From the NCBI GenBank assembly GCA_041659365.1, contig JBAZYH010000003.1, forward strand, positions 7,678 through 71,677: a stretch of DNA of 64,000 bases, read 5' to 3'. The notes below the pieces were generated by a model. That model was given only the letters and a program-made list of their open reading frames with translations. It did no database searches and was not told where the DNA came from. Within the stretch, counting starts at the first letter, position 1. Each line of letters begins with the position of its first letter. Positions 1-64,000 of this stretch are shown piece by piece. A program made the translations under genes and the position numbers. Source of the stretch: Minisyncoccota bacterium (GTDB taxonomy: Bacteria; Patescibacteriota; Minisyncoccia; Phycocordibacterales; GWA1-40-21).

Positions 1-982
1 ATATAAGAATAAAATGTGGAAAAAGAAAGTGAAAACTGTTGCTATCGATGGCAGAGGAACACCAATTTTTAATAGTTTACATGCTGAAGGGGAAGTTAGT
101 ACTCCAAGAATGGGAGGAATCGTTATTTGGGCTTCTGTGTTTATTACAACAATTACTTTCTGGATACTTGGTCATATTTTTTCTGGGGGGATTTTTTCAA
201 AGTTAGACTTTTTAAGTAGAGATCAAACTTGGATTCCTCTTTTTATTTTAATATTTGGTGCAATGGTTGGTTTGGTAGATGATGTGCTTGAGATAAAAGG
301 ACTTGGGGGAAATTATGCTGGTGGACTTTCATTAAAAAAAAGACTTATTCTTGTAGGTTTTATATCTTTTGCAATTTCTCTTTGGTTTTATTTTAAGCTT
401 GACGTTAATACTATAAATATCCCATTCATGGAAGGAATAAATCTTGGATTACTTTTTATTCCTATTTTTATTGGTGTTGTATTGCTTATGTATTCTGGAG
501 GAGTTATTGATGGTATAGATGGTCTTTCTGGTGGTGTCTTTGCTTCTATTTTTACTACGTATGCAGGTATAGCTTTTTTCCAAAATCAAATTAATATTGC
601 TGCTTTTTGTGCAGTGGTGTCTGGTTCCATACTTGCTTTCCTTTGGTTTAATATTCCACCAGCAAGATTTTATATGTCAGAAACAGGGAGTATGGCCCTT
701 ACTATTTGTCTAGCGATTGTTGCTTTTATGACAGATTCAATGGGTGGTGGTAGGGGTATTGCTGTCTTACCAATCATTGCTTTTCCACTTATTATTACAA
801 CGGCGTCTGTTGTCATACAAGTTGTATCAAAGAAATTAAGAAATGGTAAAAAAATATTTTTGGTTGCTCCTATACACCATCATTTTGAGGCAAAGGGTTG
901 GCCTGCTTATAAGGTTACTATGAGATATTGGATTGTAAGTTTGATCTGTGCGATTTTTGGTTTAATTTTAGCTCTTATATAA
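1..982 (+). CDS. mraY: Phospho-N-acetylmuramoyl-pentapeptide transferase MraY, 5'-partial (frame open to window start)
   Basis: C-terminal VAPIHHHFEAKGW motif and multi-TM profile typical of MraY. The PRMGGIVIW block lies only ~30 aa from the ORF start (vs ~65 in E. coli) and the frame has no stop back to base 2, so the gene likely begins upstream of the window. Confidence 0.9.
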   Translation, partial: YKNKMWKKKVKTVAIDGRGTPIFNSLHAEGEVSTPRMGGIVIWASVFITTITFWILGHIFSGGIFSKLDFLSRDQTWIPLFILIFGAMVGLVDDVLEIKGLGGNYAGGLSLKKRLILVGFISFAISLWFYFKLDVNTINIPFMEGINLGLLFIPIFIGVVLLMYSGGVIDGIDGLSGGVFASIFTTYAGIAFFQNQINIAAFCAVVSGSILAFLWFNIPPARFYMSETGSMALTICLAIVAFMTDSMGGGRGIAVLPIIAFPLIITTASVVIQVVSKKLRNGKKIFLVAPIHHHFEAKGWPAYKVTMRYWIVSLICAIFGLILALI

Positions 983-985
983 AAA

Positions 986-2083
986 ATGAATAATATCAGG
1001 GGTGTTGATAAAATTTTTCTTTTTACAATTTTAATACTTCTTGGTATTGGTTTTTCTGTTTTTATTTCTGCTTCTATGGGGATACTTGTTAAAGACAGCG
1101 CACTTTTTAATTCTATAACATTTAAACAAGCTTTTTTTGGAATATTACTCGGATTAATAGCTTGTTTTATTACATCAAAAATAAATTATAAAATTTATAA
1201 AAAATATGCTTTATATTTATTTATAATCTCTCTTGCTTTGATGGTTTTAGTTTTTATACCTGGGATTGGAACAACTTTAAATGGTGCAAAAAGATGGATT
1301 TTTATTATGGGAATATCTTTTCAGCCAGTAGCATTGCTTAATATCGGTTTTATTATTTACTGGGCAGCGTGGCTTTCTTTTATAAAAGAAAAAGTTAAAA
1401 CTATTAAGTATGGGTTTTTACCACTGATTATCCTTTTTAGTATTGTTGGACTATCTTTATTGAGTCAGCCTGATACTGATTCTTTTGTGGTTATCTGTGT
1501 TACTGGGATTATAATGTATATTGTTTCTGGGGGTAAATTTAGATATGTAATGTTACTTGGTGTAATAGGAGCTTTTTGTCTTGCCGGTCTTGCTTTTACT
1601 AGACCCTATATAATGTCAAGAATAATGTCGTTTGCTAATCCTTCAGATTATTCTCTAACTTCTGGATATCAAGCACAACAATCACAAATTGCGGTAGGTT
1701 CTGGACAAATATTCGGTCGTGGTTTTGGACAAAGTATACAAAAATTTAAATTTTTACCAGAATCTATAAGTGATTCGATTTTTGCTGTTTTGGGTGAGGA
1801 GATGGGTTTTATTGGTTGTGTTTTTGTTGTCTGTTTGTTCCTATTTTTTATTTTTAGAGGTTTTAGAATATCGATAAGGTCACCAGATCTTTTTGGTGGA
1901 CTTTTGGTACTAGGAATTGTTATACTTATAGCATCCCAGTCTTTTGTGAATATTGCTTCAGCTCTGGGTATAATACCTATTTCTGGCATTCCACTTGCTT
2001 TTTTTAGCCAAGGTGGAACTTCTATGTTTATGATGCTTGTTCAGCTGGGGATAGTTTTGAATGTTTCTCGGTATGTTAAGTAA
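986..2083 (+). CDS. ftsW: SEDS-family cell division/elongation protein (FtsW/RodA)
   Basis: About 10 TM helices and a C-terminal PISGIPLAFFSQGGTS block characteristic of FtsW/RodA. Sits 4 nt after mraY in a dcw-cluster context. Confidence 0.85.
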   Translation: MNNIRGVDKIFLFTILILLGIGFSVFISASMGILVKDSALFNSITFKQAFFGILLGLIACFITSKINYKIYKKYALYLFIISLALMVLVFIPGIGTTLNGAKRWIFIMGISFQPVALLNIGFIIYWAAWLSFIKEKVKTIKYGFLPLIILFSIVGLSLLSQPDTDSFVVICVTGIIMYIVSGGKFRYVMLLGVIGAFCLAGLAFTRPYIMSRIMSFANPSDYSLTSGYQAQQSQIAVGSGQIFGRGFGQSIQKFKFLPESISDSIFAVLGEEMGFIGCVFVVCLFLFFIFRGFRISIRSPDLFGGLLVLGIVILIASQSFVNIASALGIIPISGIPLAFFSQGGTSMFMMLVQLGIVLNVSRYVK

Positions 2084-2131
2084 TAAGAAATTTTACAATA
2101 AAATTATTAGGATTAATTTAATTTATATAGG

Positions 2132-3265
2132 ATGAAAATACTTTTAACAGGTGGTGGATCGGGTGGACATTTTTATCCACTTATAGCAGTGGCAGAAGAA
2201 ATAAATAAAATAGTAAAAGAAGAAAGATTACTTCCTGTACAACTTTACTATATGTCTGATTCTCCTCATGATTCAAATATGCTTTTGGAAAATAATATTG
2301 AATTTATGAAAATTTCTGCGGGTAAATCAAGAAGGTATTTTTCTATATTGAATGTTTTTGATTTTTTTAAAACAGGTTCTGGAATAATGTCTGCTTTGAT
2401 AAAGGTTTTTCGTTTATATCCAGATGTCATCTTCAGTAAGGGAGCGTACTCAAGTTTCCCTGTTTTAGTTGCGGCAAAACTTTTAAACATTCCTCTTTTT
2501 ATACACGAATCTGATAGTTTTCCAGGTAGAACTAATCTTTGGGCTGGTAAATTTGCAAAAAGAATTGCAGTCTCATATCCAGAGGCGGCAAACTTTTTCG
2601 ATTCATCTAAGGTGGCTTTTACGGGTAATCCAATAAGAAATAATATTGAGCTTCCACAAGTGAAAGGTAATGCTAAACAATTTTTAAATTTAAAAGAAGA
2701 AATACCTGTAATTCTTATTTTGGGTGGTTCTCTTGGTGCCCGTATAATAAATGAACAAATAATAAGTATTCTTCCTCAGTTAGTCGAAAAATATTATATT
2801 ATTCATCAGGTTGGTAAAAATAATATAAAAGAAGTTGTCGGAGTTGCGAATGTTATATTGACTGATAATAAAAATAAAGATAGATACAGACCATATGATT
2901 ATTTGGATAGTTTAAATATGAGTATGGCTTCTGGTGCGGCAGATTTGGTGGTATCAAGAGCTGGTTCAGCTATTTTTGAAATAGCAAACTGGGGAAAACC
3001 TAGTATTATTATACCAATAACAGATTCAAATGGAGATCATCAAAGAAAAAATGCTTATTATTACTCAAGAACTTCCGGTGGTGCTATAGTGATAGAAGAG
3101 TCTAATCTTTCACCAAACATACTATTGAGTGAGATAAATAGACTTTTAGACAATGAGGATTTATTAAAGAAAATGTCTGAAGGGGCAAAAGACTTTGTAA
3201 AAGCAGATGCCGCAAAACTTATAGCGAAAGAAATTCTTAATTTAGGTTTGAAACATGAGAAATAA
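2132..3265 (+). CDS. murG: UDP-GlcNAc:lipid I N-acetylglucosaminyltransferase MurG
   Basis: N-terminal MKILLTGGGSGGHFYPLIAVAEE (G-loop) and glycosyltransferase-28 C-terminal region. dcw-cluster context. Confidence 0.9.
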   Translation: MKILLTGGGSGGHFYPLIAVAEEINKIVKEERLLPVQLYYMSDSPHDSNMLLENNIEFMKISAGKSRRYFSILNVFDFFKTGSGIMSALIKVFRLYPDVIFSKGAYSSFPVLVAAKLLNIPLFIHESDSFPGRTNLWAGKFAKRIAVSYPEAANFFDSSKVAFTGNPIRNNIELPQVKGNAKQFLNLKEEIPVILILGGSLGARIINEQIISILPQLVEKYYIIHQVGKNNIKEVVGVANVILTDNKNKDRYRPYDYLDSLNMSMASGAADLVVSRAGSAIFEIANWGKPSIIIPITDSNGDHQRKNAYYYSRTSGGAIVIEESNLSPNILLSEINRLLDNEDLLKKMSEGAKDFVKADAAKLIAKEILNLGLKHEK

Positions 3266-3351
3266 TTAATACTGAAATAATCCTAAACCAAATATCCCTA
3301 TATAAAATATTAATTTTATCGGGTAAATAATTTGGTCGGACAAGTAAAAAA

Positions 3352-4749
3352 ATGACAACAATTTTAGATGAAAAAGAAAGCCTAAACAGTAAAACTGTTG
3401 GCCAAAGAAAGATAATAGCTAGATTTCCACCAAGCCCAACAGGCTGGTTTCATATTGGTAACGCAAGGACTGCTTTGTTTAATTATTTTTTTGTAAAACA
3501 AAATAATGGTGAACTAAAATTTAGACTTGAGGATACAGATAAGGAAAGATCAAAAGATGAATATAGTCTTGATATTGTAGAAGGTTTAAAATGGCTTGGT
3601 ATTGATATTGATTATAATCATCCTTATAAACAATCCGAACACGGCGAAACATACAGAAAATATATTGAAAAGATGATTGCGGAAGATAAAGCTTATATTT
3701 CAAAAGAAGAAGTTAAAGAAGAAGGACAGAGAGCAGAGGTTATAAGACTTAGAAATCCTGGAAAGAAAATTATTTTTGAAGACATGATAAGAGGAAATAT
3801 TGAAGTCGATACAACAGAACTTGGTGATTTTGTTATTGCAAAAAGTATTAATGAACCAATTTATCATCTTGCTGTTGTTGTAGATGATTTTGAAATGGGT
3901 GTAAATCATGTTATTCGTGGTGAAGATGGTATATATAACACACCGAGACAAATTCTTATTCAGGAAGCAATTGGTGCTACAAGACCTATATATGCCCATA
4001 TGCCTTTTATGTTAAATACCGACAGGTCTAAATTATCTAAAAGACAGCAAGGAGAATTAGTGTCATTGAAATATTATAAAAAAAAAGGTTTTTTGCCAGA
4101 AGCAATGCTAAATTATTTAGCTTTTTGTGGTTGGAATCCTGGAGATGAAACAGAGTTAATGTCTATGGATGAAATTATTAAAAAGTTTGATATTATGAAA
4201 GTTCAAAAAGCTGGAGCTATTTTTAATGTAGAAAAACTCCTCTGGTATAACAAAGAATACCTTAAAAAACTCCCCATAGAAAAAGTTGAAGAAGAAATAA
4301 AAAATAGATTACCAAAATCATCTGAATATGAAAACATCTCTTTAATCAAGAAAATAGCGTCAGTAGTCTTAGAAAGGATAAATGTTTGGTCTGATATAGA
4401 TAAGATGGTTGTTGATGGTGAAATTCAATATTTCTTTACTGAACCAGAAGTTGATATGAATATGGTTATCTGGAAAAAAGGTGGAACCATTGAAGAAGCA
4501 AAAATTAACCTCAATTTGGTTTCTGAAATCTTAAAAGATATAAAAGATGAGGATTTTAATTTGGATATCATAAAAGACAGACTTATGAAGCTTGCTGAAG
4601 AAAAAGGGAAGGGGAATGTGCTTTGGCCACTCAGAGTTTCTCTTTCTGGAAAAGAAAAATCTCCAGATCCATTTACTTTAGTTTTTCTTTTGGGTAGGGA
4701 GGTTTCATTAAGAAGAATAGAATCTATAATATTTAAACTCTCAAAATAA
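3352..4749 (+). CDS. gltX: Glutamyl-tRNA synthetase
   Basis: Class I aaRS with the HIGH-like motif PSPTGWFHIGNARTALFNY and the KMSKS-like motif KLSKRQ. Length 465 aa. Confidence 0.9.
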   Translation: MTTILDEKESLNSKTVGQRKIIARFPPSPTGWFHIGNARTALFNYFFVKQNNGELKFRLEDTDKERSKDEYSLDIVEGLKWLGIDIDYNHPYKQSEHGETYRKYIEKMIAEDKAYISKEEVKEEGQRAEVIRLRNPGKKIIFEDMIRGNIEVDTTELGDFVIAKSINEPIYHLAVVVDDFEMGVNHVIRGEDGIYNTPRQILIQEAIGATRPIYAHMPFMLNTDRSKLSKRQQGELVSLKYYKKKGFLPEAMLNYLAFCGWNPGDETELMSMDEIIKKFDIMKVQKAGAIFNVEKLLWYNKEYLKKLPIEKVEEEIKNRLPKSSEYENISLIKKIASVVLERINVWSDIDKMVVDGEIQYFFTEPEVDMNMVIWKKGGTIEEAKINLNLVSEILKDIKDEDFNLDIIKDRLMKLAEEKGKGNVLWPLRVSLSGKEKSPDPFTLVFLLGREVSLRRIESIIFKLSK

Positions 4750-4752
4750 AAA

Positions 4753-6042
4753 ATGTTAAAGAAGGGGAGTAAAACAAAATATTTTATTGTTGCTACCCTA
4801 TTTTTCTATATTATATTATGTAGTATATCTTTATCTCAGTCAATAGGTGAAATAAAAGACAAAATAGAACAGGCGACAGATAGTCAAAAACAATTAGAAA
4901 AAGAAATAGCTTCTTATGAAGCTCAACTGAAAACTATTAATGGTCAGGCAGATTCACTTGCCAATGCAATAAAAATTCTCGACACTACAATCAAGAAAAA
5001 TTCTACGGACATTAAACTAACCCAGAACAATATTAAAAAGACAGAATTGGAAATAGATAAACTTTCTTTAAATATTGATAGAAGTGTTGATGTTATAGAT
5101 CAAAATAGTAAAGTCATTGCTGAGATGATTAGTCAAACAAATAAAGCTGACACTTCAACTTTCATTGAAAATCTCCTTGTGTATGATGATTTTTCTCAAT
5201 TTTTAAATGAGGTTGAATCGCTTTATAAAATACAAAATAAAATAAGAGAAAAGGTGGATGAAACTAAAGTTGCTAAAAAGGGATTGGAGATAGATAAGGA
5301 CGATGCAATTATCGAAAGGAAAAAACTTTTAAGCTATAAGGCTGAGCTGGAAGATAAGAAAGTCATTTTAGAAATGAATAAGAAAGAAAAGAATCAGCTT
5401 TTGGTAAGCACAAAAAATCAAGAGTCTAATTATAAAAGTATGTTAGCTATTACAAAGGCTAAGCAAGAGGCTTTAGAAAAAGAAATAAGTAATTATGAAT
5501 CACAGTTAAGTTCAATCGTTGATATTAAAAGTTTTCCAAGTCCTAAGAGAGGGATTTTGTCATGGCCTTTGTTTAATGTTTATATAACTCAAAAATTTGG
5601 TTATACTGACTTTTCAAAGACTGCTTATACTGGTGGTCAACATACAGGGGTTGATTTTGGAACCTCTATCGGAACAAATGTGAAGGCATCTCTTGATGGT
5701 ATTGTTGAAGGTACTGGTAATACTGATGTGGCTTGTCCAGGTGCTTCTTTTGGTAATTGGATTCTTATAAAGCATAATAATGGACTTTCAACGCTGTATG
5801 GACACTTATCTTTAATTAAAGTAAAAAAAGGGGATAAAGTATCTACTGGTAGTCTAATAGGATATTCTGGTAATACAGGTTTTTCTACAGGACCACATTT
5901 ACATTTTGGATTATATGCAACAGAAGGTGTATCTGTAGATGTTTATAAATTTAATTCTTGTTATGGAGCGAGTGTTAAGATGCCAGTTTTAACAAAGAAA
6001 GAAAGTCGTCTTGATCCACTTAAATACTTACCAACAATTTAA
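4753..6042 (+). CDS. M23 family metallopeptidase with N-terminal signal/TM and long coiled-coil (EnvC/NlpD-like)
   Basis: Coiled-coil N-terminal half. C-terminal GVDFGTSIGTNVKASLDGIV ... HLHFGLY M23/LytM motifs. Confidence 0.8.
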   Translation: MLKKGSKTKYFIVATLFFYIILCSISLSQSIGEIKDKIEQATDSQKQLEKEIASYEAQLKTINGQADSLANAIKILDTTIKKNSTDIKLTQNNIKKTELEIDKLSLNIDRSVDVIDQNSKVIAEMISQTNKADTSTFIENLLVYDDFSQFLNEVESLYKIQNKIREKVDETKVAKKGLEIDKDDAIIERKKLLSYKAELEDKKVILEMNKKEKNQLLVSTKNQESNYKSMLAITKAKQEALEKEISNYESQLSSIVDIKSFPSPKRGILSWPLFNVYITQKFGYTDFSKTAYTGGQHTGVDFGTSIGTNVKASLDGIVEGTGNTDVACPGASFGNWILIKHNNGLSTLYGHLSLIKVKKGDKVSTGSLIGYSGNTGFSTGPHLHFGLYATEGVSVDVYKFNSCYGASVKMPVLTKKESRLDPLKYLPTI

Positions 6043-6130
6043 TTTTATTTTGTAAGTGATATAATTGATAAAAGAATATTGAATGTGGAATGTAGAATAT
6101 AAATAAATATTTAAATTAATAAGAATTAAA

Positions 6131-6388
6131 ATGAATTATCTTAAAGAAGAAAAAAAAGGTTTTATAAAAACAATAATATTAATAATCGTTGCTCTAATAA
6201 TTTTAGGATATTTTGGTTTCGATGTAGAAAATATAATTAAATCAGAAAGAGTTCAAAAAAATCTTAATTATGTGTGGGACATAGTTTCTAAAGTCTGGAC
6301 ACTTTATTTGGCAGCTCCTGTGATGTTTGTATGGGATAAATTCTTTGTTGGGGTTGTTTGGAAGACAATTGTATCTGTATTAAATTAA
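6131..6388 (+). CDS. Small hypothetical membrane protein (85 aa)
   Basis: Single hydrophobic helix. Followed by an intrinsic terminator at 6461-6484. Confidence 0.4.
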   Translation: MNYLKEEKKGFIKTIILIIVALIILGYFGFDVENIIKSERVQKNLNYVWDIVSKVWTLYLAAPVMFVWDKFFVGVVWKTIVSVLN

Positions 6389-6414
6389 TAAGAGTAATCT
6401 AGGTCATATTGTGT

Positions 6415-6446
6415 CTTTGCGAGTGACAGCGAAGCAATCCAGGTTA
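6415..6446. repeat. Family-C palindromic repeat (TCTTTGCGAG...GCGAAGCAATCCAGGTT)
   Basis: Reverse complement of the AACCTGGATTGCTTCGC...CTCGCAAAGA form seen at 9093-9123. Confidence 0.55.
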
Positions 6447-6460
6447 ATTAAATTTTATAA

Positions 6461-6484
6461 AAACCCCTAAAAAGGGGTTTTTGC
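6461..6484 (+). terminator. Rho-independent terminator
   Basis: CCCCTAAAAAGGGG hairpin followed by TTTTT. Confidence 0.7.
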
Positions 6485-6821
6485 TAAAAATATGAAAAAT
6501 GACATTTTAAGGTTTTTTAAGTAAAATTATTTTCATCTGATGGTGGAACAGTAGGGGAAAATATAATAAGTTTAAAGTTAAAAGTAAAAAGTTCATAAAG
6601 TATTATTTATTTACTTTATGAACTTTATAACTTTCAATTTTTTACTTATTCATGGGGGAAGTGCTTAATAGTTATCATAAGGCTTATTGTCGTATATAAT
6701 GCGGGCAAAGATATATTGTGCGACATATATATAATATTAAAACCTCCTATTCCCTATAGATATAAGGGTAAAATAAAACCACCTGATTTTATTCAGGTAG
6801 TTTTATTTTCTTAGTATTAAT

Positions 6822-7355
6822 TTATTTTGCTAGAGCTACTTGTACAGAATCTGTTATGGATTTCTCCGCTTGATTCCAACATGTAGATGAAGCTTTCCAA
6901 GGCTGCCCTCCCTCACGATTATAAAGGTACTCGGCATAGGCCATGTTACCTTCAAGGGTCTCTAGATCAAGTCCAAGCTTCTTTGCAGTGTCTGCATGAT
7001 AAAATTCATTTATCTGCATTAGACCTACATCGCCCTTATTGACCTTACCTCTTAGGACACTACCATCTTTGGTTAAATGTCTGAAGCTTGATTCACATCT
7101 AGCTATCTCAACAAGTAATGGGTCATTCTTAAAGAATTCTCTTGCTTTAGCTTCTAATTCTTTACTTGTCGGTATATTTGTCGTTGTTGTTTCTTCTATC
7201 CTTACAGAAGCACCAGGAGCTGTTGTAGTAGATATATTATCTATTGCAGGAGCTGTGGGTGAACCATAAATTGATGTAAGAACAAAAACTGACGTTGTTA
7301 TAATTTCAATCATATTAAAACCAGAGATGACTCTGATTCCTATATATACTAGCAT
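6822..7355 (-). CDS. Lytic transglycosylase (SLT-domain) protein, membrane-anchored
   Basis: ARCESSFRH...GLMQINEFY...AYAEYLY matches the SLT family-1 catalytic Glu-Ser / GLMQ / AYN-like motifs. N-terminal TM. Minus-strand terminator at ~6778-6808. Confidence 0.6.
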   Translation of the reverse strand: MLVYIGIRVISGFNMIEIITTSVFVLTSIYGSPTAPAIDNISTTTAPGASVRIEETTTTNIPTSKELEAKAREFFKNDPLLVEIARCESSFRHLTKDGSVLRGKVNKGDVGLMQINEFYHADTAKKLGLDLETLEGNMAYAEYLYNREGGQPWKASSTCWNQAEKSITDSVQVALAK

Positions 7356-7567
7356 ACTTGGTTTTAAAAGTCAATGGTTTGACCACCATTTTAATATGTT
7401 GTCAAATATAAAATATGGCTCTGTAGAGCCATATTTTACTTGATTTTACTAGCATTCTATTGTATAAAAAAGATAGTGTAAAATCAAAAATAAGGGTAGA
7501 ATTATGAAGGATGAGTAAAACCCGAAATTGAGATCTAAACAATCTCAATAAAAAGAGGAGGTAGAAG

Positions 7568-7945
7568 ATGATTAAGGATTTTTGTGGTCTTTGTATTAAG
7601 TATTGGAGTCTTTTTCTTTCAGTGGTCTTTGAAAGGGCTGATGATGAGGATGAAGGAGACCCGATAACCCTTAAAAAGGTATTTGGTTTTTGGACAGTAG
7701 TTCTTTCGTTACTATTGTTGTTTGTGATTTTCTTCTTCGACAGCTTTGAGCATTGGGGGTTTGTTGCAAAACTTTTGAGGCTCATTGTTATTCTGACATT
7801 CGTTTCGCGTGTCATTTTGTTTGCTTTGATTTTCTTGAAAGATAGAAAAGATAAGCAGGATGAAATAAAACATGACGTGGTGGAGGAAATTGTGGTGGAG
7901 AAGAAAGTTGAACGATTAACCTCACTTAAGAAGGTGAAAGGTTGA
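7568..7945 (+). CDS. Hypothetical small membrane protein (125 aa)
   Basis: Strong RBS AAAGAGGAGG 7 nt upstream. Two TM segments. Terminator at 7955-7990. Confidence 0.45.
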   Translation: MIKDFCGLCIKYWSLFLSVVFERADDEDEGDPITLKKVFGFWTVVLSLLLLFVIFFFDSFEHWGFVAKLLRLIVILTFVSRVILFALIFLKDRKDKQDEIKHDVVEEIVVEKKVERLTSLKKVKG

Positions 7946-7954
7946 ATGATTGAA

Positions 7955-7990
7955 ACCCGAGTGCCACTAGTGGCTCGGGTTTTGTTTTTG
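7955..7990 (+). terminator. Rho-independent terminator
   Basis: AAACCCGAGTGCCACTAGTGGCTCGGGTTT hairpin followed by TGTTTTTG. Confidence 0.75.
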
Positions 7991-8069
7991 TAAAAATATC
8001 AAACTTAAAAAGATGGATCCCCCTCCTAAGGCGGGCAGGCTGTTTCTCAACAGGATGACACAGACAGCT

Positions 8070-8501
8070 TTATTTAAGTCCTATACACCCAGAAGCCGGG
8101 GTCAGTCCCCTAGCTTTTGCTTCCTCTATGGAGTTGAACCAAACTTTATTTTCTTCTTTAATTCTCACTACACCTGAGCACCAAGGGTAATAATATTTTG
8201 TACCCGATTTTGAGGCAACTACTGTTCCATTTTCTGAAGTACTTTCTTTACTTATTTTTGTACTTTCTAATACAGAAGCATACATTGATTCTTGGCTATT
8301 TAAAATAGAAATAGGAACCTTTTTCTTCTCAAAAGAAGAGAGTTTTCCTAAGCCAAAGGATGCAATACCAACCAAAAAGATCATTATAATAATAAAAAGG
8401 TCATCTTTGATTTTTAGACCTCTTTCTTCGCTATATATTTTATCCTTATTATTAACTAAAAAAGACTTGATTTTTTCTGTAAAATCTTTTATACTCATCA
8501 T
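8070..8501 (-). CDS. Hypothetical membrane-anchored protein with C-terminal Cys-motif domain (YYxPxC...EEAxAxGxxPxxxC)
   Basis: N-terminal TM. C-terminal YYYPWCSG...FNSIEEAKARGLTPASGC resembles a small metal-binding ribbon found in secreted bacterial proteins. The family cannot be named from sequence alone. Confidence 0.45.
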   Translation of the reverse strand: MMSIKDFTEKIKSFLVNNKDKIYSEERGLKIKDDLFIIIMIFLVGIASFGLGKLSSFEKKKVPISILNSQESMYASVLESTKISKESTSENGTVVASKSGTKYYYPWCSGVVRIKEENKVWFNSIEEAKARGLTPASGCIGLK

Positions 8502-8555
8502 TACAAGTTAATTGTAACAAATCCCTGTTAAAAAGGATAATTTAAACATAATAAT

Positions 8556-8831
8556 ATGGCACACAAAAAAGCAGCTGGAGCATCAAAAAACGGTAGAGAT
8601 TCGAATCCAAGATACCTTGGGGTTAAAATCAATGATGGTAAAGCAATCAAAATTGGTCAAATAATTCTAAGACAAAAAGGAAGAAATACTCTTGCTGGTA
8701 AGAATGTTGGAGTAGGAAAAGATCATACACTTTTTGCACTTAAGGATGGTAAGGTAAACTTTGCTACAAAAAGAAAGAATAATTTTGATTCAACAGTTAC
8801 AAGAAGAAATATAGTAAGTATCGCTGAATAA
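8556..8831 (+). CDS. rpmA: 50S ribosomal protein L27
   Basis: [24 protein letters not shown]...[28 protein letters not shown] is a near-canonical L27 sequence. Confidence 0.95.
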
Positions 8832-8839
8832 ATAACAAA

Positions 8840-8866
8840 AAAACTACCTTCTAGGTGGTTTTTTTG
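8840..8866 (+). terminator. Rho-independent terminator after rpmA
   Basis: CTACCTTCTAGGTGG hairpin followed by TTTTTTT. Confidence 0.65.
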
Positions 8867-8868
8867 TT

Positions 8869-9123
8869 GTGTCATTGCGAGGTGAGTGTTGGGATGGGGC
8901 CCAACACGCAAGACTCATTGAGAGCTTTTGTAATCAAAAGATCCAATGAGTGGACAGTCTCTGTAAGAGAGTAATCTGACGCTGTGCCACGTGAATGTAA
9001 TCATTTTTACGTGATCGCAATCCAGGTTAATTTGTTTTAATTTAATACAAACCTGGATTCCTGCCTACGCAGGAATGACAATACAAAAAACAAACCTGGA
9101 TTGCTTCGCCCTGCTCGCAAAGA
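8869..9123. repeat. Cluster of family-C elements (composite GTCATTGCGAG...CGCAATCCAGGTT with internal GTGTTGGGATGGGGCCCAACAC hairpin, followed by two short copies)
   Basis: 8869-9028 composite, 9050-9081 (AACCTGGATTCCTGCCTACGCAGGAATGACAA), and 9093-9123. Confidence 0.55.
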
Positions 9124-9269
9124 TACTTAACAAAAGGGTTTTCGCTTTGCGAAAACCCTTTTGTGTTTATTATATTCAATATTCTACATTCTATATTCTC
9201 AAAAAAAATACCAAGGTCTCTCCTTTCCCCGATGATTACATCTCCTTAAGGAAAGACCTTGGTATTTTT

Positions 9270-9716
9270 TTATTTCTCCCCTATTATGTTTACTATAAGA
9301 TTAAAAGTATTTCCACCAAAAGTTAATTCTACTTTATGTTCACCAATTTCTTTTATAGGTTTTTCTAGATTAAAAATATCTTCATCTAGTTTAAGTCCTG
9401 TCTGTTTTTTGAATTCTTCTATTATTTGATTTATATGAACCCCAGCAAAAAGGTGTCCTTTTTCATTTACTTTTCCTTTTATATTTAATCTTTTATCCTG
9501 TAACTTAGCTATTGCATCCTCAAGTGTCTTCTTGAAATTATCTTTTACTAGGCCAGACTGTTTTTTCTTTTCTTCAATCATCTTCATATAGTTACCAGTA
9601 GCAGGTACTGCTGATCCTGATGGAATAAGAGAATTTAATGCGAACCCATCCGCAACGTCTTTAACGTCATATTTTCTTCCTATTTTTTTAACATCTTTTA
9701 TAAGTATTATTTTCAT
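9270..9716 (-). CDS. rplI: 50S ribosomal protein L9
   Basis: MKIILIKDVKKIGRKYDVKDVADGFALNSLIP N-domain is typical of L9. Length 148 aa. Confidence 0.9.
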   Translation of the reverse strand: MKIILIKDVKKIGRKYDVKDVADGFALNSLIPSGSAVPATGNYMKMIEEKKKQSGLVKDNFKKTLEDAIAKLQDKRLNIKGKVNEKGHLFAGVHINQIIEEFKKQTGLKLDEDIFNLEKPIKEIGEHKVELTFGGNTFNLIVNIIGEK

Positions 9717-9792
9717 ATTTTTTGTAATTTTAATTATTTGAAATTAATAATAATCTTTTAAATTCTAGCTTTAAATAAGATTAAAATATAGC

Positions 9793-9821
9793 TTGACAAA
9801 ATCATAATAGCTTGATATTAT
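9793..9821 (+). promoter_or_regulatory. Sigma70-like promoter (TTGACA-17-TATTAT)
   Basis: TTGACA at 9793-9798 and TATTAT at 9816-9821 with a 17-nt spacer. Drives the two small ORFs below. Confidence 0.45.
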
Positions 9822-9896
9822 TATATATAGAAAAACAGATGTTTGAGGTTTTGATAATCTCGTCTGTTTTGAAAACGTCTTATTAAGAGGTTTGTT

Positions 9897-10076
9897 ATGG
9901 GAAAGAAAATGGTAGTGATTGGTGTCGTGTTTGTGGTCGGGAGTATTCTTTTGGCCGGACTCGATTCGTTATTGGGGATGAGCTACTCGTCTTTTTTTGT
10001 AGCTATCACTCATAAGCTTGCATATATGATTTGGGGAGTATCTCTTTTTATGTCGTGCAAGTATCTTAGTTCGTAA
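9897..10076 (+). CDS. Small hydrophobic membrane peptide (59 aa)
   Basis: ATG with AAGAGG RBS. Two hydrophobic helices. Below the 60-aa ORF-track cutoff. Confidence 0.3.
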   Translation: MGKKMVVIGVVFVVGSILLAGLDSLLGMSYSSFFVAITHKLAYMIWGVSLFMSCKYLSS

Positions 10077-10107
10077 GTTTGGGTAGGTGTTTTTGGAAAG
10101 GAGAAAA

Positions 10108-10215
10108 ATGAAAGTTAATTATTGGATTGCTTTCGGTATCGCAGCAGGTATGTTACTTGCTGGCGGTTTACCTAAAGTAGATGTCAATACGGTGTTGACA
10201 GTTCTTCCTTGGTAG
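10108..10215 (+). CDS. Small hydrophobic membrane peptide (35 aa)
   Basis: Strong RBS AAAGGAGAAAAATG. Single TM helix. Tandem to the previous small ORF. Confidence 0.3.
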   Translation: MKVNYWIAFGIAAGMLLAGGLPKVDVNTVLTVLPW

Positions 10216-10291
10216 GACATAAAATTATAAAACCACACGTCGCGAAGACGATGTGTTTTTACTTTATAAACTTTAAACTTTCACCTTTTAA

Positions 10292-11524
10292 CTAGATAGA
10301 ATTACTAGTAAGTAATTCTATCGCTTTCTCCATCTGTGGGTCTTTACCATCCTTTAAATCTTTTTCTGTGAATTTTACTTCATAATCTGGGGTAAGTCCT
10401 CCATCTGAGATAGATATTCCATTTGGTGTGAACCATCTAGCTATTGTAACCTTTAAAGATGTCTCCGGAGTGATTTTAATAACTTCTTGAACCGAACCTT
10501 TACCGAAAGTCTTTGTACCAACAAGTTTTGCTATTTTATATTCTTGCAATGCCCCCGCAAGTATTTCTGAGGCAGAAGCGGAACCTTCATCTACAAGAAT
10601 AATCATTTTTAACTTATCATTAAATACATCATATCCTTTACTTCTGTAAACAGTTTCTTCCTTCCCTGCCCCAAAATTTTCTCTTACAATCGTTTTACCA
10701 AGTGGGAGGTACCAACTTGCCATACTTACTGCAGCCTCAAGATAGCCACCTGGGTTACCTCTTAGATCTAGAACGAGCCCTGTCTTTTTTGAGAGTATAA
10801 ATTCTCTAATAGCTTCTTTGAATTTTTCAGGAGATGTAGCATAAAAATTATATAATTTTATTATGAAAATATCATCTTTTATCTCAGTATCTATTGTTGG
10901 AACATCTATAATTCCTCTAGTTATTTTTATTTCTATTGGTTCAGTATTTCCTTCTCTTGCAAATTTAATAGTTACAACAGTACCAGCTTTCCCTCTAATA
11001 AGCTTCACCGCTTTGTCTACAGATATTCCAGCCGCGCTTTCTCCATCTATAGATAAAATTATGTCACCTTTTTTTACGCCAGCATTATATGAGGGTGTAC
11101 CTTTTAGAGGTGAAACCACGACAAGATTTTTATCTTTTATAGCAAGCTCCATTCCTACACCCTCAAAGTTGCCACTAATGTCTGTTTCAAAATTCTTACT
11201 TTCTTCTGGTGGCATAAAAACTGTATAAGGGTCACCATAAGAAGCTGTGAGTCCTTCTATTGCTCCCCAAAGTTTACCCTGGTCATCTATTTTTTTTGCA
11301 TCTTTTTTTGTATATACGAACTTATCATCGAGAGTTTTCCATACAAGCCAAAAAGGTTCTAGATTGATTGTTGTAGAGGCATTGTTGTTTGCGCTTATTA
11401 TATTTAGGCTTCTGTTGCTTGGGTTATTGCTTTTTCCTAGATAAAATCCAGCCAAAAGAGCAGTGATTAAAAGTACAGTAAAAATTGATACTACTTTGTA
11501 GTTTTTATAATAATTATTATTCAT
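10292..11524 (-). CDS. ctp: Carboxy-terminal processing protease (S41, tail-specific protease) with PDZ domain
   Basis: PDZ segment, then GNPGGYLEAAVSMASWYL and LVDEGSASASEILAGALQE...TFGKGSVQ S41 catalytic blocks. N-terminal TM. Confidence 0.85.
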   Translation of the reverse strand: MNNNYYKNYKVVSIFTVLLITALLAGFYLGKSNNPSNRSLNIISANNNASTTINLEPFWLVWKTLDDKFVYTKKDAKKIDDQGKLWGAIEGLTASYGDPYTVFMPPEESKNFETDISGNFEGVGMELAIKDKNLVVVSPLKGTPSYNAGVKKGDIILSIDGESAAGISVDKAVKLIRGKAGTVVTIKFAREGNTEPIEIKITRGIIDVPTIDTEIKDDIFIIKLYNFYATSPEKFKEAIREFILSKKTGLVLDLRGNPGGYLEAAVSMASWYLPLGKTIVRENFGAGKEETVYRSKGYDVFNDKLKMIILVDEGSASASEILAGALQEYKIAKLVGTKTFGKGSVQEVIKITPETSLKVTIARWFTPNGISISDGGLTPDYEVKFTEKDLKDGKDPQMEKAIELLTSNSI

Positions 11525-11727
11525 TCACACAATTATCTCAAAATAAAAGCTGTGGGTCAAACTTAGTTTAAAGTTTATAAAGTTCATAAAGTAAAAAGTA
11601 ATATAATTAATACCTTACAAACTTTATGAACTTTCAACTTATACAGCTTGTTATCATTCAAATAAGATATATAATATAATACATATTATATGTGTAATGT
11701 TAGTTTCATTTTATTTAAAATTAAAAG

Positions 11728-12642
11728 ATGATTAAAAAAAATACAAACAAATTAATAACTTGGGTTGATGTAGAAAATCCAACAACAGAAGAAATACGTT
11801 CTTTGATGGAAGAATTTAATTTAACTCCTAGCGTTGCAAGAGAGCTTCAATTGCCTACTTACAAACAAAAAATATCTTTTTATAATGATTATTTATATAT
11901 GGTGATGCATTTCCCTGCTTTTAGACACTCACACAAAGGAGGTGAAGATCAAGAGATAGATTTTATTGTTGGAAAGAATTTTATAATAACAACTAGATAT
12001 GAACAAATAGATGCTTTAGAGAAATTCTCTAAAGATTTTGAAGTAAATAATATTCTTGATAAAGGAATTATGGAAGATAATGCTGGTTATGTGCTTTATT
12101 ATATTATCAAAGAGCTCTATAAAGCTATGTCAGACGAAATAGATAGTATTAAAGATAGTCTTAAGATTATTGAAGATAAAATATTTAAAGGTGAGGAGAA
12201 GGAAATGGTTACAGAAATATCTAAGACAAACCATAAACTTATAAATATTAATCGCACAATACTTTCACATAAGGAAGTTCTTGAATCTTTAGAAAAAACC
12301 GGGGAGAATATTTTTGGTAATAATTTTGTAGAGAATTTTTCTAAGATATTAAATGAATATTATAGAATAGAAAGTAATCTAAAAAGTGATATAGAATTGT
12401 TAAGTGGAATCAGAGGGACGAACGACTCTCTTCTTTCATCAAAACAAAACGGAACAATGAAGATTCTCACGATTATTACCTTTCTCGCCTTACCTTTTTC
12501 TGTAATAACAGGATTTTTTCAGATGAATACAAAAAATACTCCCCTTGTTGGATCAAATTATGATTGGCAAATAGTTGTTGTAACCGAGATAATAGTTGTT
12601 ATACTACTTTTTATTTTGGTTAAGATTAAAAAGTGGATGTAA
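11728..12642 (+). CDS. CorA-family divalent cation transporter (QMN variant of the GMN motif)
   Basis: Soluble N-domain, then two C-terminal TM helices flanking FFQMNTKN, the position of the CorA YGMN signature. Confidence 0.55.
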
Positions 12643-12646
12643 AAAC

Positions 12647-14047
12647 ATGATAGACAAATCTCTGTATTTATATAATACCCTCACAAGAAATAAAGATATT
12701 TTTAAACCTATAAAAGAGGGTGAAGTGGGTTTATATACTTGTGGACCAACAGTCTACAACTTTCCCCATATTGGTAATATGCGCACTTATATCTTTGAGG
12801 ATCTTTTGAAGAGAGTTTTACAATACAATGGTTATAAGGTTAAACATATCATGAATATCACTGACGTAGGGCACCTTACAAATGACCAAGATATGGGTGA
12901 AGACAAGATAGAAAAGGAAGCAAAAAAGGAAGGTAAAACGGCTTGGGATATTGCAGAATTTTACACAGAAGCTTTTAAAAAAGATTTGGGTTATTTAAAT
13001 ATAATTTATCCAGACATATTTTGTAAGGCTACGGATAATATAAAAGAGCAAATAGATCTTATTCTAAAACTTGAAGAAAAAGGTTATACATACAAGACTA
13101 GTGATGGAATATATTTTGATACTTCAAAAGTTTCCGACTACACAAAACTTTCAGGACAAAAAATAGACCAACTCAGAGAAGGTGCCCGTGTAGAAATAAA
13201 TAATGAAAAGAAAAATCCAACAGACTTTGCTCTTTGGAAATTTTCACCAAAAGATACTGTAAGACAAATGGAATGGCCAAGTCCATACGGTGTTGGTTTC
13301 CCTGGATGGCATATAGAATGTTCTGCTATGAGTATGAAGTATCTTGGCGAACAGTTTGATATTCATTGCGGAGGTATAGATCATGTAAATATTCATCATA
13401 CAAATGAGATAGCTCAAACTGAATCTGCTACTGGTAAAAAACCATGGGTAAACTATTGGATACATGGAGCATTTTTAAATATTAAAGACGGAGAAAAGAT
13501 GGCAAAGAGTAGCGGGAATTTTCTTACTGTAGAGAGTACTTTTGTTAATAAAAATATTAATCCCCTAGTTTATCGTTTCTCTACACTCAATACTCATTAT
13601 AGGAAATCTATGGAGTGGAGTGAAGAAATAATGAATTCTGCTAAAAATGGACTCGAGAATCTTTATTCAAAAATAAGTAAACTTGGTAAAACAGTTGGAA
13701 AAGTAAATGAAGAGTGGAAAGAAAAGTTTACCTCTGCTATTAATGATGATTTGAATATTTCACAAGCTATTGGGATACTCAACGAAATGCTTAAGTCTGA
13801 TATTTCAAATGAAGATAAGTTTGCTACGGCGTTAGATTTTGATAAAGTTTTTGGATTAAAGTTTGACTCTATTAAGGATGAAGTAAAAGTAGAAATTCCA
13901 GAAGAAGTTAAAAAACTTGTAGAAGAGAGAGAGGAAGCTAGAAAGGCTAAAGATTGGGCTAAATCTGACGAAATTAGGGCGAAAATAGCTACTTTGGGGT
14001 ATGAAGTGAAGGATATGAAAGAGGGACCCAAAATAGTTATAAAGTAG
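12647..14047 (+). CDS. cysS: Cysteinyl-tRNA synthetase
   Basis: [20 protein letters not shown] (HIGH region) and KMAKSSGN (KMSKS). The likely true start is the ATG at 12647, in frame with track ORF 12596 but downstream of the corA-like stop. Confidence 0.9.
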
Positions 14048-14170
14048 AAAGTTCATAAAGTTTGTAAAGTATTAAAATGCAAAAAATTGACACTATAAAT
14101 ATATGATATATAGTTTATTTAGAATGTTTGTAAACAGTGGTAATAAGCCACAGAAAGAATAAGGTGAAAG

Positions 14171-14437
14171 ATGTCAACAAAACCATTACCTTTTCATGAG
14201 TCAGTCGTACTTGCAATAAGAGATTGCCCTCATGGAAGCAGGTTTGAGATAGCTACATTATTAGAACTCATTAAAGGGACTATAATACCAAAAGGTCACG
14301 ACAAAATCATCAAGGCTATTGATGATCACTATGATTTTCTTGAGAAAAAATTGTGTGAGGATGAAATTCGCGAAGTTAAAGAACACCTTCTTGCTCAGAA
14401 AAAAATGAGTGAACAGAAACCTTCTGCCAAAAGTTGA
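14171..14437 (+). CDS. Hypothetical protein (88 aa)
   Basis: ORF with RBS AAGGTGAAAG. No recognisable motif. Confidence 0.35.
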   Translation: MSTKPLPFHESVVLAIRDCPHGSRFEIATLLELIKGTIIPKGHDKIIKAIDDHYDFLEKKLCEDEIREVKEHLLAQKKMSEQKPSAKS

Positions 14438-14617
14438 GCAAATAATGACCCACTTTCTCAATCCAGGAAACCCCTGTCGAGAGATGGTGGGTTTTCTTTT
14501 TATCAATATTCAACATTCACTATTTTATATTCTCCCCCAAGCTCTCCACAATTTAAACACAGATTATCCTTACTTTCATCATTGCAGTTTCTTTCTACAC
14601 CATGATAAAATAGGCCA

Positions 14618-15976
14618 ATGGTAACAGAAATGAGAAAAATAAATGTTCGTATTCCACCTCAAAATGTTGAGTCGGAAAGAGCCTTGCTTGGTTCTATAAT
14701 GCTCCGTCCTGAAGCTCTTGTGGAAATAATGGACATACTTCGTCCTGAAGCTTTTTATTCTGAAAAACACAAAACTATTTTTGTGGGAATGACAGATCTT
14801 TATGAAAAAAGAGATCCTATAGATTTTCTTACTCTCTCTTCAAAACTTAAAGAAAAAGGTGAGCTTGAACGTATTGGTGGCATGAGTTATCTTACAGAAA
14901 TTGTAAACACAGTTCCCTCTTCTTCAAATGCTGAACACTATGCTGCTATAGTTCAAAAGAAATTCACAATGCGTAGGCTTATAGAAGCCGCTGAAGGTAT
15001 AGCTACCCTAGGATATGATGAAGAAAATGAAATCGAAGAAGTTTTAGATAAAGCTGAAAAAAGAATATATGATGTTACTAGTAAAAACCTTTCTGGAAAA
15101 TATGTAGAGATGAAAGATGTTTTGGGTGAAGCAATGGATCGTTTAGATAGACTTCATAAAACCCAAGGTGAGCTCCGTGGAGTACCTAGCGGTTTCAAAG
15201 ATCTTGATGCCAAGCTTTCTGGTTTTCAAAATTCTGACCTTATTATTCTAGCTGCTCGACCTTCCATGGGAAAAACTTCCTTTGCTCTTGATATTGCGAG
15301 AAACGCAGCTATAAGACATAGTATTCCTACCGCTATTTTTTCTCTTGAAATGAGCACACAACAGCTTGTAGATAGAATGCTTTCTGCTGAGTCTCGTGTT
15401 GACTCTTGGAAGCTTCGTACGGGTAAGCTTACTCTCGATACAGAGTTCGAACAGATTCGTGCATGTCTTGACCCTCTTTCAAAGGCACCTCTCTATATAG
15501 ATGATCAAGCTGCAAACAATATTATTAAAATTCGTTCAATTGTACGAAGACTTAAGCATGAGAAAAAACTCGGGCTTGTGATCATAGATTATTTACAGCT
15601 CATGACACCTGTTCATAGTAAAGGTAATGATAACGTCGTTCAACAAATAACAGAGATTTCCCACTCACTTAAACAGCTTGCTAAAGAGTTTGATGTACCC
15701 GTCATTGCCCTTTCACAGCTTTCAAGAGCTGTTGAACAAAGAGGTGGAAGACCTAGACTTTCAGACTTGAGAGATTCTGGTTCTATTGAGCAGGATGCCG
15801 ATGTTGTTATATTTATTCACAGAGAAATGAATGAAGAAGGTGGTGGAAGAAAACAAACAGCAGAAATACTTATAGAAAAGCACAGAAACGGTCCTACAGG
15901 TAAAGTTGAGTTATACTTTGATCAAGATAAGACTTCTTTCCTTTCGATAGATAAAGCAGACTTCGGGGACTTTTGA
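14618..15976 (+). CDS. dnaB: Replicative DNA helicase DnaB
   Basis: N-terminal ERALLGSIM, a Walker A-like SMGKTSFAL, and RecA-like C-domain motifs. Length 452 aa. Confidence 0.9.
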   Translation: MVTEMRKINVRIPPQNVESERALLGSIMLRPEALVEIMDILRPEAFYSEKHKTIFVGMTDLYEKRDPIDFLTLSSKLKEKGELERIGGMSYLTEIVNTVPSSSNAEHYAAIVQKKFTMRRLIEAAEGIATLGYDEENEIEEVLDKAEKRIYDVTSKNLSGKYVEMKDVLGEAMDRLDRLHKTQGELRGVPSGFKDLDAKLSGFQNSDLIILAARPSMGKTSFALDIARNAAIRHSIPTAIFSLEMSTQQLVDRMLSAESRVDSWKLRTGKLTLDTEFEQIRACLDPLSKAPLYIDDQAANNIIKIRSIVRRLKHEKKLGLVIIDYLQLMTPVHSKGNDNVVQQITEISHSLKQLAKEFDVPVIALSQLSRAVEQRGGRPRLSDLRDSGSIEQDADVVIFIHREMNEEGGGRKQTAEILIEKHRNGPTGKVELYFDQDKTSFLSIDKADFGDF

Positions 15977-16055
15977 TCCAGCAGGATCATGTCGCGTAGT
16001 GTCCATTGAAACGCGACATAAACTAATAGACAATTTCCTTTAATGCATTAAAACA

Positions 16056-16134
16056 AACCTGGATTACGACGCTTTGCTCGTAATGACAGAAAAGTGAGTT
16101 GTCTTTGCGAGGTAATCCGTCGCAAACCAGGTTA
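16056..16134. repeat. Family-C composite element
   Basis: AACCTGGATTACGACGCTTTGCTCGTAATGACAG ... TCTTTGCGAGGTAATCCGTCGCAAACCAGGTT. Confidence 0.55.
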
Positions 16135-16160
16135 ATTGTATAGAGATTAAATAAAATTAG

Positions 16161-16778
16161 ATGAATTCCATAGATAAACTTATAAGAATATTTTCAGAAT
16201 TTCCTGGAATAGGACCAAAGCAAGCGAGAAGGTTTGTCTACTTTCTTATTACAAGACATGAAGGTTATATTGAAGAATTTAAAAGAGAGATAACTGAGCT
16301 TAGGAATGAAATAGAAACTTGTATTGATTGTAAAAGATATTTTTCCAAAGGAACAAATAATAAAAATATTTGTAGTATTTGCGGTGACCCTACTCGTGAT
16401 AATAGTCAGCTTATGATAGTAAGCAGAGATATAGATTTTGAGAACATTGAAAAAAGTCATTTCTTTAATGGTAAATATTTTATTCTTGGAGGTGTTGTAC
16501 CAATACTTGATAAAAATCCAGAACAAAGGATTCGTCTAAAAGAACTTTTAAATCTTGTTGGTAGAATGTCAGAAAATGGATTGAAAGAAATAATAATGGG
16601 TCTTGATGCAAATTCTGAAGGTGAATATACAACCGAGATTATTAAAAATAATCTATCCCCTATTGTCACAAAATATAATATAAAAATATCAGAGCTTGGT
16701 CGTGGACTTTCTACAGGTACCGAGCTTGAATATTCTGATTCGGAGACTATTAAGAATGCATTGAAGAATAGGAGCTAG
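16161..16778 (+). CDS. recR: Recombination protein RecR
   Basis: HhH motif FPGIGPKQARRF, a C4 zinc finger CIDCKRYFSKGTNNKNICSIC, and a Toprim region. Confidence 0.9.
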   Translation: MNSIDKLIRIFSEFPGIGPKQARRFVYFLITRHEGYIEEFKREITELRNEIETCIDCKRYFSKGTNNKNICSICGDPTRDNSQLMIVSRDIDFENIEKSHFFNGKYFILGGVVPILDKNPEQRIRLKELLNLVGRMSENGLKEIIMGLDANSEGEYTTEIIKNNLSPIVTKYNIKISELGRGLSTGTELEYSDSETIKNALKNRS

Positions 16779-17008
16779 TCTGTCGCGGACAAGACGCGGA
16801 AAAATACAAAAAAAGATTCAGGATTTATGAATATTGCAAAAATCTTTAATAAATAAAGTTTAAAATCATGTTTTAGGTACACACATTTGTCACCTACAAT
16901 CCTACCATTTCATGCTGATACTTACGGCTATTGTGATGGTGGATATTGGTATGAATAATATGTCAGTGGTGGCGGTGACCTTTAATTTGTAGAGATGATT
17001 TGTTTGTG

Positions 17009-17046
17009 ACCCCGAAGTTCGCCATGGCGAACTTCGGGGTTTTAAT
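17009..17046 (+). terminator. Strong rho-independent terminator
   Basis: GACCCCGAAGTTCGCCATGGCGAACTTCGGGGTTTT is a 13-bp perfect stem plus a T-run. Confidence 0.8.
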
Positions 17047-17238
17047 TTTTCTTAAATCTTGCCTGCCCGACTGAACAACAAAAATATTCAGTCGTTCAGG
17101 CGGGAATCTTAAATCATGAATCTACCTTTTTCTTTTTACCACCTTCTTTATAAACTCCATGAAAAGTTTGATATATAGTTTTATCCTTGCTATGATAAAA
17201 AAAGAGGTTCTAAACAAGCAAAGAAAGGTGGAGGGTTC

Positions 17239-17523
17239 ATGCCAAACATTGTGATGGTTGGAATAGATGATGAACAGTTTAGAGGAAGGATTCGACAAAT
17301 TTTGCTCTCTATGGATGATGAAGGTGTTTCAACCGACTCAAGGATTACTAAAAATGTGGGTAGTTCATGTAACGAAATCGTTAATGATGAAAAAACTCAC
17401 TACCTCATTGTTCGGGATACAAACAAGACTAGAGGTGCAAGAATTGCTGTAATACTTTCAGGAAAGCTTAAAATCTATGTAGAAATGGAGGTGCTTGCGG
17501 GTTCTTATCCTTGTGTTAAATGA
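17239..17523 (+). CDS. Hypothetical protein (94 aa)
   Basis: RBS AAAGGTGGAGGG. Followed by terminator 17541-17566. GC content above background. Confidence 0.4.
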   Translation: MPNIVMVGIDDEQFRGRIRQILLSMDDEGVSTDSRITKNVGSSCNEIVNDEKTHYLIVRDTNKTRGARIAVILSGKLKIYVEMEVLAGSYPCVK

Positions 17524-17540
17524 TTGAATCTTTTAAAAAG

Positions 17541-17566
17541 GGTCGCGTGTGTACACGCGACCCTTT
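17541..17566 (+). terminator. Rho-independent terminator
   Basis: GGTCGCGTGTGTACACGCGACC hairpin followed by CTTTT. Confidence 0.75.
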
Positions 17567-17752
17567 TATAATTTATTTTTCTTAAATCCTGAATCTTGAA
17601 TCATAAATCTACCCCTTCCTCTTTACCCGTTAAAGTTTTTGCCGACGTATCTGCTTTAGGTAGATACCGAAAAAATCAAAACTTTGATTTTTTTCATCGG
17701 TAAAAATTTTCTCGGGTGAACTGCCTACTTTATAAACTCTTTAGAAATAGGA

Positions 17753-17781
17753 TTGACTTTTAAAGTATTGTTTACTATTCT
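17753..17781 (+). promoter_or_regulatory. Sigma70-like promoter (TTGACT-17-TATTCT)
   Basis: Lies upstream of the small ORF at 17823. Preceded by a CTTTATAAACTC motif that is also found upstream of ORF 17239. Confidence 0.4.
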
Positions 17782-17822
17782 TTAGAAAGAAAATAGTGTG
17801 ATAAAAACAAAAAGGAGTTGAA

Positions 17823-18065
17823 ATGCAAATCCTGCACACAACCAGAGAAGGTGTTATCGTTGAATTGGATGAAAGTAACGGGAGGATTACTGTTTATAGT
17901 AGTAGTGGAAAACTTAATGTTGTTGTTCCACATAGTAGAGAGATTATTGTTAATGGATATAAAGAAAGAGAGATTGTTTTTAAAGAGAATATTTTACACG
18001 GTTCTAAAGTTGAGGTTGGAACAAAAGATCCTTCAATTGGGGTTGAAATTAGGTTTTGCGGATAA
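17823..18065 (+). CDS. Hypothetical protein (80 aa)
   Basis: RBS AAAAAGGAG. Beta-rich small protein with no recognisable family. Confidence 0.4.
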   Translation: MQILHTTREGVIVELDESNGRITVYSSSGKLNVVVPHSREIIVNGYKEREIVFKENILHGSKVEVGTKDPSIGVEIRFCG

Positions 18066-18099
18066 AAATAAGTCCATAAGTAGAAAAGTTCGCTTTTTA

Positions 18100-19767
18100 C
18101 TAGTGGACTTTTCTTTTGTTTGCCTCCTTTATAAACTCTGTAAAAAGTGGGTGAGGTGCAAGAGGTCTTGCGAGGAATTCTGGGTGGAATTGTGTACCTA
18201 GGAAAAAAGGATGAATTTTTTTAGGAAGCTCGGCTATTTCCATAAGTATTCCATTTGGTGATTTACCTGAAAATACCAAACCTGCATCTGTTATTTTTTT
18301 AATAAACTCTGGGTTAACTTCATATCGGTGTCTGTGTCTTTCTTGTATTATTTCTTTACCATAAGCCTTATAAGCTAAGGTATCTTTTTCTATATGTGCA
18401 CTATAAGAACCAAGTCTCATACTTCCACCGTAGTTACATTCTTCAAGCTTTTTCTTTTGATCTGGCATTATATCTATCACAAGAGAGCTTGAACTTTTAT
18501 CTATTTCTGCAGTATTTGCATCTTTAAGTTTTAGTACATTTCTTGCATATTCAATAACCATAAGTTGCATACCATAACAAAGTCCAAAGTATGGTATTTT
18601 GTGTTCTCTTGCATATTTAATTACAGCAAGCTTCCCTTCTATACCAGATTCTCCAAAACCACCAGGGACGATTATTCCTCCAAATTTATCTAATTCTTTA
18701 AACTTTTTTGCCAAGGACGGTCCTCGACAAGTCTCAAAGTCTCTTGAATTTATAGTGTGGATTTTTGCTTTTATACCAAGTTTATAAGCTGAATATTTGA
18801 TAGCTTCAAGAACAGAAACATAAGCATCAGTAAGAACAAAATCACCTGTATTAAAATATTTTCCAACAATAGCGATGTCTACAGTACCTTTTGTATTTTT
18901 TACACTATTTGCAAATTTAATCCACTCACCTATTCCTGTTCCATTTTTCTTCTCTCTTAGATGAAGTATTTTTAAAAGTATCTTGCTTATATTATCTTTT
19001 TCAAAATTTATTGGAACGTCAAAAACACTTTCAATATCTGGAGCTGAGATTATGTGCTCAACAGGTAAACTACAAGAAATAGCAATCTTTTCTTTTCTTC
19101 TATGATCCATAGGTACTTCGCTTCGAGCAATAATAATATCTGCATTTACTCCATAAGAATTTAGCTGACGAAGAGCATTTTGAGTTGGTTTTGATTTCAT
19201 TTCGCCTAGCGCATGAGGCACTGGCATATAGCTCACCATTACAAAAGCAACATCATTTGGGTATCTGACTTTCATTACTCGAGCAGCCTCTATAAACATT
19301 ATATTTTGATAGTCACCTATTGTGCCACCTATTTCAACTACTGTTATGTCTGACTTGTTTACTTTTGCCGATTTTTCGAATCTGTTGATTATTTCATCTC
19401 GAATATGAGGAATTGCTTCTACGCATTTTCCACCGTATTTAAGAGCTCTCTCTGCCTCTATGACGTGTTTATAGACCATACCTGATGTTATATAGTCATT
19501 ACCAGTTAAGTCTCTATTTAGGAACCTTTCGTAGTTTCCCATGTCCTGATCTGTTTCAAGTCCTGAGTTGAGGACAAACACTTCCCCATGCTCTATTGGG
19601 TTCATAGTACCAGCATCTACATTCAAATATGGGTCAACTTTTAAAAGGTTTACAGGGAAACCCTTAGCTTGTAAAAGAGCACCAATAGATGATGTGGCAA
19701 TACCTTTTCCCACACCGGACATTACCCCCCCAACAACAAAAATATATTTATGGGTTTTGTTTTTCAT
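18100..19767 (-). CDS. pyrG: CTP synthase
   Basis: N-terminal IFVVGGVMSGVGKGIATSSIGALL and a C-terminal class-I glutamine amidotransferase domain (GLCYGMQ). Length 555 aa. Confidence 0.95.
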   Translation of the reverse strand: MKNKTHKYIFVVGGVMSGVGKGIATSSIGALLQAKGFPVNLLKVDPYLNVDAGTMNPIEHGEVFVLNSGLETDQDMGNYERFLNRDLTGNDYITSGMVYKHVIEAERALKYGGKCVEAIPHIRDEIINRFEKSAKVNKSDITVVEIGGTIGDYQNIMFIEAARVMKVRYPNDVAFVMVSYMPVPHALGEMKSKPTQNALRQLNSYGVNADIIIARSEVPMDHRRKEKIAISCSLPVEHIISAPDIESVFDVPINFEKDNISKILLKILHLREKKNGTGIGEWIKFANSVKNTKGTVDIAIVGKYFNTGDFVLTDAYVSVLEAIKYSAYKLGIKAKIHTINSRDFETCRGPSLAKKFKELDKFGGIIVPGGFGESGIEGKLAVIKYAREHKIPYFGLCYGMQLMVIEYARNVLKLKDANTAEIDKSSSSLVIDIMPDQKKKLEECNYGGSMRLGSYSAHIEKDTLAYKAYGKEIIQERHRHRYEVNPEFIKKITDAGLVFSGKSPNGILMEIAELPKKIHPFFLGTQFHPEFLARPLAPHPLFTEFIKEANKRKVH

Positions 19768-19800
19768 AGTTATATTTTAACAAATTAATTAATAAATAAA

Positions 19801-19841
19801 ACAATTATTAAAAATTAAAAAACGCACCTTCGGGGTGCGTC
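19801..19841 (-). terminator. Bidirectional intrinsic terminator (downstream of rplU)
   Basis: ACGCACCTTCGGGGTGCGT hairpin flanked by A/T runs on both sides. Confidence 0.65.
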
Positions 19842-19849
19842 TTTCATCT

Positions 19850-20167
19850 TTATTTTATAGAGTCAATTTTTACTTTGAAGTATGGCTGTCTGTGTCCGTT
19901 TTTCTTGAAGTATCTACTTTTCTGTTTGTAGTGGATGACTGTGACTGTCGGTAGTTTTCCTATTTCTTCTATTGTTGCCTCTACTTTAGCACCGTTTATA
20001 AAAGGTGTACCGATAGTTGTATCCTTACCATTATCTACTAGTAAAACATTTTCAAAAGCAACTTTGTCGCCTTCTTTATAGTCTCCTAAAAGCTTTTCTA
20101 TTTTAATAGAGTCACCCTTAGAAACTTTATATTGTTTACCTCCTGTTTTTATTACTGCAAATTCCAT
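19850..20167 (-). CDS. rplU: 50S ribosomal protein L21
   Basis: MEFAVIKTGGKQYKVSKGD...KRRKHYRKKQGHRQPYTK-like C-terminal region. Confidence 0.9.
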   Translation of the reverse strand: MEFAVIKTGGKQYKVSKGDSIKIEKLLGDYKEGDKVAFENVLLVDNGKDTTIGTPFINGAKVEATIEEIGKLPTVTVIHYKQKSRYFKKNGHRQPYFKVKIDSIK

Positions 20168-20208
20168 AGGATGTATATTACACGATTTTTCAAAAAACGC
20201 AATACTTG

Positions 20209-21006
20209 TTATAAGATCAATATTATAATCAAAATAGCGAGTATTAATCTATAGTAAATAAAGACTTTGAGGGAGTACTTTTTAAGAAAATTCATTAAAA
20301 ATTTTATTGCAAACAATCCGACTATGAATGCAGTTAAAGCACCTACTAGTAAGGTTATCCAGTCACTAGATAACTGACCTGATAACCATATTTCATAGAC
20401 TTTTTTTAATCCAGCACCAAGTATAATTGGTATAGAAAGTAAAAAACTAAACCTAGCCGCGTTTCCTCTGTCTAGTCCAGAAAATAGTCCTCCTGATATT
20501 GTTGCACCCGATCTAGAGAAACCTGGCACTAAAGCAAGGCATTGGAAGAGTCCAATGTAAAAACCTTTTTTAATTGTTAAATCTTCGTTTTGTGTTGAAA
20601 ATTTTTCTGCAAGATACATTACTAAACTTCCTACTATTAGAACAAAGGCAACTAATAATGAACTTCTAAAAATGGTCTCCATGTATTTTTCTAAAAATAT
20701 TCCAGCTATTATTGCTGGTACGGTTCCTATTATTATTGCAAGAATAATCGTCTTGTCTTCTTCATCAGTCTTTTTTTTAGTAATAAGATTTAAAAAAGAT
20801 CTGATTAATTTAAATATGTCTTTCCAAAAATAAACTATTATAGCAAGAGCTGTTGCTAGTTGTAATATTGCATCAAAAGATAGGTCTGAACTCGTGTGCC
20901 AACCTAAAATATCTCTAAATATAATAAGATGTCCAGAGGAAGATATAGGTAAAAACTCTGTTAAACCTTGAACAATTCCTAAAATTATTGAGTCAAAAAT
21001 ATTCAT
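20209..21006 (-). CDS. uppP: Undecaprenyl-diphosphatase
   Basis: GLTEFLPISSSGHL and GFSRSGATISGG are BacA/UppP signature blocks. 8-TM protein. Confidence 0.9.
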   Translation of the reverse strand: MNIFDSIILGIVQGLTEFLPISSSGHLIIFRDILGWHTSSDLSFDAILQLATALAIIVYFWKDIFKLIRSFLNLITKKKTDEEDKTIILAIIIGTVPAIIAGIFLEKYMETIFRSSLLVAFVLIVGSLVMYLAEKFSTQNEDLTIKKGFYIGLFQCLALVPGFSRSGATISGGLFSGLDRGNAARFSFLLSIPIILGAGLKKVYEIWLSGQLSSDWITLLVGALTAFIVGLFAIKFLMNFLKKYSLKVFIYYRLILAILIIILIL

Positions 21007-21259
21007 CCCGTTAGAGATAGGAAATGTTTGTAAATTTTATCACAAACTAAATATTCCCATCAAATTTTATTTTTATCGACTTGTTTTTCTATTAAACATT
21101 TCCGTTATTAATAAACAGTATTTTGTTAATAATCAATATAATTTAACATTTTAATCTATTTTTAGAAAACCAACCATATTATCTCTGACGGGATTCATTG
21201 CTTTTAATTAAACTGACATGATATAATATACCCTATTATTAATAATTAATAAACAAATT

Positions 21260-22039
21260 ATGCAAGAACAAAAGAATAATTTATATATTCCAGGTGCAAT
21301 AATCTTAGCTGGATTTTTGATTGCTGGTGGTATATACATGACAAATAATAAAGGTGGTGTAGCCAATGTAGACAATGGTGGCGATGGTGCTAAAAAAACA
21401 GAGATAACTATTAAACCTGTGGGTAAGGATGATAATGTTTTAGGTAGCGTAAGTGCACCTATAACAATAGTTGAATTTAGTGATACTGAGTGTCCTTTTT
21501 GTAAAAGATTTCATACAACCATGCATAGTATAGTAGATACTTATGGTAAGGATGGAAAGGTTGCTTGGGTATACAGACATTTCCCTCTTGATTCATTACA
21601 CCAGAAAACAAGAAAAGAGGCAGAAGCTGTAGAATGTGCCGGTGACCTTGGTGGAGGTGAGGCTTATTGGAAAGTTTTGGATTCAATTTATACAAATACA
21701 ACTTCAAATGATGGTCTTGATGTAAAAAGACTTCCAGAATTTGCAAAAACAGCAGGACTTGATGTAACAAAGTTTAATGAATGTTTATCAAGTGGAAAAA
21801 TGGCAGGTGTTGTAGAAGCTGAATATCAAGACGGTTTGAAATCTGGTGTTCATGGTACACCATACAGTGTAATGATGTTGAGCAAAGCACTTAAATCTAG
21901 TGCAGAGAAGGAAATAAATGATTTTGTACAAAGTAAGGGTTTACAACAAAACGTTACTGTTCTTGATAAAAAAATAGTTCTTAATGGAGCTTTACCGGTT
22001 GAAATAATCAAACCTATTATAGATATAGTATTGAAATAA
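21260..22039 (+). CDS. DsbA-like thiol:disulfide oxidoreductase (thioredoxin fold, CPFC active site), membrane-anchored
   Basis: N-terminal TM, then CPFCKRFH redox motif in a DsbA-like context. Confidence 0.75.
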   Translation: MQEQKNNLYIPGAIILAGFLIAGGIYMTNNKGGVANVDNGGDGAKKTEITIKPVGKDDNVLGSVSAPITIVEFSDTECPFCKRFHTTMHSIVDTYGKDGKVAWVYRHFPLDSLHQKTRKEAEAVECAGDLGGGEAYWKVLDSIYTNTTSNDGLDVKRLPEFAKTAGLDVTKFNECLSSGKMAGVVEAEYQDGLKSGVHGTPYSVMMLSKALKSSAEKEINDFVQSKGLQQNVTVLDKKIVLNGALPVEIIKPIIDIVLK

Positions 22040-22065
22040 ATTTAAAAAGGTAGTGTTTATTTAAA

Positions 22066-22093
22066 AAATAACCCCATATTGGGGTTATTTTTT
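22066..22093. terminator. Bidirectional terminator between the dsbA-like gene and the helicase gene
   Basis: AACCCCATATTGGGGTT hairpin flanked by A- and T-runs. Confidence 0.7.
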
Positions 22094-22139
22094 AAATAAT
22101 AAAAAGTTTCTAATGTCTTTTAAGTAATTTATTTATTTA

Positions 22140-25100
22140 TTATATTTTATCTTCAAGTATGTCCTCTTCGAATTGCTGAATCCCCTTTAAATCTTTAGAA
22201 TATTTGCTTATATCTGGAAAATCTAGATTTATAATTTTTTTGTATATTTTTCCTAGTAGTTTTAATAATCTTTCTAGTTTATTTTTATCTAAAATCAATT
22301 CTAAATCTATAATTTTATCATCAGCTTTTCTCGGTTCAACAAATTCGAGTACTCCCTTTTTAACTTCTTTTTTACCACCAAATTCTCGAGAATTTTCCAC
22401 AAGTATTTTATAGAAAATAAGTTGTCTTTCATATTCATAGATTTTTGTCTTTTCGTAGTCATCTTTACCAGACCATTCGCTTACAACTTTACCTGTTTTA
22501 TAGTCATGAACTTCAATTGTGTTTTGATCAATATTTACAATTCTATCTATTTTACCTGAGAGTTGAGCTTCTTCTACCACAACACCCTGATCTTTAAAAT
22601 TAAATTCAACTATGTCTTCTTTACTAAAACTTCCCTTCTTTTCATTTAAAAATAAATTTAAGGCTTCAACTCCTCTTTCTCTATATTCTTCAAAGTCTTT
22701 TTGAGACATTCTTTCTCTCTTCAAAAAAATAGTAAACCATTCTAGTGCCTCATCTTTCTTAGTTTTGTTGTTTTTCTTTAATTCTAGGACTATTTTTTCT
22801 AGAGTAGAGTGTATTGCAGAACCGTAAGAACCAGAGGGTGTCTTTGCTTGAGGAAACCTAAGTAGGTTTTGTTCTAAAAAGAATTGTGGGCCACCCTTTT
22901 TAACATTTAGGAAATTGTTTAAATGAGTTACTGGCATTTTGTAATCATCAAGAAGTGTTTTTAAAAGATCTTTTTCAGAACCCAAAAATGGTGGTGTGTG
23001 ATAATCAAGCCATGATGCAGTAAGAACCTCGTGTGTTTCTGGTATTGTTTCGTATGGATCAAAAGTTTCGCCCAAATAAATATTTTTTAACGCTTCATTT
23101 TTTAGTATTTCTTCTTCGTCGTTTTGCGTGACTAAAAATCTTAGTTTTTGAGAATCTTTTCCATCTTCTTTTGTTTGATAAGAAGTCATATAAAGAAATC
23201 TTTTTGCACGAGTTATTGCTACATAAAACAATCTTAATTGATCGTCTTCTGTGTCACCAGCCGGTTCTATTGGTAGGTTTGCAGGCAAACTTATCTTTGA
23301 AGGCATTTTTCTACCCGCCCATATGTCATCTTGGCAAGAAAGTACAAAAACAGTCTCAAATTCAAGACCTTTTGCTTTATGTGCCGTTAGTAAATTTACT
23401 GCCCCAGAAAGTTTTGAGAAAGGACTCTGATCATTTAGTGAAATATCATTTTTTTCGTGTAAATCAACAAATTCTACCAAGTCTTTTGAAGTTAATATTT
23501 CCCCATTTTTGTACTCTCTAAGGGCGTTAATAAAAACCCTAAGACTAGACAAGAAGGATAGGTATTCTGCTCTCGAGTGTTCAAATTTTTCTTTGCTAAA
23601 ATAATATTCTTTAAAGGGACTTACAAAATTATTAATATTTTTTCCGCATTTATCCGCGTCTAGTCCGCGATAGTCTGCGTCTTCCCCGTCTTCATTTTCT
23701 TGTGATACGGGTAAATGTGCACCAACCATTTCATCTAAAATTTGTTCAAGAGGTAAACTTTGTGATTCAACACCAAGCTTAATAAGAAACTTTGCAATAT
23801 TTACGATTTCTTTTTCAGACTCAAGCATCACTTCAAGCCATGTTTCTCCAAAACAGTTTGGGTTAGTTGGGTCACCACGTCTTGCTGCTAGAGAAATTTT
23901 CCATATTATTTCTCTGTCGATATTCCAGAAAGGAAAACTTAATATTTTTGGTAGATATTCGTCTGCTTCGTCTTTATTTTTATCAGATAGAGATACTAAA
24001 AATCTAGATATTATAATAAGTTGCGCGATATGTGGTTCTTTAAAGACATTTTGTTCTCTCTCATATCTTATAGGTACTTTTACAGACTGAAAATAAGGAA
24101 CTATTTTTTCTAGTTGGGAATGTTTTCTTGCTATGACAGCAATCTCTTCTGGTTTTTGACCATTATCGATAAGTTTTTTAATTTCTCTTGAAATATAATG
24201 ATATTCGTGGGCAATAGTTTGAAATTCTTTTCTTTTAATAATTCCTTTTGATATTTTTTCATTTGAAGCAATGAGTTTTTTCTCAATTTCTGGTAAAAGC
24301 TTTTCTAGACGTTCTTCTCCTTTTTTAATTATGTGTGAGGCTATATCTAGAATATCTTGGGTTGAGCGGTAGTTTTCTGTCATTGTTACTATTTGCACAT
24401 CTTTAAAAGTATTTTTGAAATTCAAAATATTAGAAAGTTCAGCTCCTTGGAATTTGTAAACGGCTTGATCATCATCACCTACTGCCATAATATTTGGTTT
24501 TCCTTCATTTACTTCTGCATCGGCAATAATCCTGAGTATTCTCATTTGGGCTTCATTTGTGTCTTGGAATTCATCTACGAGGATATACTGATACTGCTCT
24601 TGGATTTCATATTTTAATGCAGGGTTATTTTCTAAAACCCTTAGGCAGTCAAGTATCATGTCATCAAAATCATAGTAACTTCTCTCATGCATTGTCTTTC
24701 TGTATTGTGAATAAATATCATATACAGCGTAAAGTTTTTCTACGTTTATGTAGTCTTTAAAAATATTTTCACCATCATCATTTTTCTTAATCCATTTTGC
24801 TTTCCATGCTGTTATTGGGGTTGTTTTTTCTGCTTCTATTGCCTCTGTATAGGATTTATTTAATGATGTATATATAGAAAAAGCTAGATTATGAAAATAT
24901 GGAGATTTAAAAGTTTTTTCGGACTGCTCCGCTATTTTGGATAGTTTAATAAGAGACTTTTCTACTTTGGAAGTAATTTCTTTACTAACTCTTTCTTCAA
25001 AAGTTGACTGTATGATTTCATTTATTTCTGGAAGTAATTCTTCGTTGTGTTTAAGTATTTTATTGAGTTCATCCGGTTCAATACCAGCTTTTTTAAAATT

Positions 25101-25568
25101 ACCGATTATTCTAAGGGTGTCTCTTAAATATACAAAACCTTCTTCCGGGTGCAAAACTTTTAGAGGATTTTTGGCTGATAAATTTTCAAATATTTCTTGA
25201 AGTATTTGAATCTGAGTAAGTTCATCGGCCGGAGAGTAAAAAGCCCCATCATAAAAATATTCTGGATATTTTTGTATTATTTGAACGCAAAAATTATGAA
25301 AAGTATGAATAGCTACACGGTATGCTTCAGAACCTATAAGTCCTGCGAGACGATTTCTCATGTTTATAGTCGCTGATTCTGTAAAAGTAAGACACAGGAT
25401 GTTTGATGGCAAAATTTGTGTTTCCTTTAATATTTTTCCAACCCTTAAACTTAATATTTCTGTTTTTCCTGACCCCGGGCCAGCAACCACAAGAAGCGGG
25501 CCTTCTATAGTATCTACAGCCCTTTTTTGATTTTTATTGAGTTCTTTGTATCTTTGTTCGAAGTTCAT
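22140..25568 (-). CDS. UvrD/PcrA-family helicase fused to a C-terminal PD-(D/E)xK (RecB-like) nuclease (AddA-like, 1142 aa)
   Basis: N-terminal AGPGSGKT Walker A plus UvrD motifs (TFH, DEFQDT, VGDDDQAVYKFQGA, ENYRST). C-terminal GKIDRIVNIDQNTIEVHDYKTGK matches a RecB-family nuclease core. Confidence 0.8.
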   Translation of the reverse strand: MNFEQRYKELNKNQKRAVDTIEGPLLVVAGPGSGKTEILSLRVGKILKETQILPSNILCLTFTESATINMRNRLAGLIGSEAYRVAIHTFHNFCVQIIQKYPEYFYDGAFYSPADELTQIQILQEIFENLSAKNPLKVLHPEEGFVYLRDTLRIIGNFKKAGIEPDELNKILKHNEELLPEINEIIQSTFEERVSKEITSKVEKSLIKLSKIAEQSEKTFKSPYFHNLAFSIYTSLNKSYTEAIEAEKTTPITAWKAKWIKKNDDGENIFKDYINVEKLYAVYDIYSQYRKTMHERSYYDFDDMILDCLRVLENNPALKYEIQEQYQYILVDEFQDTNEAQMRILRIIADAEVNEGKPNIMAVGDDDQAVYKFQGAELSNILNFKNTFKDVQIVTMTENYRSTQDILDIASHIIKKGEERLEKLLPEIEKKLIASNEKISKGIIKRKEFQTIAHEYHYISREIKKLIDNGQKPEEIAVIARKHSQLEKIVPYFQSVKVPIRYEREQNVFKEPHIAQLIIISRFLVSLSDKNKDEADEYLPKILSFPFWNIDREIIWKISLAARRGDPTNPNCFGETWLEVMLESEKEIVNIAKFLIKLGVESQSLPLEQILDEMVGAHLPVSQENEDGEDADYRGLDADKCGKNINNFVSPFKEYYFSKEKFEHSRAEYLSFLSSLRVFINALREYKNGEILTSKDLVEFVDLHEKNDISLNDQSPFSKLSGAVNLLTAHKAKGLEFETVFVLSCQDDIWAGRKMPSKISLPANLPIEPAGDTEDDQLRLFYVAITRAKRFLYMTSYQTKEDGKDSQKLRFLVTQNDEEEILKNEALKNIYLGETFDPYETIPETHEVLTASWLDYHTPPFLGSEKDLLKTLLDDYKMPVTHLNNFLNVKKGGPQFFLEQNLLRFPQAKTPSGSYGSAIHSTLEKIVLELKKNNKTKKDEALEWFTIFLKRERMSQKDFEEYRERGVEALNLFLNEKKGSFSKEDIVEFNFKDQGVVVEEAQLSGKIDRIVNIDQNTIEVHDYKTGKVVSEWSGKDDYEKTKIYEYERQLIFYKILVENSREFGGKKEVKKGVLEFVEPRKADDKIIDLELILDKNKLERLLKLLGKIYKKIINLDFPDISKYSKDLKGIQQFEEDILEDKI

Positions 25569-25645
25569 AATTACTTAATATGATAACACTTATATAATTA
25601 ATTAAAAATAGAAAAACGTCACTCGCGTGACGTTTTTAAAAATAT

Positions 25646-25960
25646 TCAGGTATCGTAATCGAAGTCATAATGATTAGGTTCTTTACCCTCTTTTATAACC
25701 AACACAGGAACAAATCCATCAATAGTCAAAATAATTATATCTTTATTGCGTACGATCAATTCTTCAAATAAATCTTCAACTACAATTTTGAGTTCTTGTC
25801 CCGGACTAAGCCTGATGGCTTTTTTCTCTATGAAGTCGTATTTTCTTCTGAGAAAAAACATCCTTTCTTTTGTGTTGTTTGTTACGGTGATAACTTTTTT
25901 CTTTTTCTTTTTCCACCAGATGATCAAAAGACGAAACAAGTTTTCACAAGACCATTTCAT
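25646..25960 (-). CDS. Hypothetical protein (104 aa) with poly-Lys tract
   Basis: ORF only, with a KKKKKK run. May be spurious. Confidence 0.25.
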   Translation of the reverse strand: MKWSCENLFRLLIIWWKKKKKKVITVTNNTKERMFFLRRKYDFIEKKAIRLSPGQELKIVVEDLFEELIVRNKDIIILTIDGFVPVLVIKEGKEPNHYDFDYDT

Positions 25961-26032
25961 GATAACCCCCTTTGAACAGTTTGAACTCCTTCATTAATAT
26001 ACATCAAAGTAAAAATACTTCAAATAATATTT

Positions 26033-27067
26033 TTAAATAAAGCTTTCCGCATCTATATTTTCAGGATAGTATTTTAATTCTGTTTTTTGAGATTTGATTT
26101 TGTCTATTATTTTCCAAGAAAGAATTGTTTTATCTACTGTTGGAAAGTTTATTTTCTTTTCAGCTAAAAATTCAGAAATTAATACTTCATAAGAGTTTTT
26201 TTCATTATTTATAATTGTCTTTTCTCCATCAATCTCTATAAAAGAAATCTTTTTATTAAATTTTTTACCAGTAATAAATTCTATTTCTTTTGTCTTTGTT
26301 TTTAATAATATTTTTACAAAAGTTTCTGTTTTTGAGTCTTTGCCAAGTTCTTTTATATACCCGATGTCTTTACCGTTACCGTACTGGGATTTTTCAAATG
26401 AAATTATTTCAAAGTTTTCAAACTCTTCTTCTGGGTTATCAATGAGTTTAAAGACAATATTTAAGAAATGGTTTTGTACCATATCTTTAAGTGCTCCGAC
26501 ATCATCATAATAGCCAACTCTATTTTCTAAACCTACATTTTCTAAAGAAACTATTTTAATTTTTTTAAAATTAGTCTTTTTTAATTTAAGTATTTCATCT
26601 TTAAAAACATAATGATCTGATATAAAAACATCTTCTACTAGATTTACTTTTTCTATCACCTTTTTTAAATTTTCTGCTGATTCAAGATCACCGCCAAAAG
26701 GTTTTTCTATTAGTATTTTTACTTTAAAACCACTTTTTTTTAATTTACCAACATATTCCAATATTATTTCTATGTTTTGTGGTGGCATTGCAGAATAAAA
26801 GAAATTTGTGTTTTCTTTGTCTAGTTCCTCTATACACTTTTCACAAACGATTTCGTCTTTGAAATCTATTTTATTGTATTCTGGTTTTTTATTTAAATGA
26901 TTAAAGCACATACCACTTTCACAAATAAAAGCGTTGTATGATTCATCAATAAAATCTCTTCTACCCAAAGCAATAATTTCTAAATCTGGCATAAAAATAT
27001 TGGATAAGGCAGGAACAACCTTCCTTTTAACTAGATCTCCAGTAGATCCAAAAATAAAGAATTTCAT
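26033..27067 (-). CDS. Glucose-6-phosphate dehydrogenase-like protein, short form (344 aa)
   Basis: N-terminal IFGSTGDLVKRKVVPAL (G6PD NADP-binding fingerprint), EKPFGGDLESA, and DHYVFKDE (cf. RIDHYLGKE). The C-terminal half is about 150 aa shorter than canonical Zwf. Confidence 0.55.
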   Translation of the reverse strand: MKFFIFGSTGDLVKRKVVPALSNIFMPDLEIIALGRRDFIDESYNAFICESGMCFNHLNKKPEYNKIDFKDEIVCEKCIEELDKENTNFFYSAMPPQNIEIILEYVGKLKKSGFKVKILIEKPFGGDLESAENLKKVIEKVNLVEDVFISDHYVFKDEILKLKKTNFKKIKIVSLENVGLENRVGYYDDVGALKDMVQNHFLNIVFKLIDNPEEEFENFEIISFEKSQYGNGKDIGYIKELGKDSKTETFVKILLKTKTKEIEFITGKKFNKKISFIEIDGEKTIINNEKNSYEVLISEFLAEKKINFPTVDKTILSWKIIDKIKSQKTELKYYPENIDAESFI

Positions 27068-27135
27068 ATAAATATATTAACACAAAAGCACCGTATTAGG
27101 GTGCTTTTGTGTATTTAAGTCTATTTAATTATAAT

Positions 27136-27384
27136 TTATCCTTTATAATCAAAATTATTCAATGGAATAGTATTTTTTACAGGAGTTTTAATCGTTGTGG
27201 TTGAAGTCGGTCTTATAATACCATCTTCATCGTTTATGTCTTCTGTCGTTGTTGCGTTATTTTCTAGATTATTAGCTACTTCTGAATTATCTCCCCAATA
27301 CATAAAACCTAAAAATAAAGCTATTACAACTACAACACCTACTATCCAATAAATCATTGTTTTATTATTTAATCCATTATCCAT
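27136..27384 (-). CDS. Hypothetical small secreted/membrane protein (82 aa)
   Basis: N-terminal TM helix followed by a low-complexity Thr/Asn-rich tail. Confidence 0.3.
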   Translation of the reverse strand: MDNGLNNKTMIYWIVGVVVVIALFLGFMYWGDNSEVANNLENNATTTEDINDEDGIIRPTSTTTIKTPVKNTIPLNNFDYKG

Positions 27385-27476
27385 ATATTTTATATATTAA
27401 TTATTCTGGTAAAAAACTCAATTAAATTCCTATATATCTATTATACCATATTATAGTTTTAGAGTAAATGTTATTA

Positions 27477-28880
27477 TTAACAGTTAAATTTATCAATAAA
27501 ATCAGCTCTTTTTTCACATATATCTATTGGATACTCACCAGAAAAACAAGAGGTGCAAAATTTATCTTTAGATATGTTTGTTGCCTCTATCATTCCATCA
27601 AAAGAAAGAAAGTTTAGTGATGTGCATCCTAAATAATCTCTCATCTCTTCAATAGTTTTTCCATCTGCAAGTAAATGTCTCTGAATAGGAAGGTCTATAC
27701 CATAAAAGTCAGGGAATTTTACTGGTGGTGAACTAACTAAAAAATGAACCTCTTTTGCACCAGATTCAAAAAGCATTTTCACAAGTTGTTTTGATGTTGT
27801 TCCTCTAACAATTGAGTCATCTACAATGATAATTCTTTTATTTTCTATTTCTTCCTTGAGTGGAGCAAGTTTTAATTTTACCCCCTGTTCCCGTATGTGT
27901 TGCTCTGGTTCAATAAAAGTTCTGTGAATGTATCTACTTTTAATTAATCCCATTTCAAAAGGTATACCAGATGCATTAGAATAACCAATTGCAACTGGTA
28001 TAGCTGTTTCTGGTACAGGGATTATTACATCAGCATCTATTTTGTATTCTTTTGCAAGCCTTATACCAAATCTTTTCCTTACTTCATAAACTGATTCTCC
28101 TAGAAGATTACTGTCTGGTCGAGAAAAATAAACAAACTCAAAAATATCTAACTTTTGAGTACCTTTCATTATTTGCTTAATTCTTAAACCATTTTCATCT
28201 ACAATAACCATTTCTCCTGGTTCAACATCTCTTATGTAAGTAGCTCCTATTGGATGAAAGGCACAAGTCTCTGAAGCAAAGACATATCCACCATTTAATT
28301 TTGCAATAGAAAGTGGTCGTATTCCAAAACTATCTCTTATTGCAATAATTTTATCCTTATTCATTATTAAAATAGAGAATGAACCAATAAGTAAGGGAAA
28401 AATTTCTTCTACCGCCTTTTCGATTTCTTTTCCCTCTTTTATTAAGGTATAAAGTAACTCTGTAATTATTTTTGAGTCTGAAACATTTGTAAGAATAACT
28501 CCTTTGTTTTTTAATAACTCAACGAGTTTAATTACACTTGGTATATTTCCATTATGAACCAAAGTAATACTATTGTCAGATACTTCAATAGGTTGAGCAT
28601 GTTCTCTGCCTGTACCAGAAGAAGTTGAATATCTATTGTGACCTATTGCTATGTGTCCTTTTAAACTCTTGATTATATCTTCATTAAAAACTTGAGAAAC
28701 TAAACCATTATTTTTATGACAAAATATTTGATTACCATCAGTGGATGATATACCTGAGCTTTCTTGTCCTCTGTGTTGTAGTGCGTATAGTCCGAAAAAT
28801 GTTAGACGGCTTACATCAAGGTCTTTACCATAGATTCCAAAGACTCCACATTTTTCTCCTATTTTTTCCATAGAACTCAT
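27477..28880 (-). CDS. purF: Amidophosphoribosyltransferase
   Basis: Short propeptide, then Ntn-Cys CGVFGIYG, then a type-I PRTase domain (VDDSIVRGTT). Length 467 aa. Confidence 0.9.
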   Translation of the reverse strand: MSSMEKIGEKCGVFGIYGKDLDVSRLTFFGLYALQHRGQESSGISSTDGNQIFCHKNNGLVSQVFNEDIIKSLKGHIAIGHNRYSTSSGTGREHAQPIEVSDNSITLVHNGNIPSVIKLVELLKNKGVILTNVSDSKIITELLYTLIKEGKEIEKAVEEIFPLLIGSFSILIMNKDKIIAIRDSFGIRPLSIAKLNGGYVFASETCAFHPIGATYIRDVEPGEMVIVDENGLRIKQIMKGTQKLDIFEFVYFSRPDSNLLGESVYEVRKRFGIRLAKEYKIDADVIIPVPETAIPVAIGYSNASGIPFEMGLIKSRYIHRTFIEPEQHIREQGVKLKLAPLKEEIENKRIIIVDDSIVRGTTSKQLVKMLFESGAKEVHFLVSSPPVKFPDFYGIDLPIQRHLLADGKTIEEMRDYLGCTSLNFLSFDGMIEATNISKDKFCTSCFSGEYPIDICEKRADFIDKFNC

Positions 28881-28964
28881 TATAGCAAATTTATATGTAA
28901 GATGATAATTGTATGTTTTGTTTACACCTACTCAAAAGGATTCTCCTTGTGTATCTAGTTGGGT

Positions 28965-29070
28965 AATTGGTTTGCGTCCCCCCAATAGGACCCTACTAAA
29001 ACGGGCAAGTAGTTGGGTGACGTATTTTTGAAAAAATAAAACCGCGCCTGCAACATATGCTAAACGCGGT
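28965..29070 (-). repeat. Conserved hairpin module (GTCCCCCC-loop-GGGTGAC + TTTTTGAAAAAAT palindrome) plus the intrinsic terminator of the response-regulator gene
   Basis: Same architecture as the copies at 15991, 60669, 62309-62470, 62784-62858 and 63556-63630. The minus-strand terminator is CCGCGCCTGCAACATATGCTAAACGCGG followed by TTTTATTTTTT. Confidence 0.6.
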
Positions 29071-29078
29071 CTTTAAAA

Positions 29079-29486
29079 TTACTTTTGTTTGATTTGATCG
29101 ATGATAACTTTTACAGCATCGACTTTTGTACAGTCGGTACCTAAGAATACACCCTTGTTACCCAGTTCTTTTAGTAAGATTGATGTGTAATCAGGCAGAA
29201 TCGACATTGGGTAAACTAACCCATGAAAGCCTTCTGTCTCTGCAATTTCCTTTGCAAGAGGAAGTGTTTCTGGTTCTTTAGGAAAAGGAGTGCCTATTTT
29301 TATTGGAGTAAGGCTCCCATCAAGAAGAACATGAGTAATATTGTCTTTGTTTGCCCTAAAAAGAGACAGGGCATCTTCAATATTGTGAGCAATAATGAAG
29401 CTCGCTCCATTTGCTCGTAACATCGAGGATAACAACCGACTCATCATTGGATCGTCTTCAACGACAAACACCAATTTTTCCTTCAT
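29079..29486 (-). CDS. Single-domain response-regulator receiver (CheY-like)
   Basis: VFVVEDDP acidic pocket, phospho-acceptor Asp in VLLDGSL, and a conserved Lys near the C-terminus. Length 135 aa with no output domain. Confidence 0.6.
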   Translation of the reverse strand: MKEKLVFVVEDDPMMSRLLSSMLRANGASFIIAHNIEDALSLFRANKDNITHVLLDGSLTPIKIGTPFPKEPETLPLAKEIAETEGFHGLVYPMSILPDYTSILLKELGNKGVFLGTDCTKVDAVKVIIDQIKQK

Positions 29487-29576
29487 AATCTTAAACCTTT
29501 CAAAATAAAGAGACGAAAAGCCTCTTAATCCACTTTGAATACTATCATAATTTAGTCAGTATGTCAACACATATCA

Positions 29577-30530
29577 GTGCTATTAAAAATAATGTATAAT
29601 ATTTCATATATGAACATTAATTTTTTTCAAAAAATAAGAAATTGGTTTGGTGGTATTTCACTGGCTCATTGGTTTTACACTTCATTGTTTATTATACTGA
29701 TTGTTAGTTTTTCTCTCAGTGGTTGGTATATAGATAAACAGTTTAAAGAAATATCTAATAGTATAGACTCATCTTCTCTAAGAATACTGGCTTTAGAAAA
29801 TAGTTTATCTTCGACTACAAATAATCTTTCAAACCTTTCAATAACTCTTGATCAGGAAAAACAAAATCTTGAAAATAAGATTGGTGATTATCGAGACGAA
29901 GTGAATGATATTACTGGTACAGTAAGTGATCTTGAAAAATTGAGTCAGATTGATCCAGAGCTTTTGCAAAAATATTCTAAAGTTTTTTTCTTAAATGAAC
30001 ATTACTCCCCTGCTCGTCTTACAGAAATACCCTCTGAATATAAATATAGTAATTTAAAGGCATTACAAATAGGTACAGAGACATGGCCTCATCTTGAGAA
30101 AATGATTGATGATGCAAAAGATGATAAGGTAGAAATTTTTGTTTCGTCAGCTTTTCGTTCTTTTGATGAACAGACTGCTTTAAAAACAAATTATTCTGTA
30201 ACTTATGGTATAGGGACAGCAAACCAGTTTTCTGCAGATCAAGGATATTCAGAACACCAGCTTGGTACAACAGTTGACCTTACAACCACAGGCTTAAACG
30301 GAGGACTTGATGGATTTGATAAAACCGAGGCATACAAATGGCTTAATTTAAACGCTTACAAATACGGTTTTGTACTTTCATATCCAAACAACAATACTTA
30401 TTATGTATATGAACCTTGGCATTGGCGTTTTGTTGGTATAAAGCTTGCCAAGTATCTCCATAGTCAAAATAAAAATTTTTATGATTTAGATCAAAGGAAG
30501 ATTGATGAATATTTAATTAATTTATTCTAG
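29577..30530 (+). CDS. D-alanyl-D-alanine carboxypeptidase (peptidase M15B, VanY-like), membrane-anchored with coiled-coil
   Basis: SAFRSFDEQ...SEHQLGTTVDL...EPWHWRFVG are M15/VanY zinc-binding blocks. Confidence 0.8.
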   Translation: MLLKIMYNISYMNINFFQKIRNWFGGISLAHWFYTSLFIILIVSFSLSGWYIDKQFKEISNSIDSSSLRILALENSLSSTTNNLSNLSITLDQEKQNLENKIGDYRDEVNDITGTVSDLEKLSQIDPELLQKYSKVFFLNEHYSPARLTEIPSEYKYSNLKALQIGTETWPHLEKMIDDAKDDKVEIFVSSAFRSFDEQTALKTNYSVTYGIGTANQFSADQGYSEHQLGTTVDLTTTGLNGGLDGFDKTEAYKWLNLNAYKYGFVLSYPNNNTYYVYEPWHWRFVGIKLAKYLHSQNKNFYDLDQRKIDEYLINLF

Positions 30531-30549
30531 TAAAAATTTAGAAAAAAAT

Positions 30550-30588
30550 AAAACCCCATACTACCCGAAAAAGTAGTATGGGGTTTTG
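30550..30588. terminator. Bidirectional intrinsic terminator
   Basis: CCCCATACTACCCGAAAAAGTAGTATGGGG hairpin flanked by A/T runs. Confidence 0.75.
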
Positions 30589-30611
30589 AAAGATTTCTAA
30601 CAAAACAGCGC

Positions 30612-30758
30612 TTAAGGTCTGGTTGTGATTTGTTCTTTGTTACTGGGGCTCTTTTTGTTGGAGAGTACAACTCCCAATATCATAGTTGAAACCACAACCA
30701 CGGTGAGAATCAGGTAAACTCCTTTGATGGTAACTCCCCCATTTTCAAAGATTTTCAT
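30612..30758 (-). CDS. Small membrane peptide (48 aa)
   Basis: RBS-like AAAGGTAAAAAG. Single TM helix. Bracketed by terminator 30550-30588. Confidence 0.3.
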   Translation of the reverse strand: MKIFENGGVTIKGVYLILTVVVVSTMILGVVLSNKKSPSNKEQITTRP

Positions 30759-30856
30759 CTTTTTACCTTTCTTGTTCTAAGGAACGTATTAGTAGGAATC
30801 CTTACCCCTACTTACTCACTGATTATTAAAGCATAATTTAGATTAGATATCAAATA

Positions 30857-31438
30857 TTATAAAATCGGTTGTCCCAACATTTGCCAATTTTTGATTGCCT
30901 CGAAAGGATGTATAAACATGATTATATTTAGTGTTAGATTGTCCCGAACAAAATATGCACAACCCAATTCCATTACTACTATAAGTAGTACACATATCCA
31001 AACTTTTGTACGTGAAGCAAAAATGAAAGCTAAAGACATCCAAACAATATCACTGAGTGAATTTAGTATACTGTCACCAACATATCCTTGGGCTATAGTC
31101 GCCTCTCTATACCTGTTGATTATTAAGGGGGAGTTTTCAAGAATTTCCCAGGTAGATTCAATAATGACTGCCAATATAAATCTATATTTTACTGGTATTT
31201 TTCTAGTTACTAACCAAAGAAAGCCATAGAAGATTAAACCGTGAGCTATGTGCGAAAAAGTATATGGGTCGGCAATACGTTGAGAATTTTCACTACTCCA
31301 AATATTTCCATCCCATAAAGCTATTTTTCCATCAGGTCCAAAAGGCGATCTACCAAAAATAAATTCAGTGATACCAACAATTAAAAGAATTATAAAAGTT
31401 GAAAATATTATAACTCTATATTTTTTAAAAAAATTCAT
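30857..31438 (-). CDS. Hypothetical integral membrane protein (193 aa)
   Basis: 4-5 TM helices with conserved-looking DPYTFSHIAHG. The family cannot be named confidently. Confidence 0.4.
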   Translation of the reverse strand: MNFFKKYRVIIFSTFIILLIVGITEFIFGRSPFGPDGKIALWDGNIWSSENSQRIADPYTFSHIAHGLIFYGFLWLVTRKIPVKYRFILAVIIESTWEILENSPLIINRYREATIAQGYVGDSILNSLSDIVWMSLAFIFASRTKVWICVLLIVVMELGCAYFVRDNLTLNIIMFIHPFEAIKNWQMLGQPIL

Positions 31439-31474
31439 ATGTAATATTATATCAATTTTAAATAATTATAAAAA

Positions 31475-31495
31475 ATCTACCAACAACTGGTAGAT
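31475..31495. terminator. Bidirectional terminator
   Basis: ATCTACCAACAACTGGTAGAT hairpin flanked by A- and T-runs. Confidence 0.65.
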
Positions 31496-31513
31496 TTTTA
31501 TAATCAGTCTTAT

Positions 31514-31948
31514 TTAGCTAGCTTTTGATTTTCTACTAGCTTTTTGTGCAGCCTGAGAAGCTGCTAAGGCTTCTTGTTGAGCTAGTTTGTCGGCAGCTAG
31601 CTTTGCATCAGCTTGTTGTTGAACTAATGTTGCTATTTCAGCTTGTTTGATGGCGATAGCTTTTTGTTGTGCATCATATATTACCTGTTGTTGAAGTGAT
31701 GCATATTCTTCTTGTTGTATTCTTAACTGATCTTTTTTTAATTTATCATTTTCCGAAACGATTTTTAGTCTTAATTGTTCTTTAAGTTGATCTGCCAGAA
31801 TTTGTTTTTCTTTTAAATTTTTTTCCTCAGCTATTTTGGTTGCAATATTTTCAGCTATAACTTTTTTATTATAGAAAAATGAACCACTCAAAAGCATTAG
31901 TGTTATTAGAGAAAATACAATTATTATGTTAATAAGATCTTTTTTCAT
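31514..31948 (-). CDS. Secreted/membrane-anchored coiled-coil protein with Q/A-rich repeats
   Basis: N-terminal TM, then a long heptad-like Q/A/K-rich region. Confidence 0.4.
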   Translation of the reverse strand: MKKDLINIIIVFSLITLMLLSGSFFYNKKVIAENIATKIAEEKNLKEKQILADQLKEQLRLKIVSENDKLKKDQLRIQQEEYASLQQQVIYDAQQKAIAIKQAEIATLVQQQADAKLAADKLAQQEALAASQAAQKASRKSKAS

Positions 31949-31972
31949 TTAAATATAGACATCCTTTTAATC

Positions 31973-32137
31973 TATTTTTTGCCACATATCAGTATCACTT
32001 TTTCTAATACTACAGTCCTCACACTTAAAATCATCAGGTAATTCTTCCCACTTTGTACCTGGTACTATACCCTTTTCAGGTAAACCTTTAGTCTCATCAT
32101 AAATCCAACCACACTCTAAACATATATATTGTGACAT
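31973..32137 (-). CDS. Rubredoxin (54 aa)
   Basis: MSQYICLECGWIYDETKGLPEKGIVPGTKWEELPDDFKCEDCSIRKSDTD has two CxxC(G) knuckles with rubredoxin spacing and the conserved GxxPGTxFxxLPDDWxCP-like core. Below the 60-aa ORF-track cutoff. Confidence 0.8.
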
Positions 32138-32247
32138 TTTTTTAATTTATTTAATAACTTCTACATTTAACATAATATCATGTAAATATGAAAATTAGAT
32201 GAAGAATAGAAAAGTGTAAAGGTAGTGTTTAAAATAGATTTTAATAG

Positions 32248-33201
32248 TTGTTCATCTATTCTTCATCTCAGAATGATATACTTGTTAGTGTTATGAAGGA
32301 ATACGAATATACAGGTAAGGCGATGGGAACAGACTTTTCTATTTCAATAGTTTCTGATTCTAAGGATTTAGCAGATAAGATTGCGAAGGAGAGTATTATA
32401 GAAATTGATAAATATGAGAAAGAATTCTCTAGATTTTTATCTGAAAGTGAATTATCTAAATTAAATTATAGAAAGGAGATGTTGGTTTCTGAAACTTTTA
32501 TCAAAGTGATTGAGGAAGCCTATAAGCTTTATGTTATTACTAATGGTATTTTTAACCCATTAGTACAAATAGAGAGGTTTGGGTATGACAGAGATTTTCC
32601 TAAAATAAACTATAATTATAAAATAGAAGAAAAAGATTATGACATTGATTTTTCTTCGGTGATTATTGATAAAAAAGAAAATAGAATAATTTTGCGTGTG
32701 GGACAAAAGCTTGATTTCGGTGGTTTTTTAAAGGGATACTTAGCTGAATTTATATGTAAAAAGATCAAAAGCCAATCAGAAAATATTAAAGGAGTTATTG
32801 TTAATATTGGTGGGGATATACATACTCAGGGTTTGGATGAATCTAGTAATAAATTTATTTTTAATATTTATAATCCAGTTACCCAAAAAGATGATATTTC
32901 AATACCCCTTTATAATCAGAGTTTAGCCACAAGTGGTATATATAAAAGAAACTGGAAAATAAATAACACTAAGATACATCATATTCTTGATGCTTCTGGT
33001 AAAAGGAATCCAATTTCTGATATTATATCTGTGAGTATTATTCATGAAAATGGTGGAAAGTCAGAGGCATATACAAAAGTCTTTTTATCCATTGGACCAG
33101 AAGAAGCTTTGAAAAGCTTAAAAGATGATAGTATTAAGTTTGTTATTATTAAGAAAGATGGTCAAATAATTGATAATTGTATCGAATGTTTGTGTAGATA
33201 G
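32248..33201 (+). CDS. apbE: FAD:protein FMN transferase (ApbE family)
   Basis: N-terminal AMGT motif and C-terminal ATSGIYKRNW...HHILDASGKRNP (cf. ApbE ATSGDYER...HHIIDPRTG). The real start may be the internal Met at 32293. Confidence 0.7.
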   Translation: MFIYSSSQNDILVSVMKEYEYTGKAMGTDFSISIVSDSKDLADKIAKESIIEIDKYEKEFSRFLSESELSKLNYRKEMLVSETFIKVIEEAYKLYVITNGIFNPLVQIERFGYDRDFPKINYNYKIEEKDYDIDFSSVIIDKKENRIILRVGQKLDFGGFLKGYLAEFICKKIKSQSENIKGVIVNIGGDIHTQGLDESSNKFIFNIYNPVTQKDDISIPLYNQSLATSGIYKRNWKINNTKIHHILDASGKRNPISDIISVSIIHENGGKSEAYTKVFLSIGPEEALKSLKDDSIKFVIIKKDGQIIDNCIECLCR

Positions 33202-33231
33202 TCACTGTGCGACAGAAATTTAAAAAATCAA

Positions 33232-33831
33232 ATGAAAAATTATTTATATACAATTCAATTTTTACAAAAGTTTTTGTTAGGTATATCAATCTTAATAATG
33301 CTTATTTTGCCATTATTAATAGTTTTTTTACCAAATGGATTATCAGAAAGTATAACATTTCGTCTATATGATTTATCTCACTTAACTATTTTTCTTGTAA
33401 TGATAATCAGACCACTGGCTGATATTTTAACAAAAACAAAACTTATAAGACCACTTGTTATTCTAAGAAAAAGTGTAGGAGTTTTATCAGCTTCTGTGAT
33501 TATCTCATTTATATTTGCCAAAATAATTATTGATCCAACAAATTATTTTGCTTCTTTTTTTACAGCCAACTATTGGTCTTTAAATAATTATTTGATTTTA
33601 GCTCACCTTGCAGATATATCAGCGATTTTACTTTTAATTACCTCAAATAATTTTTCTAAAAGAATTTTGGGTGTTTGGTGGAAGAGAATTCAAAAGCTCT
33701 CATATCTGTATTTTTACGCGAGTTCTTTTTATGTATTCTATACACTAGATAATAATATAGTTTTGTTTTCTATTATAATAGTCACGGTTTTGACAACAAT
33801 CGCCTATATTATAAATAGAAAAAAATATTAA
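33232..33831 (+). CDS. Ferric-reductase-like (MsrQ/YedZ-type) transmembrane protein
   Basis: About 6 TM helices with His in alternate helices and an RPLxxxxK..IRPLVILRKSVG motif, as in heme-b FRD domains. Tentative. Confidence 0.4.
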   Translation: MKNYLYTIQFLQKFLLGISILIMLILPLLIVFLPNGLSESITFRLYDLSHLTIFLVMIIRPLADILTKTKLIRPLVILRKSVGVLSASVIISFIFAKIIIDPTNYFASFFTANYWSLNNYLILAHLADISAILLLITSNNFSKRILGVWWKRIQKLSYLYFYASSFYVFYTLDNNIVLFSIIIVTVLTTIAYIINRKKY

Positions 33832-33843
33832 AATATAAAGAAT

Positions 33844-34545
33844 ATGGGTGTTAAAAAAACTTTTGGAAAAATTATTGAGATAGTTGATCTATCAAAGACG
33901 GCGAAAGAAATTAAGGTTAAATTAGAAGAACCAATAAATTTTATTGCAGGTAGTTTTATAAATATATTTTTGGATATAGACGGAGAAAAAGTTAGAAGGG
34001 CTTATTCTATATCTTCATCAGATCAAGAACAAAATATTATTTCTTTTTCTATGAGATTAATCCCTAAAGGTAGAATCACTTCTGTTTTTTGGAATAGAAA
34101 TATGTTAGACGAAAGAATCGAAATAATGGGACCACTCGGTTTAAATACAGCTGAAAAGATGAATAATAAAAAGATATATCTTTTTGCTTTTGGTATTGGC
34201 GCTGGGGTTGTAAAATCATTGGCAAATCATTTTTACAATAAAGATAAAACAGAAGATTTGATGATTATGACTGGTAGTCGATTTGAAGATGAGATTATTC
34301 ATAAAAAATATTTTGATAATCTTGCCAGAACAAATAAAAAAGTAAAAGTATCACACATTGTCTCTCGTACACAAGAAGGTTCTTTATTTAAAAAGGGTTA
34401 TGTTCAAGATTATGTAAATGATCTTTCTTTTGATGATTCAGACGTGTATGTTTGTGGTCAGAAATCAGCTTGTAATGATTTAATACAAAAAATAAGAGAA
34501 AAAAAACCTGTTAATTGCAATTTCTTTATTGAAGGATTTAACTAA
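33844..34545 (+). CDS. FNR-like FAD/NAD(P)-binding oxidoreductase
   Basis: RAYSISS (the RxYS FAD-binding motif) and a GIGAGV NAD(P)-binding segment. Length 233 aa. Partner of the upstream FRD-like membrane protein. Confidence 0.65.
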   Translation: MGVKKTFGKIIEIVDLSKTAKEIKVKLEEPINFIAGSFINIFLDIDGEKVRRAYSISSSDQEQNIISFSMRLIPKGRITSVFWNRNMLDERIEIMGPLGLNTAEKMNNKKIYLFAFGIGAGVVKSLANHFYNKDKTEDLMIMTGSRFEDEIIHKKYFDNLARTNKKVKVSHIVSRTQEGSLFKKGYVQDYVNDLSFDDSDVYVCGQKSACNDLIQKIREKKPVNCNFFIEGFN

Positions 34546-34948
34546 TCTTATTTAAATCACCATCAATAAGTATTGGATTAAAACCAATTATTTCATCTTT
34601 TAATATACCCTCTGGGATATCATTATATAAGAATATTTTTTTCTCAAATTTGAATGCATCATACATTTCTAAAAAGGTCGCTCCACCTATATAGTTTTTA
34701 TATTCTCCTTTATCAAAATTCAATACCAAGACAGCATCTTGTTTTTCGATTTCTCCAATACTTTGTTTAAACATATTTGATTTCCACTTTGCGTGTTCTT
34801 CTCTGCCTAATTCTCTAAGTCTTGCTTCAGTTCCAGGGTCTTCAAAACAATTTGGTAGCGTTATCTCATGATTATTTTTCTCTAAGACATCTTTAATTTC
34901 AGGAATTTTATCATAAAATCTCTTACTACAGATTATAAAAATTTTCAT
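34538..34948 (-). CDS. Hypothetical Rossmann-like protein (possible nucleoside 2-deoxyribosyltransferase-like fold)
   Basis: MKIFIICSKRF start is consistent with the RBS. Weak resemblance to NDT/YtoQ-like folds. The true start is probably the Met at 34948 rather than the track start at 35005. Confidence 0.3.
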   Translation of the reverse strand: MKIFIICSKRFYDKIPEIKDVLEKNNHEITLPNCFEDPGTEARLRELGREEHAKWKSNMFKQSIGEIEKQDAVLVLNFDKGEYKNYIGGATFLEMYDAFKFEKKIFLYNDIPEGILKDEIIGFNPILIDGDLNKIS

Positions 34949-34987
34949 ATATGAAATTATATCAAATTTTATGTTAAAATAAATATT

Positions 34988-35599
34988 ATGGATCAAAACA
35001 AACAAGAACTAATTAAAAAAATAGAACATTTAAATCTGCCAGATTATATTATAATTACCTCTGCAAGTTCTATTAAGGTAGAAACAGTTAAAAAAACCTT
35101 TAAACAATTATTCCCCAATAGAGAATTTAATATCATCGGTGTTAAGGCTAATTCATCTATAAATGAACAACCTGTTGGTGATGAGACTAAACAAGGAGCA
35201 CTAAATAGAATTATTGATGCAGAAAGGATAAAAAAAGAAGAAGGTTATATTACTCCAAGCACTTTTATAAGTATTGAAAATGGAATATTTAAAACTAATG
35301 ATGGTAAATATGAGGATAAGGCAGTAGTTGTTATAAAATTATCCAATGGACAAATATTTTCTGAGATTTCATCTCGCGGAGTAATCTTCCCTACTGAAGC
35401 AGTAGAGGCTACTATTAGAAAAGAAGGTGGTTTCAAAGATCATACCGTTGGTTCAACAATTGCAGAAATTTTTGCAGAAAAAGGTATTATTATAAACAAA
35501 CAAGATCCACACAGTGCTTTAACTAGTGGTGAATTTTCTAGAGAAGATCAAATAACTTCTACTATTGAAGAATTATTTGAGAGAATACCTAATAATTAA
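34988..35599 (+). CDS. Non-canonical purine NTP phosphatase (YjjX/DUF84, ITPase/XTPase)
   Basis: SSIKVETV...SSINEQPVGDETKQGALNR parallels the YjjX [24 protein letters not shown] block. Confidence 0.6.
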   Translation: MDQNKQELIKKIEHLNLPDYIIITSASSIKVETVKKTFKQLFPNREFNIIGVKANSSINEQPVGDETKQGALNRIIDAERIKKEEGYITPSTFISIENGIFKTNDGKYEDKAVVVIKLSNGQIFSEISSRGVIFPTEAVEATIRKEGGFKDHTVGSTIAEIFAEKGIIINKQDPHSALTSGEFSREDQITSTIEELFERIPNN

Positions 35600-36682
35600 T
35601 ATTTTCTTTATTATCCATCCTATAAAAATAAAAAATAATAAATATAATACTGTAGCAAGCCATGCAGGTAAAAAACGATAAAAAATATCAAATCTAGATA
35701 AAATCGGCCAATGAATCAAATAAATTTCATAAGAGAATATACCAAACCAATAGAATAAACGATTTTCAAATTTTGAAATTAAAAATAAAAGAATTATTAC
35801 TCCACTAGTTAGCAAACTAGTTAATTGTTCGTACCAGTAAAAATCACCAACATGAGAATAATAAGCAGTGTAGCCCATTAAGCAAACTAAAAATATTACA
35901 AATAAGTAGTAACTAATTTTCTTAATAATTTTATAATATTTACTATTTTTCCAGTTTTGTTTAGTAATTACTTCAAATAGATTATCTTTATATTTGAAAA
36001 CTAGACCACCAATAAAAACGCCTGAAGGAAAAGCTAAGAAATGTAACTTATATAAATACATAACCTGTTTTAATATTTGTGGATTCCAGAGTGTCATTAA
36101 ATAGCCTATTATAGCTAAGGTCATTCCAGTTATCCAAGGGTGTTTACGATAAAAGACTAAAGGAAACAATAAATAATAAAAGACAATAAAAGTAAAATAC
36201 CAAAGTGGCGAGTTTATATCTAAAAATAGATCAGCACGTGGAAAGAAACCTAAAAGCGATTGTCCTATATAGCTAAAACTATAGATTTTATTTAAAACTA
36301 AGAAATCTAGGATGAAGAAAAATAGAAGTGTTAACCAAAATGGTTTGTAAAGTTTTAATAACTGATGTTTGTAAAAATTTGGTATAGATATTTCTTTTGA
36401 TAGATTACTAGTAACCATGCCATAACCAGATAAGAGTAAAAATATATTAACCCCAACACCACCAAGAATAGAAAGTGGAAATAAGAAACTATGGTCACTG
36501 ACTAGTGAATACCCCAGATGAGAAAAAACAACAGCAAGAATACTAAGACCTTTTAGTTCTTGAGTGAGAACTAAAGAAAAACCACTGGTTGTCTTTTTCC
36601 GAAAAGTAAAAATAAAAATAATTATAAAAAGTATTAGAAAAATTTGTGTCGATTGAACTACATTACTTATTTCGATAATCAT
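35573..36682 (-). CDS. Acyltransferase family 3 (OafA-like) membrane O-acyltransferase
   Basis: LKGLSILAVVFSHLGY (cf. GLRGIAALLVVLFH), about 10 TM helices, 369 aa. Confidence 0.6.
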   Translation of the reverse strand: MIIEISNVVQSTQIFLILFIIIFIFTFRKKTTSGFSLVLTQELKGLSILAVVFSHLGYSLVSDHSFLFPLSILGGVGVNIFLLLSGYGMVTSNLSKEISIPNFYKHQLLKLYKPFWLTLLFFFILDFLVLNKIYSFSYIGQSLLGFFPRADLFLDINSPLWYFTFIVFYYLLFPLVFYRKHPWITGMTLAIIGYLMTLWNPQILKQVMYLYKLHFLAFPSGVFIGGLVFKYKDNLFEVITKQNWKNSKYYKIIKKISYYLFVIFLVCLMGYTAYYSHVGDFYWYEQLTSLLTSGVIILLFLISKFENRLFYWFGIFSYEIYLIHWPILSRFDIFYRFLPAWLATVLYLLFFIFIGWIIKKILIIRYSLK

Positions 36683-36690
36683 ATAATTAT

Positions 36691-37539
36691 TTATTTAAAC
36701 AAATCTAAAAATTTCATTGGATCAATAGAAATATTGTTAATCCTTATTGTAAGATGTAAATGTGGTTGCTCTGCATAGCCTGTCTGACCCGCGTATCCTA
36801 TAAGTTGTCCTGGTAAGACCAATTCTCCTTGATTTACTTTAATTTTTGATAGATGCATATAGAAGCTCATTAAACCTAATCCATGGTCTACAACGACCGT
36901 TTTACCGTAATTACGGAAGGTTTTAACAAGTCTTACCACCCCTCTATTAACCGCTGTAACTTTAGTTGTCTCATTTGCTCGAAAATCTACACCTTTGTGT
37001 GCTATTGAATATTGTCCTGTAATCCTTGTGTAGCCATATGGGTCTGTTACGAAAGGTTTTAATACTGGATAGATAAAATCATTTGTCCAAAAAGATTTTT
37101 TACCAGTATTTAATGATGCTAATTGTTTATTTTCAATAGCTAGAGTGTTGACCAAATTAGTCTGACTCGTTGTAGAATTACCGCCAAGCTTTTCTGGTAT
37201 ACCTAGTGGTGCCTCATATTTTTTACTTGCACCTACAACAATTTTTTTCTCAAGTTTTGTGCCGTTTGGAAAATCAACAGATAAAAGATATTCACCTGAT
37301 TTAAAATTTAAATCAACACCATAAAGTGCAGTAACAGTATTTTTAAATAAGAAAGGTTTAAGTATTTGTTTATTGAAAGTTATTTGGGAAATTTTAGATA
37401 AATCATTTAGGTTTTCAATTTTTATTATCATGGGCTCACCTTGCAACGGCTTTTCTGGTGTAACTGTTAAAACCGGTAACATTGCAAAAGTAATAGTCGG
37501 AGTAAAAATTAACATTAGTATTATAATTATACTTTTCAT
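36691..37539 (-). CDS. M23 family metallopeptidase (secreted)
   Basis: Signal/TM, then HKGVDFRANETTKVTAVNRGVV...HLHLTI M23 motifs. Confidence 0.8.
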   Translation of the reverse strand: MKSIIIILMLIFTPTITFAMLPVLTVTPEKPLQGEPMIIKIENLNDLSKISQITFNKQILKPFLFKNTVTALYGVDLNFKSGEYLLSVDFPNGTKLEKKIVVGASKKYEAPLGIPEKLGGNSTTSQTNLVNTLAIENKQLASLNTGKKSFWTNDFIYPVLKPFVTDPYGYTRITGQYSIAHKGVDFRANETTKVTAVNRGVVRLVKTFRNYGKTVVVDHGLGLMSFYMHLSKIKVNQGELVLPGQLIGYAGQTGYAEQPHLHLTIRINNISIDPMKFLDLFK

Positions 37540-37588
37540 TACATAATTATATACCTATTTTAATAAAACATGATATATTTATGACACA

Positions 37589-38038
37589 ATGAAAGTACAA
37601 AAAATTCCCTTTGATGAGTTTAAAAAAATCTATAGTAGGGTTCCCAGATTGTGTGTTGAGGTGGTCTTTATAAGAAATAATTCACTCTTACTTATCAAGA
37701 GAACTATTGAGCCGGCGGTAGGACAATGGCACACACCTGGGGGTACAGTATTAAAAGGAGAAGATTTAGAAAATGCTGTAAAAAGAGTTGCTTATGAAGA
37801 GCTCGGTATAAAAATAAAAGTTTTAAAATTTATTGGTATTATTGAATATAAGTCTTATATAAATCATTATAGTCAAGATATAAGTCTCGCTTTTCTTGTA
37901 GAATCAAAAAGTAAGGATATTAACCTAGATGGACATGCTGATGAATACAATTTCTTTTCAGAAATTCCTAAAAATACTATTTTAGAACAAAAAAAGTTTT
38001 ATTTTAAAAATCTTGATATTAAAATATCAAAAAAATAA
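37589..38038 (+). CDS. NUDIX hydrolase
   Basis: Nudix box GGTVLKGEDLENAVKRVAYEELGI. Confidence 0.75.
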   Translation: MKVQKIPFDEFKKIYSRVPRLCVEVVFIRNNSLLLIKRTIEPAVGQWHTPGGTVLKGEDLENAVKRVAYEELGIKIKVLKFIGIIEYKSYINHYSQDISLAFLVESKSKDINLDGHADEYNFFSEIPKNTILEQKKFYFKNLDIKISKK

Positions 38039-38042
38039 TATT

Positions 38043-38477
38043 TTAATGTATTTTTCCTAAGTAAAATAATGAAAAGATTTCATTAATACTTTTTATTTTA
38101 TTGAGTTTTGTAGATGGTAGTATTTCTTCTGACAAGAAGTTGGCTTCCTCGATTGTTTCTTCTAGTAGACGTTTACCTCCTGATGCAAGTTTTACGTAGC
38201 TTACGCGAGCATCTTCTCCACTAGCTTCTCTTTTTACTAAACCAGACTTTTCCATAGGAAGAAGCATCCTTGTTATACCAGAAGGAGTTATACCTATCTT
38301 ATCTGCAAGATCAATTCTCCTCATTTTCTCATCTGGAGTCTGGCTTAAATGATAAAGTATTATTAGATCATTAAAACCGAGGCCTCCTATGAGATGTCTA
38401 TCAAAAGCTTGATTTATTTTTGCATAGGCTTGGGCTAACGTAATAAAAAAATTTAATTGTGTATTTATTGTTTTCAT
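38043..38477 (-). CDS. MarR-family transcriptional regulator
   Basis: Winged-helix core IDLADKIGITPSGITRMLLPMEKSGLV. Length 144 aa. Confidence 0.75.
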   Translation of the reverse strand: MKTINTQLNFFITLAQAYAKINQAFDRHLIGGLGFNDLIILYHLSQTPDEKMRRIDLADKIGITPSGITRMLLPMEKSGLVKREASGEDARVSYVKLASGGKRLLEETIEEANFLSEEILPSTKLNKIKSINEIFSLFYLGKIH

Positions 38478-38565
38478 AATGTTTGATTAGTCAATGATAT
38501 ATCAAACATTTATAAAAGTCAATAAAAAAAGAATAGATACCTTATTTGTATTTTGTCTTTGCGAG

Positions 38566-38758
38566 CGAATGCGAAGCAATCCAGGATTCAAATTAAGATG
38601 GATTGCTTCCTTACAGGAACTGTGACACAGGGTTACTTCTTGTTTACTAATTCGCTTTGCTCATAAGAAAACAAAGTCGTACACTTTTCACATTTTAATT
38701 ACAAAACGTTCAAGGTCTTTCATTTGGGCCCCACCCCAAATTTCAACTCGCAAAGACG
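38566..38758. repeat. Family-C composite element with internal TTTGGGCCCCACCCCAAA hairpin
   Basis: TCTTTGCGAGCGAATGCGAAGCAATCCAGG ... CTCGCAAAGACGCC. The internal hairpin is the reverse complement of the one at 8889-8904. Confidence 0.55.
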
Positions 38759-38821
38759 CCAAAAAGATAATAAATACTCCCTCATGCTTTCTATTGAGGG
38801 TAGTTTTATTAGTTAATATTT

Positions 38822-39718
38822 TTATTTAGCAATATTGTAATACTGAAATAGTGCTTTGATTCCTGCTAAGTTTTTGTCCCATTCTATAGTTTCGTGCGTT
38901 TTTAGCTCTACTGTAATGGCTGGAATGTTTATAGAAGCTAGCCATCCTTCTGCATCCCCTATTATTGCATAACTATCGAAAACGTCTGATGTTGAGTATC
39001 CAGAAGCTTTTGCGTATGCATTCATAATATTGCGTGTATCCGAAAGAATACCGTTGTTACATTCTGATGCATATACTGTGCCTGATTGACTATGAAAGAA
39101 TACGACAGCCTTAGGATTATTTTCTAAAACAAAACTCTGAATGGCTTTAGTTTCTGGTTCAGAAAAAGCACTTGTTCCTGCACTTACAATATTTCCCTTC
39201 CAAGTACTTGTTGCTTTCCAGTTACAATTAAAGTTACGGTTAAGATCTACTTTGTGAGCATTAAATCGTGCTAAAGAAGCTTGTGACTCGTCTTTGGGTA
39301 GATCAGCGACTGTAAACTTCCCTTCCTTGCCTATTAGTTTATATAAACCATCTGGATTGGCTGAAGGTATTATTGTAACTGTTAGATTAGCCGGAATAAT
39401 AGTTGGGTTTGCATCAATATGGTCTATAAATCTATAAGCTAGAAAAACACTGTTCCATTCATATCCACCGTGTATTCCACCAACGAAAGCTATATGATTT
39501 TTTCCACTTCCATATGTATAAGATTCAATCTTTCTGCCTTCTACAGAATATCCAATTATTTTATATTTTGGACCAACTTCTTTTTGTTCAACTGGAGGTG
39601 TAGATGTTATTTCGGGATGATAGTGTTTATATATAAAAGTAGATACAAATAAAACTAAACTAAATACAACAATTGCAATAATTGTTGTAATAGCTTTTTT
39701 AGAAAAAACAGATCTCAT
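38822..39718 (-). CDS. M14-family zinc carboxypeptidase-like (gamma-D-Glu-DAP / murein peptide amidase-like), membrane-anchored; paralog 1
   Basis: GGIHGGYEWN (HxxE-like zinc site), NPDGL, DLNRNF, and a later His. N-terminal TM. Confidence 0.65.
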   Translation of the reverse strand: MRSVFSKKAITTIIAIVVFSLVLFVSTFIYKHYHPEITSTPPVEQKEVGPKYKIIGYSVEGRKIESYTYGSGKNHIAFVGGIHGGYEWNSVFLAYRFIDHIDANPTIIPANLTVTIIPSANPDGLYKLIGKEGKFTVADLPKDESQASLARFNAHKVDLNRNFNCNWKATSTWKGNIVSAGTSAFSEPETKAIQSFVLENNPKAVVFFHSQSGTVYASECNNGILSDTRNIMNAYAKASGYSTSDVFDSYAIIGDAEGWLASINIPAITVELKTHETIEWDKNLAGIKALFQYYNIAK

Positions 39719-40626
39719 TATTTAGTATAGTATTTAAGTAGTGCATCTATACCAGCTTTGTTTTTTGTCCATTCAGTATCACTGTGGTTTGTAAGAAGTA
39801 CACTGATAGCTGGGATTTTTTCTTTTGCGAGCCAATTTACCATATCTCCAGTTATTTCATAAGAATCAAATTCGTCATATGCTTTATATCCAGAAGCTTT
39901 TGCAAAAGTATTTGTAAGGGTTTTTGTTTCAGCTAGTATTCCATTGTGACAGCTTGAAGAATATACTCCACCGGCAGCACTATACCAAACTACAACCGCG
40001 CTTAGTTTATTTGTAGCTACGTAATTCTTAATAGCCTGACTTTCTGATTCAGAAAATACTTCATCTCCACCACTTACAGTTTTGCTCTGCCATTTACCTG
40101 TAGACTGCCAATCACAATCAAAGTTACGGTTTAGATCTACATCATTTGCATTAAAACGTCCAGAAGTTACTACTGTTTGTGATTTCGATACATCTCCTGC
40201 TGTAAATCTTCCTGAAGTACCTACAACCTTATTTAAACCATCAGGATTTAATACTGGGATAATAGTTACTTTTAAATTACTAGGAAGAATACTAGGATTT
40301 GCTTTTAGATAATCCATTGCTTCATAAGCAACAAGTGTTGTGTTCCATTCATATCCGCCATGTATTCCTCCAACGAGTAAGAGCTCTTTGGTACCAGTAC
40401 CATAGTGATATGCGATAATATCTCTACCCTCGGTAGATTTTCCAATAATTGTTTTCTCTTTATCAATAGGTTTTGTATTTGTGGCGTTATTTTCCACATC
40501 GACTGTGGTAGTTGCTAAGTTTTGATCATTTTCAACAACTACATTATTAGATGAATTTTTAATAAAATAATAAACCCCAACACCAACAAGAATAATAACT
40601 ACCAATGCAATAATTGTCTTTTTCAT
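39718..40626 (-). CDS. M14-family zinc carboxypeptidase-like; paralog 2 (tandem duplicate)
   Basis: Same motif set (GGIHGGYEWN, NPDGL, DLNRNF). About 45% identical to the downstream paralog. Confidence 0.65.
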   Translation of the reverse strand: MKKTIIALVVIILVGVGVYYFIKNSSNNVVVENDQNLATTTVDVENNATNTKPIDKEKTIIGKSTEGRDIIAYHYGTGTKELLLVGGIHGGYEWNTTLVAYEAMDYLKANPSILPSNLKVTIIPVLNPDGLNKVVGTSGRFTAGDVSKSQTVVTSGRFNANDVDLNRNFDCDWQSTGKWQSKTVSGGDEVFSESESQAIKNYVATNKLSAVVVWYSAAGGVYSSSCHNGILAETKTLTNTFAKASGYKAYDEFDSYEITGDMVNWLAKEKIPAISVLLTNHSDTEWTKNKAGIDALLKYYTK

Positions 40627-40725
40627 AATACTACTATTTTACCATATTTTTGTCTTTAAATCAGCAAGTAAAGATACAAAAAAGCTCACAACTTTTTGTC
40701 CTTATATATCAATATAAAAAAGAAT

Positions 40726-41649
40726 CTATTTAAAAATCATAGAGCCACCATCAACTAGATTTAAAATTAACTCTCCTTTTGAGGTAAAGTTGTAACTTCT
40801 TACTTCGCTAGTCATTTTTGAAAAATCACTTTCTTGCGAACCTTCGCAATACATTAAAGTAGACATCATTTTATCAAAAGTTATTTCTTTACCTTTTACA
40901 ACATATTCTCCACCTACACCATTACAGTCTGTTGTAGCAGAAAAAGTTTTATCATTTTTAAAAGTAAGAGTAAAACTTTTTCCACTATTAGGTTTAACTT
41001 GTGTCCCGTTAGTGTATATAGTATTTATCCAAGTCCAAGTCTTCATATTTAGAGTCATTCTTGCTGGATCAGCTTCACCTTCAAAATTTTGAACAACTTC
41101 TCCAAACTGTAATGTTTTTGTATCTAATAATAAATATAAACTTTTTCCAAATGATGGTTGTATAACAAAACTTTCTCCAGATTTTCTATCTGCATAATTT
41201 ACAATAATTATTTTTCCTTTGCCTAGCGCAGTAGTTTGTGGAGCGATTCTATCACCTAAAAATAAACCTTGAGAACCAATAATTCCATTTATTGTATTTA
41301 ATCTGGCAACGACATAGTAAAAGATTCCACTTCCACCAGTTTCTTGGGTTAAAATAAAGGCGGTGTCTTCCCTGCCGTCTCCATCAAAATCACCCTTAAC
41401 TTCATTTCCAAAATAACGAGTTATTATCTTTGATGCAGATCTAGGAGTTATTTCTTTGACTGATATTCCATTTTTAAGGGTAACTTTTTCACCATTTATA
41501 ATATATGTTCCGTCGTAAGTATTTATTTGTCTACCATTTGAAAGATATATATCTTTATTTGTAAAATTAAATTTATATATTCCTAAACCTAAAATTATTA
41601 TTGCCAATAATATAAATAAACTGATAATAATTAATAATATTTTTTTCAT
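40726..41649 (-). CDS. Hypothetical secreted/membrane-anchored protein with FG-GAP/VCBS-like motif
   Basis: N-terminal TM. GDFDGDGREDTAFIL is a Ca-binding FG-GAP-like repeat. Confidence 0.4.
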   Translation of the reverse strand: MKKILLIIISLFILLAIIILGLGIYKFNFTNKDIYLSNGRQINTYDGTYIINGEKVTLKNGISVKEITPRSASKIITRYFGNEVKGDFDGDGREDTAFILTQETGGSGIFYYVVARLNTINGIIGSQGLFLGDRIAPQTTALGKGKIIIVNYADRKSGESFVIQPSFGKSLYLLLDTKTLQFGEVVQNFEGEADPARMTLNMKTWTWINTIYTNGTQVKPNSGKSFTLTFKNDKTFSATTDCNGVGGEYVVKGKEITFDKMMSTLMYCEGSQESDFSKMTSEVRSYNFTSKGELILNLVDGGSMIFK

Positions 41650-41757
41650 AATACCACTAATATTATCACATAATTTAATATATTAATTTAATAAAAAGAC
41701 ACGACCATATTATGTACCGTGTCTTAAAGTCTCGTCGAAGTGAACTCCTCCAGAAGT

Positions 41758-42399
41758 CTAACCGATAAAATGAGTGCCTGCTAGACCAATAAGGCTATTG
41801 GGGTTCTTACCATCCCAATGGACTGTTCCCTTAACAACTTCATTGGTAACAGACCATTGAAACAGGTGCTCGGCTTTATTTACCCGAACAGCAAGACTGT
41901 CTGCAGTATCACTTGAACGAATATCCACAGAACACCGAAAGAACACAGGACCTTGATCATATTTCTCTGTAACAAAGTGCATACACACTTCAGAGTATAC
42001 GATTTCATCACGCTTGAATGCAGCCAAGACTGCTTCATGAACATGATGACCATACATTCCTGGTCCACCAAATCGCGGAAGTGGTCCAGGGTGAATGTTG
42101 ATTGTCTTGTCCGGCGGAAGTCCAGTTACGAGCTTCAGCCAACCAGATAAGGCAACAAAGTCTGCCCCAGTTTCTTTGATATATCGCTGATAATTCTCTG
42201 CTGTCCAAGGACCAGCAAAATGGAAGAAAGGGACACAAAGTTTTTGTGCCCGATTGTAAACCCCACCATTGGCATAGTTCGAAACTACGCCAACAATGTG
42301 TGCTTCCAGTTTACCTTCACGTGACGCTTCGACAAGCTTTTGAAATCCAGAACCACCACCAGTACTATCACCTGACGCAAAAACAAGTAGATTTTTCAT
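41758..42399 (-). CDS. purN: Phosphoribosylglycinamide formyltransferase (PurN-like); foreign GC composition (~45%)
   Basis: VFASGDSTGG N-terminus and formyl-transferase core INIHPGPLPRFGGPGMYGHHVHEAVL (cf. NIHPSLLP...H). GC content is well above the window background. Confidence 0.7.
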   Translation of the reverse strand: MKNLLVFASGDSTGGGSGFQKLVEASREGKLEAHIVGVVSNYANGGVYNRAQKLCVPFFHFAGPWTAENYQRYIKETGADFVALSGWLKLVTGLPPDKTINIHPGPLPRFGGPGMYGHHVHEAVLAAFKRDEIVYSEVCMHFVTEKYDQGPVFFRCSVDIRSSDTADSLAVRVNKAEHLFQWSVTNEVVKGTVHWDGKNPNSLIGLAGTHFIG

Positions 42400-42568
42400 C
42401 TGCTAGTTTCCTTTCATTGTTTAAAAAACATTTAATCTCAGAGCTAACTCTACCAAAGGTTTTTATATAAATCAATTAAACAAAAAGAACCCCTAAGCCG
42501 CCATTACAGCAAGCTTAGGGGTTCATAGAGAACATCAAGGATTAAAAACCTTCGAACCTCACAATAAC

Positions 42569-43351
42569 TTAACGATTTTTCAGACACCATTCTCTGGCAT
42601 TCTGAAACATCTTAAGCCACGGCGAAGCTTCCAGATCCTTCTTCCATGATTCGGGCATATATGACCATTGCCACTTCAAGAAACACCTTTCAGGATGAGG
42701 CATCATTGCAAGATGCCGTCCATCAGGCGAACAGAGAGCCGTCAATCCGTGTCCCGAACCATTCGGGTTAAACGGATATTTTTCTGTCGGCTCATTATTC
42801 GAATCCACATAGACGAGAGGTGCAAGATTTTTCTCAAACACTTCATCTAGTATTTTCAAATTGGGAAACACCAACTTTCCTTCACCATGAGCAATATGGA
42901 TACCAAGTGTTGATCCTTCCATATCCGCAAGTAGTACTGACGGACTTGGTTGAATCTTCACTTGACTCCACCTGGACTCAAATCGCCCAGACTTGTTGTG
43001 AATAAACCGCGGTTGAATTGTTTCGTCCAATCCTTTCCACGGCACCCAACCAAGTAATGCAAACAACTGACACCCGTTACAGACTCCCAAGGAGAACGTA
43101 TCTTTCCGGTCGTAAAACCGGTCAAACATTTCTCTGAGAATCGGGTTGAACTTAATTACTCCAGCCCAACCTTTGGCACTCTCAAAGACATCCATGTACG
43201 AGAACCCGCCGGTAGCGACAATACCCTGGAATTCCTCCAGACTTATCCTTCCCGCCAGTAAGTCACTCATTGTGATGTCATAAGGATCCAAACCAGCGGC
43301 AAAAAATGCCGCCGACATTTCACGATCACCGTTCGAGCCTTCTTCACGCAA
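42569..43351 (-). pseudogene. purL: 3' fragment of a large-type FGAM synthase (purL) gene: C-terminal class-I glutamine amidotransferase domain only
   Basis: REEGSNGDREMSAAFFAAGL...GVCNGCQ...MMPHPER is collinear with the last ~255 aa of ~1300-aa PurL. The reading frame is abruptly replaced at 43352 by recombinase-derived sequence. GC content ~45%. Confidence 0.8.
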
Positions 43352-43356
43352 GACGG

Positions 43357-43701
43357 CAAATAAATATGTTTACTACGGCTGTACTCGAGCAAGAAATATT
43401 AATTGCAAAGAAGGTTATATTGAAGAAAAAGTTCTTATTAATCAGCTTTTAGAGATAATAGACAAAATTGATTTAGATTCTTCAGGAATAAAGAAAAAAC
43501 TCAGTGCAGAAATTGAACGCCACAAAAAATTCCATTCAAATATAATGGGTAAAAAGAATGAAGTGTATGAAGCAAAGGATGTTGATGTAAGAAACTATGC
43601 AAAGTACCTATTAACTGATGGAACAATGTTTGAAAAACGGGACTTGTTGGTGTGTTTAAGGAGTAAGCTTTTACTTAAGAATAAATTTATTGATTTAGAT
43701 T
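43357..43701 (+). pseudogene. 3' fragment of a large serine recombinase gene (near-identical copy of the last ~115 codons of CDS 48113-49417)
   Basis: Translates to KYVYYGCTRARNINCKEGYIEEKVLINQLLEIIDKIDLDSSGIKKKLSAEIERHKKFHSNIMGKKNEVYEAKDVDVRNYAKYLLTDGTMFEKRDLL, near-identical to residues ~320-434 of the intact recombinase. Confidence 0.8.
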
Positions 43702-45491
43702 AATGATCTATCATTTAAATCAACACCATCTAATGCTGATATAGATCCTGTTGGGGGTTCAGTAATTTCTACTTCTGGACCACGTCCAAAACCCATAGTA
43801 TAGAAGAATTTTCCATACCTGTATTTCATATCATCAGGTAACAAAACATCTTTCATAAACTTTTCATTAACCATCAGAGTATCGGTATCTAAAAGAGGTT
43901 TTAGATCAATATAAAGAAGCCGTCTCATTCGTTCAGTTTGTTCATATTTCCATCCTCTCCCTTTTCTATCTGCACTTGTAGCGAGCGCAAACCCAAAAAA
44001 AGTTAGGTAGCTTCTTAATACACCTGGATAATGTTTTTTAATAACATTGATGGCTATCTGTTCCCAAATTCTTTTTTCAAATGGTGCTATATAACCTTGC
44101 TTATACTGACTTTCATAAATCATACCGTGTAATAATTCTAGTACGGTATGGTATGTATCATTTGTATGTTTAATGTAGTCTAAATGTGTAAAAGCTTGAT
44201 ATAAAGTAGCGGCAATCCCCTCATTAATAGTTGAGTTAGAGTAAAATCCCGCTTCTGTAGCAGTTTTCTCACGTTCAATTACTACTTGATTAAATTCATC
44301 TTCATAAGCAAGAAACGGGTAATCATGACCAAGAAAATTAGCAATTATGTGTAGCGACCACCATTTGTCTTTCAATACATATTTTGTATCAACACCACGT
44401 TCCTCTTCAGTATTAATTTCCAAACATAAATTATTAAATATTGAACTCAAATGAGAGAGTCCGTCATTGATATGACGAGCAGGAGCTAAACCCGTTTTTA
44501 AATATGCTTCTATTGCCTGTGAGAGAGCTTCTATAAAAACTTCAATCTGTATATTATTTAAACCAGATTGCATTTTGTAATCAATGGATGGCCAACTAAA
44601 TATATTAAAATTTGAAAGAATAAATGTAGATCCAAAAAGACTCCCGTAAAGATTAGTGGAAAGTGCGAGCCCACTCTTATCAAGGTGTGTATAGAGATAA
44701 GAATTTTGGTCAGAAAATAAATTTCTTACAATTCTGGGGAACCCTCGCACTCGCTGTTCAGTCAATTTATGTTCTTCTAGTATAAATATTATGTAACGAA
44801 GCGCATCTAATCTTTTTGTGGTTATTAAATCTACTATAGAAGCTTCGCCAAGAATCACATCAAGAATATTAATTGCAGATTGAGTTCCTTTGTTGTTGTA
44901 ATCTTGTTTTGCAAATTGACAGATATTATCCAAATTTTCTAAAAGTGCATTTAAAATTACATTGAGTCGTTCAGGGTTTGATCTAGATAATTCTCTAACC
45001 ATAACTTCATAAAATTTTCTTGAATTCTCTACCTTAAAAAGTTTTTTATTCGTGGCTTGTACAAAAAGAAACAATATTGAAAATGCTATTAAAATACTTG
45101 CTAAAATTTGCCAAAAAATCGATAATTGAAATACATACACAGGATTCTCAATAAGAATTATAGAAGAAATTATTGAAAATATAACTCCCAATGAAAGAGT
45201 TATAAAAACAACAGGTTGAATATAACTTTTAACTCGTAGTGCAATAAACCACTCTTCTTTTCTAAATTGATAAATTGCAAGCAAAATTGCTATGGAAGCT
45301 AATGCTTCGCCGACAGAGAAAAATATTGGTGGGTTTTGATAAGGATAGTTTGTTAAATTAAGAGTTAGAAAATGCATAATTGATTCAGCTACAGTTCCTA
45401 AACTATTTTTCGGAAGATAAATTAGTATAAAGAAAAAAACACAAGCAATAAGTTTGTAAAAATCGGCTTTTGTAATTTTTTCGTCTTCCAT
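43695..45491 (-). CDS. Hypothetical 598-aa protein: N-terminal 4-TM region plus large cytoplasmic alpha-helical domain
   Basis: No recognisable catalytic motif. Located inside the island next to the recombinase fragment. Confidence 0.45.
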   Translation of the reverse strand: MEDEKITKADFYKLIACVFFFILIYLPKNSLGTVAESIMHFLTLNLTNYPYQNPPIFFSVGEALASIAILLAIYQFRKEEWFIALRVKSYIQPVVFITLSLGVIFSIISSIILIENPVYVFQLSIFWQILASILIAFSILFLFVQATNKKLFKVENSRKFYEVMVRELSRSNPERLNVILNALLENLDNICQFAKQDYNNKGTQSAINILDVILGEASIVDLITTKRLDALRYIIFILEEHKLTEQRVRGFPRIVRNLFSDQNSYLYTHLDKSGLALSTNLYGSLFGSTFILSNFNIFSWPSIDYKMQSGLNNIQIEVFIEALSQAIEAYLKTGLAPARHINDGLSHLSSIFNNLCLEINTEEERGVDTKYVLKDKWWSLHIIANFLGHDYPFLAYEDEFNQVVIEREKTATEAGFYSNSTINEGIAATLYQAFTHLDYIKHTNDTYHTVLELLHGMIYESQYKQGYIAPFEKRIWEQIAINVIKKHYPGVLRSYLTFFGFALATSADRKGRGWKYEQTERMRRLLYIDLKPLLDTDTLMVNEKFMKDVLLPDDMKYRYGKFFYTMGFGRGPEVEITEPPTGSISALDGVDLNDRSLI

Positions 45492-45521
45492 GAAATGGAT
45501 TATACCAGAATAACCCCTTTA

Positions 45522-45551
45522 GGTCTTTCGATACTTTTATTCTTTGCTGCG
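45522..45551. repeat. att-like direct repeat copy 1 (GGTCTTTCGATACTTTTATTCTTTGCTGCG)
   Basis: Shares GGTC(C/T)TTCGATACT...CTTTGCTG with the copies at 54781 and 55588. Confidence 0.55.
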
Positions 45552-45655
45552 ATGTCTGGTCTAGTACGTACTGCACTAGATGTGATAAAGCTATTTTAGC
45601 ATATTCTAGACTCAGTCCCTAACCTGTTTAGGTCTATAATTATTCACGATAGCTT

Positions 45656-45865
45656 TAACAGTAAATACTGTTAATTTACTGTTAAAACCTTATTTTTACG
45701 CTATCACTTTTTTTATACTATTTTATGACCTTCTTGCAGTATTAACTGCATATTTACTGCAAGAACTACAAAATGACTTTTTATAAAATTGATGATTTTA
45801 GTCTATTTTTTATCTATTCTTAAAAAGCTGCTTTGCCAGTATTTACTGGCGATTTACTGGCAAAA
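45656..45865. repeat. Three related operator/iteron-like sites, each an inverted repeat followed by a direct repeat of TTTACTG(GC)
   Basis: CAGTAAATACTGTTAATTTACTG (45656-45690), GCAGTATTAACTGCATATTTACTGC (45738-45768), and GCCAGTATTTACTGGCGATTTACTGGC (45832-45865). Confidence 0.5.
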
Positions 45866-46027
45866 TAATAAAAAACACTTTTTATTATTAAACATGTTTT
45901 TTGATTACTTTTTAGGCAGTGTTCTAACACGTTTACAACATATATGTCAAATTAGTTGTTATGATTAATACAAAAATACCGTTCCCTATTTCAGAAACAG
46001 TATCTCTGTATTAATATATATTATAGA

Positions 46028-46693
46028 TTATTTATATACTTCCAATGATCCAGAAAATGCAGTAACTTCAGCAACTTTTTCATTTGAATATGCATCTAGA
46101 ACTTGGAAATGATGATATCCGGTTATTTTCTCTTTAAGAGTTGCTATTTTAGCCAAAAAGTCTTTCTTAAAAGCTACTGTTTGTGTATACCAAATTTTTC
46201 CTACATATATAACATTCGCTTTATTAGAAAACTCATATGAAGTTACAAGTCCCGCTTGTTTAGCTAAAGAAAATACAGAATCTAATTCTTTTTGTGCTTT
46301 TTGTTTTTCTTCTTCAGAAATAACATTTTTTGTAGTTGTACTTTTTACTACCTCTTTATTAGTATTTTGTATATTACTGTTATTAATTTGATTATTTACA
46401 CTACTAGTAAAACCAGGATTTCCATTAAATCCAGAAAAAGAAAGTAGTATTAACACAATAGCAACTAGAAAAACTTCTTGTTTGCCAGATAATATAAAAT
46501 TATATTTTTCTTTTATTTTCTTAGATACTGGAGGTAATAATATAAGACCTACAATTATTAGTATGACCTTATAAAATAAATTCATTCCTATACCACCTAA
46601 CCCTGACAACACAAAAAATATTCCAAATATCCAATTCCATTTTGAAGTTTTTGGTTGAACCTTAACTTCAGAAGGCTGATTTTCATTATTCAT
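46028..46693 (-). CDS. Hypothetical membrane protein (221 aa)
   Basis: Two N-terminal TM helices, an Asn/Ser-rich linker, and a C-terminal soluble domain. Confidence 0.4.
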   Translation of the reverse strand: MNNENQPSEVKVQPKTSKWNWIFGIFFVLSGLGGIGMNLFYKVILIIVGLILLPPVSKKIKEKYNFILSGKQEVFLVAIVLILLSFSGFNGNPGFTSSVNNQINNSNIQNTNKEVVKSTTTKNVISEEEKQKAQKELDSVFSLAKQAGLVTSYEFSNKANVIYVGKIWYTQTVAFKKDFLAKIATLKEKITGYHHFQVLDAYSNEKVAEVTAFSGSLEVYK

Positions 46694-46958
46694 AAAACTC
46701 TAGCGGGTTTTAATCGATAGAGGTAGAGCCTTCGTGAACAAAGAGCTCCCCGCCATCGCGATAGAACCTTTCGGCCCTACCCATACCAGTTTCCCGATAT
46801 GACCCGCTAGAGTGACTCTGACGAGGAGTCCTTTGTTCTCTAGCGGGTTTTGCAACCATATCCTTATTTCTAAGGGGTTAGGTCGACTTTTATTAAATTG
46901 TTATTGATATGATAGCACAATAAAAGCTATCATAAAAGTATACTAGCTTAAATTAAAA

Positions 46959-48065
46959 TTATTGTGTAGTAAAATTATCTACTTCTTCAAAAAAAGATTC
47001 AATTATTTTATCTTTCCTGTCAGAATAAGCAAACTCAAATATACTACTTAGTATTGCTTCTTCAATAATTCCGCCTATTATATATGGTTTAATATCACTA
47101 TTGGGTTTTATATAATACAGACATCTATTTATAGTAATTGGTAAGTAAATTAAAAAATTTTGATTTAATTCCCACAAAAAAATACCCAAAGATCTAAATT
47201 CATTAATATCATAAATATTAGCTGGGCTATCGGATAAATAAAAGAAAGCAGGTTCTTTTGATTCTAACATTCTTAATTCATATTTATACAACAACCCTGA
47301 TAAATAGTCAGCCGTTAATATTGATATTTTAATAATTAAATTTTCCATTCCAACTAAAGATTGATTGTTTTTATTTGTAAATTTAAAATATTCTACTGGA
47401 TTTATATTATAATAATTATCAAAAAGTGCTTTTTTAAAAAAATCTTTTTTTGTCATTTCCTCTATATTAATCTTTTTTTCTAAACTTAAATATTCTAAAA
47501 TTAATCTAATTTGAAGAAAAAATTTTGGAGTTCTTGTATATTGAAAAGCAATAAAAGAAGTCAAAATGCTTCTCTCAAAATTCGTCAAATTTATTTCATC
47601 ATTTTTAATTATTTTATTAATTATTCTTGACGTATATTTTTCTAAGGTTAAAGCAAAAATTTGCTTTTCTATAAAGTCACTTTGTTGCTTAGTTTCTTTA
47701 TCTCTAAAAGAATATAAATTAGGTGTACAAGCAGCCTCCTTATAGATTGAAATTGGATTATTTTTTTTAAAATATCCGTACTGATAAATTTGTCCTGTTC
47801 TAGGAATACTAAATCTTTTTAATAAAAATTTAGGAATATAGTGGTGAACAGCTTTTTTGTGTTCCAAAACATATACATCCTTTATTAACTTATTATAAAT
47901 ATTAAAAATAAACTTAGCTAAAAAAACTTTATCGATTTCCTTATCTAGACAATAAGACATAATTTTATCTGCTAAGATTAATCTTTGGTGATTAATTATC
48001 TTATTAATCTTATTAAAAATAATCATATACAATATATTATACTTTAATATAAAAATAGTTATCAA
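46959..48065 (-). CDS. DUF4238-like protein
   Basis: HHYIPKFLLKRFS resembles the DUF4238 N-terminal HYVPQFYLKNF signature. The true start is probably the internal Met at ~47960. Confidence 0.45.
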   Translation of the reverse strand: MITIFILKYNILYMIIFNKINKIINHQRLILADKIMSYCLDKEIDKVFLAKFIFNIYNKLIKDVYVLEHKKAVHHYIPKFLLKRFSIPRTGQIYQYGYFKKNNPISIYKEAACTPNLYSFRDKETKQQSDFIEKQIFALTLEKYTSRIINKIIKNDEINLTNFERSILTSFIAFQYTRTPKFFLQIRLILEYLSLEKKINIEEMTKKDFFKKALFDNYYNINPVEYFKFTNKNNQSLVGMENLIIKISILTADYLSGLLYKYELRMLESKEPAFFYLSDSPANIYDINEFRSLGIFLWELNQNFLIYLPITINRCLYYIKPNSDIKPYIIGGIIEEAILSSIFEFAYSDRKDKIIESFFEEVDNFTTQ

Positions 48066-48112
48066 CTCCTCAAAACTAGACTTCTCAACTTTCTTAGAGT
48101 ATTTGTGTTGTC

Positions 48113-49417
48113 ATGCAAACGCAAAACCCGCTAAATGTGACTCTAGACGAAACAAAGGCCGTAAATTACTGCTTATATGCCCGTAAATCAAGCGAGGCCG
48201 AGGAGAGACAAGCTTTATCGATAGATTCTCAGCTTAAGGAAATGTTAACCATTGCACAGCGAGATGGACTCAATATAATCGAAATTTATAGAGAATCTCA
48301 CTCAGCAAAAGATTGCGGGCAAAGACCAGTTTTTAATCAATTAATTTTAGACTTAAAATCAGGAAAGTTTAATGGAATACTTGTATGGCACCCAGACCGA
48401 TTATCAAGAAACGCTGGTGACCTCGGAGCTCTTGTAGATTTACTTGATCAAAAGAAACTGGTTGAGATAAGAACTTTTAGTCAAAGATTTACAAACAATC
48501 CAAATGAAAAGTTTCTATTAATGATTCTTGGTTCCCAAGCAAAACTTGAAAATGATAATAAAAGTGTAAATGTAAAACGTGGATTAAAAGCAAAGTGTGA
48601 AATGGGACTTTGGCCAGCACAAGCACCAACCGGATATCTAAATTCAAAAAATAGAGATCAAACAGGTATAGTTTTTGTTGATCCAGATAGAGCACTTGTT
48701 ATAAAAGAAATATTCCGAAAAGTAGCTTACGAAGGTTTAAGTGGTAGAAAAATATTTAAATGGCTAAAGGATATAAAATTTGTAACAAAAAATAATAAAT
48801 CACTGACACTAAGTAATATCTATACAATATTAAACAATCACTTTTATTATGGAAGCTTTGAATATCCAAAAGAAAGCGGTAGATGGTTTCAAGGTAAACA
48901 TATTTCTTTAATATCAAAAGATCTATTTGATGATGTACAAAGACAGTTACATACACAAATAAAAACTAATGTAAAAAATAAGGAATTTACTTTTACTAAA
49001 ATGCTCACATGCGGAGGTTGTGGTTCTGGAGTAACAGCTCAAGAAAAGTATAAAACACTAAAAGATGGGACGATAAATAAATATGTTTACTATGGTTGTA
49101 CTCGAGCTAGAAATATTAGTTGTAAAGAAGGTTATATTGAAGAAAAAATCCTTATAAATCAACTTTTAGAAATAATAGATAATCTAGATTTAGATTCTTC
49201 AGGAATAAAGAAAAAACTTTCGTTTGAGATTGAAAGACATAAAAAGTTTCATTCGAATATAATGGGGAAGAAAAATGAGCTATATGAAGCAAAGGATGTA
49301 GATATAAGAAACTATGCTAAGTATTTATTAACCGAGGGAACAATGTTTGAAAAAAGAGATTTATTAGGATGTTTGAAATCTAAAATTATCTTAAAAAATA
49401 AAATAGTATTTATTTAA
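48113..49417 (+). CDS. Large serine recombinase (resolvase N-domain + recombinase domain + zinc-ribbon)
   Basis: Catalytic YARKSSEAEERQALSIDSQ (Ser nucleophile) and DRLSR. C-terminal Cys cluster CGGCGS...YYGC. Length 434 aa. Confidence 0.85.
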   Translation: MQTQNPLNVTLDETKAVNYCLYARKSSEAEERQALSIDSQLKEMLTIAQRDGLNIIEIYRESHSAKDCGQRPVFNQLILDLKSGKFNGILVWHPDRLSRNAGDLGALVDLLDQKKLVEIRTFSQRFTNNPNEKFLLMILGSQAKLENDNKSVNVKRGLKAKCEMGLWPAQAPTGYLNSKNRDQTGIVFVDPDRALVIKEIFRKVAYEGLSGRKIFKWLKDIKFVTKNNKSLTLSNIYTILNNHFYYGSFEYPKESGRWFQGKHISLISKDLFDDVQRQLHTQIKTNVKNKEFTFTKMLTCGGCGSGVTAQEKYKTLKDGTINKYVYYGCTRARNISCKEGYIEEKILINQLLEIIDNLDLDSSGIKKKLSFEIERHKKFHSNIMGKKNELYEAKDVDIRNYAKYLLTEGTMFEKRDLLGCLKSKIILKNKIVFI

Positions 49418-51039
49418 AGTGTTCTTATATCAACTTTTAATCGCCTGTTAACCAATTTTTGATATATATTTTTTATACTAACAATATCCTTTTTTGATAA
49501 TTTTAAATTCTTTTTAAGAATAACGTTATCTGTAAAATTTAAAATATCTTCTTTCGACTCTTTATTTCTCAGCATTGTATCGAGTTTATTAAAATCTGAT
49601 TGATTAATTTTTATATATGGTACAGGTATATTCTTAAATTCATTTGGTATTAGTTCCAATACTCCACCGCCGTAATATCTACCCTCAAGTTCCGTAAAAA
49701 TTAAACTTAATGTATTTAAGAAACAAAAAGATAAATTTTTAATATCATAACCATCTTTCATCATAATCCGATAGAAAGCATCTGTAACATTAACTTTTGC
49801 ATCATTTACAACTATCCTTGGGAAAAAATTACTTCTTTTAATAAAAAACCCCTCGGATGGCCATATACTTGAAACATGAAACCAATTATTTCTTATTTTG
49901 CATTTATATCCATTATTAACACCATTATTTTCACCAAGTTTTATATATTTTTTAATTTTTTTTGGAAAATAATTTTCCGATTTATCTTCTAAAGATAGTA
50001 GAAATACTGGTTTATCTCTTTCTTTTAAAAACGAAAAATCAGTACGGGTTATAATTAGAGAAGTGGGAATAAAAGAACTTTTTTGTAAAATTGGTTTGCA
50101 ATATTTTTTAATATTAAACTTATCAGCTGTAGTTTTATTTATAATAAAAAAATCATTGGCGGCAGTAACAATACCAACTTGGACTTTTGAATAATCTTTT
50201 ATAGCCAAAAGATCTTTCTTGAACTTATCTAAAAAAGACAGTTCTTTTTGTGACAAAATATAATTGGTCCATTTATCTAGAGTATCTCTGTCAATATTAG
50301 TATTACCAGGAATAAGATCCGGTTTTTTTAAATCATCAAGTCTGTTTGCTTGAAAAAAAGAAACCTCTTTGTTTTTTGATGATTTAGTCCCAATAATTAT
50401 TATTACATCCTGTTCAATCCCATCAAAAACAAGTTCATTAAATGCAAATATTTCAATTTTATTTAATTTTTTTCTTAGATAGTCCCTTATTTCTTTTGCA
50501 TAAGAAACTTGTAGTAATTCAGCAGGTAAAACAAATGAAACAATACCATTATCATTTAGTGATTCTACAGATCCAATTAAAAAAGCTGTCCAGACATTCT
50601 TTATTTTTTTATTTGAAAGATTAGCTTTAGCGTGAATTTTTTCACATAAATCAAGCTGTTTTTTTGTAAGATGATTTTTTTTAATATAAGGCGGATTACC
50701 TATAACAAGATCATATTTTTGTGAATTATTTTTTTCAAATTCTAAATAATCAATTAAATGAGGTATAATTTTTGTATCTTTATCTTTAAAATTACTAGGA
50801 ATTATTATTGATTTTTTTAGCTCGGATTCCTCTCGTTCAACAATTTCTAATGTTATTTTTTTATTGTTTTTGTTATTTTTTATAAGAGAACTAACAAAAA
50901 TACCATCTCCAACACTTGGTTCTAAAATTTTAATCTCATTAGGAAGAGAGTAATGTTTGGTATTAAAAATTCGCTTAACTATAAAGTTAGAAATTATTTC
51001 TGGCGTATAGTATGATCCATTTTTCTTTTGATTTATCAT
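49414..51039 (-). CDS. N6-adenine DNA methyltransferase (gamma class, Eco57I/TaqI-like) with C-terminal target-recognition domain
   Basis: GSYYTPE (motif X), EPSVGDGIF (motif I), and GNPPYIKK (motif IV). Length 541 aa. Overlaps the HNH gene by 4 nt. Confidence 0.8.
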   Translation of the reverse strand: MINQKKNGSYYTPEIISNFIVKRIFNTKHYSLPNEIKILEPSVGDGIFVSSLIKNNKNNKKITLEIVEREESELKKSIIIPSNFKDKDTKIIPHLIDYLEFEKNNSQKYDLVIGNPPYIKKNHLTKKQLDLCEKIHAKANLSNKKIKNVWTAFLIGSVESLNDNGIVSFVLPAELLQVSYAKEIRDYLRKKLNKIEIFAFNELVFDGIEQDVIIIIGTKSSKNKEVSFFQANRLDDLKKPDLIPGNTNIDRDTLDKWTNYILSQKELSFLDKFKKDLLAIKDYSKVQVGIVTAANDFFIINKTTADKFNIKKYCKPILQKSSFIPTSLIITRTDFSFLKERDKPVFLLSLEDKSENYFPKKIKKYIKLGENNGVNNGYKCKIRNNWFHVSSIWPSEGFFIKRSNFFPRIVVNDAKVNVTDAFYRIMMKDGYDIKNLSFCFLNTLSLIFTELEGRYYGGGVLELIPNEFKNIPVPYIKINQSDFNKLDTMLRNKESKEDILNFTDNVILKKNLKLSKKDIVSIKNIYQKLVNRRLKVDIRTL

Positions 51040-51683
51040 TTATGTTTTCGACTAACATCAGTAATCTCATACGACGGTATTTTTTTAAGATCAAGGATAA
51101 GTTTATTTATATCCCCACTCAATTTAGCGAGTGTTTTTAAATATTTAATTGATTTTTTATTTCCCAAAACACCAAGATCTTTAATTAAGTTCATATAATT
51201 TTGATTTAATTTATTTAAATCTTGATCTAAAAAATATTGTCTGCGTTCTAAAATCAATTGTGGCCTATTAAAATATAATCTTTCTACCATGTATCTTGAT
51301 GCAATATATTTGCCAGAAACAATTCCAGTATTTGTATTAAGATTAAAGATGTTTGAGTAATCAATTTTTGAAGGATCTGGATAAGAACTGTTATTTAAAT
51401 GTCTGTTTGGTTCAGCTGGCCAATCATTTAATTTAAAACGGTTACAAATTGGGCAAGAATAAAAGAGGTTTTCTAAGATATGTTCCAATGTTGGGAATTT
51501 TGATTTAGGTTTATAATGTTCAACATGAAAAGCCTGGATACCGCCTAATGCATTTTCATGAATCGCACAATATACACAACGAAAACCCCCTTCTTGTCTC
51601 AGGAATTCTTTAACTCTAGAATCATGACATCCGTAAGACTCAACCGTGAGATTCGTTGTTTTCTGAATTTTTGACCATTTCAT
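51036..51683 (-). CDS. HNH endonuclease
   Basis: CVYCAIHEN...FHVEHYKPKS...CPICNRFK gives the Cys4 plus His-Asn-His (HNH) core. Length 215 aa. Confidence 0.75.
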   Translation of the reverse strand: MKWSKIQKTTNLTVESYGCHDSRVKEFLRQEGGFRCVYCAIHENALGGIQAFHVEHYKPKSKFPTLEHILENLFYSCPICNRFKLNDWPAEPNRHLNNSSYPDPSKIDYSNIFNLNTNTGIVSGKYIASRYMVERLYFNRPQLILERRQYFLDQDLNKLNQNYMNLIKDLGVLGNKKSIKYLKTLAKLSGDINKLILDLKKIPSYEITDVSRKHK

Positions 51684-51685
51684 TT

Positions 51686-52366
51686 TTATTTCTTATTTTT
51701 TTGATTTAAATATCTTTTTGCTTCTTTTTGTGCCATTTTAAAACTATCTATAACTTCCTGATATGCATCGAGCCATTCTTTTCTACTATTTAAAGCAATC
51801 GTGGTAACAGGTATCTCAAGATTTTTTTGTATTGCCTCCGCCCTCTTTTTTTGTTTCGTTGTAGCTTTTCCAATTGCGATTCTTTTTGAAATCATAGAAA
51901 GTTCCGTTAATTCTTTTTCGTTAGATTCTAAAAAGTTTTTATAAGTTCGAAGAAATCTTTCCACATAGAGGCTAGCTTTACTTGAAAAATCTTCGCGTTT
52001 CATTACTTCATCAAATAATGCAAAGTGTTGTTGCATAGATGGATCATCTGGATAAGAAGTGACTCCGTAAATTGGCATCCCTTTAAATTGTGTTCGAAGT
52101 ATGTTAACTAGATCACTACCTTTATAATTTACAGATTTTCCTGAAGTACCAGGAACCTCACCTAATCTTTCATCAAGAATTAAAACTCCTATTTGCTCAT
52201 TATTTATCCACTTTGAATAATCTCCTAGGTTTAAAAATGGTGTGGTTTCAATAACAGACCAATTATTTTTTATATCTAAATTAATGATTGCATCTTCAAT
52301 AACATCTGCAACCATTTTTCTTGCGTCATCACGATCGTCTACTACAGCGATTTTTGTTGTTTTCAT
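51686..52366 (-). CDS. Orphan receiver (REC)-like domain protein with helical C-terminal extension
   Basis: KIAVVDDRDD acidic pair, a candidate phospho-acceptor Asp in VLILDERLG, and a T/S in GVTSYP. About 100-aa C-terminal region with no DNA-binding motif recognised. Confidence 0.45.
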   Translation of the reverse strand: MKTTKIAVVDDRDDARKMVADVIEDAIINLDIKNNWSVIETTPFLNLGDYSKWINNEQIGVLILDERLGEVPGTSGKSVNYKGSDLVNILRTQFKGMPIYGVTSYPDDPSMQQHFALFDEVMKREDFSSKASLYVERFLRTYKNFLESNEKELTELSMISKRIAIGKATTKQKKRAEAIQKNLEIPVTTIALNSRKEWLDAYQEVIDSFKMAQKEAKRYLNQKNKK

Positions 52367-52370
52367 ATTT

Positions 52371-54569
52371 TTAATTTGATGGTAACCAGATACGAAATTT
52401 AGCTCCTTTTAATTTTTGATCTTTTGTTACTTCTCGATCTCCACCTAATTCGTCGACGGTAGATTTAACAATTGTAAGTCCCAATCCTGTACCTTCTTCT
52501 TTACCATTTTTATCTTTCTTTGTAGTAAATAATGGTTCCCAAATTATATCTGTTATTGTTTTATCAACACCGACTCCACTGTCTGCAACTACAATTTCAA
52601 AACCTTTTTTTAATCCAATATTTTTTTCATAAAGTTCAATACGAACTTTTCTGTTATTCGAAATCTGACTACAGGCAGTATATGCATTTGTTAAAAGATT
52701 CAAAACTATAGATTCAAGATCCATAACAAAAACTTTTGCGTCAACCTCTTTCAAGTCCTTTATTATCTCAATTTTAATTACCTTAAAGGCTTCTTCAACT
52801 TCATTGATTACAACCTCTACAGCGCTTTTTACATTTACTTTTTGACGGGTTCTTTTATCTTTTCTAACACGGGCCATGGCAAATGCACCCCAAGAAGAAA
52901 CTTGCTTTGCATATCCAAGAGAAGTACTTAATTGATCTAAAGCTCTTTTTACATTTGGTCCCGTTTTAAGTGAAAGAGAAGATTGTGCAGCTGAAACCCC
53001 CGAACGGAAAAGTGATACTGCTGTTTGAGTCTCGTGTCCAAAAACGGCAGCCGCTATACCAACAGTAGCAAGGCCACTCAAAACTCGATTATTATCAAGT
53101 AACTCCTCAAATCTTTTTTTTGTTTCCTCTGTTCTTTTAATAACATCGGCAATTTGTCCGATAGATTCTTTATTTTCTTTTCCAATTCCAGACCCAAGTT
53201 TATTACTTAGACTTTCAAGATCTTTTTGGAAAGTTTCAAGATTTTGTCTATAATTATCTACCTCTTCAATTAATCCGGCTTTATTATTTTTTTCATTTTG
53301 TTTTTTTTCAATTAATGCTTTTTCGTGTCTATGTTTTTCAATCAAAGTGACGCAAGCGAGAGTTAATGCTCTTAAATCATAAAAAGCATCACTTTCAATA
53401 AGACCCTCTCTTGAAGCACCGTCTATTAGTTGTGGATTAGTATCTCTACCAATAGCAACTGCTCCAACTATTTGATGGGATGAGACTTTATAAGAAGGTC
53501 GAAGTAAACCAGCAGGATCTCTTTCTTTTCTTTGGGCAAGCCCTAACCAATCACCGGCAGGTTCATTATTATAACCATAAGGTTTTACACTGATCTGATC
53601 CCTGTATATTTTAATACCAAGATTTTTATCTAAAAAGTTTCTTAGTCCAGAAAAACTAAGTCCTTTTTCTAAAAGCAATGGGTTATTTTTTGTTCGTCCA
53701 AAAAATAAAATATCAATTGATACTGGTCCACATTTAAGAGTGTTGTTGAATCCTATATCTGTATTTACTCTTTGTGAAAGTTTATCCCAGGATATTTCGT
53801 TTTTATAATAAAGATTTTTAGAATTAATTTTTTCAATTATTTTATATTTTATTTTTTGTGTTTTTTCATCAAAAATTGCTTGAAGAGAGATTTCCGACGC
53901 CTCATAATATGAAGATTTTACTACTCCATTTAATTCTTCAACAAGATGATTATGAAATCGTATTTCAAAATCTTTTACAGCTGAAAAGGGTGAGATGAGA
54001 GCAGTAAGTTCACTGTAAACCTGTTCGATATCTACTTTTAACCATGTTTGTCTTAAATTTGAAATCAATATTTCTGTACCAGTATTTCGATCAGATTTGG
54101 GTATTTTTATGTTCTGAGTATTTAATATACTAACCTGTATATCTGAAAGATCCTTGCCGTCAACATTAAACTGTTCCCAGTTAACAGAAAGTTTTAATGG
54201 TGTGATTTCGCTAGTTTTAGTTATAAGTGAAAGTTTTTCACCTAATCTATCCGCAGAAAGACGCCCGATGCCTTTTTCACCAGTTTTACGTCTTGATTTT
54301 TTAGTAAGTTTTATTAATTTTTTATCAGAAAAACCAATACGTAACCAATTTTCTTCAAGTTGAGGACCTGTCATACCAATACCATTATCAGCGACACGGA
54401 TATTATCCTTATTTATTTCTACTTCCACGACAGTAGCATCTGCGTCATAGCTGTTTTTTACCAATTCTAAAAGAGCTGTTGTTGGATTTTTAATACTATC
54501 ACGTCCTAGATTAATAACTGTCCGTGCATCAATAGTAAACGATTTATTTTTTTTATTTTCTTTAAACAT
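52371..54569 (-). CDS. 732-aa protein with two GHKL ATPase domains: N-terminal MORC/HATPase_c_3-like and C-terminal histidine-kinase-type HATPase_c preceded by a possible degenerate H-box
   Basis: N-terminal ELVKNSYDADA (N-box), DNGIGM (G1), GEKGIGRLS (G2). Central FGHETQ (H-box candidate). C-terminal LLTNAYTA (N), VADSGVGV (G1), GTGLGLTIVK (G2). Confidence 0.65.
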   Translation of the reverse strand: MFKENKKNKSFTIDARTVINLGRDSIKNPTTALLELVKNSYDADATVVEVEINKDNIRVADNGIGMTGPQLEENWLRIGFSDKKLIKLTKKSRRKTGEKGIGRLSADRLGEKLSLITKTSEITPLKLSVNWEQFNVDGKDLSDIQVSILNTQNIKIPKSDRNTGTEILISNLRQTWLKVDIEQVYSELTALISPFSAVKDFEIRFHNHLVEELNGVVKSSYYEASEISLQAIFDEKTQKIKYKIIEKINSKNLYYKNEISWDKLSQRVNTDIGFNNTLKCGPVSIDILFFGRTKNNPLLLEKGLSFSGLRNFLDKNLGIKIYRDQISVKPYGYNNEPAGDWLGLAQRKERDPAGLLRPSYKVSSHQIVGAVAIGRDTNPQLIDGASREGLIESDAFYDLRALTLACVTLIEKHRHEKALIEKKQNEKNNKAGLIEEVDNYRQNLETFQKDLESLSNKLGSGIGKENKESIGQIADVIKRTEETKKRFEELLDNNRVLSGLATVGIAAAVFGHETQTAVSLFRSGVSAAQSSLSLKTGPNVKRALDQLSTSLGYAKQVSSWGAFAMARVRKDKRTRQKVNVKSAVEVVINEVEEAFKVIKIEIIKDLKEVDAKVFVMDLESIVLNLLTNAYTACSQISNNRKVRIELYEKNIGLKKGFEIVVADSGVGVDKTITDIIWEPLFTTKKDKNGKEEGTGLGLTIVKSTVDELGGDREVTKDQKLKGAKFRIWLPSN

Positions 54570-54780
54570 ATTAAAACTATTTACTCTAAAATATTAAAAT
54601 ACTCTGCATACTGCAGTTTCACCTGAAGAATCAACTAACCTGATATATCATCTCATATTTTATGACTTTTCTCAATTAATTTACAACAACACATAATATT
54701 ATGGATGTGTTTAATTTTAATATAATAGAAATCAAACTTAGATAGAATCTTATACCAAATTTTAAAATTCTACCGCTCAT

Positions 54781-54819
54781 GGTCCTTCGATACTAATTTC
54801 CTTTGCTGCTGCTCTAGGA
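54781..54819. repeat. att-like direct repeat copy 2
   Basis: GGTCCTTCGATACTAATTTCCTTTGCTGCTGCTCTAGGA. Confidence 0.55.
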
Positions 54820-54904
54820 CTGTCACTAGGTCTAGTACTGGCTATAAATATACACCTAATTAAAAAATTCGCTAGTTTTTTTAGTTCTAGTCCTAAGTTT
54901 AAAA

Positions 54905-55414
54905 TTAATTTAAAAATGTTTTAATTTTTTCAACAGCTTCGTTAAAATCATCTCCAACTTTAATAACCACTAATGGTAATTGAGCTTCTTTTAATATTTC
55001 TATTTTTTCGTTATCAGTTTCAATCTGCTTGAGTTTGTTATGATACCCTCCATTTAATTCTACCGCGACAACTGGTTTGAAATATAAATCACAGATTATA
55101 AAATCTATATGTTTGGGCATAATTTTTCTTGCCATATTTTTATATCCATAGTATTCATTGGTTTTTATTGGCTCAACAATATCAGCCAAGCGCATATTCG
55201 GGAAAATATGATAGTTGTGTGGTAACTTATTTTGTAATTCAAAAAATAGAGCAGATTCTGTTTTGTTCATTAAACTAAATTTTTTATTATATCTAGCTAA
55301 TTTTGGTTCTGGTGTTTTTACTAAAATATCAGAATTGTTTATACTATGCCATTTCCTGTTTAGTATATAAATAAGAAAAAGTAATATTACTACCCACATT
55401 AAAAATATATTCAT
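54905..55414 (-). CDS. DUF2726-like (restriction-endonuclease-fold) membrane-anchored protein
   Basis: ESALFFELQNKLPHNYHIFPNMRLADIV...HIDFIICD...PVVAVELNGGYH matches the DUF2726 pattern (E..Y..L......V.PQV.LADV...HVDFVLCD..P.LAIELDD.SH). Confidence 0.5.
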   Translation of the reverse strand: MNIFLMWVVILLFLIYILNRKWHSINNSDILVKTPEPKLARYNKKFSLMNKTESALFFELQNKLPHNYHIFPNMRLADIVEPIKTNEYYGYKNMARKIMPKHIDFIICDLYFKPVVAVELNGGYHNKLKQIETDNEKIEILKEAQLPLVVIKVGDDFNEAVEKIKTFLN

Positions 55415-55587
55415 ATTTTAATTGTAACATTTTTGTAATAATTAACTATTTTGAGAATATATAAACCAAAAAAAAGGAACTTGGTCTAGAACCAAAATGA
55501 CGGCTTAAAACATATAAATTAAAAAGTAACGGCTTTAGGACCAGAAACGGTGATTTTAAAATACATTGAAAAATATAGACCATTTCT

Positions 55588-55661
55588 GGTCCTTCGATAC
55601 TTTTTTACTTTGCTGTGGAACTAGGAATCGAACCGAATTCATTATAACACAAAGCTTTTCA
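55588..55661 (-). repeat. att-like direct repeat copy 3 fused to a tRNA 3'-end-like fragment (T-arm GGTTCGATTCC + acceptor-like TAGTTCCACAG)
   Basis: Minus-strand reading is ...GGTTCGATTCCTAGTTCCACAGCAAAGTAAAAAAGTATCGAAGGACC. No complete cloverleaf could be folded. Confidence 0.45.
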
Positions 55662-55727
55662 GAGATCAGGCTATCTAGCTCTAGTTGCATAGGTACTTGA
55701 GCATAACTCAAGTTGCCTTATCTAGGT

Positions 55728-56495
55728 TTATTTCTCGTGTTGTTCAGACATACCCCACAGACCATCAAACCATGCTTGCATAGTGTCATGATGTTCCTTC
55801 GAAGTTATAAGCACACAATAACAGTCTTTCATTGAAGATATATAAAGTGTTTTATCATCATATAAAAAAACAGTACTTTTAAAATTACCTCTCATTACTT
55901 CTGGTACAATTCTAACATCTGAAACTCCTTTGTAATATTCATTAAATGTTTTTTTATCGATACTTCTTTCCCAAAGATTTTTTGTTTTAATTCCACGCTT
56001 TTTCCTTTCTTCCACAAAGAGTTTTACAAATTCACCACCTACTTGCCAAAAAAAGTTTTCTTTAGGTGCAACAGAATTTATTTGTTTACTTTTACAATAG
56101 AGCATATCCATAATCAGACTTTTTACTGCTCCAACTCCTTCATAAAAAGCAACTACCGGTCTTTGACTTTCTGAAGAGTTCTCAACTTTAAGGGAATCAA
56201 CAAGATCAGATATATTATCTTTAAGCTGTTTGGTTTCAAGATTTTTTTCTTCAGCGAGTGTATTTAATTTTTCAATAGATTCCAGAGAAAAACGTTTATC
56301 ACCTTCAAGACCTGTTTTACTTATCAAACCACGTTTTTCCAAACAACCTAAAGCATAATAAACCGTAGGTCTTTTTTGACGAGTTATTTTTACTAAGTCT
56401 CTAGCAGTCCTTGCTCCAGATACCATGGCCAAATATATAGTGACTTCTGAATCACTCAATCCTAAATCTAAAAGATGTTTTCTTGGTTCTTGCAT
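55728..56495 (-). CDS. TrmB-family transcriptional regulator
   Basis: N-terminal LGLSDSEVTIYLAMVSGARTARDLVKITRQKRPTVYYALGCLEKRGLI winged-helix typical of TrmB, plus a C-terminal effector domain. Confidence 0.7.
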   Translation of the reverse strand: MQEPRKHLLDLGLSDSEVTIYLAMVSGARTARDLVKITRQKRPTVYYALGCLEKRGLISKTGLEGDKRFSLESIEKLNTLAEEKNLETKQLKDNISDLVDSLKVENSSESQRPVVAFYEGVGAVKSLIMDMLYCKSKQINSVAPKENFFWQVGGEFVKLFVEERKKRGIKTKNLWERSIDKKTFNEYYKGVSDVRIVPEVMRGNFKSTVFLYDDKTLYISSMKDCYCVLITSKEHHDTMQAWFDGLWGMSEQHEK

Positions 56496-56602
56496 AATGA
56501 TTATTTATTATTTGTATAATGGTTATTATACACGATTGACTCTTTTTGTCAAATCAATAGACTTGTAATAGAAACAGTTCATTGAAAAGAAAGGATTCTC
56601 TT

Positions 56603-57211
56603 ATGAAAGCTTTTGGATTAACGGGTAACGCTGGTTGTGGTAAAAGCACTGTTGCTTCCCTATTTTCAAGGTATCAGGATGTCTTGATTATTGATTGTGA
56701 TCGTGTGGCTAAAGAAATTCTATCTAACCAAACATTACAAAGAGAAATCAACTCTATTCTTGGTACGGATGTTTTTCCAGATGGCAAAGTAAATCGGAAA
56801 CTCATCGCAAACATAATCTTCAAACAACCAGAAAAGAAACGACTGATGGAGGAATTAGTTCATCCTATTGTATGGGCAACTGTACAAAAGATGATTCAAG
56901 AAACATCTAAAGGAACAGTTTGTATCGTAGAGTCAGCTATTATCTACGAGACAAAAAGTGAAAATCTTTTTGAAGCTGTTATTGATGTAACTTGTGATTA
57001 TGAGGAACAAGTTCGTCGGCTTCGAGAAAATCGTAAGATGGAAGATTCTGACATTCAAGCTCTGCTTACTAGTCAGCTTTCATCATTTGAAAAAGAAAGG
57101 AGAAGTCATTTTGTGATAAACACAAACTGTACTTTAGAACAACTGAGTGAAAGGGTTGAAAAACTCTACAGAGAACTCAAACAGAAAGGAACGAACCATG
57201 AAAACGCGTAA
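56603..57211 (+). CDS. coaE: Dephospho-CoA kinase
   Basis: MKAFGLTGNAGCGKSTVASLF P-loop and CoaE architecture. ATG at 56603 with AAGGA RBS (the track ORF starts at a TTG 21 nt upstream). Confidence 0.8.
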   Translation: MKAFGLTGNAGCGKSTVASLFSRYQDVLIIDCDRVAKEILSNQTLQREINSILGTDVFPDGKVNRKLIANIIFKQPEKKRLMEELVHPIVWATVQKMIQETSKGTVCIVESAIIYETKSENLFEAVIDVTCDYEEQVRRLRENRKMEDSDIQALLTSQLSSFEKERRSHFVINTNCTLEQLSERVEKLYRELKQKGTNHENA

Positions 57212-58334
57212 AGTTGTGTACGCAGCAAGTCTCGATCCCATCACAAATGGACATCTAAATGTTATCGAGCGTTTTGCACCACTATACGACGAATTTATCG
57301 TTGTTGTGGCTGTAGATGCTCGCAAGACATACATGTTCACTCCAGAAGAACGAGTGAGTATGACTAAGTCGGCTGTCGCTCACATTTCAAATGTTACGGT
57401 TGATGTCTGTATTGGCCGTTATGTTGTGAAATATGCCGAATCAGTTGGTGCACAGGTCATAATTCGTGGTTTGCGAAATTTCAAAGACCTCGAAGACGAA
57501 CAGGTTCTTGCGGAAGAAAATCGTAGGATATGTTCGACAATCGAAACCATCTGGGTACCTTGCTTGCCGAATCTTATGCATATAAGTTCGAGTATGGTTA
57601 AGGGACACGTTGGTATTGACCCTGACTGGGAAGAACAAGTTGTGCGTTCAGTACCCAGTATCGTAGTTACCAAACTCAAGGAGAAGTACATGCTTAACAG
57701 AGCAAAGAAACATTGGGCTTCACTAATGGCTTTACTTGGAAATCCAAAAGGATCAGAATTGGTCTTTGCGGAACTCCTTTTGAAATATAGTGAACCTCAT
57801 CGTGCTTACCATACACTCGAGCATGTTGTAAATATGCTCGATGAATTGGAATCGGTCGTCGATAAACTGAATGATAAAGACGCTGTAAAAATGGCCGTCT
57901 GGTATCATGACGTTGTTTACGATCCGATGACTAAAGATCATCACGTAGTCGCCGACAATGAAGTGAGAAGTGCATATCGAGCCGAGCTTGATCTCGAAAA
58001 GCTCGGTTTGTCTTCAAACTTTAGTGAGAGAGTTCAAGCTTTAATCATGGCAACAACACACACAGAGAAAGTCACTGACTCTGATACCATGTTTATGGTT
58101 GATCTCGATCTTGCCATTCTCGGTAAATCAGAAAAGGAATTCGAAAGTTACGAAAAAGGAATCCGCAAAGAGTATGACTGGGTATCAGAAGCCGACTTTT
58201 GTGTAGGTCGAAGCAAGGTACTTGAGTCATTTTTGAATCGTGAGACGGTATATTCTACTGAAGTCTTTCGGAGTCGGTATGAAAATACCGCTAGAAAGAA
58301 TATGGAGAAATCACTCACATTACTGAAACAGTAA
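57198..58334 (+). CDS. coaD: Phosphopantetheine adenylyltransferase (CoaD) fused to a C-terminal HD-domain phosphohydrolase
   Basis: VVYAASLDPITNGHLNVIE (PPAT HxGH-type motif), then ~230 aa with YHTLEHV...VWYHDVVYDP (HD motif). Overlaps the coaE 3' end by 14 nt. Confidence 0.7.
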   Translation: MKTRKVVYAASLDPITNGHLNVIERFAPLYDEFIVVVAVDARKTYMFTPEERVSMTKSAVAHISNVTVDVCIGRYVVKYAESVGAQVIIRGLRNFKDLEDEQVLAEENRRICSTIETIWVPCLPNLMHISSSMVKGHVGIDPDWEEQVVRSVPSIVVTKLKEKYMLNRAKKHWASLMALLGNPKGSELVFAELLLKYSEPHRAYHTLEHVVNMLDELESVVDKLNDKDAVKMAVWYHDVVYDPMTKDHHVVADNEVRSAYRAELDLEKLGLSSNFSERVQALIMATTHTEKVTDSDTMFMVDLDLAILGKSEKEFESYEKGIRKEYDWVSEADFCVGRSKVLESFLNRETVYSTEVFRSRYENTARKNMEKSLTLLKQ

Positions 58335-58341
58335 AAGCTCA

Positions 58342-58379
58342 AGAGCCTACAAAATAGAAATATTTTGTAGGCTCTTTTT
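58342..58379 (+). terminator. Rho-independent terminator
   Basis: AGAGCCTACAAAATA...TATTTTGTAGGCTCT hairpin followed by TTTTT. Confidence 0.75.
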
Positions 58380-58608
58380 AAATATATATTATATTTTATA
58401 ACTAATTTACATCATTGGTTCTATTCCTAGTCCCATCATGCAAAAAACGCTCTATGCAGAGCTAAAAAATCCTTATATTATCGCGTCTCGAGCTACGCAC
58501 GAGTTGGCTGGACGTATGGTATGAAGTTGGAACATTTTTAATACTTAAGTAATAGAAAAGGCCGACAGAAGATTAAACTCCTGTCGGCCCAAAAACCTTC
58601 CTTCCTCT

Positions 58609-59073
58609 TCACTTCTCCTTGTATTCTTCCAGAACTTGAATGAATGGGTACTGCTTTGCACTGTAAGCATAACCACGCATGATATCCCTCATACCCCGAT
58701 ATTCTTCTTTGTATCCGAGGTTAAAGGAAATGCGATTTGCCCACCAGTAGTAGTACCACCCTTCCGTTTCAATAAATTCTCTCCAGTGTCCTGGATCGAA
58801 CTGAACCAGCTTTGCACTGGCTCCACGACCCGCAGACATTACAGCCACACGAACTGGCCGGACATCCACACGAACCACAAAAACCCACGGTGGTGTTATG
58901 TGTATGCCACCTTTTTCTTGAATCCACATTTCGCCAGTAATCTTATTCCTGGCGATACCGATCTGGGTAGGTTCTGTATAGTTCACAAAACCAATGTAAA
59001 AGAAAAAGGTAATGGTCAAAGAAACAACGATCGTCTTTGACCATTTCTTTTCAAAGAGTTGATGTACGTTCAT
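58609..59073 (-). CDS. Membrane-anchored hypothetical protein, GC-rich paralog B (possible SPFH/band-7-like fold)
   Basis: Start Met shares an ATGA overlap with the upstream paralog's stop codon. Contains VRVDVRPVRVAVMSAGRGASAKLVQFDPGHWREFIE. GC content ~50%. Confidence 0.45.
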   Translation of the reverse strand: MNVHQLFEKKWSKTIVVSLTITFFFYIGFVNYTEPTQIGIARNKITGEMWIQEKGGIHITPPWVFVVRVDVRPVRVAVMSAGRGASAKLVQFDPGHWREFIETEGWYYYWWANRISFNLGYKEEYRGMRDIMRGYAYSAKQYPFIQVLEEYKEK

Positions 59074-59567
59074 TTTGTCACACTGAACATTTTGTTCGTC
59101 GAAGCTTCTGCACATTGATTTGGGGCAATTTCTTGGATTACCTCCAAAAACGGGCAATCCCTTCCACCGGCCAGATCAAAGGCATAGCATTTTAGGATCT
59201 CCAACAACCAAGTCGTGTTGTCACCAGCATCACGACCATGCCACTCAACGAATGTCTCCAGCCCGTCCGGATTGAACCGTACAAGCTTGGCATTCAACAC
59301 ACGCTGATTTGCACTGATTGTGAGCTGATAAGGACGAAGGTCAATCGCGTGCACGCTGTAACGAATCGGCGTGCGAATGACCCAGCCCGTATGGTTGACC
59401 GTCTCGATCTTGCCGGTAGCCTTGTCGAAGACGAAGCCCATCTGGTAATTGTCGACGAGCGTAACCCACAAGGCAAACCAGATGAGAAACCCGATGAAAG
59501 CGACAACCAAAGAAACAGCGAGACCAATCACGATGTTTTTAACCATATTCCTGTTAATGAATTTCAT
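59070..59567 (-). CDS. Membrane-anchored hypothetical protein, GC-rich paralog A
   Basis: N-terminal TM. VHAIDLRPYQLTISANQRVLNAKLVRFNPDGLETFVE parallels the downstream paralog. GC content ~50%. Confidence 0.45.
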   Translation of the reverse strand: MKFINRNMVKNIVIGLAVSLVVAFIGFLIWFALWVTLVDNYQMGFVFDKATGKIETVNHTGWVIRTPIRYSVHAIDLRPYQLTISANQRVLNAKLVRFNPDGLETFVEWHGRDAGDNTTWLLEILKCYAFDLAGGRDCPFLEVIQEIAPNQCAEASTNKMFSVTK

Positions 59568-59678
59568 CTTTCCTTGAACCTTTCTTTTCTTCCTAGAAAC
59601 TGCTAGGACAGTTATACCTTACAAGGTACTATAAGAATCTATATCTAATTATACACATAATTATATATATGTCAAGTG

Positions 59679-59749
59679 CTGGGGGACTTGGATTCGAACC
59701 AAAATAAACGGATTCAAAATCCGTTGTCCTACCATTAGACGATCCCCCA
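59679..59749 (-). tRNA. tRNA-Gln (anticodon UUG)
   Basis: Minus-strand sequence is TGGGGGATCGTCTAATGGTAGGACAACGGATTTTGAATCCGTTTATTTTGGTTCGAATCCAAGTCCCCCAG. It has a 7-bp acceptor stem, D-arm TAATGGTAG, anticodon stem ACGGA/TCCGT with loop TTTTGAA, and T-loop TTCGAAT. Confidence 0.8.
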
Positions 59750-59753
59750 ATAT

Positions 59754-60443
59754 TTAACCTTTCAATATACCATTAACCCAACCCTGAACCTTCCTATTTA
59801 ATGTTGAGCTCTTCAATACTTTAACGCGTAATAAGCCAAAATACAAGTCCCCTATGTTTTTTCTTTTTGTTTTTATTATATTTTTCTTAAAATAAACTGT
59901 ATCAAAAAATTTAATATCAAAACCAGTCATATTTGACCAATATTCTTTAAATCTCTGCACTTCATTTCTATGATTATCATGAATATATATTTCAAAACCC
60001 ATTTGACCTTCTTGTATTTTACATATTTTAGTTAACCATTTTAAAAATACAATAATCATCTTTGGATCAGAATTTGAAAATTTTATCCCTGAACCCGGAG
60101 CATATTCTTTCTCTTTTGAACCTTCAGCCCAGTATAAAGCTGTGCCAATAAGCCAAAGTTCTCTATCTGAGATTTTTCCGATCTCTGTTTCTGAAGAATT
60201 CAATATTCCTTTTGAAAGTTCTATTCTTTGTCTTTTTCTAGCTAAACCACCACTCAAACTTGCGAGTCTTCTCTTTTCGGTAAAAGCTTGTTTTTGATGT
60301 TTTGCTATACCCACATCTCTGAGCCATTCAGAAAGAGTCGATTTTGCTACAGGAATAATCTTGAGAATTTCCGAATAAGTTTTCCCAGATTTTCTAAGAT
60401 TAATCGCTCTAATATTTAATTCTTTTTTACGAACATTTATCAT
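59754..60443 (-). CDS. Hypothetical HTH-containing protein with possible LAGLIDADG-like motif, abutting tRNA-Gln
   Basis: N-terminal KSGKTYSEILKIIPVAKSTLSEWL (HTH). LWLIGTALYWAEGS resembles a LAGLIDADG block. Tentative. Confidence 0.35.
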   Translation of the reverse strand: MINVRKKELNIRAINLRKSGKTYSEILKIIPVAKSTLSEWLRDVGIAKHQKQAFTEKRRLASLSGGLARKRQRIELSKGILNSSETEIGKISDRELWLIGTALYWAEGSKEKEYAPGSGIKFSNSDPKMIIVFLKWLTKICKIQEGQMGFEIYIHDNHRNEVQRFKEYWSNMTGFDIKFFDTVYFKKNIIKTKRKNIGDLYFGLLRVKVLKSSTLNRKVQGWVNGILKG

Positions 60444-60487
60444 TAGTTCTAGTATACATGAATAATGTTCATAAGTATATCAATATC

Positions 60488-60518
60488 AACCTGGACTGCT
60501 TCATCATGTTCGCAAAGA
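60488..60518. repeat. Family-C palindromic repeat copy (AACCTGGA...CGCAAAGA)
   Basis: Matches the copies at 6415, 9093, 16056-16134, 38566 and 60757. Confidence 0.55.
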
Positions 60519-60574
60519 CATACAAAAATCTGTATAATAAAAAAGAATTGTACAAACAAAAGAAAGGGGGTTGC

Positions 60575-60601
60575 GATGGCAACTGCGAAGAAGACGAGAT
60601 A
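60575..60601 (+). other. Tiny ORF (MATAKKTR, 8 aa) with strong RBS inside a ~110-nt promoter-to-terminator unit
   Basis: TATAAT at 60533-60538, RBS GAAAGGGGG, then ATG. Terminator GGGTCGTTTACGACCC followed by TCTTTTTT at 60623-60652. Confidence 0.3.
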
Positions 60602-60668
60602 AGAAGTTCTCGCTAACGAGAAGGGTGGGTCGTTTACGACCCACTCTTTTTTACTTTAGCGAAAGTAT

Positions 60669-60748
60669 GTCGCGTAGTGCTTGCCCGAAACATTTGTATT
60701 CAAATAGGCGGGTCCATTGAAGCGCGACACAAACTAATAGAAAATTCC
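60669..60748 (+). repeat. Conserved hairpin module copy (expanded loop), GTCGCGT...GCGCGAC + ACAAACTAATAGAAAATTCC
   Basis: Same stem and tail as the copies at 15991 and 62309. Confidence 0.55.
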
Positions 60749-60860
60749 TTATAATTAACCTGGATTGCGACGCTTTGCTCGCAATGACAATGCAAATACT
60801 GGATTCCCCCTCCTGAGGCGGGCAGGCTATCTTCGCGGGAATAACAACACAAACTAAAAC

Positions 60861-61895
60861 CTAGTTTTTCTCGATTAGTTTCACTAAAACAAGTTCAAGT
60901 GGAAGCTCTGGAATATAAGCCTTTGTCACCATATCATAATAATTTAAGAGAGTGAGTAAAGAGTCAGAATTAATCTTTGATGGTTTTTTATCGGCAAGTC
61001 CTTTCAAGAAAATAAAATCTGAGTCAGAAAGTTCCTCTTTCAACTTCCCTTCTGCACTTTTTAGATTTCTTAAAAGTAAGATTGAGCGCATTTTGTGTAA
61101 TACTAGTCTAAAATACAAAAGCATATCTATATTTAGATCAGTAGCCTTTGATACAGCCCCTAAACCTAGTTCTAAGTTCCCTTCATCTATTGATCTAATA
61201 AAATCATTTACTATCTCGGCTCGTGGTGCACCTGTTACGAGCTCTACTTCTTCAGGAGAAACTTTATTGTCTTTTGAAGAGCTTATTACTTTCTGTAAAA
61301 TACTTTCTGCATCACGAAAAGATCCATCACCAAGTAAAGCTATGAGCTCGGCAGATGAAGGTTCTATTTTAAAATTCTCTTTTTTAGCAATAGAGATAAT
61401 TACATCCTTTAAAACCTTTTGGGTTGGTTTTTTAAAAACAAATGTCTGACATCTGGAAACTATTGTTTCTGGAATTTTGTTTGATTCAGTAGTAGCAAGT
61501 ATAAAAATAACATGACTTGGTGGTTCCTCAAGCGTTTTCAAGAGTGCATTCCAAGCTGACTTTGAAAGCATGTGTGCTTCATCTAGTATATAAACTTTAT
61601 ATTTTGATTCAAAAGGAAGACTGTTTACAGATTCATTTAGTGCGCGTATATCATCCACACCAGTATTTGATGCTGCATCTATTTCTGTAACATCATTTGA
61701 AGTTGTACCTATTTCTTTTGCAAAGATTCTTGCAATACTTGTCTTTCCTGTACCTCGTGAACCAGAAAATATATAAGCATGAGCAATATTTCCAAGTTTG
61801 ATAGATGATTCCAAAACTTTTACTATATGATCCTGACCCAATACTTCACCGAAATTTTGTGGGCGATATTTTCTATATAATGTTGTTTCTGACAT
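60861..61895 (-). CDS. dnaX: DNA polymerase III subunit gamma/tau (short form)
   Basis: YRPQNFGEVLGQ, GSRGTGKTSIARIFAKE (Walker A), and DEAHMLS (Walker B). Length 344 aa. Confidence 0.85.
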   Translation of the reverse strand: MSETTLYRKYRPQNFGEVLGQDHIVKVLESSIKLGNIAHAYIFSGSRGTGKTSIARIFAKEIGTTSNDVTEIDAASNTGVDDIRALNESVNSLPFESKYKVYILDEAHMLSKSAWNALLKTLEEPPSHVIFILATTESNKIPETIVSRCQTFVFKKPTQKVLKDVIISIAKKENFKIEPSSAELIALLGDGSFRDAESILQKVISSSKDNKVSPEEVELVTGAPRAEIVNDFIRSIDEGNLELGLGAVSKATDLNIDMLLYFRLVLHKMRSILLLRNLKSAEGKLKEELSDSDFIFLKGLADKKPSKINSDSLLTLLNYYDMVTKAYIPELPLELVLVKLIEKN

Positions 61896-62044
61896 AGGGA
61901 GATTATATCATATGAGATTAAGAATGTTGAATAGTGAATGTAGAATGTAGAATCATTATTCATAAATGGTTAAGCTACATTATTTTGTAAAATAAAAATA
62001 CCGTACTTCTCATGAAGTAAGGTATTAAGTAGTAAGTTTCATCC

Positions 62045-62185
62045 TCAAGACTCAGGTGACACAAGAAGTTCATCACCCTTACCTTCTTGCCAAATTTCGG
62101 TAATAACTTCTGCAGACACAGTGACCAAACTCAGATCTGATTCACCATCTTCTTTTGCATTTTTGTCAGGTTCTCTTTTTTTCAT
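62045..62185 (-). CDS. Small acidic protein (46 aa)
   Basis: Strong RBS AAAAAGGAGAATCTTATG. Possible promoter TTAACT-16-TATTAT upstream. Minus-strand terminator at ~61993-62015. Confidence 0.3.
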   Translation of the reverse strand: MKKREPDKNAKEDGESDLSLVTVSAEVITEIWQEGKGDELLVSPES

Positions 62186-62308
62186 AAGATTCTCCTTTTT
62201 AAAACATTCCTTAAAAATAGTAACAGATAAAAGGAAAAATACAAATAATATTATTAGAGATACTTTAGTTAATTTTAATACATTAAAGGAGGTTTCTATT
62301 TAGTTTTC

Positions 62309-62470
62309 GTCGCGCTTCAATGGACGGTGCGCGACGTGATAAAATTAATTACACAAAATTCATATATGGAAGTTGTCTATTAGTTTGCGTCCCCCTAATC
62401 GGACAGTTGGGTGACGTACTTTTGCAAAAGTAAAAATAGCACCCACCGAGAAAGTCTCAGGGGGTGCTAT
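62309..62470 (-). repeat. Composite conserved hairpin module: GTCGCGC-TTCAATGGACGGT-GCGCGAC, GTCCCCC-loop-GGGTGAC, CTTTTGCAAAAG palindrome, and a minus-strand terminator
   Basis: Two hairpin variants in tandem, then a perfect 12-bp palindrome, then ATAGCACCC...GGGTGCTAT hairpin with a T-run on the minus strand. Confidence 0.6.
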
Positions 62471-62651
62471 TGGGTTCGGCTTACGAACCCGGGCGCCGGC
62501 AGGTCAGATCAGATTAAGGGTGTAACCCCAGATCGGACCCGCACGAGCGGTGCCGTGGTTTGTCTTTTTCATTGTGTTTCCCTTTTTGCCTTTTACCGCA
62601 GGTTCATCACGATGAAGCGAGGTTTCATCAACCAAGCCTTGTACTGATTCA
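62436..62651 (-). ncRNA. Candidate ~215-nt GC-rich structured small RNA of unknown family
   Basis: Minus-strand sigma70 promoter TTGACA (62685-62680), 16-nt spacer, TATACT (62663-62658). Intrinsic terminator at 62470-62436. GC content ~55% versus ~30% background. The only ORF inside is 22 aa. Confidence 0.35.
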
Positions 62652-62657
62652 TATACA

Positions 62658-62685
62658 AGTATAGCATACCTAGTTTTTTTGTCAA
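62658..62685 (-). promoter_or_regulatory. Sigma70 promoter TTGACA-16-TATACT (minus strand)
   Basis: Perfect -35 and a near-consensus -10 with a 16-nt spacer. Confidence 0.6.
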
Positions 62686-62783
62686 GCTTTTTTGCATTTC
62701 ATCTTGTTAAGAAGTTTAAATACGTTGATAAATAAGGATATTTATGGGTAGTAATTAAAATATAAAAACATCTATTTATTTGC

Positions 62784-62858
62784 GTCGCGCTTCAATGGAC
62801 AGTGCGCGACGTGCTTCTGCTGAAGCAAAAAAAGAAGGGCGGTTCTGCTGAACCGCCC
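62784..62858 (-). repeat. Conserved hairpin module copy + minus-strand terminator
   Basis: GTCGCGCTTCAATGGACAGTGCGCGAC, then GGGCGGTTCTGCTGAACCGCCC with a T-run on the minus strand. Confidence 0.6.
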
Positions 62859-63212
62859 GTTAGAAAAGACTCGTATGTTGCTCAACTTATTACCTATCTC
62901 AAGTTTTTCCAACATTCATACAATCATAAGCTGCGTTGTTGATAAGTAAATTCAGAAGAACAGCTTACAGACAAACGAGTTAGGTGTCTGCACGTTTTTT
63001 AAAGTGGAACTTACCACTCAAAAAGTTTGTAGTCAGGAACTATCAAACACCTTGTCACTTTGCATAGTAACCTTCCTTTCTTTGAGATCTGTCTAAAGTT
63101 GATACTAATTTATTTTAAACAAAAGTCAATAAAAAAGAGGACGGAGTAAACTCCGCCCTCACCTTGTCCTTGATCTCGGTATCGGTCTTTCACCCCGTTC
63201 AGTGCGGTGGGA

Positions 63213-63320
63213 TTACAGACCTTCCTTGGCCGTGATCGAAGTCTTCATGAACGTGCCGTCAGCCGTCTTAGCCACGATGCACTCAATACCAACCATCGAA
63301 TGAGCTGTTAACTTGGGCAT
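63213..63320 (-). CDS. Small GC-rich ORF (35 aa, MPKLTAHSMVGIECIVAKTADGTFMKTSITAKEGL); may instead be part of a structured RNA
   Basis: RBS AAAGGA 10 nt upstream. Minus-strand terminator at 63128-63165. GC content far above background. Confidence 0.25.
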   Translation of the reverse strand: MPKLTAHSMVGIECIVAKTADGTFMKTSITAKEGL

Positions 63321-63555
63321 AGTCAGTTTTCCTTTAGAGAACCGATAACACACCATTACCCTAGACAAAACCGTATTTTATCAAAGCTATACTTTAACAA
63401 AACCTTTGTTACCACCAAAGGTATCTAGAGTAAGAAAATTATTACATAAGAGAAAATTTTATGCAAATTTGAAATATATAAAACAGATTCAAGATTTATG
63501 ATTCAGGATTTAAGATGAATTAAAATTCGTATAAGGAAGTTGTCTACTAGTTTGT

Positions 63556-63630
63556 GTCGCGCTTCAATGGACATTACGCGACATATTTTCGCAAAAATAA
63601 AAACGGCGGGAGTACATGACTCTCGCCGTT
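63556..63630 (-). repeat. Conserved hairpin module copy + minus-strand terminator
   Basis: GTCGCGCTTCAATGGACATTACGCGAC, then ATTTTCGCAAAAAT, then ACGGCGGGAGTACATGACTCTCGCCGT with a T-run on the minus strand. Confidence 0.6.
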
Positions 63631-63665
63631 TGGTCCTTTTAGAACCATCCATCAGCTTTCTTTGC

Positions 63666-63785
63666 CTAGGAGGTGCTGAGGGCCGTCATCGCGCCGCCGG
63701 TTGAAGTTGTCATCGAGTGTCTTACCCGACAGGTTGCCGTTGATACCGCCGTTGTGCGACCGTGTCGCTTCAGTGATCTGGCCAT
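63666..63785 (-). other. Small GC-rich unit (39-aa ORF with AAAGGAG RBS, or a structured RNA)
   Basis: ATG at 63785 lies 7 nt after AAAGGAG. An alternative out-of-frame 52-aa ORF starts at 63810. Coding status unresolved. Confidence 0.2.
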
Positions 63786-64000
63786 AATGTGCTCCTTTCA
63801 GAAACACCATTTTTTGTTTTGACCCAACTCAGTCGAGACCAATGTCCGACTCGTGCTTTGACCAAATAATTATTGCATAGGACAAAAATAATGCAAATTA
63901 AGAATGTGGATATTTTTTTAGTTTATGTTATTTCAAGAGAACTTTCGTACAGGTAAACATCGGGTGACGTGAGAAAATTCAATGGATAATGTCATCTTCT

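Follow-up and report, generated by a model that had tools for sequence, protein, structure and literature searches.

A four-gene operon in a Candidatus Paceibacterota (CPR) genome encodes a histidine-kinase-like ATPase, a receiver-like protein, an HNH nuclease and a DNA methyltransferase, raising the question of whether these proteins form a phospho-relay-coupled defence module and, if so, whether such a module is of a new kind, as was proposed in a first-pass annotation of the 64,000-nucleotide stretch of DNA analysed here (the window). Taken together, the comparisons described below indicate that the operon probably encodes an Ambrosia-type defence against phages or mobile DNA, in which an AbrB-AbrC-AbrD-like core is accompanied by a swapped-in Eco57I-type methyltransferase and is carried on a tRNA-Gln serine-recombinase island.

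Operon and genomic island

The four ORFs are intact and closely packed on the minus strand between positions 49414 and 54569, separated, in the 5' to 3' direction of the operon, by 4 and 2 nt at the first two junctions and overlapping by 4 nt at the third (Table 1). The coordinates and spacings first assigned to them match these ORFs exactly, and the motifs then quoted were all located in the translations, with the codons of the N-terminal ATPase motifs checked.

A serine-recombinase island inserted at tRNA-Gln carries the operon, a setting that resembles that of other defence cargo. The large serine recombinase encoded here is probably the integrase of the island, whose G+C content is below that of its flanks. 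The window contains three copies of an att-like repeat, where chance would give 0. In the closest relative (locus L001) an intact tRNA-Gln lies in front of the homologous operon, and the repeat can be aligned to its 3' end and adjoining flank; recombinase and operon converge there as they do here. Recombinase and lower G+C bear out the earlier description of a recombinase-bearing island. Upstream of the operon, a block of ~90 nt is conserved in L001 and includes a promoter-like TTGAGA-17-GATGAT at 54675-54647, such sites not being enriched over chance; an XRE gene is absent from this region, which holds only a 34-aa low-complexity ORF.

Table 1. Features of the operon and its surroundings (positions in the window)
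Feature	Position	Strand	Basis and remarks
AbrB-like sensor kinase; paraMORC-type GHKL ATPase + histidine-kinase core fusion	52371..54569	-	732 aa; ORF, Pfam, homology
N-terminal Bergerat-fold ATPase domain (residues 30-150; E35/N39, D61xGxG65, G97xxGxG102, G164-T165)	54120..54482	-	PF13589, 3.7e-23
Middle alpha/beta domain (~residues 200-392; YRD...KPYG...DWL...REG)	53394..53972	-	Invariant columns in A1 + A3; model secondary structure
Coiled-coil + DHp helices (residues 394-572; H-box FGH512E513T, His codon 53034-53036)	52854..53390	-	Long helices in model; fold matches
Kinase catalytic (CA) domain (residues 576-731; N box N624/N628, G1 D663xGxG667, G2 G693xGxG697)	52377..52844	-	PF02518, 8.8e-24
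AbrC-like stand-alone receiver protein	51686..52366	-	226 aa; ORF, homology
Receiver (REC) domain, residues 1-124 (D10-D11, phospho-acceptor D65 codon 52172-52174, T103, K123/R124)	51995..52366	-	Model, Foldseek, alignment
Helical C-terminal domain of receiver protein, residues 125-226; output or adaptor candidate	51689..51994	-	Model: three helices, lower confidence
AbrD-like, PtuB-type HNH nuclease	51036..51683	-	215 aa; ORF, Pfam, PADLOC, homology
Gamma-class N6-adenine DNA methyltransferase, Eco57I type	49414..51039	-	541 aa; Pfam, PADLOC
Upstream non-coding leader/putative promoter region	54570..54779	-	Conserved block ~54600-54690; function inferred
att-like remnant of tRNA-Gln 3' end + flank; left boundary of operon-carrying island segment	54781..54808	-	Repeat search, alignment to L001
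Second att-like tRNA-Gln remnant; other segment boundary	45522..45549	-	Repeat search, alignment to L001
Large serine recombinase, convergent with methyltransferase gene, overlaps its end	48113..49417	+	Pfam Resolvase, Recombinase, Zn_ribbon_recom

Domain composition of the four proteins

The 732-aa protein, for which at least 1985 homologues and 538 genome loci were collected, carries a Pfam HATPase_c_3 domain near its N terminus and an HATPase_c domain at residues 617-731, and no membrane or classical sensor domain was found in it. Its N-terminal ATPase motifs (ELVKN39SYDADA, D61NGIGM and G97EKGIGRL) are invariant or near-invariant in the homologue alignments A1 and A3, and a fold search matched the N-terminal and middle domains, the latter probably a transducer/S5-like domain, to Hsp90 N+M over ~465 columns. 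The C-terminal half is, on the evidence of its sequence, a complete DHp+CA kinase core with invariant His-Glu, N, G1 and G2 boxes (FGH512ETQ, LLTN628AYTA, D663SGVGV, G693TGLGL). H512, first noted as part of a possible H-box, lies in the DHp helices and is invariant in an alignment of 58 diverse homologues, the N, G1 and G2 residues of the CA domain are invariant in alignment A3, and there are NCBIfam matches to many sensor kinases as well as fold matches to the DHp+CA cores of HK853, ZraS and CpxA. These results agree with the original reading of a MORC-like GHKL N terminus joined to a histidine-kinase-type C terminus, although the structure model is of moderate confidence (pLDDT 73), which counts against the Ambrosia-type reading.

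In Pfam, kinase-type GHKL, HNH and N6-methyltransferase domains score above threshold and Response_reg only below it, the 226-aa protein reaching 17.8 bits against the 30.2 required; 30 of 75 neighbouring receivers match this family. The AlphaFold model of the 226-aa protein nevertheless has (beta-alpha)5 topology, with pLDDT 80-91 for the REC domain, and all top Foldseek matches in the PDB are receiver domains (PorX, RcsB, HupR, NtrX and PhoP, probability 1.0). Within its motifs (VVD10D11RDD, LILD65ERLG) and beyond, D65 is invariant and D10 and T103 are near-invariant across the 75 neighbouring genes. Model, fold matches and D65 thus uphold the receiver fold that had been suggested for the N terminus of this protein.

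The 215-aa protein, called an HNH nuclease from the start, matches Pfam HNH (4.5e-6) and PADLOC PtuB (1.2e-20), as well as NCBIfam TIGR02646 and PtuB, the last with a score of 31.6 that is far under the cutoff of 150; its C36xxC39, H53, catalytic H56, N72 and C77xxC80-N81 were checked at the codon level. For the 541-aa protein, Pfam (Eco57I/N6_Mtase; M_Eco57I_C, 5.7e-36) and the REBASE-derived type II PADLOC model MTase_II PDLC03267 (2.9e-152, full length) agree with its assignment as a gamma-class N6-adenine methyltransferase, the motifs YYTP (10-13), GDG and NPPY (115-118) accompanying a catalytic domain at residues 4-238 and a target-recognition domain at residues 255-491.

Relation to Ambrosia and other known systems

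Among 80 loci, 67 have a receiver gene at position +1 relative to the kinase gene, 45 an HNH gene at position +2, and 39 the complete set of four; the set is conserved well beyond the window. The kinase-receiver-HNH order is maintained across many phyla and plasmid-borne relatives share the same layout; the gene arrangement is found in dozens of unrelated genomes and so cannot be put down to chance. At all HNH-type loci whose flanks are long enough to tell, an N6-methyltransferase is encoded no more than 3 kb away. The HNH protein co-evolves with kinase and receiver, as these do with each other (Spearman 0.77-0.85); the methyltransferase correlates with the three at only 0.19-0.34, and its status as an exchangeable module is new here. 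Annotation pipelines label relatives 'sensor histidine kinase', 'ATP-binding protein' or 'hypothetical protein'.

The full cluster has a counterpart in Ambrosia (AbrR-AbrA-AbrB-AbrC-AbrD), a validated anti-phage system of Pseudomonas aeruginosa in which an HNH nuclease and an adenine methyltransferase are coupled with a histidine kinase and its receiver, for which the evidence comes from one 2025 preprint (10.1101/2025.09.30.679545). Against the reference sequences in Table S1 of the preprint, with AbrB and AbrA compared over their first 399 residues only, the kinase is 34% identical to AbrB over 402 aa (E 2e-68), the receiver 27% identical to AbrC (E 2e-13), the HNH protein 30% identical to AbrD (E 3e-17) and the methyltransferase 24% identical to AbrA in the catalytic domain alone (E 4e-5). 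Iterated profiles recover AbrC (2.5e-49), AbrD (4.2e-46) and AbrA (1.5e-38). Kinase N39, receiver D65 and HNH H56 align with AbrB N40, AbrC D60 and AbrD H60, mutation of any of which abolishes Ambrosia defence (10.1101/2025.09.30.679545). The HATPase_c_3 and histidine-kinase protein, the helical-tailed stand-alone receiver and the PtuB-like HNH nuclease are thus homologous, and an N6-adenine methyltransferase is encoded in both clusters.

Several differences count against an Ambrosia-type assignment, as does the single preprint. The window methyltransferase (541 aa, with a target-recognition domain, downstream) is of another subfamily than AbrA (448 aa, upstream) and not its orthologue; the XRE regulator AbrR is missing from the operon; the wHTH reported for AbrC is not detectable in searches of the receiver family; identity across the core is just 27-34%; and PADLOC 2.0 recognised no complete system in the window. 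The operon differs also in its serine-recombinase island and its CPR host, the known hosts of Ambrosia being Gammaproteobacteria only (10.1101/2025.09.30.679545). Nevertheless, sequence comparison identifies the operon as a divergent relative of Ambrosia and not a new kind of system. The first-pass annotation had taken its architecture to be undescribed; this does not hold, as Ambrosia explains most of the locus, and kinase/receiver pairs near R-M genes had already been reported (PMC8011034).

Those pairs, HEF_HK (PF19191) and Response_reg_2 (PF19192), comprise soluble, R-M-associated HATPase_c_3 + DHp(His-Glu) + HATPase_c proteins of proposed paraMORC origin and a neighbouring gene for a receiver-like protein that has no known output domain (Bellieny-Rabelo et al. 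2021, PMC8011034), features that the window proteins share. Most of the pairs in that publication are proteobacterial, and their links are to C5-methylases, Vsr and HNH_2, whereas the window clade has N6-adenine methyltransferases and PtuB-like HNH proteins. The window proteins match neither family, even at E<=10, and among relatives 4 of 58 kinases and 3 of 75 receivers do so, these three receivers falling under the gathering threshold. The MORC/paraMORC ATPases of R-M systems (Iyer, Abhiman & Aravind 2008, PMC2292703), with HNH association noted for paraMORC1, and GHKL-Shedu VcSduA (PMC12137116) likewise begin with an HATPase_c_3 Bergerat ATPase whose motifs are intact, continue with a middle domain and occur in an R-M or defence context; the window protein differs in ending in a full histidine-kinase core, not a nuclease or other domain, and in having a separate receiver. 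Septu (PtuA-PtuB) and retron PtuB effectors share the PtuB-type HNH nuclease and an ATPase partner as its controller, but the window has GHKL-kinase and receiver control in place of a PtuA-type ABC/AAA ATPase. Detocs (DtcA-DtcB-DtcC) was reportedly described by Rousset et al. in 2023 as a defensive two-component system in which a histidine kinase in the cytoplasm detects infection and phosphorylates a receiver, which in turn sets off an effector. The concept of kinase, receiver and effector is common to both, but the window proteins have no sequence match to the PADLOC Detocs models, and the window has a paraMORC GHKL sensor instead of TPR, no buffer receiver, and a separate HNH nuclease and methyltransferase instead of a receiver-fused nucleosidase.

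Proposed mechanism and alternatives

The complete kinase core, the receiver with its invariant Asp and the homology to validated Ambrosia support the phospho-relay and defence function originally proposed. In the mechanism that we favour, the soluble 732-aa protein would act as sensor, its GHKL ATPase and middle domain detecting an infection cue, probably a DNA or nucleoprotein state. The intact motifs and fold suggest that the cue would make the C-terminal kinase domain autophosphorylate at H512, and the phosphoryl group would pass to D65 of the receiver, the equivalent D60 being essential in Ambrosia. The phosphorylated receiver may then activate the PtuB-like HNH nuclease via its helical C-terminal domain, with damage to invading DNA, whilst the methyltransferase would provide a DNA-methylation component that the system requires, although lineages can exchange it for another.

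A purely transcriptional output, in which the phosphorylated receiver binds the operon promoter via a DNA-binding C terminus and induces methyltransferase and HNH only in infection, is what the authors propose for Ambrosia; they report a wHTH in AbrC and reporters at the abrA and abrD positions that are induced by infection (10.1101/2025.09.30.679545), and the conserved upstream block would also suit it. We consider it possible, but rather unlikely here. Profile searches of PDB and Pfam with the receiver C-terminal domain, that of AbrC included, found no HTH, wHTH, DNA-binding or other known family, in line with the absence of a recognisable output domain noted at first, and the modelled helices have no beta wing. 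Within the receiver family (393 clusters at 50% identity), AbrC has this tail, as have the receivers at 42 of the 45 HNH-type loci, whereas among 23 loci of other types it was seen at 2, both on truncated contigs; a tail that has no DNA-binding signature and is tied to HNH effectors only is new here, and its confinement suits an effector-specific adaptor. Moreover, translational coupling ties the sensor gene to the other three in a single operon, so that induction by itself cannot silence the nuclease while the sensor is made. Direct licensing of the HNH nuclease at the protein level fits the data at least as well as transcriptional induction.

A conventional type II R-M pair, in which the methyltransferase protects the host, the HNH nuclease cuts unmethylated sites and kinase and receiver only tune expression or activity, for example to delay the nuclease after island entry, is unlikely. 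The full-length type II match and target-recognition domain of the methyltransferase, the constant presence of an N6-methyltransferase at HNH-type loci and the enrichment of kinase/receiver pairs beside type II R-M genes (PMC8011034) would accord with it. However, methylation by AbrA did not protect phages in Ambrosia, those grown on AbrA-expressing cells remaining sensitive (10.1101/2025.09.30.679545); the HNH protein resembles the PtuB/retron-Septu type and lies outside known sequence-specific REase families; and the methyltransferase varies freely in family and position whilst the HNH protein is tied to kinase and receiver, a pattern not to be expected if the two were a cognate R-M specificity pair.

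It is more doubtful still that the operon is a selfish addiction cassette that stabilises the tRNA-Gln island, whose loss would set the nuclease free as methyltransferase or inhibitory signalling was diluted. In its favour, a serine recombinase accompanies the operon in two Paceibacterota genomes, att-like repeats flank it, and R-M modules are generally known for such behaviour (discussed in PMC8011034). However, most other phyla have these core genes with no recombinase beside them, and the homologous Ambrosia protects against phage directly, with no host toxicity (10.1101/2025.09.30.679545). An ordinary housekeeping two-component system beside an unrelated R-M pair, as the pipeline labels of relatives might imply, is scarcely credible, given the lack of a membrane or classical sensor domain and of a DNA-binding output, the mobile-island location, the gene order shared by many phyla and the co-evolution of kinase, receiver and HNH nuclease.

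Operon organisation and domain assignments

The four genes of the operon lie 4 nt (kinase/receiver) or 2 nt (receiver/HNH) apart or overlap by 4 nt (HNH/methyltransferase (MTase)); translational coupling joins the genes for sensor, receiver, nuclease and MTase in a single operon. The ORFs, all on the minus strand, and their spacings agree with the first-pass annotation, and the sequence motifs quoted there are all present in the four proteins, as checked at the level of codons. In profile searches HATPase_c_3, HATPase_c, HNH and N6_Mtase/Eco57I scored over threshold and Response_reg below; the initial assignment of a kinase-type GHKL domain and a REC fold is upheld by the combination of Pfam, AlphaFold, Foldseek and conserved residues.

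Features of the operon and its surroundings (window coordinates)
Feature	Position	Strand	Remarks
GHKL-kinase gene	52371-54569	-	732 aa
Receiver gene	51686-52366	-	226 aa
HNH gene	51036-51683	-	215 aa
N6-adenine MTase gene	49414-51039	-	541 aa
Large serine recombinase gene	48113-49417	+	converges on MTase gene, 4-nt overlap
tRNA-Gln att-like motif, copy 1	45522-45549	-	
tRNA-Gln att-like motif, copy 2	54781-54808	-	
tRNA-Gln att-like motif, copy 3	55588-55615	-	
Conserved upstream block	54600-54690	-	~90 nt
Recombinase remnant	43353-43691	+	113 aa, in frame
purQ/purL-like ORF	42569-43351	-	abuts recombinase remnant
LOOT RNA (RF03000)	46760-46884	-	
Other island cargo	43695-48065	-	
Other island cargo	54905-55414	-	

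Pfam places HATPase_c_3 at residues 30-150 (3.7e-23) and HATPase_c at residues 617-731 (8.8e-24) of the 732-aa kinase, whose N-terminus resembles in NCBIfam that of the BbrUII/HgiDII restriction enzymes and whose C-terminus resembles many sensor kinases. The AlphaFold model (pLDDT 73) contains a Bergerat fold, a middle alpha/beta domain, long helices bearing H512 and a C-terminal ATP-binding domain. In fold searches the last ~250 residues of this model match the complete DHp+CA cores of HK853, ZraS and CpxA, and the first ~460 residues match the N-terminal and middle domains of Hsp90; the Hsp90 match of the middle domain exists at whole-model level only. In a MORC/paraMORC ATPase a transducer domain of S5 fold would come after a GHKL ATPase with intact motifs; of these features the intact GHKL motifs are present here. 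Across 58 diverse kinase homologues H512, N624, N628, G693, G695 and G697 are invariant, D663, G665 and G667 are conserved at ≥90%, and the N-terminal ATPase motifs (E35, N39, DxGxG, GxxGxG and GT) are invariant or nearly so, with the motif-I residue N39 invariant in one kinase alignment (A1) and conserved at ≥90% in another (A3). The protein has the elements of a classical kinase core, i.e. a DHp helix with its His and the N, G1 and G2 boxes. No PADLOC model matches it past its first ~180 residues.

For the 226-aa protein, Pfam Response_reg scores 17.8 bits, under the 30.2 threshold, and PADLOC returned no model match. In its AlphaFold model (mean pLDDT 77.7) residues 1-124 adopt the topology canonical for receivers, (beta-alpha)5, and are followed by three lower-confidence helices with no wing; the leading Foldseek matches of the model in the PDB are all receiver domains (PorX, RcsB, HupR, NtrX, PhoP and Spo0F; probability 1.0). 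Among 75 proteins encoded directly after homologous kinase genes (the +1 position), 30 of which reach a Pfam Response_reg match, D65 does not vary and D10 and T103 scarcely do; the acidic pair is D10-D11, and the Lys position is occupied by K123/R124, of which R124 is invariant in the close family.

The 215-aa protein belongs to the PtuB-type HNH nucleases (Pfam HNH 4.5e-6; PADLOC PtuB 1.2e-20) and scores 31.6 bits with the NCBIfam PtuB model, whose cutoff is 150. The 541-aa protein is a gamma-class, Eco57I-type N6-adenine MTase with a target-recognition domain and an NPPY motif (Pfam N6_Mtase and Eco57I); a type II MTase model of PADLOC covers it from end to end (2.9e-152). For the operon as a unit PADLOC 2.0 offers no system model, and the matches were to individual MTase and PtuB-like models only.

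Relationship to Ambrosia and other described systems

The first-pass annotation took this architecture to be undescribed, which proved wrong, as it is covered by a computational study from 2021 (PMC8011034) and by the 2025 preprint on Ambrosia (10.1101/2025.09.30.679545). Ambrosia, named and validated as an anti-phage system in Pseudomonas aeruginosa, consists of AbrR (XRE), AbrA (N6-MTase), AbrB (HATPase/HK; 747 aa, with HATPase_c, HATPase_c_3 and HATPase_c_5 listed), AbrC (REC) and AbrD (HNH), and point mutations in every one of these proteins, e.g. AbrB N40A, AbrC D60A and AbrD H60A, abolish defence; so far it has been reported in Gammaproteobacteria only, in this single preprint (10.1101/2025.09.30.679545).

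Comparison with the sequences in Table S1 of the preprint, using AbrB as residues 1-399, gave 34% identity over 402 aa between AbrB and the kinase (BLASTP, E 2e-68), with AbrB N40 aligned to N39; 27% over 143 aa between AbrC and the receiver (E 2e-13), with D60 aligned to D65; and 30% over 139 aa between AbrD and the HNH protein (E 3e-17), with H60 aligned to H56. AbrA and the MTase share 24% identity in the catalytic domain only (E 4e-5) and are not orthologous: the MTase studied here is of Eco57I type, differs from AbrA in its length and its target-recognition domain, and has its gene after that for the HNH protein, whereas AbrA is encoded upstream of the kinase and belongs to another subfamily. 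Iterated profiles built from the window proteins recovered AbrC (2.5e-49), AbrD (4.2e-46) and AbrA (1.5e-38). The BLASTP and iterated-profile matches together indicate that the operon is homologous to the Ambrosia core. An XRE gene (AbrR, HipB-like) was sought in the 335-nt upstream region (54570-54904), where no ORF of ≥35 aa was found and the one ORF present encodes 34 aa of low complexity; the genes neighbouring the operon are a DUF2726 gene and the recombinase gene.

Judged by these sequence comparisons, we assign the operon as a divergent, four-gene, XRE-less variant of the Ambrosia/paraMORC-kinase family in a CPR host. The earlier description of a candidate phospho-relay-coupled restriction/defence module was essentially right, on the basis of Ambrosia homology and motif conservation. 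The discovery is incremental, since this kind of system had already been described and validated, and a literature search returned no other name for the operon type and no later work. What the present analysis adds is a wider taxonomic range, extending Ambrosia from the Gammaproteobacteria to a much wider family that includes Paceibacterota (CPR), a conserved triad with a swappable MTase, and a testable doubt about the transcription-factor model of the receiver.

The 2021 study of Bellieny-Rabelo et al. described, computationally, proteins combining HATPase_c_3, HEF_HK and HATPase_c, which are linked in 91.6% of cases to a Response_reg_2 gene and occur in excess beside R-M genes of type II; an origin from paraMORC ATPases was proposed for them (PMC8011034). 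The operon shares with these pairs the order HATPase_c_3, DHp His-Glu and HATPase_c, an adjacent receiver-like gene and an R-M neighbourhood. PF19191 (HEF_HK) and PF19192 (Response_reg_2) gave no match to the window proteins at E<=10; only 4 of 58 kinase relatives match PF19191 and 3 of 75 receiver relatives match PF19192, all three under the gathering threshold. On these results the family of the 2021 study forms a sister branch.

For Septu, the PtuA ABC/AAA-type ATPase partner was sought in the operon and not found, and Detocs (DtcA/DtcB/DtcC) gave no PADLOC model match at E<=0.1. The DefensePredictor paper, which contains an unvalidated HATPase/REC prediction only, was set aside as not relevant, and VcSduA of the V. 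cholerae WASA paper, a paraMORC3-Shedu fusion, as a different protein.

Family distribution, co-evolution and a putative mechanism

The kinase is identical to a protein of a Candidatus Paceibacterota MAG, and its family comprises at least 1985 database matches and, in a collection holding one genome per species, 538 loci. Gene neighbourhoods were compared by ORF calling and iterative profile searches for the best 79 of these 538 loci together with the window (n=80). In 67 of the 80 the gene immediately after the kinase gene is receiver-like, in 45 a PtuB-like HNH gene comes next after the receiver, and 39 have the complete set of four gene types; the kinase-receiver-HNH order thus recurs across many phyla, as the first-pass annotation had proposed to check. 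An N6-adenine MTase lies within 3 kb at every HNH-type locus with enough flank. Hosts include Paceibacterota, Bacteroidota, Gemmatimonadota, candidate division TM6, Legionella, Planctomycetota, Chloroflexota, Elusimicrobiota, Acidobacteriota and Verrucomicrobiota, among others. Full-length relatives are carried by 32 plasmids, the two inspected (Klebsiella, Hymenobacter) showing an N6-methylase, the kinase, a 'hypothetical' gene and then an HNH or MBL nuclease; a search of phage genomes returned almost no full-length homologues. The AbrB-like gene on Klebsiella variicola plasmid pBM374-1 (locus L081, 4977-7247) is annotated as three CDSs (ATP-binding protein, hypothetical protein, ATP-binding protein), reflecting either a frameshifted pseudogene or assembly errors.

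In mirror-tree comparisons kinase, receiver and HNH protein co-evolve tightly (Spearman 0.77-0.85), whereas MTase distances are nearly uncoupled from those of the other three (0.19-0.34). Accordingly, kinase, receiver and HNH protein form the conserved core, a triad to which the MTase is added as a module, obligatory yet interchangeable; the XRE regulator is dispensable.

The second gene after the kinase gene (+2) encodes an HNH protein at 42 of 68 loci, a metallo-beta-lactamase (MBL) fold protein at 15, mostly in cyanobacteria, and occasionally a C5-methylase or HhH-GPD glycosylase. The MBL sister branch (in cyanobacteria, L039, L040, L048, L050, L053, L055, L057-L060, L063, L068, L069 and L071) has a ~340-aa MBL-fold protein instead of HNH and a different, unrelated receiver C-terminal domain; the Hymenobacter plasmid locus L082, with an N6-methylase directly upstream, also belongs to it. 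In a further, long-receiver branch (L032, L044, L049, L051, L056, L062, L066, L073, L075, L077, L078 and L080) the +1 protein has ~350-430 aa and combines a receiver domain at its N-terminus with a long C-terminal stretch of unknown nature; two of these proteins give sub-threshold Response_reg_2 matches in Pfam, and some of the loci continue with a gene for a C5-methylase or HhH-GPD glycosylase. Among the branches, this one probably stands nearest to the family described in 2021.

The likeliest mechanism, as far as conserved residues and homology can indicate, is a His-to-Asp relay. In this scheme the soluble paraMORC-kinase would sense infection and autophosphorylate on H512, the phosphoryl group would pass to D65 of the receiver, and the phosphorylated receiver would turn on the HNH nuclease, with the MTase most likely a required accessory.

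The output of the receiver was considered with regard to its helical tail at residues 125-226 (the C-domain). The Ambrosia authors proposed AbrC to be a wHTH transcription factor (10.1101/2025.09.30.679545). The C-domain is homologous to that of AbrC (1.1e-12), is all-helical in a model of low confidence, and a search of Pfam and the PDB for an HTH, wHTH, DNA-binding or other known fold gave insignificant helical-bundle matches only. It is present at 42 of 45 HNH-type loci versus 2 of 23 others (Fisher p 2e-12, for loci that are not phylogenetically independent), and in both of the latter the contig stops short of the +2 gene. Together with the translational coupling of all four genes in the window, these observations are at least as compatible with an effector-specific adaptor as with a transcription factor. 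A mirror-tree comparison of C-domain and HNH protein with the kinase controlled gave a partial r of 0.18, not above other pairs. We raise only tentatively, as a possibility we consider rather doubtful in its full form, that the receiver is a phosphorylation-controlled adaptor and not a transcription factor, its C-domain directly binding and licensing the PtuB-like HNH protein, and that matched adaptor/effector pairs (HNH, MBL-fold nuclease, glycosylase) are swapped under one paraMORC-kinase sensor. If true, the adaptor reading would describe a protein-level two-component immune switch, widespread across phyla including the CPR, with a freely exchangeable MTase. The compact four-gene operon could serve as a minimal system for MORC-like ATPase sensing and for receiver control of a PtuB-type nuclease.

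Two loci, L030 (12435-13878, Lachnospiraceae bacterium) and L070 (12520-14107, Paenibacillus), have a receiver of 162-172 aa that lacks the C-domain and an HNH protein of 315-368 aa whose C-terminus bears an additional, unrelated domain. This short receiver beside a long HNH protein prompted a Rosetta-stone search; the idea that the C-domain had moved onto the HNH protein was rejected, as the C-domain profile matches receiver proteins only.

Island context and upstream region

The operon lies in a low-G+C stretch next to a large serine recombinase gene, and the same recombinase occupies this position in L001, the closest related locus (Paceibacterota). The three att-like copies, at 28-40 nt with 0 expected by chance, align with the 3' end and flank of an intact tRNA-Gln(TTG) directly upstream of the L001 operon. 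Such remnants delimit two stretches, one (45.56-54.78 kb) holding the operon and recombinase and the other (54.82-55.59 kb) the DUF2726 gene, and act as att-like boundaries of two tandem island segments. The operon is accordingly cargo of an integrative island targeting tRNA-Gln. The copies consist of the tRNA-Gln 3' end and ~35 nt of flank with a GGACC..GGTC hairpin, and it is the 55.6-kb copy that best preserves the T-arm (GGTTCGATTCCTAG..CAGCA).

A conserved operator was considered for the upstream repeat and rejected, the repeat being a tRNA-Gln att-like remnant; promoter-like and terminator-like sites were no more frequent than in shuffled sequence. A separate block, immediately before the start codon of the kinase gene, is conserved with L001 (~9880-9960) and contains a promoter-like TTGAGA-17-GATGAT (TTGAAA..GACAAT in L001) and the element ATTCTTCAGG..AAACTG.AGTAT; from these two sequences only, it may be a promoter or operator.

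The recombinase remnant corresponds to the end of a second large serine recombinase and is 87% identical to the product of the intact gene, suggesting that a related element was once present here as an older copy and has decayed. A LOOT RNA (Rfam, 76.9 bits against a gathering cutoff of 46.4, E 2.6e-13) sits inside the island, intergenic between a 221-aa ORF and a DUF4238 gene. The other island cargo, for which PADLOC gave no meaningful match, could be further defence or accessory genes; it encodes a protein of 598 aa that has a membrane region at its N-terminus and matches no family, a membrane protein of 221 aa, and one protein each with DUF4238 (2.9e-27) and DUF2726 (2.4e-20).

Follow-up and report, generated by a model that had tools for sequence, protein, structure and literature searches.

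A GC-rich segment of about 217 nt upstream of dnaX (minus strand, predicted transcript 62436–62652) has the layout of an independent, accessory transcription unit and would represent one cassette of a hypervariable array of small units in the dus–dnaX spacer. Our leading reading, to which we give a probability of roughly 45%, is that this unit is an accessory small mRNA or a dual-function RNA, with a 22-codon open reading frame (ORF) lying between its own promoter and terminator. An earlier note on the same DNA had proposed a novel structured small RNA, a reading that is partly supported by the present analysis; judged from the orthologues, a tiny peptide or a dual function is more likely than a conserved structured RNA. 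Positions refer to the window, that is, the whole 64,000-nt stretch of DNA analysed, and the features are summarized in Table 1.

Table 1. Positions of the candidate unit, its neighbours and the repeat copies in the window
Feature	Position	Strand	Basis	Remark
Promoter, sigma-70-type	62658..62685	-	-35, spacer and extended -10
Predicted transcript 5' region	62573..62652	-		contains SD-like AAGGGA, 62584-62579
22-codon ORF	62504..62572	-	ORF list	MKKTNHGTARAGPIWGYTLNLI, TGA stop
Most conserved internal core	62507..62542	-		GCGGGUCCGAUCUGGGGUUACACCCUUAAUCUGAUC; ~85% identity to L116-type sequences
3' hairpin	62472..62490	-	predicted fold and comparison	GGGUUCG-UAAGC-CGAACCC
Intrinsic terminator	62432..62470	-	predicted fold	15-bp interrupted stem, then U5
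Small unit U1	about 63897-63600	-	spacer reading
Small unit U2	about 63467-63137	-	spacer reading
Small unit U3	63129-62837	-	spacer reading
46-aa ORF	62185-62045	-	ORF list, codon score	native-looking; downstream of the unit
dnaX	60861-61895	-	ORF list	co-oriented with the unit
Repeat copy	62780..62834	-	model R1, 74 bits	upstream of the promoter
Repeat copy	62385..62439	-	model R1, 47.1 bits, E = 1.9e-11	starts in the U-run of the terminator; flanks the unit, not part of it
Repeat copy	62305..62369	-	model R1, 47.9 bits	downstream of the unit
Further repeat copies	63552-63606, 60645-60744, 15967-16021		repeat search and model R1
Variant repeat copy	28972-29041		repeat search and model R1

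Signals, composition and known RNA families

The signals at both ends of the unit are strong and correctly ordered, in line with the self-contained promoter-to-terminator unit described in the earlier note. The promoter consists of a TTGACA -35 box (62685–62680), a 16-nt spacer and a TATACT -10 box (62663–62658), with the TG of an extended -10 at 62666–62665. It scored 11/12, which confirms the promoter as first described and makes it the top promoter-like site of the region 60000–64000; only six sites in the 64-kb window, both strands included, score at least 11/12. From the promoter geometry, transcription would start near A62652, giving an RNA that begins AUGAAUCAG. At the 3' end, the terminator stem AUAGCACCC.CCUGAGAC-UUU-CUCGG.UGGGUGCUAU (62470–62436) is followed by U5 at 62436–62432. 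This terminator, also recognized previously, was missed by a simple terminator scan because of the internal mismatches in its stem. The hairpin just before it had been quoted as GGGTTCG-GCTTA-CGAACCC, which is the plus-strand spelling; on the minus strand, the loop reads UAAGC.

The GC content was 52.5% over 62436–62652 and 57.7% over the 3' 137 nt, close to the ~55% estimated earlier, against 32.0% for the whole window. The predicted fold of the unit has a free energy of -79.3 kcal/mol (z = -4.0), and none of 200 shuffled sequences was as stable. The opposite strand gave an equally stable fold (z = -4.2), so that the strand is not assignable from folding alone. The minimum-free-energy structure is a string of local hairpins without a single extended helix, and GAUGAA/UUCAUC alternative pairings are visible in the 5' region.

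The earlier note had recognized no tmRNA, RNase P, SRP or 6S signature and had proposed an Rfam scan, in which a match to a known family would have made the candidate a matter of annotation rather than of novelty. Rfam 15 assigned no family to the unit at the gathering score or at E ≤ 10; the only gathering-score matches in the whole window were LOOT (46760–46884) and one tRNA, and permissive thresholds gave no credible match within 60400–64000. A tmRNA was rejected on the negative ARAGORN search of 58000–64000, which found only tRNA-Gln, together with the lack of an Rfam match. RNase P RNA had no Rfam match, and neither had 6S RNA (RF00013 and relatives), for which the string of local hairpins is likewise the wrong architecture. 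In Bacillus subtilis, among other bacteria, the gene for SRP RNA is found upstream of dnaX, and the candidate shares this position directly upstream of dnaX; unlike SRP RNA (ffs), however, it gave no covariance-model match to bacterial SRP RNA (RF00169/RF01854) at the gathering score or E ≤ 10 on either strand, and it lacks the helix-8 octamer on the right strand. The octamer CAGGUCAG / CAGGTCAG, which had been likened to SRP helix 8, occurs on the plus strand only (62500–62507) and is therefore antisense to the proposed RNA, so the resemblance does not apply.

BLAST searches of phage and plasmid sequences revealed nothing similar to the unit. When metagenomes were scanned for the 3' hairpin, nothing was recovered apart from the L116 contig (described below) and chance matches in high-GC DNA, and scans of viral contigs gave chance matches only.

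Orthologues and turnover in the dus–dnaX spacer

The unit lies upstream of dnaX within at least 2.1 kb that contains no long ORF, the longest non-coding stretch of the window. The dnaX product assigns the genome to the Paceibacterota, within the candidate phyla radiation (CPR), and has hundreds of relatives at 77–94% identity, in which dus and dnaX are separated by a spacer of 0.5–1.2 kb. These spacers are made up of tandem small units, and the set of units varies between relatives. The common design comprises a TTGACA-type promoter, a Shine-Dalgarno (SD) box, an ORF of 9–45 codons, a GC-rich tail and an intrinsic terminator, and at least four units of this kind (U1, U2, U3 and the candidate) can be recognized in the window. 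Protein genes with GC-rich sequence and atypical codons also occur elsewhere in the window, at 58609–59567, and their composition suggests imported DNA.

BLAST of the spacer against fetched loci revealed orthologous units in the same spacer of four contigs, L116, L128, L129 and L131, which are ~97% alike and represent one other lineage. The dnaX of these L116-type contigs shows ~86% protein identity to that of the window and differs from it by about 20% at the nucleotide level. In L128, the candidate directly follows the U3 orthologue, as it does in the window. The promoter is kept in all four contigs and in a fifth, L130, as TTGACAAATATTTTAGATATGCTATACT in the alignment. The 5' region, 80 nt long in the window and 170 nt in the L116 type, aligns only over its first ~20 nt and the SD region. 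The best conserved internal part is a 36-nt core lying across the 3' half of the ORF and the region of its stop codon; the core's consensus is GC(G/A)GGTCCG(A/G)TCT(G/T)GGGT(T/A)ACACC..ATCTGATC, and it forms a small hairpin with one compensatory pair. The stem of the 3' hairpin is invariant across all orthologues, and the terminator shows compensatory changes at five pairs relative to the L116-type terminator.

Comparative folding took up the covariation check proposed in the earlier note. Compensatory changes were seen at the five terminator pairs and the one core pair, and the L116-type body pairs were mostly broken in the window. RNAalifold on the two lineages kept only the 3' hairpin and the terminator, so the multiple stable hairpins that had been taken as the hallmark of a structured RNA are not a conserved feature beyond these two in the only orthologous lineage. 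The covariation term was -0.6 kcal/mol, and a conserved structured RNA is not supported by this test, which is underpowered with two lineages only. GC-rich intergenic islands have served to nominate structured non-coding RNAs in AT-rich genomes, for instance in the DIMPL approach (PMC8723152). The candidate resembles such islands in lying in a long intergenic region with a GC content ~20 points above that of the genome, and differs from them in that the comparison shows conservation of its terminal hairpins only, and not of a body structure.

Among the L116-type contigs, the divergence of the unit over its full length, 170-nt 5' region included, is 1.4–3.2%, compared with 4–21% at dnaX third positions. 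Such low divergence across the unit would suggest constraint at the RNA level; recombination is an equally good explanation, because L116, L129 and L131 scarcely differ in the remainder of the spacer either. Purifying selection, as read from L116-type polymorphism, is thus suggestive but confounded by recombination, and we did not retain it as an argument.

The unit has been lost or replaced in other relatives. L115, whose dnaX product is the closest to that of the window among those found (P0001, 94% identity), has lost the body of the candidate, and there U3 is joined directly to what is left of the 3' module, the final half of the hairpin plus the terminator. L130 matches the window at 91% over 100 nt of the promoter and at 95% over the 3' hairpin and terminator, but between them it carries a different body of 320 nt with AGGAGG, 6 nt, ATG and a 45-aa ORF; the same 3' hairpin thus stands behind a different ORF. 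The 45-aa ORF of L130 recurs in L128, in another unit. L119, L121, L132 and L142 have other units instead of the candidate. These losses and replacements mark the unit as accessory and modular.

Coding potential and competing explanations

The 22-aa ORF (62572–62504) had been mentioned in the earlier note and played down, although its SD-like box, ATG and frame are conserved. An AAGG(G/A)AAAC box precedes the ATG by 8 nt in the window and in L116, L128, L129 and L131, which places a ribosome-binding site and start codon at functional, identical spacing in the orthologues. All five sequences, which stand for two independent lineages, keep the frame open (22 versus 21 codons), and the net length differences within it are 3 and 6 nt. 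The L116-type peptide reads MKMIDVVGHCRAGPVLGNTII and shares 10 of 22 residues with that of the window, the conserved part being R-A-G-P-(I/V)-x-G-x-T; the shared R and A are encoded by different codons (CGT/CGC and GCG/GCA). Of the three ORF substitutions seen within the L116-type lineage, one changes V to I and the other two are synonymous. Searches with Pfam and NCBIfam returned nothing for any short ORF, and a protein search with a 43-aa ORF matched solely the gene call of the source contig itself.

The earlier note had also named a conserved longer ORF as evidence against its proposal. No such ORF covers the unit in the window or in the orthologues. The antisense ORFs of 78 aa (window) and 177 aa (L129, L131) were rejected as spurious, as they run through terminators; the 177-aa frame is broken in L116 and in the window.

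If the unit is an accessory small mRNA or dual-function RNA, the near-consensus extended -10 promoter would start transcription near 62652, ribosomes would load at the AAGG(G/A)AAAC box and make a peptide of 21–22 residues, and the two-hairpin 3' module (GGGUUCG/CGAACCC, then the terminator) would stop the RNA and probably stabilise it. The sister cassettes also speak for a small mRNA, since the AGGAGG-ATG unit of L130 with its 45-aa ORF and the AAGAGGAGG-ATG units of L128 look clearly like translated designs. SgrS/SgrT, RNAIII/delta-haemolysin and SR1/SR1P are dual-function or ORF-bearing small RNAs. The candidate resembles them in that its predicted transcript is short, stands alone between a promoter and an intrinsic terminator of its own, and combines a very short ORF and its putative ribosome-binding site with conserved non-coding segments. 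It has no sequence or structure relation to them and, unlike them, it is accessory and lies in a tandem array of unrelated units.

A non-coding small RNA, trans-acting or protein-binding, is the strongest rival and a real, if tentative, possibility. The functional parts would then be the 36-nt core and the 3' hairpin/terminator module, and the ORF would be a by-product of GC-rich sequence. The codon statistics fit such a by-product: codon usage is not host-typical (GC3 0.64 versus a genome median of 0.20), the codon log-likelihood per codon is -0.02 compared with a median of 0.30 for long ORFs and 0.48 for the neighbouring 46-aa ORF, and the frames differ little in this measure, with no clear preference. 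The SD box is also weak (AAGG). In the best nucleotide alignment, indels of 4+1 and 1+2 nt fall inside the ORF, so that the local frame and the stop codon used differ between the window and the L116 type; this pattern looks more like nucleotide-level than protein-level conservation. Further points in the same direction are the GC content, which is far above background over the ORF and the 3' region alike, the stable fold (z = -4.0), the compensatory pair in the core hairpin, the low divergence along the full L116-type transcript, its 5' region included, and the 3' module shared by units with different ORFs. Weighing against a non-coding RNA are the conserved SD-like box and ATG with their unchanged distance, the frame that stays open in all five sequences, the body structure that is not kept between the two lineages, the unalignable 5' region and the opposite strand that folds equally well. 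No standout target was found either: the search of the 64-kb window gave no target-like GC-rich complementary site of at least 10 nt, only trivial AT-rich matches.

It is improbable that the segment is decaying or recently imported GC-rich DNA without a function of its own, its signals being cassette remnants. The patchy distribution among close relatives, the deletion derivative in L115, the mosaic and recombining spacer and the GC-rich, atypical-codon genes at 58609–59567 would all be compatible with such an origin, but the unit has retained its promoter, SD/ATG, core, hairpin and terminator intact in both lineages, with dnaX genes ~20% apart in nucleotides, and the terminator stems have undergone compensatory substitutions.

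The idea of a cis-acting leader or attenuator for the 46-aa ORF and dnaX, in which translation of the short ORF decides terminator formation, is very unlikely. The unit does lie upstream of both genes in the same orientation, its 5' region offers the GAUGAA/UUCAUC alternative pairings, and its TGA stop codon falls inside a recurrent motif, CTGAYC followed by GGCCGCCG, that is shared by several units, including some of those in L119, L121, L132 and L142. The weakness of the idea is that dnaX is served by a promoter of its own, with a -10 box 6 nt before the ATG in all relatives, a position that suggests a leaderless dnaX mRNA; in addition, the 46-aa ORF has promoter-like sites of its own, between the terminator and the next gene in the window lie two copies of the repeat and about 250 nt, and the units downstream of the candidate differ among relatives. 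Equally slim are the chances of a type I toxin–antitoxin-like module with the short ORF as toxin and an antisense RNA as antitoxin, which would suit a short ORF in a patchy, accessory unit with its own promoter, terminator and stably folding antisense strand, but inspection of the sequence shows a non-hydrophobic peptide that lacks a membrane-spanning segment, 62400–62700 contains no convincing antisense promoter, and there is no family match.

CPR genomes are tiny and hold little non-coding DNA, and their small RNAs and small proteins are almost uncharted. A 2-kb spacer of strongly promoted, terminator-bounded units that vary among near relatives suggests a fast-evolving accessory layer of peptides or RNAs, which could bear on the episymbiotic lifestyle. 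The candidate alone is of moderate interest; the array of units and the CPR-wide in-frame repeat that accompanies it are more unusual.

A double-hairpin repeat shared across CPR genomes

The unit is flanked by copies of a short repeat, which may matter more than the candidate itself. The window holds 6–7 copies of this repeat of ~55 nt; as a double-hairpin element it measures 45 nt. Compared with L128 (positions 744–905), the copy at 62780–62834 has been inserted along with about 85 nt of AT-rich DNA. The covariance model found no copies in the dus–dnaX spacers of the window's relatives, orthologous loci included, so the five copies here reflect local colonisation.

The 17-nt core of the repeat, GTCCATTGAARCGCGAC, turned up in numerous CPR assemblies, frequently in several copies, including Saccharibacteria, Nomurabacteria, Magasanikbacteria, Paceibacteria and Yonathbacteria; chance matches were also seen in high-GC genomes, as expected. 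The consensus forms hairpin 1, Y-GATTC-TGCA-GAATC-R, and hairpin 2, GTCGCGY-A.TGTCCATTGAA-RCGCGAC, and the covariance model recovered 68 copies in 71 CPR loci. In these, 98.9% of cells were paired, compared with at most 49% in slid controls, and 7 of the 13 pairs had changed on both sides (e.g., UA:39/CG:24 and CG:39/UA:25); none of 500 shuffles reached the observed pair counts, in an alignment that was fitted to the model and thus favours structure.

The element lies both between genes and in frame inside ORFs. In other genomes, it is found in frame within real genes, where it mostly encodes R-(R/A)-(A/V)-S-M-D-(T/G)-(A/T)-R-H-D-S-A-E-S. It occupies the same site of a class I aminoacyl-tRNA synthetase anticodon-binding domain in three genomes and the same site of a MurD-like ligase in three genomes, it occurs in MsrA in two genomes, and it is also present in FtsK, an RNase T-like exonuclease, DnaG and a XerC-like recombinase. 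The A/V and A/T residue changes in the encoded peptide follow the covariation of the stems, which indicates that the constraint acts on nucleic-acid structure. Because of the in-frame copies inside genes, CRISPR, integron attC, promoter and 5'-UTR translation-element interpretations were dropped; for attC, the consensus also has no RYYYAAC ... GTTRRRY core sites, and most copies are single and dispersed, with many inside genes.

A broader, somewhat doubtful proposal is that the dus–dnaX spacer acts as an exchange site for modular small-gene cassettes, with unrelated payloads and shared promoter and 3' modules, and that in this genome a CPR-conserved 45-nt repeat, which persists in frame within essential genes with its stems preserved by compensatory substitutions, has colonised the site five times as well. 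The candidate and the 45-aa ORF of L130 may be such payloads. If the proposal is true, the repeat would have a nucleic-acid-level function or a mobility mechanism and would be more than mere selfish decay. The repeat bears on CPR genome rearrangement, and its upkeep as a hairpin within coding regions throughout the radiation calls for an explanation. It also affects annotation, since proteins like tRNA synthetases and MurD are lengthened by ~15 residues.

Our literature search found no description of the repeat as DNA or peptide sequence. Rickettsia palindromic elements and REP/BIME-type repeats are its nearest analogues, being likewise short multi-copy hairpin repeats found between genes and in frame within them. 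The CPR repeat differs from these in having no identified associated transposase, in its length of only 45 nt, in being nearly identical across distant classes, from Saccharibacteria to Paceibacteria, and in keeping its stems by compensatory changes even at orthologous sites within genes.

Small units of the dus-dnaX spacer

Small units arranged in tandem form a hypervariable array in the dus-dnaX spacer, and every unit carries a promoter, an SD, a short ORF, and a terminator. Reading of the array in the window and in the spacers of relatives L115, L116, L119, L121, L128, L130, and L142 revealed that near relatives have different sets of small units. L130 and L116, the latter a locus with an orthologue of the candidate, have the promoter and 3' hairpin/terminator in common while the bodies between them are unrelated, which suggests, from sequence comparison, cassette-like exchange of the units.

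One unit, U3, is kept in L115, whose dnaX product is the closest found to that of the window, and in L128. Conservation does not extend to the short ORF of U3 (9 vs 13 codons); a segment downstream of this ORF is conserved and includes a hairpin with a compensatory change (CAGACA/UGUCUG vs CAGGCG/UGCCUG). U3 also gave a weak, sub-threshold preQ1-I-like match (15.9 bits vs a gathering score of 39).

Positions of features in the window (L090 and L116, loci of other CPR genomes, where stated)
Feature	Position	Strand
Small units	63897-63600, 63467-63137, 63129-62837 (U3)	-
Small unit	60509-60650	+
U3, main region of interest	62986-63023	-
Double-hairpin repeat	62385-62439, 62305-62369, 62780-62834, 63552-63606	-
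Double-hairpin repeat	60645-60744, 15967-16021	+
Double-hairpin repeat, variant copy	28972-29041	-
AACCTGGATTGCGACGCTTTGCTCGCAATGACA repeat	16048-16140, 60750-60790, 6412-6450, 8014-8041, 9015-9123, 38553-38585	
AACCTGGATTGCGACGCTTTGCTCGCAATGACA repeat, L090	1407-1449	
Repeat pair near recR	15976-16161	+
Repeat pair near dnaX	60645-60860	
dnaX -10 box	61907-61902	-
dnaX ATG (region 61895-61930, minus strand)	61895	
Candidate 5' end	62650-62652 (predicted)	-
Candidate 5' end, L116	2409-2411 (predicted)	
High-GC3 ORFs	58609-59567, 42569-43351	-
LOOT RNA	46760-46884	-

Predicted transcript starts of dnaX and the candidate

The dnaX -10 box (TATAAT) stops 6 nt short of the ATG, an arrangement found in all relatives read, suggesting from sequence that the dnaX mRNA is leaderless. 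AUGAAU forms the exact start of the candidate's predicted transcript in both the window and L116, and a possible leaderless short ORF could be read from this predicted end (MNQYKAWLMKPRFIVMNLR in the window, MNKFIRVCRCCGTPSGV in L116), with conservation limited to the first three to four residues.

Repeat families

The double-hairpin repeat (45 nt, TGATTCTGCAGAATCA-T-GTCGCGCAGTGTCCATTGAAGCGCGAC) is CPR-wide, with copies in the window and at loci L001-L114, and shows strong covariation in its stems. Essential genes of other CPR genomes (class I aaRS, MurD-like, MsrA, FtsK, DnaG, and XerC-like) hold it in frame, where it encodes approximately RRASMDTARHDSAES; a literature search for the repeat sequence found no paper containing it. 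A second short, hairpin-forming family, AACCTGGATTGCGACGCTTTGCTCGCAATGACA, is dispersed across intergenic regions and in two places immediately follows the double-hairpin repeat. In the window, recR comes after dnaB, not after dnaX, and the region upstream of recR shares one pair of repeats (double-hairpin element plus AACCTGGATT repeat) with the region downstream of dnaX, hinting that a former dnaX-recR neighbourhood was split by repeat-mediated rearrangement.

GC-rich ORFs and LOOT RNA

Protein-coding ORFs in two regions showed GC3 values of 0.45-0.59 (genome median 0.20) and may be imported genes; thus, not every GC-rich island of this genome is an RNA gene. A full-length match to LOOT RNA (RF03000) exceeded the gathering score (76.9 bits vs 46.4).
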